64,000 bases of DNA, taken from contig OX597816.1 in assembly GCA_951406725.2 (NCBI GenBank), positions 86,366,001 through 86,430,000 on the forward strand, written 5' to 3'. Positions 1 to 64,000 of the stretch are shown one piece after another. The position numbers and the translations under genes were made by a program. The notes beneath the pieces were generated by a model that worked only from the letters and a program-made list of their open reading frames with translations, did not search any database and was not told the origin of the DNA. Source of the DNA: Octopus vulgaris. Taxonomy: Eukaryota. Numbering within the stretch: position 1 is the first letter of the stretch; every line of letters begins with the position of its first letter.

Positions 1-235
1 AGTGGATCAAATATATATGTATATATTTGTGAGTCTGTGTTTGTCCCCCAACCATCACTTGACGACCGATGTCGGTATGTTTAGTTACTCGTAAATTAGC
101 GGTTCGGCAAAAAGACCGATAGAATAAGTAATTGATTTACAAAGAATAAGTTCTACGATCGATTTCTTCGACTAAAAAGGCGGTGCTCTAGCATGGCCGC
201 AGTCAAATAACTGAAACAAATAAAACAATAAAAGA
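1..235 (+). mobile_element. SINE family A, 3' half (cut by window edge)
   Basis: Matches the 3' half of the copies at 10006 and 13864 (ttagcggttcggcaaaa..gaccgatagaataagta..gcatggccgcagtcaaat.actgaaacaa) and has an A-rich tail. Confidence 0.85.
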
Positions 236-252
236 AAAAATACGAAAAATGT

Positions 253-800
253 TTAGAACTTTTTTATGCTAACGTATAGAAAGATGATATAAAAAGGTAG
301 TTCTTTCTCCTCCGTCTTATTTTTATTATATTTAGCGGATTCCAAACTTTTTGAGTTAAGGAATGCAATCTCCTGATTATATTTCGCCTTCAATAGAGCA
401 GAGTCATAGAAGAGAGAATATGATTTAAATATTTCAACATTAGCCGACAATTGCATAATTCTCTTCGAAATTCATGTTGTTAATGATTTTATTACATTTG
501 TTGGGTGATTAGCATATTTGTTCACGTACTTGGTAACCTCATCTGTTATTCTATGGAGGTAATATAAACCAGAGTTCAGATTTAGTGTAGTATCTAAGAA
601 TTTAACTACCTTAGTGTCGTGTTCGAAAGTGAGTCCTAGGTTAAAGTTTGTGACAAATTTTCTGATTTTCTTCCGCATTCTTTCTATGACGGTCTTATTA
701 TTACTAGGTAGAAGGAATAATGCGTCAGCTTCATATAGACCACCCTATAGTTCAGGGAATTCCCTATTAAGAATCAGCACTTCGAAAATTTTAGAGAGAG
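253..800 (-). pseudogene. Degenerate Penelope-like RT fragment
   Basis: The minus strand reads ..FPEL*GGLYEADALFLL.. (decayed GLYRDDGL-type catalytic motif), then KFLDTTLNLNSG..YVNKYANHPTNVIKSL (PLE RT thumb, FLD..SNHP pattern). Contains stops. Confidence 0.7.
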
Positions 801-801
801 T

Positions 802-1648
802 ATTTTTGTATTTTTATATATAGTGCATGTCTGAACAACCAAGAGCAAATCTTTTCACTAAGTTGGGTGGTGTTATCTACATACATTTCTAGAATATTAA
901 CTGCCAACACTTCTACACAGAATCTCACATTCCTGGTCTTCTTTCTTCCAAATTCTTTCTTCCATATAAAGCATTCCTCCTTCTTTTACCACCCAGTTGT
1001 TACCATTTAGTGTAGACAAAGCCGGTTATAAGGTTCCAGCAATTAGATAGTCTAGTAGGTTGTCATGATATTAATTAATTTATCACCTTTCTCTGGAATA
1101 CAGCTACAATTCCCCAAACATTTAATTTTGGATGATTGAAGACTACATTCCCCCTATTGGCTTCGAAGTCGAGGTTACTAGGTCACTATTCTCAATTATG
1201 CTTCCCTCCACATAAACAACTACTGACCTCTAAATTCTAATAGGTTCGATACTACATTGACTATTTTTCTAAACCGATTCTGCCAAAGATATAGTAGCAA
1301 AATCAATGTAAATATTTGAGCTCTGTTGGTGATACGTATATGTTAAAGCATTTGGTTTGCCCTTTCGGTTTGAAGTCTATGTAGTTATCTGACGAAAACG
1401 GTTTCTTTGCAATGATGCAATGTTTTCATTAATCAATGAAAGGAGTCGCTTGAAACGGCTGTAAGGAATTGACACATGTACATCTTTGTTACTCATATTT
1501 TATTCAACTACCGTGGAATTTTATAAAAAGAATTTTTGTATGTTTATATAAAGTACATGCCTGAACAACCAAGAGCAGATATCATCACTATGTTGGGCCG
1601 TGTTATCTACACACACTGCAAGAATATCAAATACAAACACTACTGTAC
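802..1648 (+). repeat. Diverged ~115 bp direct repeat pair (802-915 and 1532-1648), probable old PLE pseudo-LTR remnant
   Basis: atttttgta..tatata.agt.catg.ctgaacaaccaagagca.at....cacta.gttggg..gtgttatctaca occurs twice, 730 bp apart. It abuts the PLE RT fragment and encloses a hammerhead motif. Confidence 0.6.
1384..1468 (+). ncRNA. Hammerhead ribozyme-like motif (type I, helix I degenerate)
   Basis: CTGACGA (1389-1395), helix II aaacggtttcttt/aaaggagtcgctt, GAAA (1452-1455), near-palindromic CGGCTG, then TA. Helix I pairs poorly. Confidence 0.55.
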
Positions 1649-4267
1649 ACTGTTTGCTATTCACCTGATATGTTTTGGATGTGCAAATTAGATCGACCTA
1701 ACAAGGTGCCTCAATTTAAGTACCCAGGTCAACCGAATATTTATTATTATTATCATTATATATATATATATATTAGAGAGAGAGAGAGAGAGACGTATAT
1801 GTACATGTATGTGTGTGTGTGTGTATATACACAGGCACATTCGCACGCACTCCGACATATACAGGAAGAGGGGGAATGGTGTAGACAGTAGGAAGAATAT
1901 CGTATAAGAATGTAAGAACCAGTGGTGAATGCCTCAGGATATAATTTTACGACAACTCCAACCATTGGTGTTCACTATTAGGCAGAAATTACAACCGGAT
2001 ATGAATTCATATTTTTTTTTGGGGGTGGGGCAAAAATGTAATTATAAGAATGACTGATAGCATTTGACGCAAGATAAATTATCTCTTCCGTCTTTCCCAT
2101 TAATTTGTATGTCAAATCCCTCCCCGTAATATGGAATAAAAGTAGCACAATTCTGTGAATCTAGCACATCATCAACATTTCATATCTATATTGGTAGGCA
2201 CTGAACTAATTTCTTCAAATATATAGATGGAAATTTCAATCGTTGTGTTTACAACACCATAAAGCTTCTATCAAAGCTAGTGCTCAGGAGAAATATTGTA
2301 CTGTACTAAATGAATATAACATCGACATAACGTTAGCAATTTCCTCTACTTGTATCGATTTCAAAATTTGAATGTTGCCAGTCAAAGCAACAATGTAGGC
2401 TTTAAAATACGCGTAAATAATATTTCTTATATAAATAAGGGATAGTTGTGCGTGGAAATATTTTTCATTGCGTTTGCTCTATTAGGATTCACCTTGAAAT
2501 ATATAAACATCATAGTTTAATCTATCATATCAACTACCATAATCCTAACATTACAATTTGCACACAAAGAAAATCGACACAGAATATCTAATAATGGTAT
2601 AAAATGGAATATTGAATAGTTATTAAAACAGACATGATAGAAATGCTCACGACATTTTACTTTCTGATATCAAATGTTCGAATTTTCTTTTATTTTCAGC
2701 ATTTCACATTTAATCTCGAACTGATTCTTGATATCAAATGGTTTCACAAAGATAAAATTTCATTTAATGCTAAAAGTCACCATTATATTTATTTCGATTC
2801 AATTGGTTCTAGATGCCCAACCATGCTACTTTTTACGCTAAGAGAATTGTTACAAAAGTTTTATAAATCCTTCCAAAATCTCTTCAATTTATACGAAAGC
2901 AATAGGGAACTAGGAATCCTTCAATGGAACATCTGGATATTCTGTTATCTTGCGGCAAATTTACTTGATTTGTTTGCTATTGCCCAAATCTAATGCGAAC
3001 TTGCAGCCAAATAAACTGTAAAAAGTCTCAAAGAAGACGCCAGAGATGAATATTAATAAACAGACCAAAATGGTAATTCAAATTTTACTCTTTCACAACT
3101 GAGTAACAAGTCCACTGTACACAACCATTTGGTATTTAGATATTTAAGACATTAATTTCCATTTCCTAGTTCTCACCTTACAGGTCAGTGACAGCAATCA
3201 GATTTCCAGAAGTATATGTGACACATGATGGAATTGTTTGCAGGAAAATAAGTGAATCACACATTTTTGTTACGAAACTGCAGTTAAACAGATTTTGAAA
3301 CTATATTCTTAGCCGTCTGTCGGGGTTTCATATTTATGGTTCATCAGCAAAATCAGTAGAGCGTAAGACTACTAAATGCATCGTGATATTTATTAACGTG
3401 TCTTTACTTTCTTCTTTCAAACTCCGACATCATTATCTACACTACTATTTATGCCTATGCTGGAAAGTAATATCAACATTACAATATTTGAAAGATATGC
3501 ATCATTAACACTCCGAAATGCATTATATCTTAGATCTATGTTGTTATAGAAGGAAGAAATAAAAGCGAAAATTTGTTGTCGGAATTCTCATCATTGCAAA
3601 TATAGAGTAGAATAAATAATTGAATTAATATAGCAAGTGAAAATACATCGGAGCAATATGGAATTGCAGCTTTCGTCATATTATTTCAGAAAGCTGTGAA
3701 ATGAGTTAAATTCCGTCAAATTGTAATCAGTTGGAAAACTCTTACACTTCTACGCCGAGTACTGCTCAGTCTCAAAATTTAAAACTGACGTTCCGAAACA
3801 CTACAAAGTAAAACTGACATTATACATGATACGTTTTATGCAATGTTCCTTTGCACGCAGGCTGCAAGGAACTTAATAGCATAAATTGTTTTCACTATAT
3901 AGGTTATTCTGTTTATATTACGACACCATACGTTTATTGAATTTGGAGTTTTACCTTCTTTCATATAGGTATGTAATAATAATGAAGATAATAAATTATT
4001 TTGCAATTAGGTGGAGTATTGTTTTTAAAAAAACATTATATTAGGTAAAACATGGTGAAATACGGGTTTGTATCCTTCTGCAGTAATCTTTGTGAACTTT
4101 CAGGGAGGGAGGAGACTTTCCTGTTTCTATTCTTAAGCTGTTAGCACTTTTAATAGAAGTCCAGATACTTTTCAGTATCTATGAATACAAAGAATTCAGT
4201 AAAATTTCATGCGTTGTTGTTGTTGTTGATGTTATCGTTATCATTATCACCATGATCATTATCATTA

Positions 4268-4420
4268 TATTGGATTGGCAACTAAGTTCCCGCCGTTTTT
4301 TTTAATTTAAATTTTTTAAAAGGTTTAATAAAAAATAACAACTAATTAATCAATAATGTATTCACCCTTCTTGTTTACAACTTCTTCCCAACGTTCAACA
4401 ATATTTTCAATAGATTTTGG
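4268..4420 (-). mobile_element. Tc1/mariner remnant: TIR plus transposase C-terminus
   Basis: TA followed by ttggattggcaactaagttcccgccg, a mariner-like TIR. The minus strand of ~4347-4412 reads IENIVERWEEVVNKKGEYIID*, the typical mariner transposase C-terminal motif. Confidence 0.7.
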
Positions 4421-5629
4421 TGTATATGCATCCATTTGGTGGATAATTCATATGATGCATTGTCATCAGCATTCGGATTTTCGCATCAACTTTTCGCATC
4501 AACCAGTTTTCGCATCAACCAGTTTATAACATCCTAGTTACATGTGATTATCAACATAGCTAATGTGTCTATGACCTAAATTTTATTTCAGGCATTCAAC
4601 TCGGTTTTCACAGTATCTCTTACTCTACGATAGCATTTCTGTTGTTTGGTTATTAATCGTCTTTATTTTTTCAAACAATGCGGTTTTATATCGATTTTGA
4701 ATAAGTAAAAGAATACTCGACTTCAGTAGCTCCATGGGGTGTTGGTAGCTAGTCGCCTTATCATCATACATCTGAAATCTATGTTATTAATTTTGTATGT
4801 AGTAAATTCAAAGACAAAGGTATACAGATTAACACTTATTTTTATTGGGAGAAAAACTAAACTCTTCAGAATATCTACTCAAACAATCTTTTACGCAACG
4901 CCAAAACATATTGATATGGAGTATTAATTATCATATCGGATGTAAGTCATATATGTTAGGAGAAAATAGTTTTTTTTTTTTTTTAAATTAACCTCAAGAA
5001 TAACTTTAGAGTTGTTGTAAGAACTCCATACTGATGAAAGTTTTAAAAGAAAATATCCTACCGGTGCTTTAACTTAAAATTTAAAGCATAATCAACTATT
5101 GGTCATTTTTTACTGTATCTACAAATTCTTTAATTTCCACCTCCTGACGAGATACTAATTATGAGAACAGTTAAGTGACGAGTGAAGAAATAAGCATGAA
5201 AATAAAGAACGCCATCACTGCTTCTTTCAGTTCCTAATCTGTGAATGCGATCAACGTTGGCTTTCCTTGTCGATAAAATATGTACCAATTGGAGTGAAAC
5301 CAATAGACTGAATTCTCTTCCAAACAAATTAGTTTTCTTCGTAGTCAAATTTAGTAACAAGGACATGTGAGCAGGAGCAATTTTTATGTCAGAATTATTG
5401 AATACAGAGAGTATTATTTGTTAGAAGAAAGTCGTTACAAGGAAAGCTTTTGTTAGAGTACGCGTTCATTTCATTTAAAAGCCACTGCATATTCTGAAAG
5501 CGATTTTGTTGTCTCATTATTCTTTTCAATGTTTTGAAAATGTTTTTGTTTGGGTTGTTACTGAATTTTATAAATGATGTTGCTATTATGCGGAATGTAT
5601 ATTTCAAATGTCATAAATAGTTTGATGAC

Positions 5630-5632
5630 TGA

Positions 5633-5684
<52 letters not shown>

Positions 5685-5815
5685 GGTAGTAGTAGTAGTA
5701 GCAGCAGCAGCAGCAGCTGCAGCAGATAGACAGACGGACAAAGTGATAGACAGACAGTCAGACAGAGAGGCGGACAGACAGACGGACGGACGGACGGACA
5801 GACAGACAGATAGAC
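5630..5815. repeat. Compound microsatellite (AGT)n(GGT)n(GCA)n(AGAC/GGAC)n
   Basis: Read directly. Confidence 0.95.
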
Positions 5816-8800
5816 ATGAAGTGATTGAGAAGCATTCATCTCTAAGCCCTGCTTTTCACCCAGGACTTAGAGATGAATGAGAAAATATTAGAAAAAAAAT
5901 CGTAACACTTAAGCAATTTTAAGCAACATCTCATTGCACTATATACACTTAGATAGAGGTGTGGATAAAAGTAAACAACATGGTCATAGCTAATATTCTA
6001 ACGGTTAATAGGCCAGCTGTATGCAGTAAGGTTGCTCTAGGCTAAAACGGTATCAGCAATTTATTAGTACGGAATAACCATCATGATAAATTCGACGTTA
6101 ACATAATACAAAACAATGAAAAACTTCTGTAATGAATGTTTTTCTTCTCAAATGATTGATATTGCAAATTTACTCTGAAAGTCTTTTTAACCAGTTTCAT
6201 TTGCTGAATTGTCAAAGGATATATATTTTCACGTGTATAATTTTTATGTATTCTACATTTTCGTAGATGAATGTAATATGAAATTTATATATGAATACAA
6301 ATAGCAACATAAAAAGTTTAATAAATACCTCTTTCATTATGCAGTTGGTAATTCTATAATTATATCTAGTGTCCTAAGTCTTGTTTACAATTACTATGGT
6401 CATAAGTGACTCATAGCAATTATGTATGGATAATAACACTTAGATTGACTTTCTGTTGCGGTTTCTAACTCCACAGAGAACGATCGCCTTGATTATATGC
6501 TGCACTGCCTGTTTACAGCGCTAATATATATCTAATTTATAGTACATATTTACGAGTATCTGGTCTTCATGAGCAGTTATCAAAGTTAGAACGTTATGTA
6601 AGAGTAACTGCTTTAGCTATCATATCGAGGGTTTCCTTAAATTGTAAAATTGTAGTAGTATTCTTCTAATCCATATTCTGTAATAACTAATTAATGGTAT
6701 AATTAAGCATTACACATGAGGTTGTCTACTGAGGTGAATGTGATAGACAAACTACAGTGCTATAAAAATGACTGCACTATTAATATTACCCTAATCAATT
6801 TCATTAACAATTGACTGTCAGTCTGAAAGTAATAAAAGGAAGTTTTCTTTCTATGTCAGAAAATCAAACCGATACATCAACTATTGCTGAACGTGCATCG
6901 GCAAAAGTAATCTCATCGCTGAGCACAATAATCTGCATGTATATAAATTCTCTTCGCTCTATCTGTTTGCTCATTTCTGGAATCATAACGCTATCGTATT
7001 TTATTTTTGTAATATATTATGATCATTAATTTTAACTTACAGCGTTTTTCTATTTACAGTCAGTTATATAGAAACACAACTGGCTTCACTGGCCGCAGGC
7101 AGAGTGTAGTAAACGAGACAAGATATGAACCACTCACATTAAACCAAGCAATTTGATACACTATCTGATCAGCACAGTACGATTCTTCGCTTTTATAATA
7201 ACATGATTATAAATTGTCACAGTGAATGCATTAAACAAATTTATGAATCCATAAAGTAATAATTAAATATGGAATCTAAAGCCTCAGATTAATTTTACAA
7301 ATATATCGTTTGTTTCTCTCATTTCTATGCTTTAACGACGACGTTATCCTATCTAATAAAATTAATACATAAAGGGTGTTTCGCTTTAGTTTAATTGAGT
7401 GAACTTCATCATTTTCTTTCTTTTTCTTTCCAGTGGATGTTTTAATTTAAATACATTTTACTTTTATTCGTTTAAAATTTAAATAAATTTTATAACTAGA
7501 TCTTATTTTTTACTCTTCTTTTCTGATTATACAATAATGTATTTTTACTATATTTGTAAGTGTGTGAGCCAACGTGTATGCCTTTATTTGTGTGCGCGCA
7601 TGAATTTCTAAGTTATTAATGTTTTTCAAAATATACAGTTTTTGTTATAATTTTATAGTTTTCTACTGAATATTTCTTTAATTTATTCCAATAACAATCT
7701 AGAAACCGAACATTTTCAGTCGTAAATCTTCATCTCTAATTATTTCGGGTGGTCATTAAATAACGGTGAGAATTTTACCTCCGTTTTCATTGGCTTAAAG
7801 TAATAACCAATCTCGGAATAATGAATTTGCTGTGAGGAAAAACGGAGTAAAATATTTCAAAAATTATTTTTAAAAAGTTACACCAAATTAGAACGAGATG
7901 AAATATAGGAAAAATAAGAGCAGACCTGTGTTTAAACGAAAATCGATAACAGGGTTATAATATATTGAAATATTCCAGCATAGTATGAATATACTTAATA
8001 TAACGGTTCCTCTTATAGTTGATACATTAATCAATAGAATTGTTCTATATACGATTACTGTCAATCTAAATTACAAACTTAATCTAAAGTTGGCGCCATT
8101 TCATTTGGTCATTACTTAATAATTGTTGCGTTCTCCTTAATATAATGATTTCTTACGCCGGCAAAAGGCCAATACTTGGCTGTTACGTACTTGATCGATC
8201 TTAGTGAGTGGAAGGGCAACGTTTACCCCGGGGAAATTTTGAGAGACAGTAAAAATCCGTAATCAAATGCTGCAAGTCATTTTGTCTGAGTCCGTATTTG
8301 CCAGTGATTAATATAATTGCATACAGATTTGCAAGGATACAAATTATTAGACTGCAAACATTTATGGAACCTGAGTGTTGTATATTACTAGAATTATTAC
8401 GTATGAACATGGAAAAGCAAAAGTTAAATTCGATAATGATATTACCAAATATTAGTATGTGAAAGAAGGAACCTAAATTCTACAAGCTTCTGACGTAAGA
8501 GACATAACATTTCCACACAAAAACTCGTATTTGAGAGCTGATGTATACTTTAGTCAAACGAACTCATTACTTCAGTAGTAGATTTTTTTCGTCGAGCAAA
8601 TAATGAATAGAATTTTCTGTTAGAATTGAAAATTAAAAGACGGATTTATGTATCGCAACTATTGTATAACACACTGTTATCTAATAAGATTTATTTCTAA
8701 CAATGACACACGGTTACAGACTATGAGCGAAGGTACGGCTGATTAAATGGACGTCATTACTTCTCAAAACTGGAAGAATGAAGACAAAATCTCAGCCTTG

Positions 8801-10005
8801 GTAAGATTTAATACTCCATATGTGCATGTTAGGATCAGGTATATTCTCAAGTAACATGCTGACCGCACTCATTCACCTTTCGTCAATTTAGAGGAGGGCG
8901 GACTTCTCTCACCGCCATAACTTCTCTCTTCTAGCCTTATCTTAAAATATTGTGCGTGTTTGTGTGTGTGAATGTCTGAGTTGGTATGTGTGTGTGTGTG
9001 TGTGTATGTGTGAATGTCTGAGTTGTGTGTGCGTTGTGTTGGAAAAGTGTTGATAATCCTTGATTGATGTTTACCATAGTATTTACCTAGACAATCAAGA
9101 CGATCGAATCCACTGATATTGGAAATATCACTCAGTACGATACAGCTATCACATGCCTAATGTAAATTGGGCAACGCTTAGAGACTGTAGAACCGGTGAG
9201 AATTTACTGCCCTCACTCCTGTATTCTGACAGGTTTTACCACATAGTCCTAGCGAATCCTAAATATATATATATATTTCATGCTTCTTATTACAATAAGA
9301 GTCATAAATTATATTATATTTTCAAAAAATCTTAAACTATTTGGTTGTCAATCCAGATTCAGGTCATAAACACTCAATCTGTTCACTTCCGTATGTAAAC
9401 AACGTACTGATATCCGAGCACAACACCTTGTATCAATCAGAAGCTACATGACCGGCAGGTACACTGGTTTATTGGGTTTTACTGATGGCTAAGTTATGCT
9501 TAGGAACCGCAGGGAACAATAAAGCATTCTTTGATCTGGTTAGATGTATTCCCAGACAATGTTGAGCAAGCGCGAAGTACATTATAGAAAGTAGGAAGGC
9601 GTCAGCCATCTCCATCTGATATTTCAAAGACAGTCTATCATTCATTTCAGAATAAGTATGATCATCATGCTGCTGATCTATTTAACGCTTCTAATTTCCC
9701 AGAGGTCTGATCTAACCAGATCGCACATACATTTCTTGGAACCTCTATCCAAAAGAAGCTACTATCTTATATTATACAAACATAACAGTCTAGCTGTCAA
9801 ATGGTTAGCCGGCAAAATTCTTCTTGTTAAGAAATCATTCTCCCACTCCCTCTGGTACGGGAAGCTTATGATGCTCGCCTTCTCGATTTCCGATGAGTTC
9901 AGTTGCTTGACAGTGTAATCATCCAGGTACCTCCAGTAGGAGCGGGAGCTCATCATCGCTTCTAACAAATAATAGATGCTACTTTTTAGAACGCATGTTA
10001 ATTAT

Positions 10006-10466
10006 AGGCGCAGGTGTGGCTGTGTGATAAGTAGATTGCTTACTAACCACATGGTTCCGGGTTCAGTCCCACTGCGTGGCACCTTGGGCAAGTGTCTTTT
10101 ACTATAGCCTCGGGCCGACCAAAGCCTTGTGAGTGGATTTGGTATACGGAAACTGAAAGAAGCCCGTCGCATATATGTGTGTGTGTGTGTGTGTGAGTGA
10201 GTGCGTGTGTTTGTGTGTGTGTGTGTGAGTGAGTGCGTGTGTTTGTGTGTGTGCGTTTGTACCCCCCCCCCCAACATCGCTTGACAACCGATACTGGTGT
10301 GGTTATGTCACCGTAACTTAGCGGTTCGGAAAAAGGCACCAATAGAATAAGTACTAGGCTTACAAAGAATAAGTCCTGATGTCGATTCGCTTGATTAAAG
10401 GCGGTACTCCAGCATTGCCACAGTCAAATGACTGAAACAAGTAAAAGAGTAAAAGAGTAAAGAGTA
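10006..10466 (+). mobile_element. SINE family A, full length (tRNA-derived head, CORE-like domain; resembles described Octopus SINEs)
   Basis: A-box tggctgtgtgata, B-box ggttcagtccc, CORE-like accttgggcaagt, internal (TG)n and a (gtaaaaga)n tail. Many copies in the window. Confidence 0.9.
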
Positions 10467-11439
10467 GAATTAATTACTAATTTACATTTACCCTTAATCA
10501 TAACAAACCAAAAATTATATAAGGAAATTACAAAATCTCATCTGATTTTGGAAATGCTTAGTTTTGCTTTAAAAATTTCAAATTACAATCTCCCTTTGTA
10601 TGAAAACTGCGATGATACTATTGTGATTCAAATATACATCCAGGCACCAGATGATTAAAAGTATTTGACGAAATTCCATATCAATTATAAAATAGATGCA
10701 CTTTAACGTAATCATCAAATAGGTTATCGTTGTTGCATATGTAGAAATGGAGGAACATAGCAAACAAAGTTTGCAAAACTTGTACACATTAATGATTTTC
10801 TTTTCGAATATAATAAGCGTCAGCTTTTAAGAGTCACATTTTGTATGCTAAGGTATATTACTATCATTGTATACTTAATTAAATTTGAATTGAAACTTTT
10901 CATTGATCGACGTTTCGTTATGCCAGCAATTTGTTAAAGATTTAGCAAAATTCGTATTGGATTAAAGATTATCTCCAAATAAATGTGATAAGACGGCAGA
11001 AATTATAACTGATACCTTAGAATATCGCTTTCGAATAGTTATGTAGTGCAAATTTTGTTTCAAAATTTAAAACACGTAATTAACCATATTACATGAACAG
11101 TAGATAGATTAGATTCTACTGCATTGCAACTAACACGCTATACAGTCTATCGTTGCCATAGGAGCTGACAAGTGAAATTGATTTGTAAATCATCTTGTCC
11201 GCTGAGTCATTTATATTGTTTCATGTGACCTGTGACCTGTAGACTCTCAAACCTATGACCCAATAGATTAGTAGTTTCGCGAAAATAAGTCTTGATTATT
11301 CACAATATGAATCATATGAATATATGACTATACATTACGTGAATGACTAATGTTGCGATTAACGACATATTTTGTGAAGTATTAAAGGACATATAGTTCT
11401 TTTCTCATTTCATTTTCCATACACCCTTATAAAATAACT

Positions 11440-11640
11440 TTTATCTTTTACTTCTTTCAGTCATTCGACTGCAGCCATGCAGGGTCACGGCATTAAAGGT
11501 TTTAGTTTCAAAACCCAACCCTAGTACTTTTGCATTGTGTCATGCGTAACTTTTTGCATTGTTGCCTTTTAGTGAACCATTATCTTACGGGGTCTTGAAC
11601 AAAATAGCACAGAGTCCAAGCAGTATTTGAAGGACACTCG
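11440..11640 (-). mobile_element. Degenerate SINE family A 3' fragment
   Basis: ttttacttctttcagtcattcgactgcagccatgc is the reverse complement of the family A 3' end. Confidence 0.6.
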
Positions 11641-11989
11641 TAACTATTACATAGTTGACGAAGTGGATTGTCATAGAAACACATGCATCATACGATGTTT
11701 TTCAAGTGTATTCCGGAAACGAAAGGAATTGTCACTTCCAAAGGCACGTGAATGAATTAAACATGACTTTAAACAATATATTTAATTTGAAGCCGTTTTA
11801 TGCGATAATCTTCATTTAATTCTAGCCCGAATAAGCGCTATGCGCATGGCTGAGGGAGTTCCTACAAAATTTTGTCTCTTAGGGACAGCAATGTTTATCA
11901 GGATGTTCCTAAGCACTTGAAAGACTGCTGGATAACTTGTGGATACCTAAAGTTACAAGAAGTAACCTGCTATCGACATAATCTCGATC

Positions 11990-12685
11990 AGCAATAAGAC
12001 CGAACCTGAAACAAACCAAAATAATAAGCATTAGAAAAAAATCACCTACTCACTGATGGACATTGCAGTCACTTCTGATAAAAATATTCTCCAAAAAGAA
12101 GTGAAGAAAATGTCAAAGCACAAAGACCTCGAAAATATGTAAGATGTGGGGCAGGTACGCGAAAACAATACCAATAATAATTAGAGCATTGGGTAGGAGA
12201 AAAACATATGGACATAAGAACATGATTAAAAGACATATGAACATATGAATATATGGACATATGAACCTGGATCCCCAACACTATACACTATCCAGCATAT
12301 AACCCTGCTAGAACACAGCCCACAAGTAACGGAAGACACTATTCAATAATATGTCCTAAACAAACCAACCCAGAAACACAAGACGCATTCTATCCAGTGA
12401 AATACAAGAAACACAAGACGCATTCTATCCAGTGAAATAAGCTTCCACCAGCAACCCAATAACCAATGCATTAAGAACCCTACACACAATACAAGCAATA
12501 ATACAACAAAAAGCTGCAGCAGACATCAAGAGGAAATGACTGACGCAATACAATACCGGGAAAAATTTATACACTCCCATCAATGGAAAAGAGCATGATG
12601 TGCTGCACACACCCCAGTAACGCCAAAGTGTTGCGGGTGATGCAGTCGAAACGTGCCTGAAACTACAAAATGTTGAACAAATGCA

Positions 12686-12686
<1 letters not shown>
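11990..12686 (+). mobile_element. 3' fragment of an RLE-type (R4/Dong-like) non-LTR retrotransposon ending in a trinucleotide tract
   Basis: Decayed RP..I..D..V..EK..K.KDLE..IP.IIGALG endonuclease region. A 32-bp tandem duplication lies at ~12372-12440. Ends at (ACT)n(AAT)n. Confidence 0.6.
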
Positions 12687-12912
<226 letters not shown>

Positions 12913-13255
12913 ATAAGAATAGTAATACAACCCAAGAAGGCAACTAAAAAAATAACTCTAAAAAACTGGAATATCTACAGGTTTCTGAGTATTTTGAAAT
13001 TCCCTCAAAATAAGTTAAGGAACTTACATATGTACAGCTTTGGACATACAGATGAACACCTCAGTAAATTTAGAAACTTTAATATCTCCAATTTTGCGTG
13101 AACACATTGTCCTCCCTTCTTCACATGCCTTTCATTGTAACAACACAAATGCACGATAAAAAATTAAGGAAGTAAGTCCCTCCCAATATATACATACTGC
13201 ACAAGATCAAAAACTGTAAACCAAAGTAAATATCTTAAAAAGTAAAGAAAACGAA

Positions 13256-13266
13256 ATTATTATTAC

Positions 13267-13333
<67 letters not shown>

Positions 13334-13452
13334 GAGTGAGAGAGCAGCGCATGCTATCTAATGACACTGGGGTTTCAAATATACGAAACCGAATATACCC
13401 ACCACAACTGCTCGTCTGATAAGGCTAACGTTTCTGCTACATTGTCGCCTAT

Positions 13453-13520
<68 letters not shown>

Positions 13521-13577
13521 TGATGAATGATGATGATGATGATGATGATGTTGATGATGATGATGATAATGATGATG

Positions 13578-13631
<54 letters not shown>

Positions 13632-13640
13632 ATAATAATG
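13256..13640. repeat. (ATT)n, (ATG)n and (ATA)n microsatellites enclosing a ~110 bp insert
   Basis: Read directly. The insert gagtgagagagcagcgcatg..ctgataagg may be a LINE 3' end, but I cannot assign it. Confidence 0.85.
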
Positions 13641-13863
13641 ACAGCGATTATAATATCAACAACTGCATCTACAAGAAGTACATGGAAAAAACATAATTTA
13701 AGAGAAAGTCATTTTATCTTCTACGGTTTTCAAGTAGAATCCCACAGAAAATATAATTTTTCAGAGATGCAAAGCTGCAAATTAGAAATAAAATCCATGT
13801 TTAAGTCTTTCTGAAATAAAACCATAATGTCATAAAAAAAATTAATTTAAAAAAAAAACATAT

Positions 13864-14254
13864 AGGCGCAGGAATGGCTGTGTGGTAAGTAGCTTGCTAA
13901 CCAACCACATGGTTGCGGGTTCAGTCCCACTGCGTGGCATCTTGGGCAAGTGTCTTCTGCTATAGCCCCGGGCCGACCAATGCCTTGTGAGTGGATTTGG
14001 TAGACGGAAACTGAAAGAAGCCTGTCGTATATATGTATATATGTATATATGTGTATATGTGTGTTTGTGTGTGTGTGTTTGTCCCCCTTGCATTGCTTGA
14101 CAAACGATGCTGGTGTGTTTAGGTCCCCGTCACTTAGCGTTTCGGCAAAAAGAGACCGATAGAATAAGTACTAAAAGGTGGTGCTCCAGCATGGCCCCAG
14201 TCAAATGACTGAAACAAGTAAAAGAGTAAAAGAGTATACAAGTATAAAAGAGTA
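13864..14254 (+). mobile_element. SINE family A with an internal deletion near the 3' end
   Basis: High similarity to 10006-10466; lacks the segment between gaataagtacta and aaaggtggtgctcc. Confidence 0.9.
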
Positions 14255-14799
14255 TTCTCTCTAAAGATAAAAACTGGATGTTTTGGTTGCTAGAAATAAC
14301 AGAAAGCCCTTGCTGTCTCTAGACTACACACCTGTTAATTAATATAGAATTACAAAAACGACAAAAAAGAATGCGTTTAAGAATGAGAAAGGGCTTTTTT
14401 TAATGCCCGTATACGGTAAAAATGACCGTTTTAGGGCATTCATTGACTCTCTATCAACAATATTTACACATATGTTTGCAACTGATCATAGCATCTATTC
14501 AAGGACTTAGTCTTCAAATACTCATAACTTAAGATGAAATTCCTTTCGGAAATTTACAAACATACAATTTGTAGCTGGTCATTTTATCAATAAAATATCA
14601 TGCATTTCCCTTTATGCAAAATGCAATAAATTCCAATACTGTGTGGACGGAATAGCGGTTCCTACTACGTTGGCGATCGTACACACACACTCACACGCAC
14701 AAACGCAAGCACACATAAGGACGCACACATACACACACATTCACACACACAGATACAAACACATCTATATACGCATATTTGCCTTTCTGTTTATATATG

Positions 14800-14830
<31 letters not shown>

Positions 14831-14905
14831 GCAAATATATATAAACATAATATATATGTATATATATATATATACATATATATGCATATACATATATATT
14901 ATATG

Positions 14906-14972
<67 letters not shown>

Positions 14973-15917
14973 GGAGAAAGATAGATAGATATAGATATAT
15001 ACGCCACCCATTACGCAGACAAATACACATCTACATATGTTCGTTTATATGATTTCTGTGTAGTTTCATTCCTTTTAGTGTTTGCGTGTTATGTGTGTGT
15101 ATGTGCACGTTTATGATGCATGTGTATGTGTGTATAAGAGTATGTCTGTAAATAGGTAGGTATATATGTGAACAGATTGAAATACAGATAGATAAATAGA
15201 TATATTTATGTTATAAATTTACGTTATGGCAAATATGTTGAAAGCCAATTTTGCTACAATTATGGAGCTAAGCTTTCCGCCTCTTATCCAAACTACATAG
15301 TATTAATGTATCACTGGAGGAAGAAACAGAAATGAAAGACAAGAGGCAAAAGAAAACATAGGGGGAATATATTGTGTTTCTCGAATATAATTCCTGAAAA
15401 TTTCCTGTCAAATTAGAAATTAATTTCAGAAGAAATGGGAGGCCAAGAACCGTTAAAATGGAAAAGGTAATTTCAAAACTCCATGTGTATGATGCCATTT
15501 GAAAGGAAATTTAACTGAAACTGGTTTGCATCAAATAACAATATCAATCGCCAATATTTCCACAATTACTTGTTCTATGGAGAAAGATATAAACAAAATA
15601 TTAAAGGCTCAATTTATGTGAAAATATAATAAATATATATGAGAAACGGTTAGAACCTGTATCTAATCAATGTTTTGATTGAAAACAGGATATAACTTCC
15701 AGCAAAACGTATCTACATCACTTTCAATTTATGTCTGTCTCTGTCTACATATCTGTCTGCCTATCTAACTCTCTCTATCTCTCTCATACACACACACATA
15801 CGTACACACACACACAAACACTCACTTTGCGCACAGCCACACACAAGTGTATATATATGTATGAACAAAAAATATATATATATATACATATATAGCATAC
15901 ATGCAAGTACAAGTATT

Positions 15918-15985
<68 letters not shown>

Positions 15986-16007
15986 TGTATGTATATATAT
16001 ATATATC

Positions 16008-16114
<107 letters not shown>

Positions 16115-16449
16115 GAGTGTGTGGTCATAGGAAAGCAACAAGTACAGAGCAGATGTTACGTATGTTATCTAATATTTCGGAGGCTCTTGAGCTGACGTTC
16201 TGTAGGTATATTACTGGAGCTTAGCACGTCGGGCTTAAGCGAGCTGTGCTTGTGTAACGAGCCTCTGAAACCTCGAAATGCATGGGCCGTGTCAGAGTGA
16301 TGATTGCCTATGTGTTTCGTACACATACGCGCACATACACACACATACACAAATATACATATATATATATATATATATTGGTAAAAATCGATTTGAATAT
16401 AATAAACAGAAAAAAGAGACCTCAATATTATTTAAATATTATTTTATAG

Positions 16450-16496
<47 letters not shown>

Positions 16497-16499
<3 letters not shown>

Positions 16500-16756
16500 T
16501 TAGATAAACTCAGAAATGTTTCGACCAAAGATTGGTCCAGGCCATGCCTAACTTAATAGCACCACCTGATAGGATTATCTGAGTCAAGTTTTGTTTATGG
16601 TTCATTCAAGTAGTGAGTTTTTGTTGGGTGAGTTGTATCCAATTATGGGTGGCTTATGTAGTATTCCTTGAAGGAATCTATCCAGACTCCGTTTAAATTT
16701 GATGGGATCCTTTTCCTCTTTGATCTCTTTCGGGACAATTTTAAATAGGGCAGGGG

Positions 16757-16757
<1 letters not shown>
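16497..16757 (-). mobile_element. CR1-group LINE 3' end fragment inside (TA)n
   Basis: The minus strand reads PALFKIVPKEIKEEKDPIKFKRSLDRFLQGILHKPPIIGYNSPNKNSLLE, matching the CR1-group ORF2 C-terminal pattern P.LFN.LP..FK..LD.FL..P. Confidence 0.65.
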
Positions 16758-16791
<34 letters not shown>

Positions 16792-17232
16792 TAAATGAAT
16801 AAATGGAGTTGAACGAAGATGTAAATAAAATTTCCATTTATTTATTTATTCATTCATAACACACAAATTACTGCACATGAACCCGGAGTTTCTACCTTTG
16901 GATAGGTCGCTTCAACCTTGTTTCTGACGTGAATTTGCTACCCTGGTAACGGTTCATTGAATTTTCCATGTTAACGGTAAACATAGGATAATTCATTCAC
17001 CCATTGAAATATATATATATATATACCTCTCGATTTCAAATGAACCTTCATTAATAGTTAATAGTATATATTATAGTATATTATAATACCGTCCGATATG
17101 AATGTATTATTTTAAATATCGATCGGAAGAATTACTACGAATAGATGTCCTACATGTCTTTCTACACATATACTTTTGTAAATTCTATTTGAAAATGGAA
17201 CACCTGTAATAGGACAGAATACCACACACACA

Positions 17233-17296
<64 letters not shown>

Positions 17297-17509
17297 GATA
17301 AATATCAGAGTGAGTTATCAACAGTAGCAGAAACACATTGTGAAGTAAATATGCCATTTGCAATTTGAATATGGCTAACCCCTAAGGGTGGATGCTACTG
17401 TAGTTTTTAGCCCCAGGAAGACATCTCCTCCAGCTGGCCATAGACACACTTTCTGTGCCCTATCAGTATTTGCAAAGGAAGCCATCCTTCCCATCTTCAA
17501 CTTATGATA

Positions 17510-17554
17510 CATACGGACCCGAGTTTCAAGGTATTGACCTATCATCAGGCGTGT
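17510..17554 (-). ncRNA. Minimal hammerhead ribozyme motif in a probable PLE pLTR remnant
   Basis: Minus strand: cacacg c CTGATGA t aggt caat acct t GAAA ctcggg TC cgtatg. All core nucleotides are present, with a 4-bp helix II and a near-palindromic helix III. Confidence 0.75.
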
Positions 17555-18348
17555 GACAATCACAGTTGTCGATAGGAAAATCACAGTTGTACGTACACTT
17601 TGGTCTGTTTTATGTAAGTAAATAAATAAATATATATATATATATATAAATTTTGTACGACTCTATTATTCTTTCTGTTCTTTCACACTTCGTTCATTTT
17701 ACTCTGCGTTCTTTCGTTACCCCTCTCTCACATTTTCTGGACTTCTCTTCATGCTCACTTCCCTTCCCCTTTCACTTCACTTTCCCCCTTTCAATGTTAT
17801 CTCGTCCCTCCTTAATTCTTCTATACTCTGCCTCTACCTCTTTCTCTTGTTTCCCCGCGTGACCGGTGTTCGGCTATGCCTGATCTTTCTTTCTTGGTTC
17901 GACTACCATCCGTGCAACAGTTATATTCCTCCCTGTGCCTGTCAAACCTTGTCCCAGCCGTAAGGCTTTGCTTTCATCCACACCAGCTTAATTTAGTTCC
18001 TCCTTGGTCGAAAGACACCTGTTGTTAATATCCTGTTATTTGTATTTTTGTGCCATTTCTCGGGTTTTTGTTTTTCTGTCCTTATTTTCGCATACATTCG
18101 CTGCTTTCATCCAAGGAATCTAGTGCTCTTAGTGTAATCTTTCCTTGGGGTAGCCAAATTGGAGCAATCTCGACTATACGCAGCTGAAATTGTAAAGATA
18201 ATCTAGAACTCGACTAAGGGAAGAAAAGTGCAAATGACCTGTCCTTATTGTCTTTGTATCGTCTTTGTGGATGTTTTACTTTCTTATCCCATTTTTGTAT
18301 TTTTTATATATACAAATATAGCGGCGTACGTACACTCTGGTCTTTCTC

Positions 18349-18568
<220 letters not shown>

Positions 18569-18588
18569 AAAGCACATTGGTAAAATGG

Positions 18589-19040
18589 AATTTTTAATCT
18601 TTCCATTTTACCAATGTGCTTTCGGATCATCAACACAAATTAGACTAAACAAGGAAACATTCTTCATTGAAAAGTACAAGCCCAGACTCAACCATCCGAA
18701 CATACTGATACAGAGAAATTCACATTAAGGGAAAGGAAAAAAAATTTTTAAGCGATTATCTCCCTTACACCGGAAGAAATCACCCACTACCTTCCCTAAT
18801 TTAGAACTCTCCGGAGCTTAAACACAAGGATAACTCTATTAAACATAAACATAACGTCACAAGAAATTTGAAAAGCTAAATGCGAAACCGGTCTTTCTTT
18901 AAAAATTATGTCATTATAAAGGAAAAAAAATTTGTTTAAAAAATTTTCTAATATTCTTCAGACATATTGACGCAAATATATATATTTTTTAACATTTAAG
19001 CCTTCTGTCGTTTTTTCACTCTTTACTATTTTTTATATAT
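18589..19040 (+). repeat. 5' pseudo-LTR (contains the last ~45 codons of the ORF plus the 3' UTR)
   Basis: Near-identical to 22577-23031; differs mainly in homopolymer lengths. Confidence 0.95.
18861..18899 (+). ncRNA. Minimal type I hammerhead ribozyme, U3-A8 core variant (5' pLTR copy)
   Basis: aagaaa t TTGAAAA gc taaat gc GAAA ccgg TC tttctt. Helix I is aagaaa/tttctt, helix III is palindromic ACCGGT, and the predicted cut is after GUC at 18893. Confidence 0.75.
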
Positions 19041-19101
19041 TCATCCACGTGCTTTCACAAACCAACTTTCTTATCTATATATTAAACACGTGATACCGAA
19101 A

Positions 19102-20393
19102 ATGCCACAGAAGACCAACACCTCGGATAAAACCTTAAATGAGGACATACTCAAAGAACTGAAAAATATTAATACACAGCTTCTAAACCTGAACAACAAA
19201 ATCGAGGAATCAAACTTACTCGCCCGGGAAAATAAAAGCAATGAAGATACAATTCGCTACACTGACCAGGTTAGTAAGGATTTGCAACTGTTATACACAA
19301 CACTAAATTCAATGTTCATCAACAAATCCGAAAATAATACACACGCACCAAATGAAACACAGCAGGACATCATACGCACCCAAATAACCCAGCAAAAAGA
19401 AAAATAGGAAACATTTGGAATACTAACCTGCACAACAGAAAACTCGCCTTCTGGAACATGATAAAAAATTCCAACAAAGCAGATATTTACGAGGGATGGA
19501 TAAACTCAACCCCAATTATCCTCCCACGCAAATTCCAGATAAAATTAATTCCTAACGAGCCTGACGGACAGAGATCTATTAGGGAAAAGTCAGCTCTGTT
19601 CAATTTTAGATCAGAAATAGAGCTTCTAAGACTCAGGGCCTCCACAAATGAGGAAAAATTTAAAAGCATAGACGAGGAGATGCACAATATAATACTGAAA
19701 CATACCGAGGGACAACCCCTCGAAAATACATTAGATCACCGGAAGGATACCTGTGAAAAAGAAGAGAGAAATTCTCTCCTACGCTGGGAGAAAAACATGG
19801 ACTTCTTCCAAAAATATAGTGAAACTTTCAAAAATGAATTGGGTACAAATAATCCCTTCCTTAAGAAAATTACAATAAATAAAAAAGAAAAACCAAACAA
19901 CCCACGAACAACCCCCAACTATCCTCCATACACTAAAAACAGAAATCACCCACAACCAACCTTTGCAAACCACGCAAGACCTAACAGGGAACTAGCTGAC
20001 AGAGGACGCGTCTATGAAATAAATTACACCAAAAACAGAACACACCAACAACATCCTAATACCAGACCCAACCACCATACAGCACAAAACGACACTAGAA
20101 TAAGAAATACACCACACACAAATCGCTACTACCCCATGAACCAAAATTACTGGTCCCCACTAAACACAAGACAAACGCAAAAAAACACTATGTCAAGCAA
20201 CATCCCACATACAAGCAGTTCGAAACAAAAATATTTCCCATACAGAAATTTTACACACACCACAAACAATAACAACCATAGATTCCCACACACACACAAC
20301 GATCGGGGGCAACAATACCACCACTCCCCCGACCAAATACCACACAACCTCACAGACACTCATACAAACAAAATTACACCCAACATTTTTTAG
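19102..20393 (+). CDS. PLE upstream ORF1, broken by a frameshift at ~19395; coiled-coil-like N-terminus and N/H/T/P-rich C-terminus
   Basis: ATG at 19102 (..LNEDILKELKNINTQLLNLNNKIEE..). It continues across an A-run into RKIGNIWNTNLHNRKLAFWNM, which is in frame with the 311-aa ORF at 19458-20393. Lies between the pLTR and the RT frame. Confidence 0.7.
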
Positions 20394-22716
20394 CCAGGGA
20401 CCAGGGACACCAGGACACAGGCTGGAACCTAGTAATAAGGAAAAACCGAAGATAATCAATCTTTCAACCAAACCTCTTTCTAACATAAAAATTGACATCC
20501 TCTCAAAAGGGCTCAAGTTTACACCAACTCCACGCAGAGCCAACCTAAATGAAATCAAGGATAATATAACAGAATTTTGCAGAAAATTAAGACTAGCAGA
20601 AGCATCAACCAGTTTCAATACTGAAGATGAATCACTAGTCAAGAACAAAAGTGAACACATCCCACACAGAGGAAGAAATAAAGATCTTGACGAATTCTGT
20701 AACCACATTGAGAACTTCCCCTACCATACTATACATAAACAGAAAGCTAACTCAAATTTTAACACTACACAATGGAAAGAACTGATAGAACTTCAAAATG
20801 ATGAGGATATAACCATTAAGGAAGCAGACAAGGGAAATGCAGTTGTAATAATGGATACATCATACTACAGAAATCTTGTAATTTCCTTGCTTGATGACGA
20901 CCTACATTATGAAAAAATTACCAACTACACCCCACAAAAAATAATGAAAACTCTATCTTCACTAATTAAAACCCATGAAAAGGAACTAACAACCAAAGAG
21001 ATTGACTTCCTAACAAACTTTAAATGCAAACCTAGCCTTTTCTATGGTCTGCCAAAAATTCATAAAAGTCAAATTATAAATGAAACCATTAAAAAATCAC
21101 CAAAGACATACATACACACACCTAACCCGGGGGACCTAAAACTACGACCCATTGTAGCTGGCCCAACCTGTGAAACACACAGACTAAGTCTACTTATGGA
21201 CATCCTCCTGAAACCCTTCCTTAAACATATCGATAGCCATATCAGAGATGACTTAGATATGTTAAACCACCTTCCAAAAAAAGCCAAGGAAGAAACAATC
21301 CTGGTTTCATTTGATGTAGTCAACTTGTATACCAGTATACCTCATAATTATGGACTGGAGGCAATACAGTTCTGGTTAGACCAATTTCCGGAAGAAATAC
21401 CAAAAAGGATCAGTAAAGAATTCATTACTAAATCAATTGAATTCATCCTACACAATAACCACTTCATGTTTGACAATACATTTTACCGTCAAAAATCCGG
21501 AATTGCTATGGGTACAAGGGCAGCACCAGTCATTGCGAACTTAACAATGGGATACATGGAAATAATCATTTACCAGGAATCTTTATCAATCTTTCCCCTC
21601 TCTCAATACATAAAAGAGAACTGGAAACGATTCTTAGACGATTGTTTTATTCTCTGGAATGAAAACACAGATAAACTCCTAAAATTTAAAAACCTATTGA
21701 ACAGCATAAACCCAAATATACAGTTCACAATGGAATACAACCAAAAGGAGCTCCCGTTCTTGGATATACTAATTAAAAAAATTAACCTTAAAATAGAAAC
21801 AGACATTTTCTACAAAGCCACAGACGCCAAACAATACCTTCTCTTTAATTCATGCCACCCAAGACACACTAAAACAAACATCCCCTTCAACCTTGCAAGA
21901 AGGATATGCACAATAGTGTCAGAACAAAATACCAGGAACTTTAGACTGCAAGAACTCAAAAACACCCTAATTGACAGACATTACCCAGCTCAACTCATAG
22001 AGGATGGGATCAGACGTGCAACAGAAATCAACATAGAAACTTTAAGAAAAGTTCAACACAACAACACACCTTCCCCGAAAATACTACCTTACATATCTAC
22101 ATACAACCCCAGAAACAAAGAAGCCTTCACCATCATCACCCAGAATTTACCAATACTTCATAAAAACCCCAAATTAAAGGAAATTCTAAACATACACCAA
22201 ATCATTAAAAGCTACAAACAGCCTAAATCACTTAAAAAGATTCTCACAAAGGCAAAATTGTCTTCTGAAATTACGGATGCAAAAGTAAAAAAATGTGGTA
22301 GATCGAACTGTGCAACATGTCCTAACCTACTAGAAGGATCAGAATTCCTCTTTAAAGAGGGACAGAAATTCAAGATCAAATCTAACTTTACTTGTGCCTC
22401 TGAAAACATAATTTATGTCATAAAATGCTCGGGCTGCCACCAAGACTACGTGGGTTCCACGGGACTATCACTCAGACGTAGATGCACACTGCATCGACAA
22501 CAGATTGCATTCCCAGAATATAGAATGATACCTTTTAGTGAGCACATTGAGAAATGTGCAAAGCAACTACTACCACAATTTTTAATCTTTCCATTTTACC
22601 AATGTGCTTTCGGATCATCAACACAAATTAGACTAAACAAGGAAACATTCTTCATTGAAAAGTACAAGCCCAGACTCAACCATCCGAACATACTGATACA
22701 GAGAAATTCACATTAA
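20392..22716 (+). CDS. PLE reverse transcriptase + GIY-YIG endonuclease (frame open from 20164; first ATG only at 20851)
   Basis: IINLS..LSKGLKFTPTP, FCRKLRL and ITIKEADKGNAVVIMD lie upstream of the ATG. Then FYGLPKIHK, RPIV, SFDVVNLYTSIP, GIAMGT, RFLDD, LPFLDI, SCHP; linker CGRSNCATC; NIIYVIKCSGCHQDYVGST..R...H (GIY-YIG with CCHH). No internal stops. Confidence 0.95.
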   Translation, partial: SQGPGTPGHRLEPSNKEKPKIINLSTKPLSNIKIDILSKGLKFTPTPRRANLNEIKDNITEFCRKLRLAEASTSFNTEDESLVKNKSEHIPHRGRNKDLDEFCNHIENFPYHTIHKQKANSNFNTTQWKELIELQNDEDITIKEADKGNAVVIMDTSYYRNLVISLLDDDLHYEKITNYTPQKIMKTLSSLIKTHEKELTTKEIDFLTNFKCKPSLFYGLPKIHKSQIINETIKKSPKTYIHTPNPGDLKLRPIVAGPTCETHRLSLLMDILLKPFLKHIDSHIRDDLDMLNHLPKKAKEETILVSFDVVNLYTSIPHNYGLEAIQFWLDQFPEEIPKRISKEFITKSIEFILHNNHFMFDNTFYRQKSGIAMGTRAAPVIANLTMGYMEIIIYQESLSIFPLSQYIKENWKRFLDDCFILWNENTDKLLKFKNLLNSINPNIQFTMEYNQKELPFLDILIKKINLKIETDIFYKATDAKQYLLFNSCHPRHTKTNIPFNLARRICTIVSEQNTRNFRLQELKNTLIDRHYPAQLIEDGIRRATEINIETLRKVQHNNTPSPKILPYISTYNPRNKEAFTIITQNLPILHKNPKLKEILNIHQIIKSYKQPKSLKKILTKAKLSSEITDAKVKKCGRSNCATCPNLLEGSEFLFKEGQKFKIKSNFTCASENIIYVIKCSGCHQDYVGSTGLSLRRRCTLHRQQIAFPEYRMIPFSEHIEKCAKQLLPQFLIFPFYQCAFGSSTQIRLNKETFFIEKYKPRLNHPNILIQRNSH

Positions 22717-23024
22717 GGGAAAGGAAAAAAATTTTAAGCGATTATCTCCCTTACACCGGAAGAAATCACCCACTACCTTCCCTTATTTAGAACTCTCCGG
22801 AGCTTAAACACAAGGATAACTCTATTAAACATAAACATAACGTCACAAGAAATTTGAAAAGCTAAATGCGAAACCGGTCTTTCTTTAAAAATTATGTCAT
22901 TATAAAGGGAAAAAAAAAAAAAAATTTTTTTTAATTTTCTAATATTCTTCAGACATATTGACGCAAATATATATATTTTTTAACATTTAAGCCTTCTGTC
23001 GTTTTTTCACTCTTTACTATTTTT

Positions 23025-23031
<7 letters not shown>
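22577..23031 (+). repeat. 3' pseudo-LTR running into (TA)n
   Basis: Direct repeat of 18589-19040; ends at tttttatata and merges with the microsatellite. Confidence 0.95.
22847..22885 (+). ncRNA. Minimal type I hammerhead ribozyme, U3-A8 core variant (3' pLTR copy)
   Basis: Identical to 18861-18899; predicted cut after 22879. Confidence 0.75.
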
Positions 23032-23083
<52 letters not shown>

Positions 23084-24257
23084 GTATGTATACGTAATAC
23101 ATAGATACACACATATATGCACACACACACACTAAATGTGAAATATAAATTTCATATATCCTAAGCATGACGAATTTTCTATATCATGTACAGATATATA
23201 TTCGTGTGTTTATATAATCATGTGTTTGGTAAGATTCACTGTTAATCACACACGTAGAATTACAAATAACAGATATAATAATGTACTTTTATATAACTCA
23301 GCCCGAACACTTAATCCAACTAGCTTCCAACAACCTCTCTTTATACCATAGTGTTTCATTCCAACCTTTATTATGTGACATTTATTATAGATTTACTTAC
23401 ATTCTGTTTAACTTCATTTAAATTTATTATCATCTCCAATCCAACTGCAGTGATATATTAACATACTGTAGTATGCTGCACTTCTTATTCCATAAATGTA
23501 CATTGCTTTATGCATTAGGTGATTCAAATTTACAAAGTATTTACATCGTTATATTTGAATAGCATGCAACAAATACATATTTGCATCTCTTTTCAAACTT
23601 ACTACTAAGATTTACTTTGTATCATGCTAACAATATATTACTCATGACCATATCAAAATTTCTTAGTATTCTTAAAGCGTTTAGAAATAGTTCCAGTTTT
23701 TCAAAATAGAGTGAATTATGTTATATGTTCCATATAGAAAAATACTCAATAGACATTCATTATATGATCCACATATTCTAAAATGTCAGATTAGTTATTC
23801 ATACATAGAGACGAGCACATCTACGAGTTCCAGCATGAGACTTCTATTATTTTTTTTTTATTTTCTATAGATTAATTCATCTCCCAAGAAATCCGCTTAA
23901 TGTAACTGAGTTCATTGTTAGTGTTTACGTTTATCTCTATGTACGTGCATATATACGTGTACACTTATCTGTCTACAAATCTGTGTGTGTGTATGTGTGT
24001 GTGTGTGTGAGAAAATACTTGCTCTAATTGCTTAGTCCTTTGTATTCCTGATCTAGCGACCGTGGTTTCAATTCCCTTACTGAGCAATGCGTTGGGAACT
24101 TAAGTAATGCACTTATCCTTTTCTAGATCTAGTCTCCTCGGCTATAAAAGTATAATACTATGACAAACTAACTTTACGTTCAGGGAAAATATTGGCCTGT
24201 TTACGAAGCCAAGAATGTGGAATCATTCAGATTAATTTAAGATGTATATATATCTTT

Positions 24258-24629
24258 TGCACTCCGTCGGTTACGACGATGAGGGTTCCGGTTGATCCGA
24301 ATCAACGGAACAGCCTGCTCGTGAAATTAACCTGTAAGTGGCTAAGCACTCCACAGACACGTGTACCCTTAACGTAGTTCTCGGGGATATTCAGCGTGAC
24401 ATAGAGAGTGACAAGGCCGGCCCTTTGAAATAGAGGTACATCAGAAACAGGAAGTAAGAGTGAGAGAAAGTTGTTGTGAAAGAGTACAGCAGGGATCACC
24501 ACCATCCCCTGCCGGAGCCTCGTGGAGCTTTAGGTGTTTTCGCTCAATAAACACTCACAACGTTTATTGAGCGGACTGGGAACCGAGACCGCGAACCGTT
24601 GCCCTAACCACTGGGCCATTGCGCCTCAC
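24258..24629 (-). mobile_element. SINE family C (tRNA-derived head)
   Basis: Reverse complement of the copy at 26621-26990; head gaggcgcaatggcccagtggttagggca. Confidence 0.9.
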
Positions 24630-24635
24630 TGTATG

Positions 24636-24706
<71 letters not shown>

Positions 24707-25022
24707 GTATATATATGCGTGTACACACACACACACATATATATATATGTATGAATTTAAATCAGAATATACAGATTCAAGTAATCTGGTAGCATTAAAT
24801 AAAAATATCTCCTTAATGTATTATTCTAAACGTATAGTATACTTAGTACGATACAAGAAAAAATGTCGAGGAGTGTCTAGATGATCGTGTAAAGTTACGA
24901 AACAATTTGCTTTTGATATTTGAATTTTTTTTATAGTTTCTAGAAATAAATTTTCATCATATTTTCCTTTCATTTATAACTTTACATATGTGTGTGTGTG
25001 TTAATATATATATATATATATT

Positions 25023-25072
<50 letters not shown>

Positions 25073-25163
25073 TATATACATATATATATATATACATACA
25101 TATATATACATATATACATACACATATATATATATGCATACATATATATACATATATACATAC

Positions 25164-25213
<50 letters not shown>

Positions 25214-25359
25214 ACATGCATATATATACATGCATATATACATGCATATATATACATACATATATATACTTATATATACAATATGAAACCAGCTGTTCAT
25301 GCAGGGATAAAAATTTATGCAGGGATAAAAATTTATGCCTGCTAAATGGAGCTTCCATG

Positions 25360-25472
25360 TTGAAGACCATCATTTATGAAGCCACCGTGGACCCTATATC
25401 CACTAACGACACGGTTTCGACTCGGAATCTTGGGGTTAATAGCCCCCACAATTAACCACTACGCCATATGCC
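25360..25472 (-). mobile_element. tRNA-derived SINE head fragment
   Basis: Minus strand ggcatatggcgtagtggttaa..gattccgagtcgaaacc contains A- and B-box-like motifs. Confidence 0.5.
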
Positions 25473-25623
25473 ATATAACTACAATAATCTTGACAGATTG
25501 ATTATCTAAATTCCACTATTATTTCTCTTCCGATAATTTTCTTACCTCTGTTTGTACTTTATCGAGTAAAAAGAATAAATACACTTAATAATAATAATAA
25601 TTGATAGCTTTGTATACATATAC

Positions 25624-25683
<60 letters not shown>

Positions 25684-25994
25684 GTATAGATGTGTATTCA
25701 TGTATATTTATGCATATATATGTATATGTAAAAGTGTGCATGTGTATGTATTTATATTTATAACTTAACCTTATGAACTTTCTAAACTCTCTGACGCAGC
25801 CCAGATGCACACCCAAGTACCTTAATCTTATCTATCAAATAATTCAGTTCACTATAGGGTGGAAGTAAAGTGGGGCACGTTTTACATGTATGTATATTGT
25901 TATAATTGTTTTTTTTTAATAAATAAATAGACATAATATAATGTCTAAAAGTTGATTGATACCACCTCTTGATCCCCTCTATTTTCTTATTGCC

Positions 25995-26030
<36 letters not shown>

Positions 26031-26094
26031 ATATATATATACAAAAATATATATACACACACATGTGTGTGTGTGTGTATATATATATATGTCT

Positions 26095-26400
26095 GGCATT
26101 TTCGACATTGAGGGTTACAGTTTATCCGATCAACAGAATCAACTGCTAGCGAAATTAACGTGCAAGTGCTTGAGCATTCCACAATTATGCGTATACTTAA
26201 CACGGATTCTCAGGGCAATTCAGCGTGACACAGAATGTGACACGGCTGACCCTTTGAAATACACGTACAACGCTCTCTTGCCAGCTGAGTGGACTGAAGT
26301 ATACCGTGAAGTAAAGTGTCTTGCTAAAGAACAAAACGCATCGCCGGGAATCGAACTCACGAAATTATGATCTAAGTGGAATACTCTACTCTCTAAGCTA
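26095..26400 (-). mobile_element. Older diverged SINE family C-related copy
   Basis: gaaattaacgtgcaagtg..gagcattccaca..attcagcgtgacacagaatgtgac matches the family C body. Confidence 0.7.
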
Positions 26401-26620
26401 CATATATTTATGTACTTGTATGCACTTACACGCATCCGCTACTCTGCCCATTTGAACTTACTTATTGTAATTCTATATCACAATTGTTCTGATTACAAAG
26501 CACACTTTCTTAAAGTGTGGAATATTTGAGTATAAAAGTAGTAATCTCACTAATCTGTATTAATATAATACGTCTTTTTCATAATATTTGTGAGTGTATT
26601 AATACGTACTTGATGATATA

Positions 26621-26990
26621 GTGGAGGCGTAATGGCCCAGTGGTTAGGGCAGCGGACTCGCAGTCACAGGATCGCGGTTTCGATTCCCAGACCGGGCGTT
26701 GTGTGTGTGTATTGAGCGAAAACACCTAAAAGCTCCACGAGGCTCCGGCAGGGGATGGTGGTGATCTCTGCTGTACTCTTTCACCACAACAACTTTCTCA
26801 CTCTTACTTCCTGTTTCTGTTGTACCTGTATTTCAAGGGGCCGGCCTTGTCACTCTCTGTGTCACGCTGAATATCTCCGAGAACTACGTTAAGGGTGCAC
26901 GTGCCTGTGGAGTGCTCAGCCACTTACACGTTAATTTCACGAGCAGGTTGTGATCAACCGGAACCCTCGTCGTCGTAACCGACGCAGTGC
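26621..26990 (+). mobile_element. SINE family C, full length
   Basis: A-box tggcccagtggtt, B-box ggtttcgattccc, 3' end cgtaaccgacgcagtgc. Confidence 0.9.
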
Positions 26991-27533
26991 TTCCACACAC
27001 TTGATGATATAAGTATGTGTATGTGTGCACGTGAATATGTATATGCTGTGTGTGTGTGTGTGCATAGTTACATATATAGACCAATATATTTGTGTATCGC
27101 ATGTAAATATGACTGTGCGGCTGCACATATGATAAAAAGGCGCACACGAATATCACAGATTTCGTTTTCTTACTTATCTCACGACTTTACTTACCATATT
27201 AAAATCTCTGTTAAATATATCGTGTATTGTAATTTCTACAGTAGTCAGTTAACGCATATCTAATATCAACATCAATTCTATAGATTTTCATAGAGATATT
27301 TACATCCAATGGTTGTAATATTGAGAGTAATTTCTTCGTCGTTAATCATTATGTACAGTTATTCAAACTCATACAGTATTAAATCGGTATTCTTAACTAA
27401 ATTATGCATCATACGTTACGAAAGCTAATGCTGAGAATGTACTTTTTCCATTATTTTCCTTTTATCACTGTTACAATCACAATAACTACGCGTGCGTCTC
27501 ATATATATACACAAATACATTTATATATACATA

Positions 27534-27641
<108 letters not shown>

Positions 27642-27764
27642 CATACATATATATATACATATACACATACATATATATATATAAATATATACAGATACAT
27701 ATACATAGATATTCATACACATATACCTACGTTTGTATAAATAGTCACGTGTACATATATACAT

Positions 27765-27847
<83 letters not shown>

Positions 27848-28299
27848 TGTATGTACAGCTAACTGCTATATTCAAACGCATGAAGCAGAAGGAATAACTA
27901 CTCGAGCAATGCCCTTTATTAATGAGAATTTAAAAAGCTAAAAGACTCAATAGAAAAAGGCGATAGAAACGATTTTATTAATTCAATGCCGTTGTATTTC
28001 TTTTTTTTTTCTTCGTCTTAGATCTCTTAATTATATTTTCTCTATAATATGCTCGTTTTAATTATACACAAATATTCAGCAAAATATCAATATACAATAG
28101 TCTGTAAATAATACAAGATATAATTTTCATCATAATAATCTGAATTATTCTTTCTTATTTTGGCCCGAAAGCCAGAAATTTTGAAGGAGAGCAGCAAGTT
28201 GATTACATCGACCCTAATACTTGACATGTACCTTCGGCCGCGAAGGGTGGAAGGTAATTGACCCCGAAGCTTTATCAATCGAGGTGACATATACTTTCT

Positions 28300-29100
28300 T
28301 GATCTTTACGAAGCCTTCCAAGATAGCTCCCACTCAGCACGTTCAAAGGTGAGATAGGTGTTTTTATTCATAACGTTGTCCCTATTCCTATACTCATGAA
28401 GGTCCGAATCGAACAATATCTTAAGCAACACAGCAGGACCAACATGAGCTGTCATACTGGCGACTGGCCCTGGTTAATTTCCCTAGATTGAACACCTCTT
28501 ATTATTTTAAGTGGTGTCGACCACTTAAATTTCCGTGGTGTCTGTTATCATCGTTGATATCGTCAACATATACCGACACAGTACTTCTGTATCTCATACC
28601 AATGCGCCTCAACAGCTTCAATTTTCGCAGCAGTGTCTCTCGAATCAGGACGGACACCTTTGATGGAAGTATCGCATGAGCTGGAGCGTTTTCGTTAGGT
28701 AGCTTTTCACTTTGACCACAAAACAGATACCGCTGTACATTGAATAGATGCAGTGTCTGAAGACGAGACTGAATCCCGCTATCATGTCGACAGCCGATAA
28801 ATAGCTTTTACTGGAATCTATGTTGAGCTGTGTCCCATGAACATCATGTATGCTAGCAGCAATCGCTAAACTGTATTGCATTGAGATGAATGTTACCAAC
28901 GATAGGCCGGCTCGACATTACTCACTCCTTCACATTCTCGACTATGCTTCTGACAAATGCCAAAAACAATTGATCAGAACTCCTTTGTTTCGGTCTTCAT
29001 GTCACAAAGCAACTACTCCTTGGTCAACAGAACTGAGAACATACCATTCTGCTGCCATTTGAAACACTACTCTGCCGTGACATCGGTAAATATGTCTGGT
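28300..29100 (-). pseudogene. Heavily decayed L1/Tx1-like RT fragment
   Basis: Minus strand AGFSLVFRHCIYSMYSG..VVKV..HQRCP, followed by SVYVDDI (~28555-28577). Boundaries are approximate. Confidence 0.55.
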
Positions 29101-30280
29101 GTATTTTCTCGTTGCATGACTTGCAAATCAAGAAATCTGCACCTCGTACAACCTAAGGTAACATTCTATCCTCACATGTTGATATCGGATTTTCGCAGTG
29201 CTCTCCATCTTCAACGGGAATCAAGACAGAACGTCTATATTGGCTGTAGTATGAGTTACTGTAATGTCTAGCCATCATCCAGAACGAGTAGAGCACTTCT
29301 TAGCGAACATTTGTTTGGGATCGAGTAACATGGGCCTATCCGCATCCAACAAGACTGAATTTTTGATTTTCTTGTGTCTCTGCCATACGGATTTCAAGAA
29401 CGGATTTCCTTCACTTGTTTTGTGGAGCACGTGTCTTAGCTCTCTCTACACAACCATTAAATTTTGCGCAGAAAAATATTCTCAGGGCCTGTTCCAACCT
29501 TTAGTGCAAGCATATTAGTCACGTTACTTTTACAAATCGCTTCTTTTGATTTACTGATTAATTCCTCATTTAATCTATTTGGTTCTTTAGCAAAACTTAG
29601 CGATTCTACGTTAATCCTTCAATGCAGACAGTTACACCGTGTATTGTTGAATATTGCTAGTTAATGGCGCTTAATTAAAATGCTAGATCATCACATACAC
29701 ACACACATATGCATGTAAGTATGTATTTGTGTATGTTTGTACGTGATTGTGTGTACGCACGTGTATATGTTGTGTGCGTGCGTGTGTATGTGTCTTTGTG
29801 TGTGTGTGTGTGTGTGTATGTGTGTGTGTGTGTGTGTATTAATATTAAATTAATGTGTGACCTTCATCATATACTGAGAACGTAGTGTAAATATAGCTTC
29901 TAGTGAGAATTTTCTAGCGTTCTCAATCATTCACATACTGAAATCGTTTTTGTGGTTGACGAGTTCATTGATGCAAATGAAACAGATTGTTTTATTTTTA
30001 TTATATAATAAAATTATCTTACAATTTTTACCGAAAATCCGCGAGGTAAGATGATCATTCATTTCTAAATTATTCGGTTACCTGCACAACGAAAGTGATG
30101 TAACACATAAGGAACCATATGCTTAACGAGCTATAGAATGATTATCTACGATTTGAATCTATTCGCTAAAAATAGAAGTCAGACAAAATTCGGAGCAAGC
30201 CATACACATAGGAAGAATAGATAAGGTAATGTATATATATACACATAGGAAGAATAGATAAGGTAATGTATATATATACT

Positions 30281-30688
30281 ATTTTTACTCTTTTACTTGT
30301 TTCAGTCATTTGACTGCGGCCATGCTGGAGCACCGCCTTTAATCGAGCAAATCGACCCCGGGACTTATTCTTTTGTAAGCCCAGTACTTATTCTATCGGT
30401 CTCTTTTGCCGAACCGCTAAGTAACCAGGACATAAACACACCAGCATCGGTTGTCAAGCAATGCTAGGGGGACAAACACAGACACACAAACACGCACACA
30501 CACACATATATAAATACATATATACGACGGGCTTCTTTCAGTTTCCGTCTACCAAATCCACTCACAAGGCTTTGGTCGGCCCGAGGCTATAGTAGAAGAC
30601 ACTTGCCCAAGGTGCCACGCAGTGGGACTGAACCCGGAACCATGTGGTTGGTAAACAAGCCACTTACCACACAGCCACTACTGCGCCT
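30281..30688 (-). mobile_element. SINE family A, full length, young
   Basis: Reverse complement of 10006-10466. Immediately preceded by a ~37-bp tandem duplication (acacataggaagaatagataaggtaatgtatatatat x2). Confidence 0.9.
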
Positions 30689-31242
30689 TCTTCACACTTC
30701 TTCAAGTGCAGGAAATTTAGAACTATAAAGCCTTTGATAATATCTTTCCTTAAACTTTTCCTAGTTAACAATATTCTTAAACATGAATACACTACGTTAC
30801 AAACATTTTCAAATCGTAAACTAATATAACTACATGCAAAATAAACGTAAAAATAAACAATACCTATTCATTACACTTATGAGTTCATACAAAGTTAAAT
30901 AGTTATCTATTTGCCTCTGTGAATATACATGGATGTATTTGTATTTGTGGGCAAGCGTGTGCTCTTATATACCTGATGCATGTTAAGTGAAAGAAATTTA
31001 TGCCATCATATAGACCTCACAGCGAAATAAATTTGGGAACGTTGACAAATTGTTTTTCTTTTCTCATCTGTATTATACTTTTCAGCAGGAATTAATTGAA
31101 TTGAATTGAAACACTGCTTTACCCAGAGAGTATTGGTGAATGGACAAAAATATTTCGATTATTGTTCTTGGTAATATTATTATTAATATCATTGTTCTTG
31201 TAATATATGTGTGTGTGTACGTGTGCATATTTCTCCCATTCA

Positions 31243-31288
<46 letters not shown>

Positions 31289-31386
31289 ATGTATGTATAT
31301 ATATAAATATATATATACACACACACATATATATATACATATACACATACACACTTTCCTAAGTTACCTATTTATATATCTGTTCA

Positions 31387-31430
<44 letters not shown>

Positions 31431-31592
31431 GTATGTATATGCAAAACTACATGTGTATAATGATAATAATAATCCTTTATACTATAGGCATTAGGACTGG
31501 GTAATGTGGAGAGAACAGTACTCATGAGCAGATGCACACGTACACATATGAGCACATGTATATACAATCATCTATCTATCTAACTATCTATA

Positions 31593-31624
<32 letters not shown>

Positions 31625-31644
31625 GATCAATCGAGCCAGTTATC

Positions 31645-31728
<84 letters not shown>

Positions 31729-31904
31729 CCGTGTTTGTGTGTGTGTGTTTGTCTGTGTAGATACTCATATATGTATGTAAGCATGTTATACGTGTCGCAT
31801 GTATGAAATCAATCATTTTTTTTCTCATTATTAATGTCGAAATAATGTTCATAGCTTTGCTTCTCTTTTCTATTTTAATGCACACACACAAACACAAACA
31901 CACT

Positions 31905-32041
<137 letters not shown>

Positions 32042-32075
32042 GCATATACATATAGATATTGTTACTTATATGTAT

Positions 32076-32125
<50 letters not shown>

Positions 32126-32670
32126 TTCATATTTAGATGTATATACACACACATGCATACATATATACACATACACATAGTTGTGTGTGTATGTGTGTAT
32201 GTGTGCATGTGTTACGTATATGATTTCCAATAATCAACGTGGTTTTTCTCCAAAGCGAATGCGTATTTAGGCGTGTAAGTGGATGCATATCTACGTGTGG
32301 GCATATATGAAATATTATTTTTTTTGTTTTCTTCTTAGCAATCATTGATATTTCGATAGAATGAATCGGTGGGGAAAAGAAAAGACAAAATCTGTATTGA
32401 AAATATTCGATGAAAATTTGTTTGGTCACGCGTAACACGATCACTAAATTAGATTCCAAGCGCTACTGACGCAGTAATTGTAAAACCACGTATATTCGTC
32501 CACACATAGGTTAGAAATACCACGTGTACATGCGTATTCTTGCAGAAAACTATATGTAGCTATCAACGTTTTCATGTGTATGTATGTGTAAATATGCTTA
32601 TATATGTACGTACTTATACACACACACACACACACACACGTATATAATCATATCCCTAGCATATGTGTGC

Positions 32671-32709
<39 letters not shown>

Positions 32710-33606
32710 TGTGTGTGTGTGTGCGCGCGTAGTATTCATGTATATTTCTGTAGTTTATATATATGTGTATGTATTATTAAGAATATACTATATATATTCA
32801 TGCTATATATGTATGTATATGCATGTATATATATGTATGTAATCTACGTGAATTGCTACGCCTATCATATGACATATGACATCAACCAACGGGAAATAAA
32901 TAATACGAAGATTTTGGAATTGGTAGAAAATAATGAACACTTATAGAATTATAGAATTATAGAATGCCGTGGTGATATTTAGCTTTTGTTGCCTTATTTT
33001 CATTTCACATTTACAATATTTATTCTGATTCTGATGTTATTGTCGTTGTTTTTCTTTTCAGTGTTAAGTATGAAGAAAACCCAGAAGTCCATAATTCGAA
33101 AAGATCTATATATTTTCAGCCATCCATAAACAACGTTTCTACAGATTTGCACAATTGAAAATGAGAATTCAATATCTTAACAATTGACAATATTAGATGG
33201 CAAAGATGATTTGATGGTGAATTCCCGATGAATGTTTCGTATATTTTCAATGCACTTCGGCCACGTTGCAATCATTTAAACATCAATTCTTCAGTGTACC
33301 CATATGATAAATGAATATAAAACATGTTGCACGTATCATCGTTAAACAGAAGGTCACTGCTTGTGAGGGGATGAGATCCTTCTGTGTGGGTTTAATGGAC
33401 CCCCAGTGGCACTACCAGTGACACCACAATCACCAGTACTAACAACAGCAACAACAGCAGCATTAAGAGTAATACGAAATAGGTGACGAAGGCAGATGAT
33501 GATGACGATGAAGAAGGAGGAGGATGAGTATAAGAAGGAGGGGAGAAGGGGTTGAAGAAGAGCAAGAAGAAGAAAGAAAGAAAGAAAGAAAGAAGGAAGG
33601 AAAGAG

Positions 33607-33637
<31 letters not shown>

Positions 33638-33994
33638 AGGCAAGAAATAAAGAAAGAAAGGTGTGGCTCTAAAATAGGTGGGTTGATTGTCTAGTTCCAT
33701 CTTTCTCGGCGCTTTGAAATTTTATATGCATCCCAGAACAAACTGTCACTGTTGAATTTATAGGGTTTTGAATTCAGAAAGTAAAGTTCTGAAACAACAT
33801 AAAGCAATTTTAGTCAATGATTTAATACTTTGGTAAGCCATAGAAGAACGTTGCTGAGAATACAGATTAGTATCGCTGCAAAAAGAGCACGCTTTCTTCT
33901 CAACATATAAAGCACCTTAGCTAAATAGTCAGAATATATACGCGGGAGAAAATTTTGCTTAGCATATTGCTCGATGCACTAACAATTCTTTAAT

Positions 33995-35378
33995 TATAAT
34001 AATAGGAGATTTTATAACCAAATAGTAAAGAATGAAGTACTGAAGATAAGAAACCTAATGCAGAGGAAGTTAGAAAGTTTTGGAGTAATATTTGGGATAA
34101 ACCAGTCAACCATAATAGAGGTGCAGTATGGTTAAAGAAAGTGAAGGAAAAAGTAGTGAGTGAGAGCAGCCATATCTTAGATTAGACAGTGCATTAATGA
34201 GTAACGTGCTAGGGAAAATGCCGAATTGCAGATATAGTTCAAGAGTACTGGCTAAAGAAATTCAGTAGTTTACATGGGAGGCTGCGGGAACAATTTCAGG
34301 ATTGCCTTAATGGTGCAATAATACCAGATTGGATAACTAGTGGGAGGACAATAACCATTATGAAGGATAAGCTCAAGGGTAATACAACGAGCAACTATAG
34401 ACCAAGAACTTGCTTACCATTAGTGTGGAAGCTGTTAACGGGAATGGTTTGAGAAAGCATTTGCAAGCACCTTGATAACCAGAATTTACTACCAGAAGAG
34501 CATTGGGTTGTAGGAAGAAAGCTAGACGGACGCACGATCTATTATATATAGATAAATCAGTTCTAAATGAAGTAAAAGCTAGAAAGAAAAATCTAACAAT
34601 AGCATGGATTGATTATTGGAAGGCTCGTGGATGAGTGAATGTTTGAGCATATTCAGTATAGCAGACAACATAAGAGAATGAATTAGCTTTAGCACGAAAC
34701 AATGGAAAGTAGATCTCTACTGAGGTGACATGATCTTAGGGAAAGTTAATATCAAAATAAGAATTTTCCAGAGGGTCTCGTTGTCCCCGTTAATATTTGT
34801 CTTCAGTTTCATCGCCCTCAATTTAGTATTAGGTTAGGCGAAGGCAGGGTGTCAGTTCAAAAATAGCAATGGGAAAATTAACCATGTACTCTACATGGAT
34901 GACTGGAGCTTTGTAGAAAGAATGAAAAAGAGACAGATTCCTTGATACAGACAAGGACTCTTCAGCAAGTATATAGGCATGGAATTTCGCATAGATAAGT
35001 GTGAAAAATTAGTCCTGAGAAGGGGACAGGTAGTCAACAGCAACGGCATCCAATTACTAGACGTCCAGGCATTGAAAAGAGGAGAGAGTTTTAACTATCT
35101 TGGAGTATTAGGATCTCAAAGAGTACTAACTATAAAAATAAAAACGAAAATTGGGGAGTAAATCAGAAGGGTGAGGAAGCTAATGAGGTCAAAGCTAAAT
35201 AGTCCGAACCTAGTGAAGGCTGTAAACACTTGGGCAGCATCATAAAGTAGATACACAGCAGCTTTTGTAGATTGGACAAAAACTGAATTAACAAAGATAG
35301 ACAGAGGAACTAGGAAGGAATGCAATGTGAATGGAGGACTCCACCTAAGGGCAAGGGTAGCAAGATTATACATGCTAG
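33995..35378 (+). pseudogene. R4/Dong-type non-LTR retrotransposon RT fragment
   Basis: Starts after taataataat. Reads PNAEEVRKFWSNIW..HN..A.WL, W...GRT..I.K....SNYRP.TCLP..WKLLT, AWIDY, GIFQ-like, LYMDD, YLGV, GLH.RA.V.RLY. Many stops and frameshifts. Confidence 0.8.
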
Positions 35379-35386
35379 AAAGTCGA

Positions 35387-35705
35387 AGGCGGTGAGCTGG
35401 CAGAATCGTTAGCACACCGTGAAAAATGCTTAGCGGTATTTCACCCATAAAGGCAGCGAGCTGGCAGAATGGTTAGCACGCCGGACGAAATGCGTAGCCG
35501 TATTTCGTCTGCCGTTACGGTCTGAGTTCAAATTCCGCCGAGGTCGACTTTGCCTTTCATCCTTTCGGGATCGATAAATTAAGTACCAGTTACGCAGTGG
35601 TGTCGATGTAATCGACTAGTCCCCTCCTACAAAATTGCTGCCCTTGTGACAACATTTCAAATCATTATTATAATTATTATTATTTTTCATCATCTTCTTC
35701 TTCTT

Positions 35706-35803
<98 letters not shown>

Positions 35804-36020
35804 GGCGAAGGCGGCGAGCTGGCAAAGTCGTTAGCACACCGCGCAAAAACGTTTTGCCGTATTTCACTTATAGTTACGTTCTGTGTTCAAATTCAGCCGA
35901 GGTCGTCTTTGCCGTTCATCCTTTCGGGATAACAACCAGTTGAGCACTGGAGTCGATGTAGTCGACTATCCACCACCCCACAATTTCTAGGCCTTGTGCT
36001 TATAATAGAAACGATTATTA
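35387..36020 (+). mobile_element. Three tandem SINE family B copies (partial 35387-35445, 35450-35660, 35803-36020) separated by (CTT)n(ATT)n
   Basis: aaggcggcgagctggcagaatcgttagcac heads; central gactttgcctttcatcctttcggg.tcgataaa resembles the Meta-SINE domain. Confidence 0.85.
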
Positions 36021-36029
36021 TTTTTGAGA

Positions 36030-37125
36030 TATGCTTCTGCAGTGAAAACGGTCGGCACTATTCTAAAGGATCATGAGTCGGTTAAGATAACAGGAGTTAA
36101 GATAACACCGGTAAATCGGTGGGTTTGTGGTTGGGCTCCTTGAGAGGCAGGACCATGCCATCAGACGGCGCGTCAGACGCTGGGCTGACGGACGAGTTAA
36201 ACTGCTTGGAGTCTGGTTTGGTCCCGACGTCCAGGTTGATAAGAACTGGGACGGAGTGACGAATAGGGTGGCCAGACTTACCAAGAAATGGGCTGGGAGG
36301 AAGCTGTCCCTGAAAGGTTGGGAAAAGGTAGCGAATGCTTACATCGCCGTCGTTATTTATTGCCTGACTGTCGTGCCTTGTCCCAGTTACTACTTGATCA
36401 GGTTGGAACATCTCTTATTTTAATTCTTGTGGAAGGGGCGCGTTCCAATAGTCAGACGGTCAACGTATTATCAGCATCCTCTAAGTGGCAGGTTAGATAT
36501 GCATGTCTCCTAATGCGCAGACACGTTCTTAGGTTACGCTATCTACAACGATTTCTGGACGGTGAACATGTGTGGGCTCCGTTTGTGAGGCTTGTCTCTT
36601 TGACGGAGCGGCAGTCCTGGGTGTAGAAAAGACCGAGACTGGGCACCTGGTACATAGAATGTCGTCAGATGCTCACAACCCTCTACTGGCAGATACGTTT
36701 CCCTTTGGTAGAACGTTCATTGGCTTCTTCAAGTTTCACTTCAAAAGGAAATTGAGATTGGAGAGGGAAGTGCTTTTCTCGAGTGAATTTATTGAAAGGT
36801 GGGTGAAAGTTGTAAAAATAGCAAGAGTGGACCGTACCTCTCTATGTGTAGACCTGTGAGTCGGAGAGAAGGTACTGGAGAGGGCACTCGTTCTTGGGAT
36901 TTCAGGGAAATGACGGACAGTGGTGTTCCTCGACTATCCCTGGAGGCTTTCTTGTATTAGGAGGGCCACATCTCTATGATCCTTCCCATGAATATTTTTC
37001 TTCGTTTACAGTGTATACCGGGTTTATTTTCTTTCCTTTTTTTAATGATTTCATTATATGTAAAATCCCACACTTTATGTCTGTATTTGTATTGTCTCCC
37101 TCACAATTTGTTGAAAATAAATGGA
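36030..37125 (+). pseudogene. L1/Tx1-clade ORF2 3' fragment with 3' UTR
   Basis: VKLLGVWFGPD..KNW....V.....WAGRKLSLKG...VANAYI..VIY.L.V (the W..R.LS..G motif of L1/Tx1), then FLW.G. The T-rich UTR ends aataaa before (ATT)n. Confidence 0.75.
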
Positions 37126-37173
<48 letters not shown>

Positions 37174-37195
37174 GTTGTTGTTGTTGTTGTTGTTA

Positions 37196-37230
<35 letters not shown>

Positions 37231-37237
37231 GTTGCTG

Positions 37238-37307
<70 letters not shown>

Positions 37308-37314
<7 letters not shown>

Positions 37315-37605
37315 TAGTCTTATTTTTATCACCTGCTTTCATTGCGTTACCGAACGCAGCTCTGTACGCTTTGGGTATGTGATGTGGTTTGTTGTGGCGC
37401 TCTTATTTTCACTGTACTGCAAGTGTTTTACGTAGAATGTGTGCAGTGCAAAGTAGTGCTATTTCCTGAATGTTATATATACTTCTAAGTCCTGGTGTTT
37501 TTGTTATGTATTTCTCTGAATGTTTGTTATCATACCTAAGGCACCTACTAAAATAAGGAAGTGGTTCTGTTTTTAGGCTCTACATTCATGTTGCCTCTAG
37601 TTACA
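37308..37605 (-). mobile_element. R4/Dong family 3' end fragment in (TAA)n
   Basis: Homologous to 39424-39720 and 41527-41820. Confidence 0.85.
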
Positions 37606-37793
37606 AATTTCTTCTTCTTATTATTATTGTTATTATTATTAATATTATTATTATTATTAATATTATTATAATAATAATTATAACAATATTAATAATAATA
37701 ATTATAACAATAATAATAATTATTATTATTATTACTATTACTATTATTACTATTATTGATATTATAATAATAATTATAACAATAATAATAATA

Positions 37794-37826
<33 letters not shown>

Positions 37827-37849
37827 ATTATTATTATTACTATTATATT

Positions 37850-38335
37850 CATGTTCACTCAAAAGAATTGGATGTTGGAAAATAAAAACTCCTAACATTG
37901 GGCTACAACATGTAACCTTAGTAGACAAGAATCCTCTTAATTATCCTGAAGCTGTACTAAACTGGGTTTTACGCCTATTTCCCCTATCGATTTGTTCCGA
38001 TCATTAGGGATAGCGCACCTATATCTACAGGGATATATTTTACCCGCACTTTCCATAGTCTCTGCTAGGTCCTGGTACATCCCTAATTTTTCCTTTCTTC
38101 TGGTATTAATGTTTTCATCAATTAGCATTATAAAGTCAATTATCTGGCACTTTCTATTCTCTTTATCTACCAGTTCTAAATCAGGTCTTCTAGCTTCTAT
38201 TACTATATCAGTCTGAATGCTAAAATCCCAAATAATATATTTCTTACTTCCTAGTATTTACCAGCTTCAAGTTCATACCAACCATCAGTATGTTCAAATC
38301 CTAGCTTTCTATATAGCTCATTGTGGATTATTATC
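37850..38335 (-). mobile_element. Second RLE-type LINE family, 3' fragment
   Basis: Minus strand WDFSIQTDIVIEARRPDLELVDKENRKCQIIDF..EKL..YQDLA is the restriction-like endonuclease motif. Confidence 0.8.
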
Positions 38336-38337
38336 TT

Positions 38338-38483
38338 TTCTTTTCTTTTATCTTTTACTTGTTTCAGTCATTTGACTGCGGCCAAGCTGGAGCACCACCT
38401 TTAGTCGAGCAAATCGACCCCGGGACTTATTCTTTGTAAGCCCAGTACTTATTCTATCGGTTTCTTTGCCGAACCGCTAAGTT
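38338..38483 (-). mobile_element. SINE family A 3' fragment
   Basis: Matches 30281-30425. Confidence 0.85.
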
Positions 38484-38761
38484 ATTATTATTATAATTAT
38501 TATTACTATTATTATTATTATCATTACTATTATTATTATTATCATTACTATTATTATTATTATTATCATTATCATTACTATTATTATTATTATTATAACT
38601 ATTATTATTATTATCATTGCTATTATTATTAATATTATCATTACTATTATTATTATTGTTATTATTATTATTATTATTATTATCATCATTATCATTACTA
38701 TTATTATTATCATTACTATTATTATTAATATTATCATTACTATTATTAATATTATCATTAC

Positions 38762-38857
<96 letters not shown>

Positions 38858-38889
38858 AAGTAGTAGTAGTAGTAGTAGTAGTTTGGTTT

Positions 38890-39200
38890 GATTAAGGCTC
38901 GGTCTTATTGCTGGTAGGAATTTTGTGGGTAGCGGATTACTGTCTATATATAACATTTGGTAATTACAAATTTCCAGTCGGTTTCTCAAGTGTTTAGATC
39001 CCTCCTGATAATTTTTACTGTCCCTAAGAGACAAATTTTCTGTAGGAGCTCTACCGGGCATTCTATTCCTATCTCCTTCAGTCATTTGTCTATATCATTT
39101 CTCACTGTTCCCAACGCATCAAATATCAAAACACAAACTTTACAGCTTTCTTACGCCATTTTCTTCATATTTCAGATTTTAAGTGATTGTATTTTTTTCT
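38890..39200 (-). mobile_element. RLE-type LINE extreme 3' fragment
   Basis: Minus strand ALGTV....LKEIGIECPVELLQKICLLGTVKIIRR is the typical R4/Dong C-terminus. Confidence 0.7.
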
Positions 39201-39349
39201 TGTTTATCGTCCTCTTTCTTTACGACTCTGGAATCAAACGGGCGTGATAGGTCGATCAGTAAGCGACTTCGCTTTTACTTATCTATATTTGTTATGGCCG
39301 ATTATTATTATCATAATAATTATTATTATAAATATTATTATTATTATAG

Positions 39350-39423
<74 letters not shown>

Positions 39424-39428
<5 letters not shown>

Positions 39429-41160
39429 TAGTTTTATTTTTAAAGCATGCTTTCACTTCACTACCGAGCGCAGCTCTGTGTGCCTTGGGTATGTGCTGTG
39501 ATTTGTTGTGATGCTCTGATGGTTATTGTATGCATAGTGTTCTGCGTAGGATGTGTGCAGTGCCTAGCAGTGCAATTTTCTGTATGTTATATGTGTTTGT
39601 AAGGCCTGGTGTTTTTGTTATGTATTTGTCCGAATATTTTTTTATTATGCCTAATGCAACAACTATGATAGGGATTGTTTCTGTTTTTACATTCCACATT
39701 CTGGTTACCTCTATTTCCCAGTCTTTGTATTTTGAAAGTTTCTCCATTTCTTTTAGAGACACGTTGTCATCTGCCGGTATTGATACGTCAATTAGAAAGC
39801 ATTTTTTTCTTCATGATCTCTGACAACTATATCTGGTCTGTTGGCCTTAATTTCTATATCTGTGTGTATCGTCATATCCCAGACTATGGTTGCTTTCTCG
39901 TTTTCTGTGACCTTTTCTGGGGTGCCTATACCATCCTTTTTCGTTGTTATTCCATAATGTTGGCATAGATTCCAGTGTATGTAGGTTCCAACTCTCTCAT
40001 GTCTGTGGATATATTCCTTCTTAGCCAGGACTGGGCAGCCAAAGATAATATGATTTATTGTTTCTTGTCCATCTCCACATATTCTGCAGTTACTTGTTAT
40101 ATTCCTTTTCATTACATGTTTTTGGTAATTTCTGGTGGGGAGGCTTTGGTCTTGTGCTGCAATTAAAAATCCCTCTGTCTCTGCTTTGAGTCCTGAGCTT
40201 CTCCACCATTGCTGGGATTTTTCTTTGTCTATTTCTTTTGCATTTAATTTAGTCTAGTATTTAGCATGAAGGGGCTTTTCTTGCCATCTTTTCATCATGG
40301 TTCGTTGCTGTTCTAGTTTTTGTTTGGATTTCATTTGTTTTATAGATTTTGTTGATTCTTCATCATCTTCTTCCTTTTCATATTTGTTAGGTGGTATGAT
40401 TTCTTGTTTGTATTTGTCAGCTTCCTTAAACACTGAGAAGAGTTTTTTGTTTTGCTCGTGTTTTGCCGCTATTTGTATCAGTTTTCCTTCCTTCTGAAGT
40501 AGATATTTTTGCAGTCCTATGGTGGTTATTTTATAGTAGTTTTCCAGCTGTATAAGGCCTCTACCACCTTCTATACTTTGTATATATGGTATTTCTATGT
40601 CAGATTTTTTGTGATGCATCCTAGATCCTCTCATTAGTTTTCTTGTTTTCCTATCTATTTTGGTCAGCTAATTTAGTGTCCAGTTAAGGATATTGTTGCT
40701 GTAACTTATAACTGGGACAGCTAAAGTTTTAATACCTATTATCTTGTTTTTAGCATTGAGCTCCTTTTTTAGTATTGACGTAACTCGTCTATAATATTCT
40801 TTTTTATTTTCTCTTTCATTTGTGTATGTTGTGTCTTATCTAGTTCATGGATTCCTAAGTATTTGTAAGTTTGGCTTTGGTCTAATTCTTTTATTTCATC
40901 GGTTTTATCTAGTGCGATGTTGCTACTCTTAACTAGTTTTCCTCTTTCAGGGTTACTTTGGCGCATTTTTCTAATCCAAGTTTCATATCTATTTCTTTGG
41001 TAAATCCATGAACTGTCTTTAATGGTGTTTCCAGCTGTTTGTCATTTGCAGCGTATATTTTTAGGTCATCCATATATAAAAGGTGGCTGATCGTTTTGCC
41101 GTAACATTTATATCCGCATCCAGTTCTATTTAGCATATCATATAGAGGTGACAGTGCCAA
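39424..41160 (-). mobile_element. R4/Dong-type retrotransposon, 5'-truncated copy A (frameshifted)
   Basis: HLLYMDDLK, MHHKKSDIE..Y....EGGRGL, CRICGDGQETINHII.GC zinc knuckle, RPDIV RLE, KYKD.EIE..RMW. Both ends lie in (TAA)n. Confidence 0.9.
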
Positions 41161-41199
41161 TTATTATTAATATTCTTCTTCTTCTTCTTCTTCTTCTTC

Positions 41200-41292
<93 letters not shown>

Positions 41293-41302
41293 TTATTATT
41301 AT

Positions 41303-41426
41303 TATTCCTATCATAGTAGGTGCATTAGGCGTGATGAAAAAATATTCAGACAAATACATAACAAAAACACCAGGGCATACAAACACATATAACATACAGA
41401 AAATTGCACTACTAGGCATTGCACTC
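41303..41426 (+). mobile_element. ~120 bp R4/Dong fragment in the opposite orientation, embedded in (ATT)n
   Basis: IPIIVGALGVMKKYSDKYITKTPGHTNTYNIQKIALLG; reverse complement of ~39555-39680 and ~41660-41780. Confidence 0.85.
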
Positions 41427-41451
41427 ATTATTATTATTATTATTATTATTA

Positions 41452-41518
<67 letters not shown>

Positions 41519-41526
41519 CATCATCA

Positions 41527-43803
41527 TTCACTAGTTTCATTTTTATAGCGTGCTTTCATTTCACTACCGAGCGCAGCTCTGTGTGCCTTGGATATGTGCT
41601 GTGATTTGTTGTGATGCTCTAATAGTTACTGTATTGAAAGTGTTCTGCGTAGGATGTGTGCAGTGCTTAGTAGTGCAATTATCTGTATGCTATATGTGTT
41701 TGTAAGACCTGGTGTTTTTATTATGTATTTGTCTGAATATTTTTTATCATGCCTAATGCACCTACTGTGATAGGAATTGTTTCTGTTTTTAGATTCCACA
41801 TTCGATTTACCTCTATTCCCCAGGCTTTGTATTTTGAAAGTTTCTCCATTTCTTTTAGAGACACGTTGTCATCTGCCGGTATTGATACATCAATTAGAAT
41901 GCATTTTTTTCTTCATGATCTCTGACAACTATATCTGGTCTGTTGGCCTTAATATCTATATCTGTGTGTATTGGCATTTCCCAGACTATGGTTGCTTTCT
42001 CGTTTTCTGTGACCTTTTCTGGTGTGCCTATACCATCCTTTTTCTGTTGTTATTCCATAATGTTGGCATAGATTCCAGTGTATGTAGGTTCCAACTCTGT
42101 CGTGTCTGTGAATATATTCCTTCTTAGCCAGGACTGGGCAACCAGAGATAATATGATTTATTGTTTCTTGTCCATCTCCACATATTCTGCAGTTACTTGT
42201 TATATTTCTTTTCATTACATGTTTTTGGTAAATTCTGGTGGGGAGGCTTTGATCTTGTGCTGCAATTAAAAATACCTCTTCTCTCTGCTTTGACTCCTGA
42301 GCTTCTCAACCATTGCTGAGATTTTTCTTTGTGTATTTCTTTTGCATTTAGTTTAGTCCAGTATTTAGCATGAAGGGGCTTTTCTTGCCATCTTTTTATC
42401 ATGGTTCGTTGCTGTTCTAGTTTTTGTGTGGATTTCATTTGTTTTATAGCCTTTGTTGTTTCTTCATCATCTTCTTCTTCTTCATATTTCTTAGGTGGTA
42501 TGATTTCTTGTTTGTATTTGTCAGCTTCCTTCAATACTGAGAAGAGTTTTTTGTTTTGCTCGTGTTTTGCCGCTATTTGTATCAGTTTTCCTTCCTTCTG
42601 AAGTAGATATTTTTGCAGTCCTATGGTGGTTATTTTATAGTAGTTTTCCAGCTGTATAAGGCCTCTACCACCTTCTATACGTTGTATATATAGCCTTTCT
42701 ATGTCAGATTTTTTGTGATGCATCCTAGATTCTGTCATTATTTTTCTTGTTTTCCTATCTATTTTGGTCAGTTCATTTAGTGTCCAGTTAAGATATTGTA
42801 GCTGTAGCTTATAACTAGGACGGCTAAAGTGTTAATACCTATTATCTTGTTTTTAGTATTGTTTAGTATTGATCTAACTCGTCTATAATATATAGTATTG
42901 TTTAGTATTGATCTAACTCGTCTATAATATTCTTTTTTTATTTTCTCTTTCATTTGTGTGTGTTGTGTCTTATCTAGTTCATGGATTCCTAAGTATTTGT
43001 AAGTTTGGCTTTGGTCTAATTCTTTTATTTCATTGGTTTTTATCTAGTGTGATGCTGCTACTCTTAACTTGTTTTCCTCTTTTCAGGGATACCTTGGCGC
43101 ATTTTTCTAATCCAAATTTCATATCTATTTCTTTGGTAAATCCATGAACTCTTTTAGTAGTGTTTCCAGCTGTTTGTCATTTGTAGCGTATAGTTTTAGG
43201 TCATCCTTACATAAAAGGTGGCTGATTGCTTTGCCGTAACATTTATATCCGCATCCAGTTCTATTTAGCATATCAGTTACAAGTGACAGTGCCAAGAAGA
43301 AAACGAGTGGAGAGAGCGTGTCTCCCTGGAATATTCCCTCTTCTAATGGGGATGGCTTTGGTTTTTATGAGTCCCTCTTTTGTTTGGAGTTGTAGCACTA
43401 TTTGCTATTTATTCATAGAGTGTCCTATGTATTTTATAATTGTTGGTGCTACTTTGTTAATGGCTAGTTTTTCGATGATCCATGTGTGGGGGATGCTATC
43501 AAACTTCCTTTCTGTTGTCGATCCAGGCCATACTGAGGCCTTTCTTCTTTTTGTTACAGTCTTCAGTTATGACTTTATTGATCATTAGTTGATCTTTACA
43601 GCCATATGAGCCTTTGCGGTATCCTTTCTGCTCTTCTGGAAACAGGTTGTTTTCGTCCAGATGCTTGTTTAATCTTTGTGATATTACTGTAGTAAATGCT
43701 TTGAGGATTGTAGGGAGACAGGTTATAAGTCTGTAGTTTTCTGGTTTTCCTGTCTCGTTGGATTTGGGAATTAAGATGGTTTTCCCCTTCGTGAGCCAAT
43801 CAT
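41527..43803 (-). mobile_element. R4/Dong-type retrotransposon, 5'-truncated copy B (frameshifted)
   Basis: WLTKGKTILIPK..PENYR.ITCLPT, EEQKG..GCKDQL, AWID, RGIFQGD, EGGRGL, CCHC knuckle, RPDIV. Has an internal tandem duplication at ~42853-42930. Confidence 0.9.
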
Positions 43804-44239
43804 TGTTGTTGTTGTTGTTGCTGGTGGTGGTGGTGGTGTTGCTGTTACTATTATAAATAAATAACGATATGATTACCATTAAATCTGACAATATGAGTGC
43901 TGACGCTTGCCTGCATAATATGATATAACCACCGCCCAACATATTTTATTACACGGAAGTAAATCTATATATAAATTAAAGCGGCATAGTTGTGTATGTG
44001 CCTGTATGTATGTATGTATGTATATGTATATACACATGTACATATATGTATATATATACATATGCGTACATGTTTCTATATGTATATATATATAATATTT
44101 ATATATAACTATATAGATGGATAGAGAGAGAGGGCGTGAGCTAGAGTAACAGACAAAAGATTTACCTATCAAGAACATTGTATGACTTAAGATATTCATA
44201 CAATACACAGAAACACGAACGAACATGGGTATACATGTA

Positions 44240-44281
<42 letters not shown>

Positions 44282-44711
44282 CATATACATATACTGCTGA
44301 ATTTACATGTTATATGTGTACATCTCTCTCTCTCTCTCTCCCTTCCTTCCTTCCCCCCTCTCTCTCTCTCTCCCTCCCTTCCTTCCCCCTCTCTCTCTCT
44401 ATGTATATATATATATACATGTACAGATGCGCGTAAATGATGATGTTTCTATCAATGCCTCATTTTACCAACAAATGGTGTTATAAATGTGATGCAAATT
44501 TTCCATCTTGGATATCAGGGAAAAGCGACACAATAATTTTTTATATTAATTGGGACTATACTGTTTATTGTATATGATATTGTTTTCTTTCATTTATACA
44601 TATTACGTATTTTTCATAATAAAAGAGGAGAAATCTTGTAAATTTGAACACTTTTAATAAGCAGCTATTACTGTCGCCAGACTGATATGCCTGCGTATAT
44701 GAACGTATCTG

Positions 44712-44789
<78 letters not shown>

Positions 44790-46519
44790 TATACACACAC
44801 AGTTATATACATATATGCATACATACATATGTCTGTGTGTGCTTGTGTGTGCGCCTGTGCACGTATATGGGATGATATTTCTGCGTATGTGAAGATATGT
44901 GTATATGTTTGTGTGTCTGTGTGTACAGGTATAAATATTGTGTAGAACTAAAATTCATTTGAAAAATTACACGGCAGGAAGTGTTAACGCGACAAATTAT
45001 AGATAATGAAATATATATGTGTTTCTCCTAGACAGGAGTCAAGTCTTAAAATTCGATGTTCGATAGCAAAACACCATCGATAAAATTGACAGTTATAATA
45101 GAAATAATTTTTCACACTAACATAATTATATATATTCAATACCACATTTCAATTTCAGGACTTAATTTTATGCATATTCACTTTTTATAGTGCCTTTTTT
45201 TATAGTAGGAGTTTTTGTATGAATTTTATTACTTGAGATATATTTCAATTTATTAGATATTTCTATTTTCTTTAAATATTTTTTAAAAGTTCAGCATTAA
45301 AATAACATGGTTTCAGTTAAGTATATGTGTGTGTGTGTGTGTATGTGTAAATGTAAATGCGTCTTGTGTGTGCGTTTTGATTAATAATATTTCTGTGGAT
45401 CAATATTAATAATTCATAATTTAATGTCCATAAAGATAACTTATCACAGTTCCCAGTCACAAATTCATATAAGTATGTATATACAGAAACATACGCATAC
45501 ACACACACTCATACTTGCACATATATTTGAATGGCTGTATAGGTATGTGTGTATTTGTGCATGAGAGCGATTCCGCATTAATAAACACAATTTAGTTTGG
45601 TCGTTGTATGTATGACTAACATTGAAAAAGAGGAAAATATGCCTTAAAACTAAATGAATATTTATTTATAAATAGAAAAGAATGGATTTTCATTTGCGTG
45701 GAACAATTGAGATGGTAAAAGTTGTAAAACAATAACAAAAGAATCAAAAACAACTACACACATGAATATATGTGAACTTAATCGTTACGATGATAAAAAA
45801 AACATACATATAAAACTAGTGTATGAAGAAATATTCTTAAGTACTCAACAATAAAATAATATATTATATAAGACGCAGGTTACTTCGATAATATAAGTGG
45901 GATTGAAAGTTACCTGTTGGGCTTGATTTTATGTTACTAGTTTTTTTATATATTTTGTCAGAAACAATAAAAAAAAATCATATAATCATGATATTTCAGA
46001 AAAATCACAAAAACTAATAATTTTACGATAAGATGTCTAAAAAACATTAATATTTATGTTTTTTTCTTTTTTTCATTTTCAACAGAGTAATTTTCGAAAA
46101 GATATGAGATTTCTGAAAATCGAAGTCCCCATGCACCGTTCCAGTATCCAATAACTTTCAGTTTAAAATAGATATGAAATCCAATGGAAATTACGAAGTT
46201 CGAAAGATTGAGTTTTCTGAAAGAAGGAGAAAAAAGTCCTTACGGGTCTACAATTCTTTGATAATGCATTGGTAATTTTATTGCGTTCTTTGTTTTGCTA
46301 CTTTCGTAAGTTTTTTCATAAGTTCTAACTTCATCCATTAAATATGGGGCTTGGTGCAAAATTAAGAACACTGGTTATCCAACTTCACGTTTGGAAGACT
46401 ATATACAAGAATTATATCATTTGAATCCTCCTTCGTATTTGACCTATTAAAATACATTCCGATTGGGATATCTTGATACCATACGTACATCAGTACTCTA
46501 TATCCCCCTCCCTCCCTCA

Positions 46520-46593
<74 letters not shown>

Positions 46594-46600
46594 TATATAT

Positions 46601-46770
46601 AGGTGCAGGCGTGGTTGCGCGATAAAAAGATTGCTTCACAATCTTATGGTTCCGGGTTCAGACCTACGGAATGGCACCTCGGGCCAACAAAAATCTTGTG
46701 ATTGGATTTGGTAGAGAGAAACTGAAATAATCACGTCGTATAAGTGTATACATATTCATATATATACATA

Positions 46771-46841
<71 letters not shown>

Positions 46842-47046
46842 TTGTCTGCAGACACAAACACACACACACGCCTATATATATATATATATACGCCAGGCTT
46901 CTTTCAGTTTCCGCCTACCAAATCCACTCACAAGGCTTTGGCCAGCCCGTGGCTATAGAACAAGACACGTGCACAAGTTGCGACGCAGTGGAACTGAAAT
47001 CGGAACCATGTGGTTGGGAAGCAAGACCAAACAGCCACGCCTGCCT
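46601..47046. mobile_element. Two SINE family A 5' halves in inverted orientation (46601-46740 +, 46890-47046 -) around (TA)n
   Basis: Both match the family A head and both end at the internal microsatellite position. Confidence 0.75.
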
Positions 47047-48432
47047 CTATATGTGTGTGTATAAGATATATATATGTCGCATTCGCTTTTTCTCTTCTCT
47101 CCCACTCCCTGTACACACACAAACACACACATATAAATATATACTCACACAGGGATACATATATGCACATAAATATATATTTATATGCGTATACACCCAC
47201 ACACACACGCACACAAACACGCACGCACACACACACACACATGCACACATATATATATAATCCACTCACATATTTACATATAATTTTGTTTAATTCGAAG
47301 TATTATTTCACATAGTTCCCACCCAAATTTAGTCGTATCTTATAAGGCAATCGCATTTCATGTTCATCTACTTATTTATTGCTTTGCTACTTTCCGTGTC
47401 CTTTTTATCAATTTTATTTTTAACATCTAGATCTTAATTTAACAAAATCGCGTTTTTATGCAAATTTATATCATTTACTAATAGTAGCAAGTATCTGAAA
47501 TTGAATTAAGCTCTATATTTGTTCATTTAATTAAATTTCCTTATTTAAATATTTTATTAAATAAAATAGTTTTATCTGACAATTTACATTATTTATTTCT
47601 GTAGTTTCTTACGGCATTTTCTATTTGAATAGCTATTACATCTAAACAACCATATAACACAGTTTTCCTTTACATAGATATAAACTAGTTTTACATTTAC
47701 CATCTTTTACTAATCCTGACTGTTAATCTCATGGAGAACATACCTATTGACTCGTTGATAATCTTTCCTTTTATCAACCAAAATATACACAACTACTTCT
47801 TCAGAAGTCAACATACACACATACCTACTTAGAATAAAAATGTGGGTCTTTTTCTTATATTCTTTTGTTTTGTTTTCTTTAAAAATAATTCCCATGACAC
47901 ATCAATATTCAGTAATCATAAATTCAGTCCTTTCCTCCAACCAGTTTCCAAAAATATGCGAAAGAACTGTTTTGTTTTTGACTGAATACTGATCAATATT
48001 CAATTAAATATCTGGTCTTGTTTTGATTTTTATTTCTTCTATCCACCCTCCTCACACACTCATAACTTTTTGTTTACTTATCTGTCAGCTAACTTTTATA
48101 CTCAATCTGTTTTCTGATTTGTGAGTCATATCCAGACTAGTATTTTAAAGAAAATAATTTTTCCCATAGATATTTGTATATAATATGTAAAACTGAAGGA
48201 TGCACTTCAACACTTGGTAGTTAAAAGATATTGCCTAAGGGATATGATGGAACATCCAAAAGCACTTTGGATCGATATTAAGCCGATGTTAAGCCTTGTT
48301 TCGGTTTATATAGAAGAGGTCTACGTCACTGTTTATGTGGTAATTATGCGTGCTTCTTAGTATTTTTCGGGTTTTCACATTAAAGGCTCGGATCTCATCA
48401 AGCGTCCAATCAAGCAACCCAGATTTTGTATG

Positions 48433-48540
<108 letters not shown>

Positions 48541-48722
48541 CAATAAGGGTTTTTGCAACATGTTGCTTGACCACATACCGAACATTTTAGAGATAGCATC
48601 CAAAGGACTACTATTTCCTTTCTTTTACGTTTAGAACCTACGCTCTTCTAGAGAAAGGGAAACAGAAAAAACAAGGACAGAAAAAAATGTGTGTAGTTGC
48701 TAACGATCTATCATGGCGACTA

Positions 48723-48772
<50 letters not shown>

Positions 48773-48930
48773 TATATATATACATATAGGTATAATATAT
48801 ATATATATAAATATATATATACATGTATATATATAAATACATGTATATATACTGATGTATATGTATAGATGTATTTCTATAGATATACATGTATATGTAA
48901 ACATGTATGTCTAGATGTATATATAGATGT

Positions 48931-48995
<65 letters not shown>

Positions 48996-49179
48996 TACAT
49001 GCATACATATATACACCTATACACACATACCGATACAAACCCCACACACAACACACATACAGGTGCAGGTTTGACTATGTGGTAACAAAGTTGGTACCAA
49101 AACCCTTGGTCCTCAGTGCAGTCCCACTGTGTGTTAACTTGGCATGTGTCTCCTGCTATAGCATCATACCAGCCCACAA

Positions 49180-49590
49180 TCGCTCTGGGCGACATTGGGG
49201 CGACTGTACACAGCTACCAGCAAACAGCCGACGCTATGGCAACCAGATCTCGCTCTGCGCGACATTGGGGCGACTGTACACAGCTACCGGCCCACATTCG
49301 AAAAGTATCTTGGTGCGACTATGAAAGATATCCAACCAGAGGCGGTAAATTCGCCACAATACAAGCAAGGTTCGAATCAACGGAGCGTGCAAGGAAGTAC
49401 TCGACTCGAACCTTGCAAAGTGGAAATATTTTAATTTTACCTTTATATCTGAGACGTAGGACGTCCCGGATAAAAATTTTAAATGTCCCCCCAGAAGTAG
49501 AGGTAGGCTGGATTGTAGCCGCGCTTCTATTCAAGAGGGAGGACAAGTGCCAATTGATCGAAATTGCAAGAGACGGGCCAACAATTTCAG
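49180..49590 (+). mobile_element. Probable LINE 5' region: ~70 bp tandem repeat plus an ORF1-like fragment
   Basis: cgctctgggcgacattggggcgactgtacacagctacc x2, then ..LILPLYLRRRTSRIKILNVPPEVEVGWIVAAL (a ..I.NVP.E.. motif reminiscent of L1/Tx1 ORF1). Confidence 0.45.
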
Positions 49591-49724
49591 TCTGTTATAT
49601 ATTTTGAGTATTGTTATCACTAGCGATATCAAGATATAACTTTGTAATTTGTATTTTATGTGTAGATGTATATATATAGATGTACATGTAATATGTACAC
49701 ATATATATATACATATATACATGC

Positions 49725-49895
49725 ACTAGCACTATGATCCGGCAACGACAGGGTCATAATGCTAGTATATCGATATATATGAAACTGAGAATGTGTGTCT
49801 GTCTGTGTGAATCCCTAAAACTTGAGAACTACACAACCAATTTCATTCAAATTTTACACATGCCTTACTTAGGGTCCAGGGAGTGTCATGGGCAA
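49725..49895. mobile_element. Helitron-like non-autonomous fragment with a CTAG-bounded terminal hairpin
   Basis: actagcactatgatcc..gggtcataatgctagt forms a 42-nt hairpin, followed by tgtctgtctgt..aaccaatttcattcaaatttt. Confidence 0.5.
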
Positions 49896-49984
49896 AGCTC
49901 TGGGCGACGTTGGGGTGACTGTACAGAGCTACTAGCCCACAGTCGACGCTATGGCGACCAGACCTCGCTCTGGGCGACCCTGGG

Positions 49985-51455
49985 GTGAATCGCAGTGTGA
50001 CTTTAGAAGAAGCAGATCAACTTTTGACATTATATTCTCCATACGCCAACTTCAGAAGAAGTCCAGAAAGCAGAAAATGCCATTATATATGGCCTTCATT
50101 GATCTGACAAAGTCCTTTGACTTGGTAAGTAGAAAAGGCCTCTTCATCCTTCTCTAAAAAAATCGGATGTTCACCAAAGCTGCTGAGGACCATCACATCT
50201 TTCCATGATGATATGCAAGGCACCATATAGCACAATGGTTCAACATCAGCCGCCTTCCAAATAAAAATGGGGCAAAGCAAGATTGTGTCCTTGCCCCTAC
50301 ATTATTTGGCATCTTCTTCTCGCTGCTGCTGTCACATGCCTTTGAGACATCAGATGATGGAGTGTTTCTGCACAGTAGAAATGATGGGAAACTGTTCAAT
50401 CTCTCGCGTCTGCGTGCCAAGACCAAAATCAGAAGTGTCCTGATCAAGGAGATTCTATATGCTGATGATACCGCTCTGGTATCACACAGAGGAAGCCATA
50501 CAAAGACTCATCAACTGTTTTGAGCAAGCATGTGGCAACGTTGGCTTATTTATCAGCCTCAAGAAGACCAACATCATGGGTCAGGCTACATCGACCATCC
50601 CAAACATACATATTGGAGACCACAGACTACAGGAGGTGGAGAAGTTTAGCTATCTTGGCTCTACCGTCACCTACAACCTATCCCTTGATACTGAGCTCAA
50701 TATACGCATTGACAAGGCAGCTGCTGTGATGGCCCAACTCTCCAAACGGGCATAGGACAACAATAAGCTGACCAATACCACAAAAATGAAGATTAACCAG
50801 GCGCGTGTACTTAGCACTCTACTGTATGGAAGTGAGACTTGGACGCCATACACACGCCATACGACGTCATACGTCGCCTAAATATCTTTCACCTGCGCTG
50901 CCTCCAGAATCATGTCCCCCAAAAAGATGTCCTCAAGCAAGCAGGAATACCAAGCATGTTTACACTCCTCACACAAAGACGTATGAGATGGCTTGGACAT
51001 GTTAGCCGTATGGAAGATAGCAGAATCCCCAAGGACATACTCAACGGAGAGATTGCTTGGGGCCATTGGTCTGTGGGTAGACCGTTCTTACGATACAAGG
51101 ATGTTTGCAAAAGGGACATGAATGCCTGCAACATCAATATTACCACCTGGGAAGCAGTTGCCAGCGACCGTGGAGATTGGCGACGTACCGTAAAAGAGGG
51201 AACACAAAGGAGTGACGTAGAGGGAGAGGAGAAATGGAAAGACAAGAAAAGATGTCAACAAGAAAGTATGACATTACAACCAGCCTGGCAGAGTCTTCGC
51301 TACATTTGCGGCACCTGTCACAGGGAGTGTTTGTCCAGGATAGGACTACACAGCCACAGCAGGAGATGTATTGGGATATGAAATGTAAAAGCCGGACTTG
51401 ATTATTTTATGCGCAACTCCATTGTCTCCCGAGACAAAAAGAATGTCAACAACAA
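49985..51455 (+). pseudogene. RTE-clade LINE, 5'-truncated and disrupted
   Basis: SQCDFRRSRSTFDIIFSIRQLQ.K..FIDLTKSFDLV, KQDCVLAPTLF, LYADD, F.YLGS, LLYGSETW, RWLGHVSRM..RIPK, RYKD.CKRD, C..C..RIGLHSH. Contains stops and frameshifts. Confidence 0.9.
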
Positions 51456-52756
51456 TATATATGGATTTCGGAGACAGGAACTGAAACAAATCAATCGTAT
51501 ATATATGTATATATGTAAGTGTATGTGTGTGTCTTTGTGTCTGTGTTTCGCCCTCATCACTGCTTCACAACTGTTGTTCATTTATTTACATCCACAAAAC
51601 TTACTGGTTTCACAAGAACAAACTAATAGAATAAGTACCAGGCTTATCAACATAAAGAAGCACTAGGCTGTGACTCATATTTTTGTTTGCCCACTCAGTT
51701 GTATCTATCAATTTATCTTTGTGTGTATGTGTGTGTGTGTGTGTGTGTACACCTATATATATATATATATAAAACACCCTAATGGGAACCTTAACTCCCA
51801 AATTTTAGTCATTTCCTTTATGATCCAAAACTATGTCAAAAGTACTGAATGGATCTTTATGAAATTTGGAAATTATATTCTAAGCATAAGGGTCATAACC
51901 CCCATGACAATTCATATATTTTTGCTGTTGATGAAATTTTAACCATAGATATTAAACACAAATGAACTAATATTTATAAAATTTCATCTTCATACAAAGT
52001 TAGAAAGACCCTCCATGGGGACTTAACACCCACAATTTTGTTATTTTACCTAAGCAAATACGAATACAGTTGTGCTCTTGGAAGTTGTAGGGCTACCCGA
52101 GCATAAAAGCTGGGCATTATTTCTAATTCAATGGTACAACAGTGTAACAGTTGTTACAATGTGGGGCATAAATTGTTAGGTAAATGAGAGGCATCTTTGT
52201 CCCCACTGATTCAGTTGCAAAGTGTTGAGTAAAGTTATTTGATTGCAGACCTCCTTTCAGTCTTTTTATTATCCCTCGGTCGCACATAGTCCCCAGATTG
52301 TAACATTGATTACAAGGCCTTCCCAGATGACTGACTGGTTATTCAAAGACATTTATAGAATTTAAATTCATTCTGTCCAGTTACGAATCAGTATAGTGGT
52401 CATTTGCAAACTCCAGATGTGACACTTTAATTTCTCCTTAGCCCTCACCTCACACAGTTGTTAATGTTGATTTCAGTTGGGTCACGCCCTTCCAATTGCT
52501 ATAGATTCGTCATGCATCTTACGGGTGTGCCTGTCACCTGGATGGTGAGGAATCCTACATTGGGAGTGGTAACGACTAGGGTAGGAAAACTGACTGCTTA
52601 TTGTGATCATTCGTCTTTTGGTTTCCATGTGGCACGATTACAATTTTTTTTAGGGTGTGTAAAGAGGGAAATAACCCTCATTTGCAATTTTTTATGAAAT
52701 TCGAAGCATAGATATCCCAGTTCATTCAGAAAATATAAGAGAAAAGTCTAATTCTT

Positions 52757-52794
<38 letters not shown>

Positions 52795-52823
52795 TAGCAG
52801 AGATACCCGGCGTTGCCCGGTTA

Positions 52824-52945
52824 CATTCAGTATCAAGGGATAGGTTGTAGGTGACGGTAGAGCCAAGATAGGTAAACTTCTCCACCTCCTGTAGTCTGTG
52901 GTCTCCAATATGTATGTTTGGGATGGTCGATGTAGCCTGACCCAA
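52824..52945 (-). mobile_element. ~120 bp near-identical inverted copy of the local RTE segment ~50578-50697
   Basis: GQATSTIPNIHIGDHRLQEVEKFTYLGSTVTYNLSLDTE versus ..KFSYLGS.. in the RTE copy. Confidence 0.85.
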
Positions 52946-53674
52946 GATGTATATATATATATATATACAACAGCAGAAGCAGCGGTGTTATTACAATCGT
53001 ACTTTCTCTTTCTGCTGTAAATAACGGAGCCTGTTTATGTTTGTTGGAGAGCGACACAGCTTCTGCACTTTGCACGGTACCTAGCTCTTATGTGGAGGGA
53101 GTTGCCCCACTAATTGCTAGCTACACCAGGTCGATATCCACGGCAACGGGCATTTACAGAAAGACCAATTAACGGGTGAATGTGAATTGTATACACATGT
53201 ATCTATTTATGTCTAGGGAAAGTGTTTGCTTGGTGTTTCATGTCTCTCTGCATCTAGATAAGACCCATCACACATTGCATTACATTCAAGTAAACACACG
53301 TACACATGTACCCACTGTAATTACGAATACACACGTATACAGACACGCATTGTTTTTGCACACACCTTTCCAAAGTTATGTATATTAACGCAGAAAGAAA
53401 TAAATAATAACAAAACAATCATTCAGAAAACCAATAGAGAGACGGGAAAAAAAATATTAAACAAAAAATATCAGGAAAGAGAGAAGCAACACGCGATTTC
53501 AGCGAGTGATATAGCAGTCCAACACTTACATTTTCCAGCCTCTGTATGCGATAAGACCCACTGCATGGCTCTTCTCTGCGTAGATTACATTCAAGGACTT
53601 AACAATCAGCTACCTGATAATTGTGAGGCAAAACTGCACTCTTCAGGAAGGAGATATTATGTCAAATATTTAAG

Positions 53675-53737
53675 CCACCTGATGAATGACTGCGACTCAA
53701 AAATTTGAAGACAGCAGGCAGGAAACGATCGTAGTGG
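53675..53737 (+). ncRNA. Type I hammerhead ribozyme motif
   Basis: ccac CTGATGA atgactgc..gcaggcag GAAA cgatcg TA gtgg. Helix I is ccac/gtgg and helix III is palindromic CGATCG. Confidence 0.8.
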
Positions 53738-53857
53738 GATATTAATTATATTTTTTGATAATTTTGTTACATATTTAAATAATATAAATTAATCATATGT
53801 ATTGGCATAAGTCTTTCATTGTTTGATTTGCCTAATAGTGGTTTTGTCTCTAATTTA

Positions 53858-53910
<53 letters not shown>

Positions 53911-53924
53911 ATGTATATATATAT

Positions 53925-54164
53925 GCTTCTTTATTTGTTTCAATCATTTCAATGCGGCCATACTGGAGCACCGCTTTAGTGAAACAATTCGATCCTAGGA
54001 CATTCGTGGTAAGCCTAGTACTTATTTAACCCAGTCCTTTTGTTTTAAGTCTGGTGCTTATGCTAACGTTCTCTTTTGCCGAACTGCTAAATTAGAACAA
54101 CGTAAATACACCAATACCTGTTCTCAAGCGGTGATGAAGGACACCCCAGACAGAAACACACACA

Positions 54165-54250
<86 letters not shown>

Positions 54251-54343
54251 CGACGGGCTTCATTCAGTTTCTGTCTAGAAAATTCACTCTTCAATGCTTT
54301 GGTCGGCCCAAGGTGCCCCACAGTTCTTACCACAGAATGACGC

Positions 54344-54345
<2 letters not shown>
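53925..54345 (-). mobile_element. Diverged SINE family A copy with an internal deletion
   Basis: Similar to 30281-30688. Confidence 0.8.
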
Positions 54346-54394
<49 letters not shown>

Positions 54395-55385
54395 CGTGTG
54401 TGTCTTGAAGCAAATTGTTCAAATTTAAATCTGAATGCTATATTCATTGCAAGTAAGAAAGCTGTGCTCGAGACTTAATGTTTTTCTATCACACTCCGAG
54501 ACAGGTTCTTTTTATTATTGTACCGGATGCTCCTGAGGGTTGATTTCTAGCAAATGTGTACAATTGTATACAATTTAACAGAGAATGTTCTCATATGTAT
54601 TTTATGAAATACGTGTTTAACAGGTAGTGATTTGTCTACCATTTACTTAACAATATATCAGTAGATACGACCACCGGGTTTGAAAATTTTTCGTTTTACT
54701 CGTGTTTGAACATTTGTCAATTGTGTATGGAAATCATTCTGAAATTATGTATCTTGTTGCCCGAGTTTCATTTAGAAAAGAGAATTGTGTAACATTGTAT
54801 TGTATAGTTTATTACATACTTTCATGTCATTAAGCAAATCTAAACACGATAAAGGCATATATAAATCCATAGAATCTGACGTATTCATAAGAAAACTGCT
54901 ATACGATTAAATAGAATTTTCTCTGAAAAGAACTTCTGTGTTATCGCTTTCAAACCAATTCTTACCAGTATATCTTTAGACATTCAAATTTCTTCTATTC
55001 AACGAATCCAATGACTTAGAACTGAATCTGTCGACTCGAAATTAATACAGCAGCAGCAATTTCAGAAATCAGACAATGATTTTATTCCCAAATAGAGCAG
55101 ATGGGGAGGGATTTTCCTTCTATGAATGGAGTGAATCGAACAGTTAGTATAGATAGTGAAACATATTGTAATATGTTGCACCTTTAACGGATGGAGACAT
55201 CAACTTGAAACGTGGAAATACTGATGTGCTCTACGTGAAATTATAGCTTAATGTGTTCTATGCTAAATTATATGCTACGCCCACTGCCGTGTCTTTGTAC
55301 TCTTCTACCGGAGATTAGAAGGCATGGCGCTAAAATCTTTGAAACACTTCAATCCTAGTTAGTTCTTCACACGCACACACACACA

Positions 55386-55453
<68 letters not shown>

Positions 55454-55816
55454 CTCTCTGTCCTGTATTTCTCACTGACTGTCAATATTCAATAAAATCC
55501 TTTACGATAAAAGAAAGCTGGAGCACAGAGTCAATGATACTACTGAAGATGACACCAAACAAAATATCCTAGATAAATTTGATAAAGAAATTGCACACAT
55601 TCGATAAAGAATTATTTGAGGTCAGCTTAAAATACAAGCATATCCCTAAGATGCTTCCTATGCTTCACGAAAGAAAAAAATAAAGAAAATATTAGTTACT
55701 GATGCAATTCGATATTTCATCGCATTAGAACTATCTGTAGCTAGTTGATAATTTTATCCGTTGTAGGTATATGAGGATTGACTTTATTCTGCATTTCTAT
55801 GCAGTCTGCGTCACTA

Positions 55817-56482
55817 CAAGGATTCCGCGACTTGCGCGAGTTCAACTCGCGCGAAATTCGACTTGCGCGAGCCAACTTTTGATACCGAGTGTTCGGGTTG
55901 CACGAGTTGTATTCTCGACTTGCGCTTGTTGTAAAAATATTTATTATCCAATATTTATTAACAGTGAACTATTAGCGATGGATAAGGAGATTTCTGACGA
56001 AGACACAGGTGATCCTTCGACTTCAGATGGCCCACAAGAAAGACAGTAGTTAAAATTGCAACAGCTGCAGAATATGATGCAGACCTTTGAAAGCTTAAAA
56101 GACCAAATAACGAACTTTGACGAGAACACTGAACAAGTGCAAAGAAATTTGGAACATGATTTTTCTTGTCATAAAAAAATGTTTGATCAACTGAATAAGT
56201 AAATTTATTTGCTATGTATTTTTCTATATTCTGTTTATAATCATTAAACAATTTGAATTACTTTTTGTATTTTGTATTCGTACAAAGCAGTCACCAATAA
56301 AAGTTTTTGGGTTTCAAATAGAAAGAAATTCCATTCAATACTTTCTCCAAGTGTTTCTTTAATATAACAATATTTAGCAGTTATCTCGGAAAATATTTAT
56401 AGAAAACAATATCTGGTACTCGACTTGCGCAAATTTCGACTTGCCCGTCCCCCAATTACTCGTGCAAGTCGAGGAATCCCTG
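55817..56482. mobile_element. pogo/Tigger-like non-autonomous DNA transposon (MITE) with TA target-site duplication
   Basis: TA|caaggattccgcgacttgcgcgag ... ctcgtgcaagtcgaggaatccctg|TA gives ~24 bp TIRs; the subterminal motif cgacttgcgc is repeated. Confidence 0.85.
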
Positions 56483-56864
56483 TATTTCCCTTTTTTGCTT
56501 GATTTCTTTTTCTTTAAATCTCATTCAACCAGTGTGATTGATAACAATCTTTGTTACTGGTCTTAATTATATTTAATGACGTCACTCTGACCAACATCGG
56601 AATTTTGTTCATTTTATTAACAGTTTTTTAAGACTTGTTGACACCACATGCACATATCTGATTTACACGTAAATTACGAGGTAAATGAGAGATAAATTAC
56701 AAGCTAAGTAATGAGAGGTATTGATACATTCGCTGAATTTGCAAGAAATAACAGCCAAGACTTCCTCCACTTAGGTCATACTGTTTTACGAAAGGAACAA
56801 CATAACAGATAATTGGGTCCTCGAGACACTATGCTGAAGATAGAGAACGGGTGGTAAGTGTTGG

Positions 56865-57233
56865 AAAACTTGATATGAGCAATTGTGGGGTAAGGGTGGA
56901 GGTCGATTTTATCGACCTTAGTGATCAATTATGAAAGACGAAAGTACTCGACTACGAAAAATGAAATACAAAGTTATTCTCAGCGGAATTTGAACTCAGG
57001 ATGTAGACAAACGGAATTAGTATTAGTATTCCGAAATCCTAATATTAATACATCTTTAAGGCGGCAAGCTGGCAGAAACGTTAGCAAGCCGGGCAAAATA
57101 CTAAGCGGAATTTCGTCTGTCTTTACATTCCGAGTTCAAATACTGCCGAGGTCGACTTTGCCTTTCATCCTTTCGGGGCCGATAAATTAAGTACCACTTG
57201 CGTACTGGGGTCTATCTAATCGACTGGCCCCAT
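56865..57233 (+). repeat. Left arm of an inverted duplication (contains SINE family B from 57059)
   Basis: Reverse complement of 58901-59246. Confidence 0.9.
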
Positions 57234-57836
57234 ACCCCAAAATTTCGGGGCTCGTGCCTAGCGTAGATAAGAATATCAACACAGCTTTCCCGCTGTCGCG
57301 TGATGATTTTAATTTACAAAAGAAAAATGAATATGTAATGTATCAGTAAATGATACTTACGAAAGGTAAACACATTCCACTAACGTTTCTATTTCATCTC
57401 CTTAATATTAATATTTTTTTTACGGCTGGAGAGAAACCAGTGAAGGTTGGCAAGATTTAAATTTGCTGGTGAATGTTGCCTCGTTTGTAGATTCATATGC
57501 ATGCGATTGTCAAATTCATATTATGTGCAATGAAATTAATAGCTATTCCTTTCAATGAGTGGTGAAAGAAATGCTAGCATTGGCTGCCATTGCTTCTGGC
57601 ACTGAATTTGCAACTGTTTATCTAAAGATGCTCCTTTCCGTGAAACAATTGTGTATGCAATCTAAAGATAGCTTTACAGGCCGATCTTTGAAGCCACTGT
57701 CAATGATGATTTTCTTTAAGAAAAATAAATTCGCACCCTACATAAGTGTAGACTAACACGTCAGATTAATCGAAAATTGTTTTTATTATAAATGAACATA
57801 TGTATATACACACACACACACATATTCATATATATG

Positions 57837-57880
<44 letters not shown>

Positions 57881-58039
57881 GCATGTATGTATGTTTATAT
57901 GCAGCGGCATAAAAATGCTCAAAACCATTCAGTGTTTATTGGAATACTTATTGACTTATGTATATATATTTGTATGTATATATATGTATGTATGTGTGTG
58001 TGTGTGTGTGTGAACCTTTCTTCTCTCTCCTCTTTTGAT

Positions 58040-58073
<34 letters not shown>

Positions 58074-58074
58074 G

Positions 58075-58185
<111 letters not shown>

Positions 58186-58335
58186 GGCGGCGAACTAGCA
58201 GAATCGTTAGCATGCCAGGCGAAATGCTTATGTCTGCCGTTACTTTCTGAGTTTACATTCCGCCAAGGTCGACTTTGTCTGTCATCCTCCCGGGGTAGAT
58301 TAAATAAGTACCAGTTACGCAATGGGGTCCATGTA
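58186..58335 (+). mobile_element. SINE family B, diverged
   Basis: ggcggcgaactagcagaatcgttagc..gtcgactttg..taaataagtaccagtt. Confidence 0.8.
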
Positions 58336-58479
58336 AATATTTGCAGGAGTGTAAACTTTAAGTCCCATGAACCCGCATCAGAGTTGTGAATAATTTATCT
58401 AACACCTGATAAATAAATTGAGAACATTTTTTTTCATTTTTACACGCACTCGTACAACTATACACACACACATACATAA

Positions 58480-58556
<77 letters not shown>

Positions 58557-58757
58557 TTGCAGCACGGACTTTGTCAGTGAGCAAGTCGCGGATTTTAGCG
58601 ACGAAAATATTTTGACAAATTAAACTTAAATGTTGAGGTGAATCGAACGGCTTTTGTGTGTTTCTTAAATGGCATATAAACACCTTCTACGCTGCAATTG
58701 TTTTCGTTTCAGCACACGATCTCAGATCAAATTACTTGCTATGCGAGTACATCTCCG

Positions 58758-58804
<47 letters not shown>

Positions 58805-58900
58805 GCGAGGGAGAGAGAGAGAGAGAGAGAGAATATGAAGGGTTTAGTTTACTGATGATTTAAACGAATAGGTTTGCTGTGTAAGTGCTATAATTGGCTG

Positions 58901-59246
58901 ATGGGGCCAGTCGATTAGATAGACCCCAGTACGCAAGTGGTACTTAATTTGTCGACCCCGAATGGATGAATTTGAACTCAGAATGTAAAGACAGACGAAA
59001 CTTCACTTAGTATCTTGCCCGGCGTGCTAACGTTTCTGCCAGCTCACCGCCTTAAAGATGTATTAATATTAGGATTTCGGAATACTAATACTAATTTCGT
59101 TTGTCTACGTTCTGAGTTTAATTTCAGCTGAGAAGAACTTTTCCTTTCGTCTTTCGTAGTCGAATACTTTCGTCTTTCATAATTGAGTACTAAGGTTGAT
59201 GAAATCGACCTCCACCCTTACCCCACAATTGCCCATATCAAGTTTT
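58901..59246 (-). repeat. Right arm of the inverted duplication
   Basis: Reverse complement of 56865-57233, with a small internal deletion. Confidence 0.9.
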
Positions 59247-59471
59247 ACAATACGTTTTGTTCTCTTACTTTACTATCATCCCATAATCATCTCATAATAA
59301 TGACTTTTATAACCTGTATTACAACCTCAGTCAATCTAAATGTAAATATTTGTCGTTACCTATTATAAATAGCATTTTTCTATTTGCAATATGCATTTTC
59401 GTTCATTTTTCATATTTTACCCTTACATTTCCACGTGTATTTTATATTTTCTTTTCATAACATATTTCTAC

Positions 59472-59502
<31 letters not shown>

Positions 59503-59557
59503 CACCTGAAGAATGACTGTAACTCGAGAATTGAACAGCCATGAAACGATCGTAGTG
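59503..59557 (+). ncRNA. Type I hammerhead ribozyme motif in a ~190 bp solo unit inside (TA)n
   Basis: cac CTGAAGA atgactgt..acagccat GAAA cgatcg TA gtg; homologous to 53675-53737. Confidence 0.8.
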
Positions 59558-59682
59558 TTATATTAATTATCTTTTTTAATAATTTTGATATATATTTAAA
59601 TAATATAAATGAATTAATCTTATGTATTGGCTTAAGTTTTTGATTGTATGATTTGCCTAATAGTGGTTTTATCTCTAATTTA

Positions 59683-59747
<65 letters not shown>

Positions 59748-62696
59748 TACTGCCGATATTTATTGGCTAATCTCTGTTGTAGCAAAAATCGGAAGTATAA
59801 TGCAGCTCCCTACAAATTTGTAGTTGCTAACTTATTGAAAGTAGTTTTGCTTAGAAAGAAAATGAAATCTCCGTATTTCTAAAGCAGACTTACTCATCTA
59901 CACAATCTGTTTGTAGTTTCAGCAACTAAATTAAACGCGTCTAATACCTATTCAGAACGATTTATACACGTGTGTTAAAAAGATTTTAATCCGTGACAAA
60001 AAGGAAATATAGCTACATATGACGGACTTAGGGCTCCAGTACTTCATGTTTTTTGTGTATTCCTATGCATCCGTATCCAAGATTCATTTTCACATGGAAG
60101 AACACGCTGCCACGAGAGAAAATCTGCATGTCCGTACAGGCTTCCCGCAACAGCAGTCCATTTTCAATCAACACACGCACAAATCTATTAAAACACGGTA
60201 GCACATTTATGATGCTGGTAGTTGGGATGTCTCTCACCACTTACCCGCTCCGTCAGGATTAACCTTGCGTTTGGCAATAACAACCAAACAAAACAAGCGC
60301 GTAGCCCATCGCCTAATTTTTTTCCATTGCGATATGCTCGTAACTTTACAAAATGGTACTTAGTCACCCACACATAGGCACCTACACATAAGGCACCCAC
60401 GCATATAAGCATACACACACTGAATCGATAAACTGTATTAATGTCAACCGCATTTTAATATAGCCTTCATCTTCCTTCAATAATATGATTGCAACAACAA
60501 ATATACAATTAGAATATTGATTTTTAATTTTATTACAAGTCAATAATATATACAAAATATTGCACTCGATTACAAAATTAGATTTGTATGCATTTCATCA
60601 GCACCAAAATGCAAATTGATCCCGCTGAGATTTCAAGTTAGACTATTACACGATACTTTTACTTTCGAACCCAGATAATACCTCATCAATATTTTCATGA
60701 TTTGTTTGTTTTTAAATTTCACAGTTGTGGAACGTCAATAATTATTTCACGGAAAAACGTTATATTTACCTTACAAACTGCAGAATTAACTGTTTTACCG
60801 ATAGATGATTCCTCTAAACTAGTTTACCCCCTCCAAATGGCAGTAACAACTGTTTTCAAATAGCTTCACAACAGATGCAAGTGTTATACAGAAAGAAAGC
60901 TTTAGAAATTATCTCGTTATTTTCATTACTTTTCTATTTCATCTTGCAGTTACCCCTATTTTCCTTGTCCTTTAAATAATTCATTCAGTATATAGTTGTT
61001 AAGAGTGAAAAAAATCATGCTTAAGTTTTTCGCTGGAATACAAGTCAAAGTGTCACCAACTGTGATACACAAATGGTGGATTTGCGAAATGAAAGTATGT
61101 ATGAGCATATGCATTACTGTATTTGTTCTTTTTGCCTTCGTAGTTCAGATCCAACAAGGCCCTGCTTGGTGGTAAACTCTCCATAACAACACTGTGCTGC
61201 ACATTGGGTTGCAGGTAGAGGTCTTATGAGTATTTCTTTCTGATTATACGATAAAAATAAATTATATTCTAAATTAATCTTGATTGCAAAATGTAGCAGT
61301 TAGAGGTGGAAATGTTTGAAGAAACAGATATATCAGAATACAGATTGCTCACTTGTGCAAACTTTGGCGACAGATTTGCCATAAATTTTACGATTCCGTC
61401 GTGATTTAAACCTAAAAGATAAACGATTGTAACAGAAATAAGAGGGCATTTGGATGAAATTTGTAATAATTTTATCACCAGCTATTTTGATCCCATCGTG
61501 TATTAAGTAAAAACGGGAATTAGATTTCATCTCTACATGGTACTCATTTTGTGGCGTTCACAACGTTCTGTATGTCGTAAGCGTTATTAAGATAGAAAAG
61601 AAGTATTTTACAACTGAGAATACAAATTTGATCATTAACTCGATTCAAAGAAATTTAGTTTCTATTTGCTTTACAGCACTTGCTGCGCAGAAAAGTTAGT
61701 TAATTTCTGTTCCTTCAGTTATGGAATATATTATATGTCGCATCGGTGTTCATCCAAACAGAAAACGTTAATATTTAACGCTCCAAATATTTATTCAATA
61801 TAAAATATTTCGCTATGTTTCACTATTTTTCTAATTCTCATTTTCGTTTTTTTTTCTGATTCGGGAAATTTGCTTCAAGTACTTAATTTGTGTTATCAAC
61901 AAATTAAATTAAAAGTTGTCTTGTCTAATATGTGCATGAGGGGGAAGAACTATAAGTGGGTGCTGCTGTTTGTAATTATTTTAATTCATTTTTAACTATT
62001 TTACACTATATCCTAACTACCTTATATATGTATACAACTCCAATTAAAGCAATCAACAACTACTAGTGTCTCGGTTCAAGTATTACATTATTGAAAAAAA
62101 ATTCAATGAAAACAAAATGGTAACAACTCACATTTGTACAAGAAAACATTATAAATACAATAATAAATATGGAATCGAATTATATCAATTGATCTGAAAG
62201 CTACCGTGAAGATAACGTATAAGAATGATATCATCAGTATTAAGTGAAACAGAATAGGTTGTATGTAATTCATGTTAAGTTTCGAGAAGTAATGCAAATT
62301 GTAGTATGTAAGAGAAAGTAAAATCTAATTATTACTCCAATTTATTTCGTATAAAGTATATTGATAAGTTACCTCTTAGTCACGTTGCTCAAATTGTCTA
62401 CTTTGGTTGAGACTTTCGTGACAATTTAATTACAAAACTCAACATCATCCGGAAAACAAATATTCAGTATGTCTTAAAATTTTTTCGTTTTTGTTATTTG
62501 GAATCTTTAAAATAAACCTTTTCGATATAGGGTCGATGTTTTGTTTAGGTTAAAATGATTTTGTTTTGAATTTATAGGGGTACTTCGTATATATCTACAA
62601 CATTTAATGTAATAGCATCTTCTCCCTTTGTTCACGGAAAATATTGATTTCAGATCTGTATATATTTATCATACTTAGTAATGCCATAGAGATTGA

Positions 62697-63099
62697 AAAA
62701 AATACTATTCATTTCTGAAGCAACTAATCACATAGACATCATTTATATTAACTTTACCTATGGGAAAATATTGATGATAATATTGATAATATTGATTAAT
62801 ATTTTATAGAAACGCGATTATATATATAATGATACTGAAACATGCCCCTCAATGAAAATTATAATAATAAATATTTCCCTTCGTTCTGTTGCAATATTAC
62901 AAAATATTCATGGTTGTTGTAATATCTGTCTCTGAATTTATTGTAAGTTATTCTTACCTTTTAGCTTTATAGATGTGCTGTTAAGATTATAAAATATTAA
63001 TCAATATTATCAATATTATCATCAATATTTTCCCATAGGTAAAGTTAATATAAATGATGTCTATGTGATTAGTTGCTTCAGAAATGAATAGTATTTTTT
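62697..63099. repeat. Apparently perfect ~112 bp inverted repeat with a ~179 bp spacer
   Basis: 62697-62808 is the reverse complement of 62988-63099. Confidence 0.95.
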
Positions 63100-64000
63100 A
63101 ATTACATGAGAGACTGTATATTGTACACTGATTTTCCAATACATATTTCGAACATTTTTGGGACAAATCGCCTTATTAAGACTTGATATTTCACATTCAA
63201 ATCCTTTGTGATTAGTCTGGCGCAAATCAACTTATTAACCCTTTAACTGTTTTGTAAATGTCAACATAATAACTAAGCAACTAGCCATTTACACGCACAC
63301 GCATGTATATATCATTACAGTTGTGACTATTTCAGGTAGAAAAGATTTTCTCAAGTGATTTTCATTTTTATATTTTTCTCTGGCTTTCTATTTGTGTAAG
63401 ATATATACCTATGGGACTGTGTGTGTGTGAAAAAAAAATCACTATGTTTATCAATTGTCAACAGGGCATAACTACAGATTTCTGCACCCCTCCACCGATA
63501 TTAGATGATCATAACTTTCAGTAAAATGAATTTTCAAATGATTTTTTTTTACGAATATGCGTTATAGCATTTACATTCTGAATATGCAAAATTTGGTGGG
63601 GGAGATTTTCGGAAAATTAACCGGAGTTCTCTTCAATTCGCTTAATTTTCAGGATACTAGATATTTTAAATTAAAACCATCTAGAAATATACCCCGGACT
63701 ATGAAGATTCTGAGCATATAGAAATTTGGGGTGGAAATCAATTGGTGGTTATTTACTTCAAATTGTTTCGGAACAAAACTTCCATATTTTCTCTCTTTTG
63801 TGTGTTTGTGCATCCGTACATTTCTACTGAAACATCAGGCAATGAAGGCAAATAAAGCCCTCACCAGAAAACTCATGCTATAAATAACAGCTACATGTCT
63901 GGTACACAGATATCTATTATTAAGACGACTTATCTGTTGCATACGTTTTGTTTTTTTGTTTTCACTTTAAGTAAATTCCCAGGTAAACGTTTCTAATAGA

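What the first reader, a model, noticed from the sequence alone, without database searches (positions are those of the whole stretch)
18861..22885. Variant minimal hammerhead (UUGAAAA core, compensatory U3-A8) in both pseudo-LTRs
Seen: identical 39-nt motifs at 18861-18899 and 22847-22885, aagaaa-t-TTGAAAA-gc-taaat-gc-GAAA-ccgg-TC-tttctt. Known: PLE pLTRs carry minimal hammerheads with a palindromic helix III that cleave as dimers, and C3-G8 of the CUGANGA core is a Watson-Crick tertiary pair. Inference: both positions are changed here (U3, A8), which preserves the pair and suggests selection for activity. A standard CUGANGA search would miss it. Cleavage after GUC at 18893 and 22879 would release a 3986-nt unit-length RNA containing ORF1 and RT.
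Basis: partly seen in the sequence, partly recalled or inferred. Interest (0 to 1): 0.75.

Follow-up and report, generated by a model that had tools for sequence, protein, structure and literature searches.

The report
Penelope hammerhead with slipped cut site
Both ends of this jumping gene carry a tiny hammerhead-shaped (self-cutting RNA) motif of an already published U-A variant type, but this copy's lineage lacks one base at the predicted cut point and so likely cuts poorly; it still spread to hundreds of copies before a younger branch regained the base.

Summary
The U3-A8 core is real but published: Cervera and de la Peña 2014 list it, including the heptamer UUGAAAA, in Schistosoma elements. 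This scan has 30 earlier notes on it in at least 13 genomes. It is this genome's commonest core (17,346 pattern hits, control 1,442; C3-G8 2,770, control 409).

The 'extra t' is U2.1, and its partner A1.1 is deleted. Sister copies have a full 7-bp helix I (1,015 copies); the window's short form has 872. Trees built without the junction place full forms at the base, short forms next, and a regained A in the youngest, abundant branch. Core and helices stay conserved (2 of 30 columns vary, against 62 of 182 in flanks). Most copies (71 of 99) read through the motif, so they came from uncut or rejoined RNA. An excess of copy ends at the cut site was not distinguishable from a control hot spot. Cleavage is untested. 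Verdict: known kind, with a useful natural allelic series.

The parts
18353..18472 (.). (TA)n microsatellite at the left insertion junction
   Evidence: sequence
18465..18569 (-). Inverted, 5'-truncated piece of the element (pLTR 3' end plus tail); reverse complement of 18979-19082
   Evidence: self-BLAST 96% over 105 nt; junction read
18589..19040 (+). Upstream pseudo-LTR (5'-truncated copy of the element's 3' end, starting inside the endonuclease coding region)
   Evidence: direct repeat of 22577-23031, 96.5%
18861..18899 (+). Hammerhead motif 1: helix I 5' strand 18861-18867 (U2.1 = 18867), core U3-A9 18868-18874, 2-bp helix II with 5-nt loop 18875-18883, GAAA 18884-18887, palindrome 18887-18892, C17 = 18893, helix I 3' strand 18894-18899 lacking A1.1
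19041..19082 (+). Optional tail of about 40 nt between the two alternative 3' ends
   Evidence: two 3' end types among copies; tail described in PMC8557442 and PMC11167929
19102..20455 (+). ORF1 region, no Pfam family; broken here by two frame changes; open (451 aa from Met) in L171
20164..22716 (+). ORF2, open from stop to stop (850 aa): RT, CX4CX2C linker, C-terminal GIY-YIG with C/H motif
   Evidence: Pfam RVT_1 32.4 bits against cut-off 29.6; GIY-YIG E=0.06, below cut-off; motifs read in the translation
22577..23031 (+). Downstream pseudo-LTR, ending without tail in (TA)n
22847..22885 (+). Hammerhead motif 2, identical to motif 1; C17 = 22879

Best explanation
This is a minimal type I hammerhead motif with the published U3-A8 core, carried in both pseudo-LTRs of a young Penelope-like retrotransposon, and in this copy's lineage it lacks base 1.1 at the predicted cut site, so it likely cleaves weakly or not at all. 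Shown: the element's anatomy, the motif, its conservation among subfamilies, and the missing base relative to sister copies. Inferred from trees: the ancestral junction was GUC^A with a 7-bp helix I; the A was lost; the short form was inherited by several successive subfamilies; C17 then became A; and a second A restored the junction (GUA^A) in the youngest large subfamily. Inferred from literature: intact versions would cut slowly, as dimers paired through the ACCGGU palindrome and probably with help from the element's protein. Reverse transcription starts at the tail and mostly reads uncut (or rejoined) RNA, so cutting is useful enough to keep the motif but not required for copying.
For: Full junction 1,015 copies, short junction 872, both controls 0. 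In a sample chosen by an anchor 110 nt downstream, not by the motif, 34 were full, 32 short and 5 unparsed among 71 that span it. A coding-region tree without the motif (37 copies, two outgroup families) and a junction-masked tree (77 copies) give the same order: full at the base, a short clade (bootstrap 87 and 100), GUA-short copies sister to the GUA^A clade (88 and 100). The restored clade has the lowest internal divergence, 0.66% against 0.72-2.0% for the groups that could be measured, and makes up 63 of the first 100 full-type hits by my count. Older relatives L192 and L193 are full. Shared substitutions: 2 of 30 core and helix columns against 62 of 182 flank columns, Fisher p=0.002. Pair 2.1-1.1 is formed in most copies of 10 of 11 other groups, with covarying bases. 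PMC3088659 rejects hits with a 1.1-2.1 mispair and reports that a 2-nt insertion at this spot impairs cleavage. In PMC11167929 a Penelope-type hammerhead needs protein to cut, and its core mutants do not affect insertion in vitro.
Against: No cleavage data exist here, and the published insertion that impaired activity was 2 nt, not 1. The core stayed almost invariant through the short subfamilies: the only shared core change is A8 to G in one clade, which argues that the short form still does something. The family is young (window 4.2% from the basal copy), so a dead motif had little time to decay. Several inner branches have weak support, recombination between subfamilies was checked only by eye, and the coding tree has a single basal full copy. 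The tree samples were picked by motif patterns.
Confidence: 0.62

Rival explanations
1. The window's form is an active ribozyme. The missing base is absorbed either by bulging U2.1 or by a U-U pair at 1.1/2.1 with a bulged A in helix I, perhaps helped by the element's protein.
For: 872 copies over several subfamilies; core conserved in them; the alternative register keeps the core spacing; one other group (F8, 3 copies) also has an unpaired base at this spot.
Against: The core-preserving register is about 4.8 kcal/mol less stable than the bulged one (+2.3 against -2.5). The junction was restored in the youngest large clade and in one further copy. A8 to G arose only inside the short lineage.
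Confidence: 0.25
2. The motif is kept for a non-catalytic job (RNA fold for protein binding or dimerisation, a promoter or splicing element), and none of the forms needs to cut.
For: 71 of 99 copies read through the motif; hammerhead mutants do not affect insertion in vitro in PMC11167929; no clear excess of copy ends at the cut site.
Against: Conservation follows the catalytic consensus: loop II and position 17 vary, core positions do not. Positions 3 and 8 covary genome-wide, and the 1.1-2.1 pair was regained.
Confidence: 0.1
3. The 39-mer is a chance hammerhead look-alike in AT-rich DNA.
For: No Rfam hammerhead match; monomer fold only -3.4 kcal/mol and helix II only 2 bp; U3-A8 patterns are AT-rich.
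Against: 17,346 hits against 1,442 for the reversed control; different families share the core with different helices and palindromes; it lies where Penelope hammerheads lie.
Confidence: 0.02

Closest known systems
U3-A8 minimal hammerheads of Schistosoma mansoni Cercyon Penelope-like elements (Cervera and de la Peña 2014, PMC4209133; main text parts 1-2 of 4 and supplement parts 1-2 of 3 read)
   Same: Type I, in both pseudo-LTRs, U3-A8 core (row S. mansoni(4) has the same UUGAAAA), G10.1-C11.1 pair, palindromic helix III that implies dimer cleavage.
   Different: Helix II is 2 bp here (7-8 bp typical there); no extra base between A9 and 10.1; 4-nt palindrome CCGG; helix I 6-7 bp; the window's lineage lacks N1.1. 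There U3-A8 is the smaller set (about 1,300 against 2,000); here it is about 79% of control-subtracted hits.
Natural core variants of Perreault et al. 2011 (PMC3088659; passages and section 3 parts 2-3 of 7 read)
   Same: U3-A8 covariation in nature; 2-bp stem II; extra bases between 2.1 and 3 (saltern 2a/2b variants).
   Different: Those insertions come from saltern metagenomes and phage and the tested one is 2 nt; here the unpaired base arises from loss of its partner, in an animal retrotransposon.
PAc, Poseidon element of Anolis (PMC11167929; passages and section 3 part 2 read)
   Same: Pseudo-LTR hammerhead, tail between two reverse-transcription start sites, AT-rich targets.
   Different: PAc has a C3-G8 core overlapping its start codon; it was tested in vitro (protein-assisted, dispensable for insertion), this one was not.
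Neptune/Nematis-type EN+ Penelope-like elements (features as given in PMC8557442; passages read)
   Same: C-terminal GIY-YIG, CX2-5CXXC linker, partial tandem with inverted 5' piece, 30-40 nt tail, microsatellite target.
   Different: An upstream ORF1 of about 450 aa in a different frame from the RT ORF; clade not placed against named references.

Membership tests
Penelope minimal hammerhead motif (PMC4209133) | Lies in the pseudo-LTRs of an RT + GIY-YIG element | tested here: met
Penelope minimal hammerhead motif (PMC4209133) | Core boxes CUGANGA or the U3-A8 variant, GAAA, NUH | tested here: met
   UUGAAAA, GAAA, GUC; invariant or nearly so in 71 copies apart from A8 to G in 7
Penelope minimal hammerhead motif (PMC4209133) | G10.1-C11.1 pair and palindromic 15.2-16.2 region | tested here: met
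   G at 10.1 in 71 of 71, C at 11.1 in 67 of 71; palindrome duplex -9.7 kcal/mol
Penelope minimal hammerhead motif (PMC4209133) | Extra base between positions 9 and 10.1 (common there, not part of the search descriptor, absent from some Fig. S3 rows) | tested here: not met
   A9 is followed directly by G10.1; Fig. S3 row M. japonicus also lacks it, so I treat it as typical, not defining
Consensus (cleavage-competent) hammerhead ribozyme (criteria of PMC3088659) | N1.1-N2.1 pair next to the core | tested here: not met
   Window copies and 63 of 64 short-type copies show U/U; all 45 full-type sister copies show U-A, a group defined by that base. The window copy is therefore filed as a derived form, not as a consensus ribozyme.
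Consensus (cleavage-competent) hammerhead ribozyme (criteria of PMC3088659) | 3-8 Watson-Crick pair | tested here: met
   U3-A8; genome counts U-A 17,346, C-G 2,770, U-G 2,303, C-A 1,382 by subtraction
Consensus (cleavage-competent) hammerhead ribozyme (criteria of PMC3088659) | Site-specific self-cleavage after H17 | not testable with these tools
   Only assembled contigs were available
Consensus (cleavage-competent) hammerhead ribozyme (criteria of PMC3088659) | Indirect trace of cleavage: genomic copies beginning at the cut site | tested here: inconclusive
   11 of 20 TA-joined starts near the site fall on it, but a control position upstream collects more
EN+ Penelope-like element | RT followed by C-terminal GIY-YIG endonuclease | tested here: met
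   RVT_1 above cut-off; GIY-YIG only E=0.06 but IIY..YVG motif and C/H residues visible
EN+ Penelope-like element | Pseudo-LTRs, inverted 5'-truncated piece, optional tail | tested here: met
Neptune/Nematis clade | CX2-5CXXC linker between RT and EN | tested here: met
   CGRSNCATC in the translation
Neptune/Nematis clade | Placement in an RT tree with named references | not tested
   No named reference sequences were at hand

The most novel reading that the evidence does not exclude
The repeated loss and regain of exactly one base at the scissile bond is a scar of cutting and rejoining in vivo: the RNA is cut, religated or circularised, and reverse transcription across the join sometimes drops or adds a base. 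Selection then restored a cleavable junction. The same A appears lost twice (main clade; L150-L152, whose flanks are of the old type) and gained twice (youngest clade; one arm of the inverted pair L156). This would be genomic evidence for the proposed circular intermediate of Penelope elements, with a ready-made allelic series to test it.
Probability: 0.12. Interest if true: 0.7.

Novelty: new member of a known kind. Interest (0 to 1): 0.3.

Why it matters
What Penelope hammerheads do in vivo is still open: they are nearly universal, cut slowly, and were dispensable for insertion in the one in vitro system I read. The U3-A8 core itself adds nothing new. The family is useful because, within about 4% sequence divergence, it offers natural alleles at the cut junction (GUC^A, GUC short, GUA short, GUA^A) and at the 3-8 pair (U-A, U-G), each with a copy number and a place on a tree. 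Measuring their cleavage rates would show directly whether cutting tracks with transposition success.

Tried and rejected
Rfam scan: no hammerhead family matched at E<=10.

Cut-site footprint in genomic copies: 3 of 99 aligned anchor-selected copies begin at 0/+1 (1 of 100 did not align). Among TA-joined 5' ends, one search gave 89 lines = 24 places; I dropped 4 that I could not assign to the family, and 11 of 20 begin at the cut site within microhomology, judged by eye. The downstream control had about 35 places with at most 5 on one spot. The upstream control had 10 of 39 places on one spot, 42-43 nt before the cut, in the first 100 of 261 lines, against 5 at the cut site on the same contigs. 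The excess is not separable from TA microhomology hot spots, so I do not count it as evidence.

Expression: no RNA holder listed; four runs laid were contigs only and show no molecule ends.

Conservation counted on motif-selected copies would be circular, so I resampled by a downstream anchor. The first version of the count included gap columns (116 of 230); the substitution-only count is the one reported. Neither count includes the A1.1 column.

ORF1: no Pfam family.

Lünse et al. 2017 on Penelope hammerhead dimers is not held; I saw only its citation, and it may already contain such junction variants. The gel for the control in Fig. S6 of PMC4209133 that disrupts the 1.1-2.1 pair is an image I could not read.
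Full report
Observation. The two 39-nt motifs are identical and lie at 18861-18899 and 22847-22885, with C17 at 18893 and 22879, 3,986 nt apart. They sit in a direct repeat (18589-19040 / 22577-23031) flanking a broken ORF1 and an open 850-codon frame with a Pfam RT match above cut-off and a weak GIY-YIG match. An inverted 105-nt piece precedes the upstream repeat, and both ends run into (TA)n. Copies end at one of two TA-like sites about 40 nt apart. This is the layout described for endonuclease-bearing Penelope-like elements (PMC8557442, passages). The CX4CX2C linker points to the Neptune/Nematis type; I did not test the clade by a tree. The genome is 2.8 Gb in 227 contigs; an earlier scan note calls it likely octopus, which I did not test.

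Is the motif more than chance? The exact 26-nt core occurs 140 times, control 0. A loose minimal-hammerhead pattern gives 23,801 hits against 3,628 for the reversed control. Split by positions 3 and 8: U-A 17,346 (control 1,442), C-G 2,770 (409), U-G 2,303 (1,138), C-A 1,382 (639; by subtraction). These are copies, not independent events, but paired states dominate and U3-A8 is about 79% of the control-subtracted total. I clustered 199 fetched hits by their flanks and split the groups partly by hand. In 7 of 11 groups other than the window's short form, the first three helix I pairs form in register; shuffling flanks between groups gave a mean of 1.5 and never reached 7 in 10,000 trials. One of the 7 is defined by having the A, so it is not independent. 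Helix II and the palindrome differ between groups (CCGG, GCGC, CTAG, GTAC). My patterns did not cover G3-C8.

Is it new? No. PMC4209133 reports U3-A8 in Cercyon elements of Schistosoma mansoni, about 1,300 hits, and its Fig. S3 shows the same UUGAAAA heptamer. PMC3088659 reports natural U3-A8 covariation. A full-text search for 'hammerhead' with 'U3-A8' returned only the first paper. The scan's own index holds 30 notes with these words in at least 13 genomes.

The lone U between helix I and the core is position 2.1. Sister copies have an A right after H17 that pairs with it and gives a 7-bp helix; the window's copies lack that A. Family-specific patterns count 1,015 full and 872 short copies, controls 0. 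In 100 copies chosen by an anchor 110 nt downstream (first 100 of 2,436), 99 aligned, 71 span the motif, and of these 34 are full, 32 short and 5 unparsed. The short form must either bulge U2.1 next to the core (-2.5 kcal/mol) or use a U-U pair with a bulged A (+2.3). PMC3088659 treats a 1.1-2.1 mispair as grounds for rejection and found that a 2-nt insertion at this place impairs cleavage. That a single base does the same is my inference.

History of the junction. A tree of about 835 coding bases from 37 of 107 copies (those long enough), rooted on two other families about 55% identical in protein, has a full GUC^A copy at the base, then a ladder of short subfamilies including the window (bootstrap 87), then a GUA-short copy sister to the full GUA^A clade (88). 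A junction-masked tree of 77 of 107 copies rooted on the older relative L192 agrees: basal full copies, a short clade (100), GUA-short copies leading to the 25-copy GUA^A clade (100, 97), and a U3-G8 clade (100) inside the short lineage. The GUA^A clade has the lowest internal divergence (0.66%; others 0.72-2.0%). Three short copies with old-type flanks suggest a second loss (support only 72-76), and one arm of L156 a second gain. These samples were picked by motif pattern, and recombination was checked only by eye.

Conservation. In 53 anchor-selected copies, shared substitutions (3 or more loci) occur in 2 of 30 core and helix columns against 62 of 182 flank columns (p=0.002). The two are A8 to G and the outermost helix I base. 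Loop II and position 17 vary freely. An older subfamily shows a compensatory C-G to U-A change in the second pair of helix II in about 4 copies. So the motif is under constraint as a hammerhead, and it stayed so in the short subfamilies, which counts against calling them simply dead.

Template. Copies end about 150 or 190 nt downstream of the cut site, which matches reverse transcription starting at the tail (PMC11167929). A linear RNA cut at both sites could template only such short pieces; the 71 of 99 copies that span the motif came from uncut or rejoined RNA. I looked for copy starts at the cut site: 11 of 20 TA-joined starts nearby fall on it, but an upstream control position collects twice as many on the same contigs, so the test is inconclusive.

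Mechanism. Shown: anatomy, counts, conservation, missing base. Inferred: order of loss and regain; weak cleavage by the short form. From the literature: slow, dimer-dependent cleavage (PMC4209133; PMC6765202 passages), protein assistance and dispensability for insertion in vitro. I put 0.62 on a weak or inactive short form of a useful but non-essential ribozyme, 0.25 on an active short form, 0.10 on a non-catalytic role.

Novelty of the junction history. I saw no paper on loss and regain of N1.1 in Penelope subfamilies in the listings. Lünse et al. 2017 was not available and could cover it. An earlier scan note describes a similar loss and restoration for the 3-8 pair in another genome. I also read part 1 of 5 of bioRxiv 2026.07.22.740005 for background only.

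Verdict. Observation confirmed; interpretation partly supported; new member of a known kind; interest 0.3, carried by the natural allelic series rather than by U3-A8.

Noticed in passing
G000 genome-wide: U3-A8 is the majority core among these minimal hammerhead patterns (about 79% after control subtraction), spread over at least five flank-defined groups; at least three of them (L184, L185, L017) lie behind Penelope coding sequence.
   Followed up: partly
L076, L077, L083 (U3-G8) and L203 (U3-A8); compare L054-L060 (C3-G8): One small repeat group with shared flanks shows both U3-G8 and U3-A8, and resembles a canonical tandem repeat: a possible second origin of U3-A8 through a U-G step.
   Followed up: no
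L054-L060, G000:C1:20002278-20004542: Tandem units of about 359 nt, each with a canonical C3-G8 hammerhead: retrozyme-like.
   Followed up: no
copies of this family, 33-60 nt upstream of the cut site: TA-joined 5' ends are about three to four times more frequent just upstream of the hammerhead than at or below it (minus strand: 51 lines against 13 and 16); could reflect a transcript start, an RT stop or anchor sensitivity.
   Followed up: partly
window 19102-20455; L171:1935-3389: An ORF1 of about 450 aa with no Pfam match overlaps the RT frame, which has no Met near its start: frameshifting or splicing may join them.
   Followed up: partly
window 18850-18855 and 18905-18910: A predicted outer helix extends helix I beyond an internal loop; these columns are mostly conserved among subfamilies.
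   Followed up: partly
L009, L011, L015, L016, L185: In the most abundant U3-A8 group the 5' strand of helix I ends in a pyrimidine-rich stretch plus CAG, like a 3' splice site; in Drosophila virilis Penelope the intron ends at helix I (PMC4209133).
   Followed up: no
L069, L080, L195: Another group (U3-G8) also has an unpaired base between helix I and the core.
   Followed up: no
G000:C8:8826122-8826178: A copy folds back on itself exactly at the predicted cut site.
   Followed up: no
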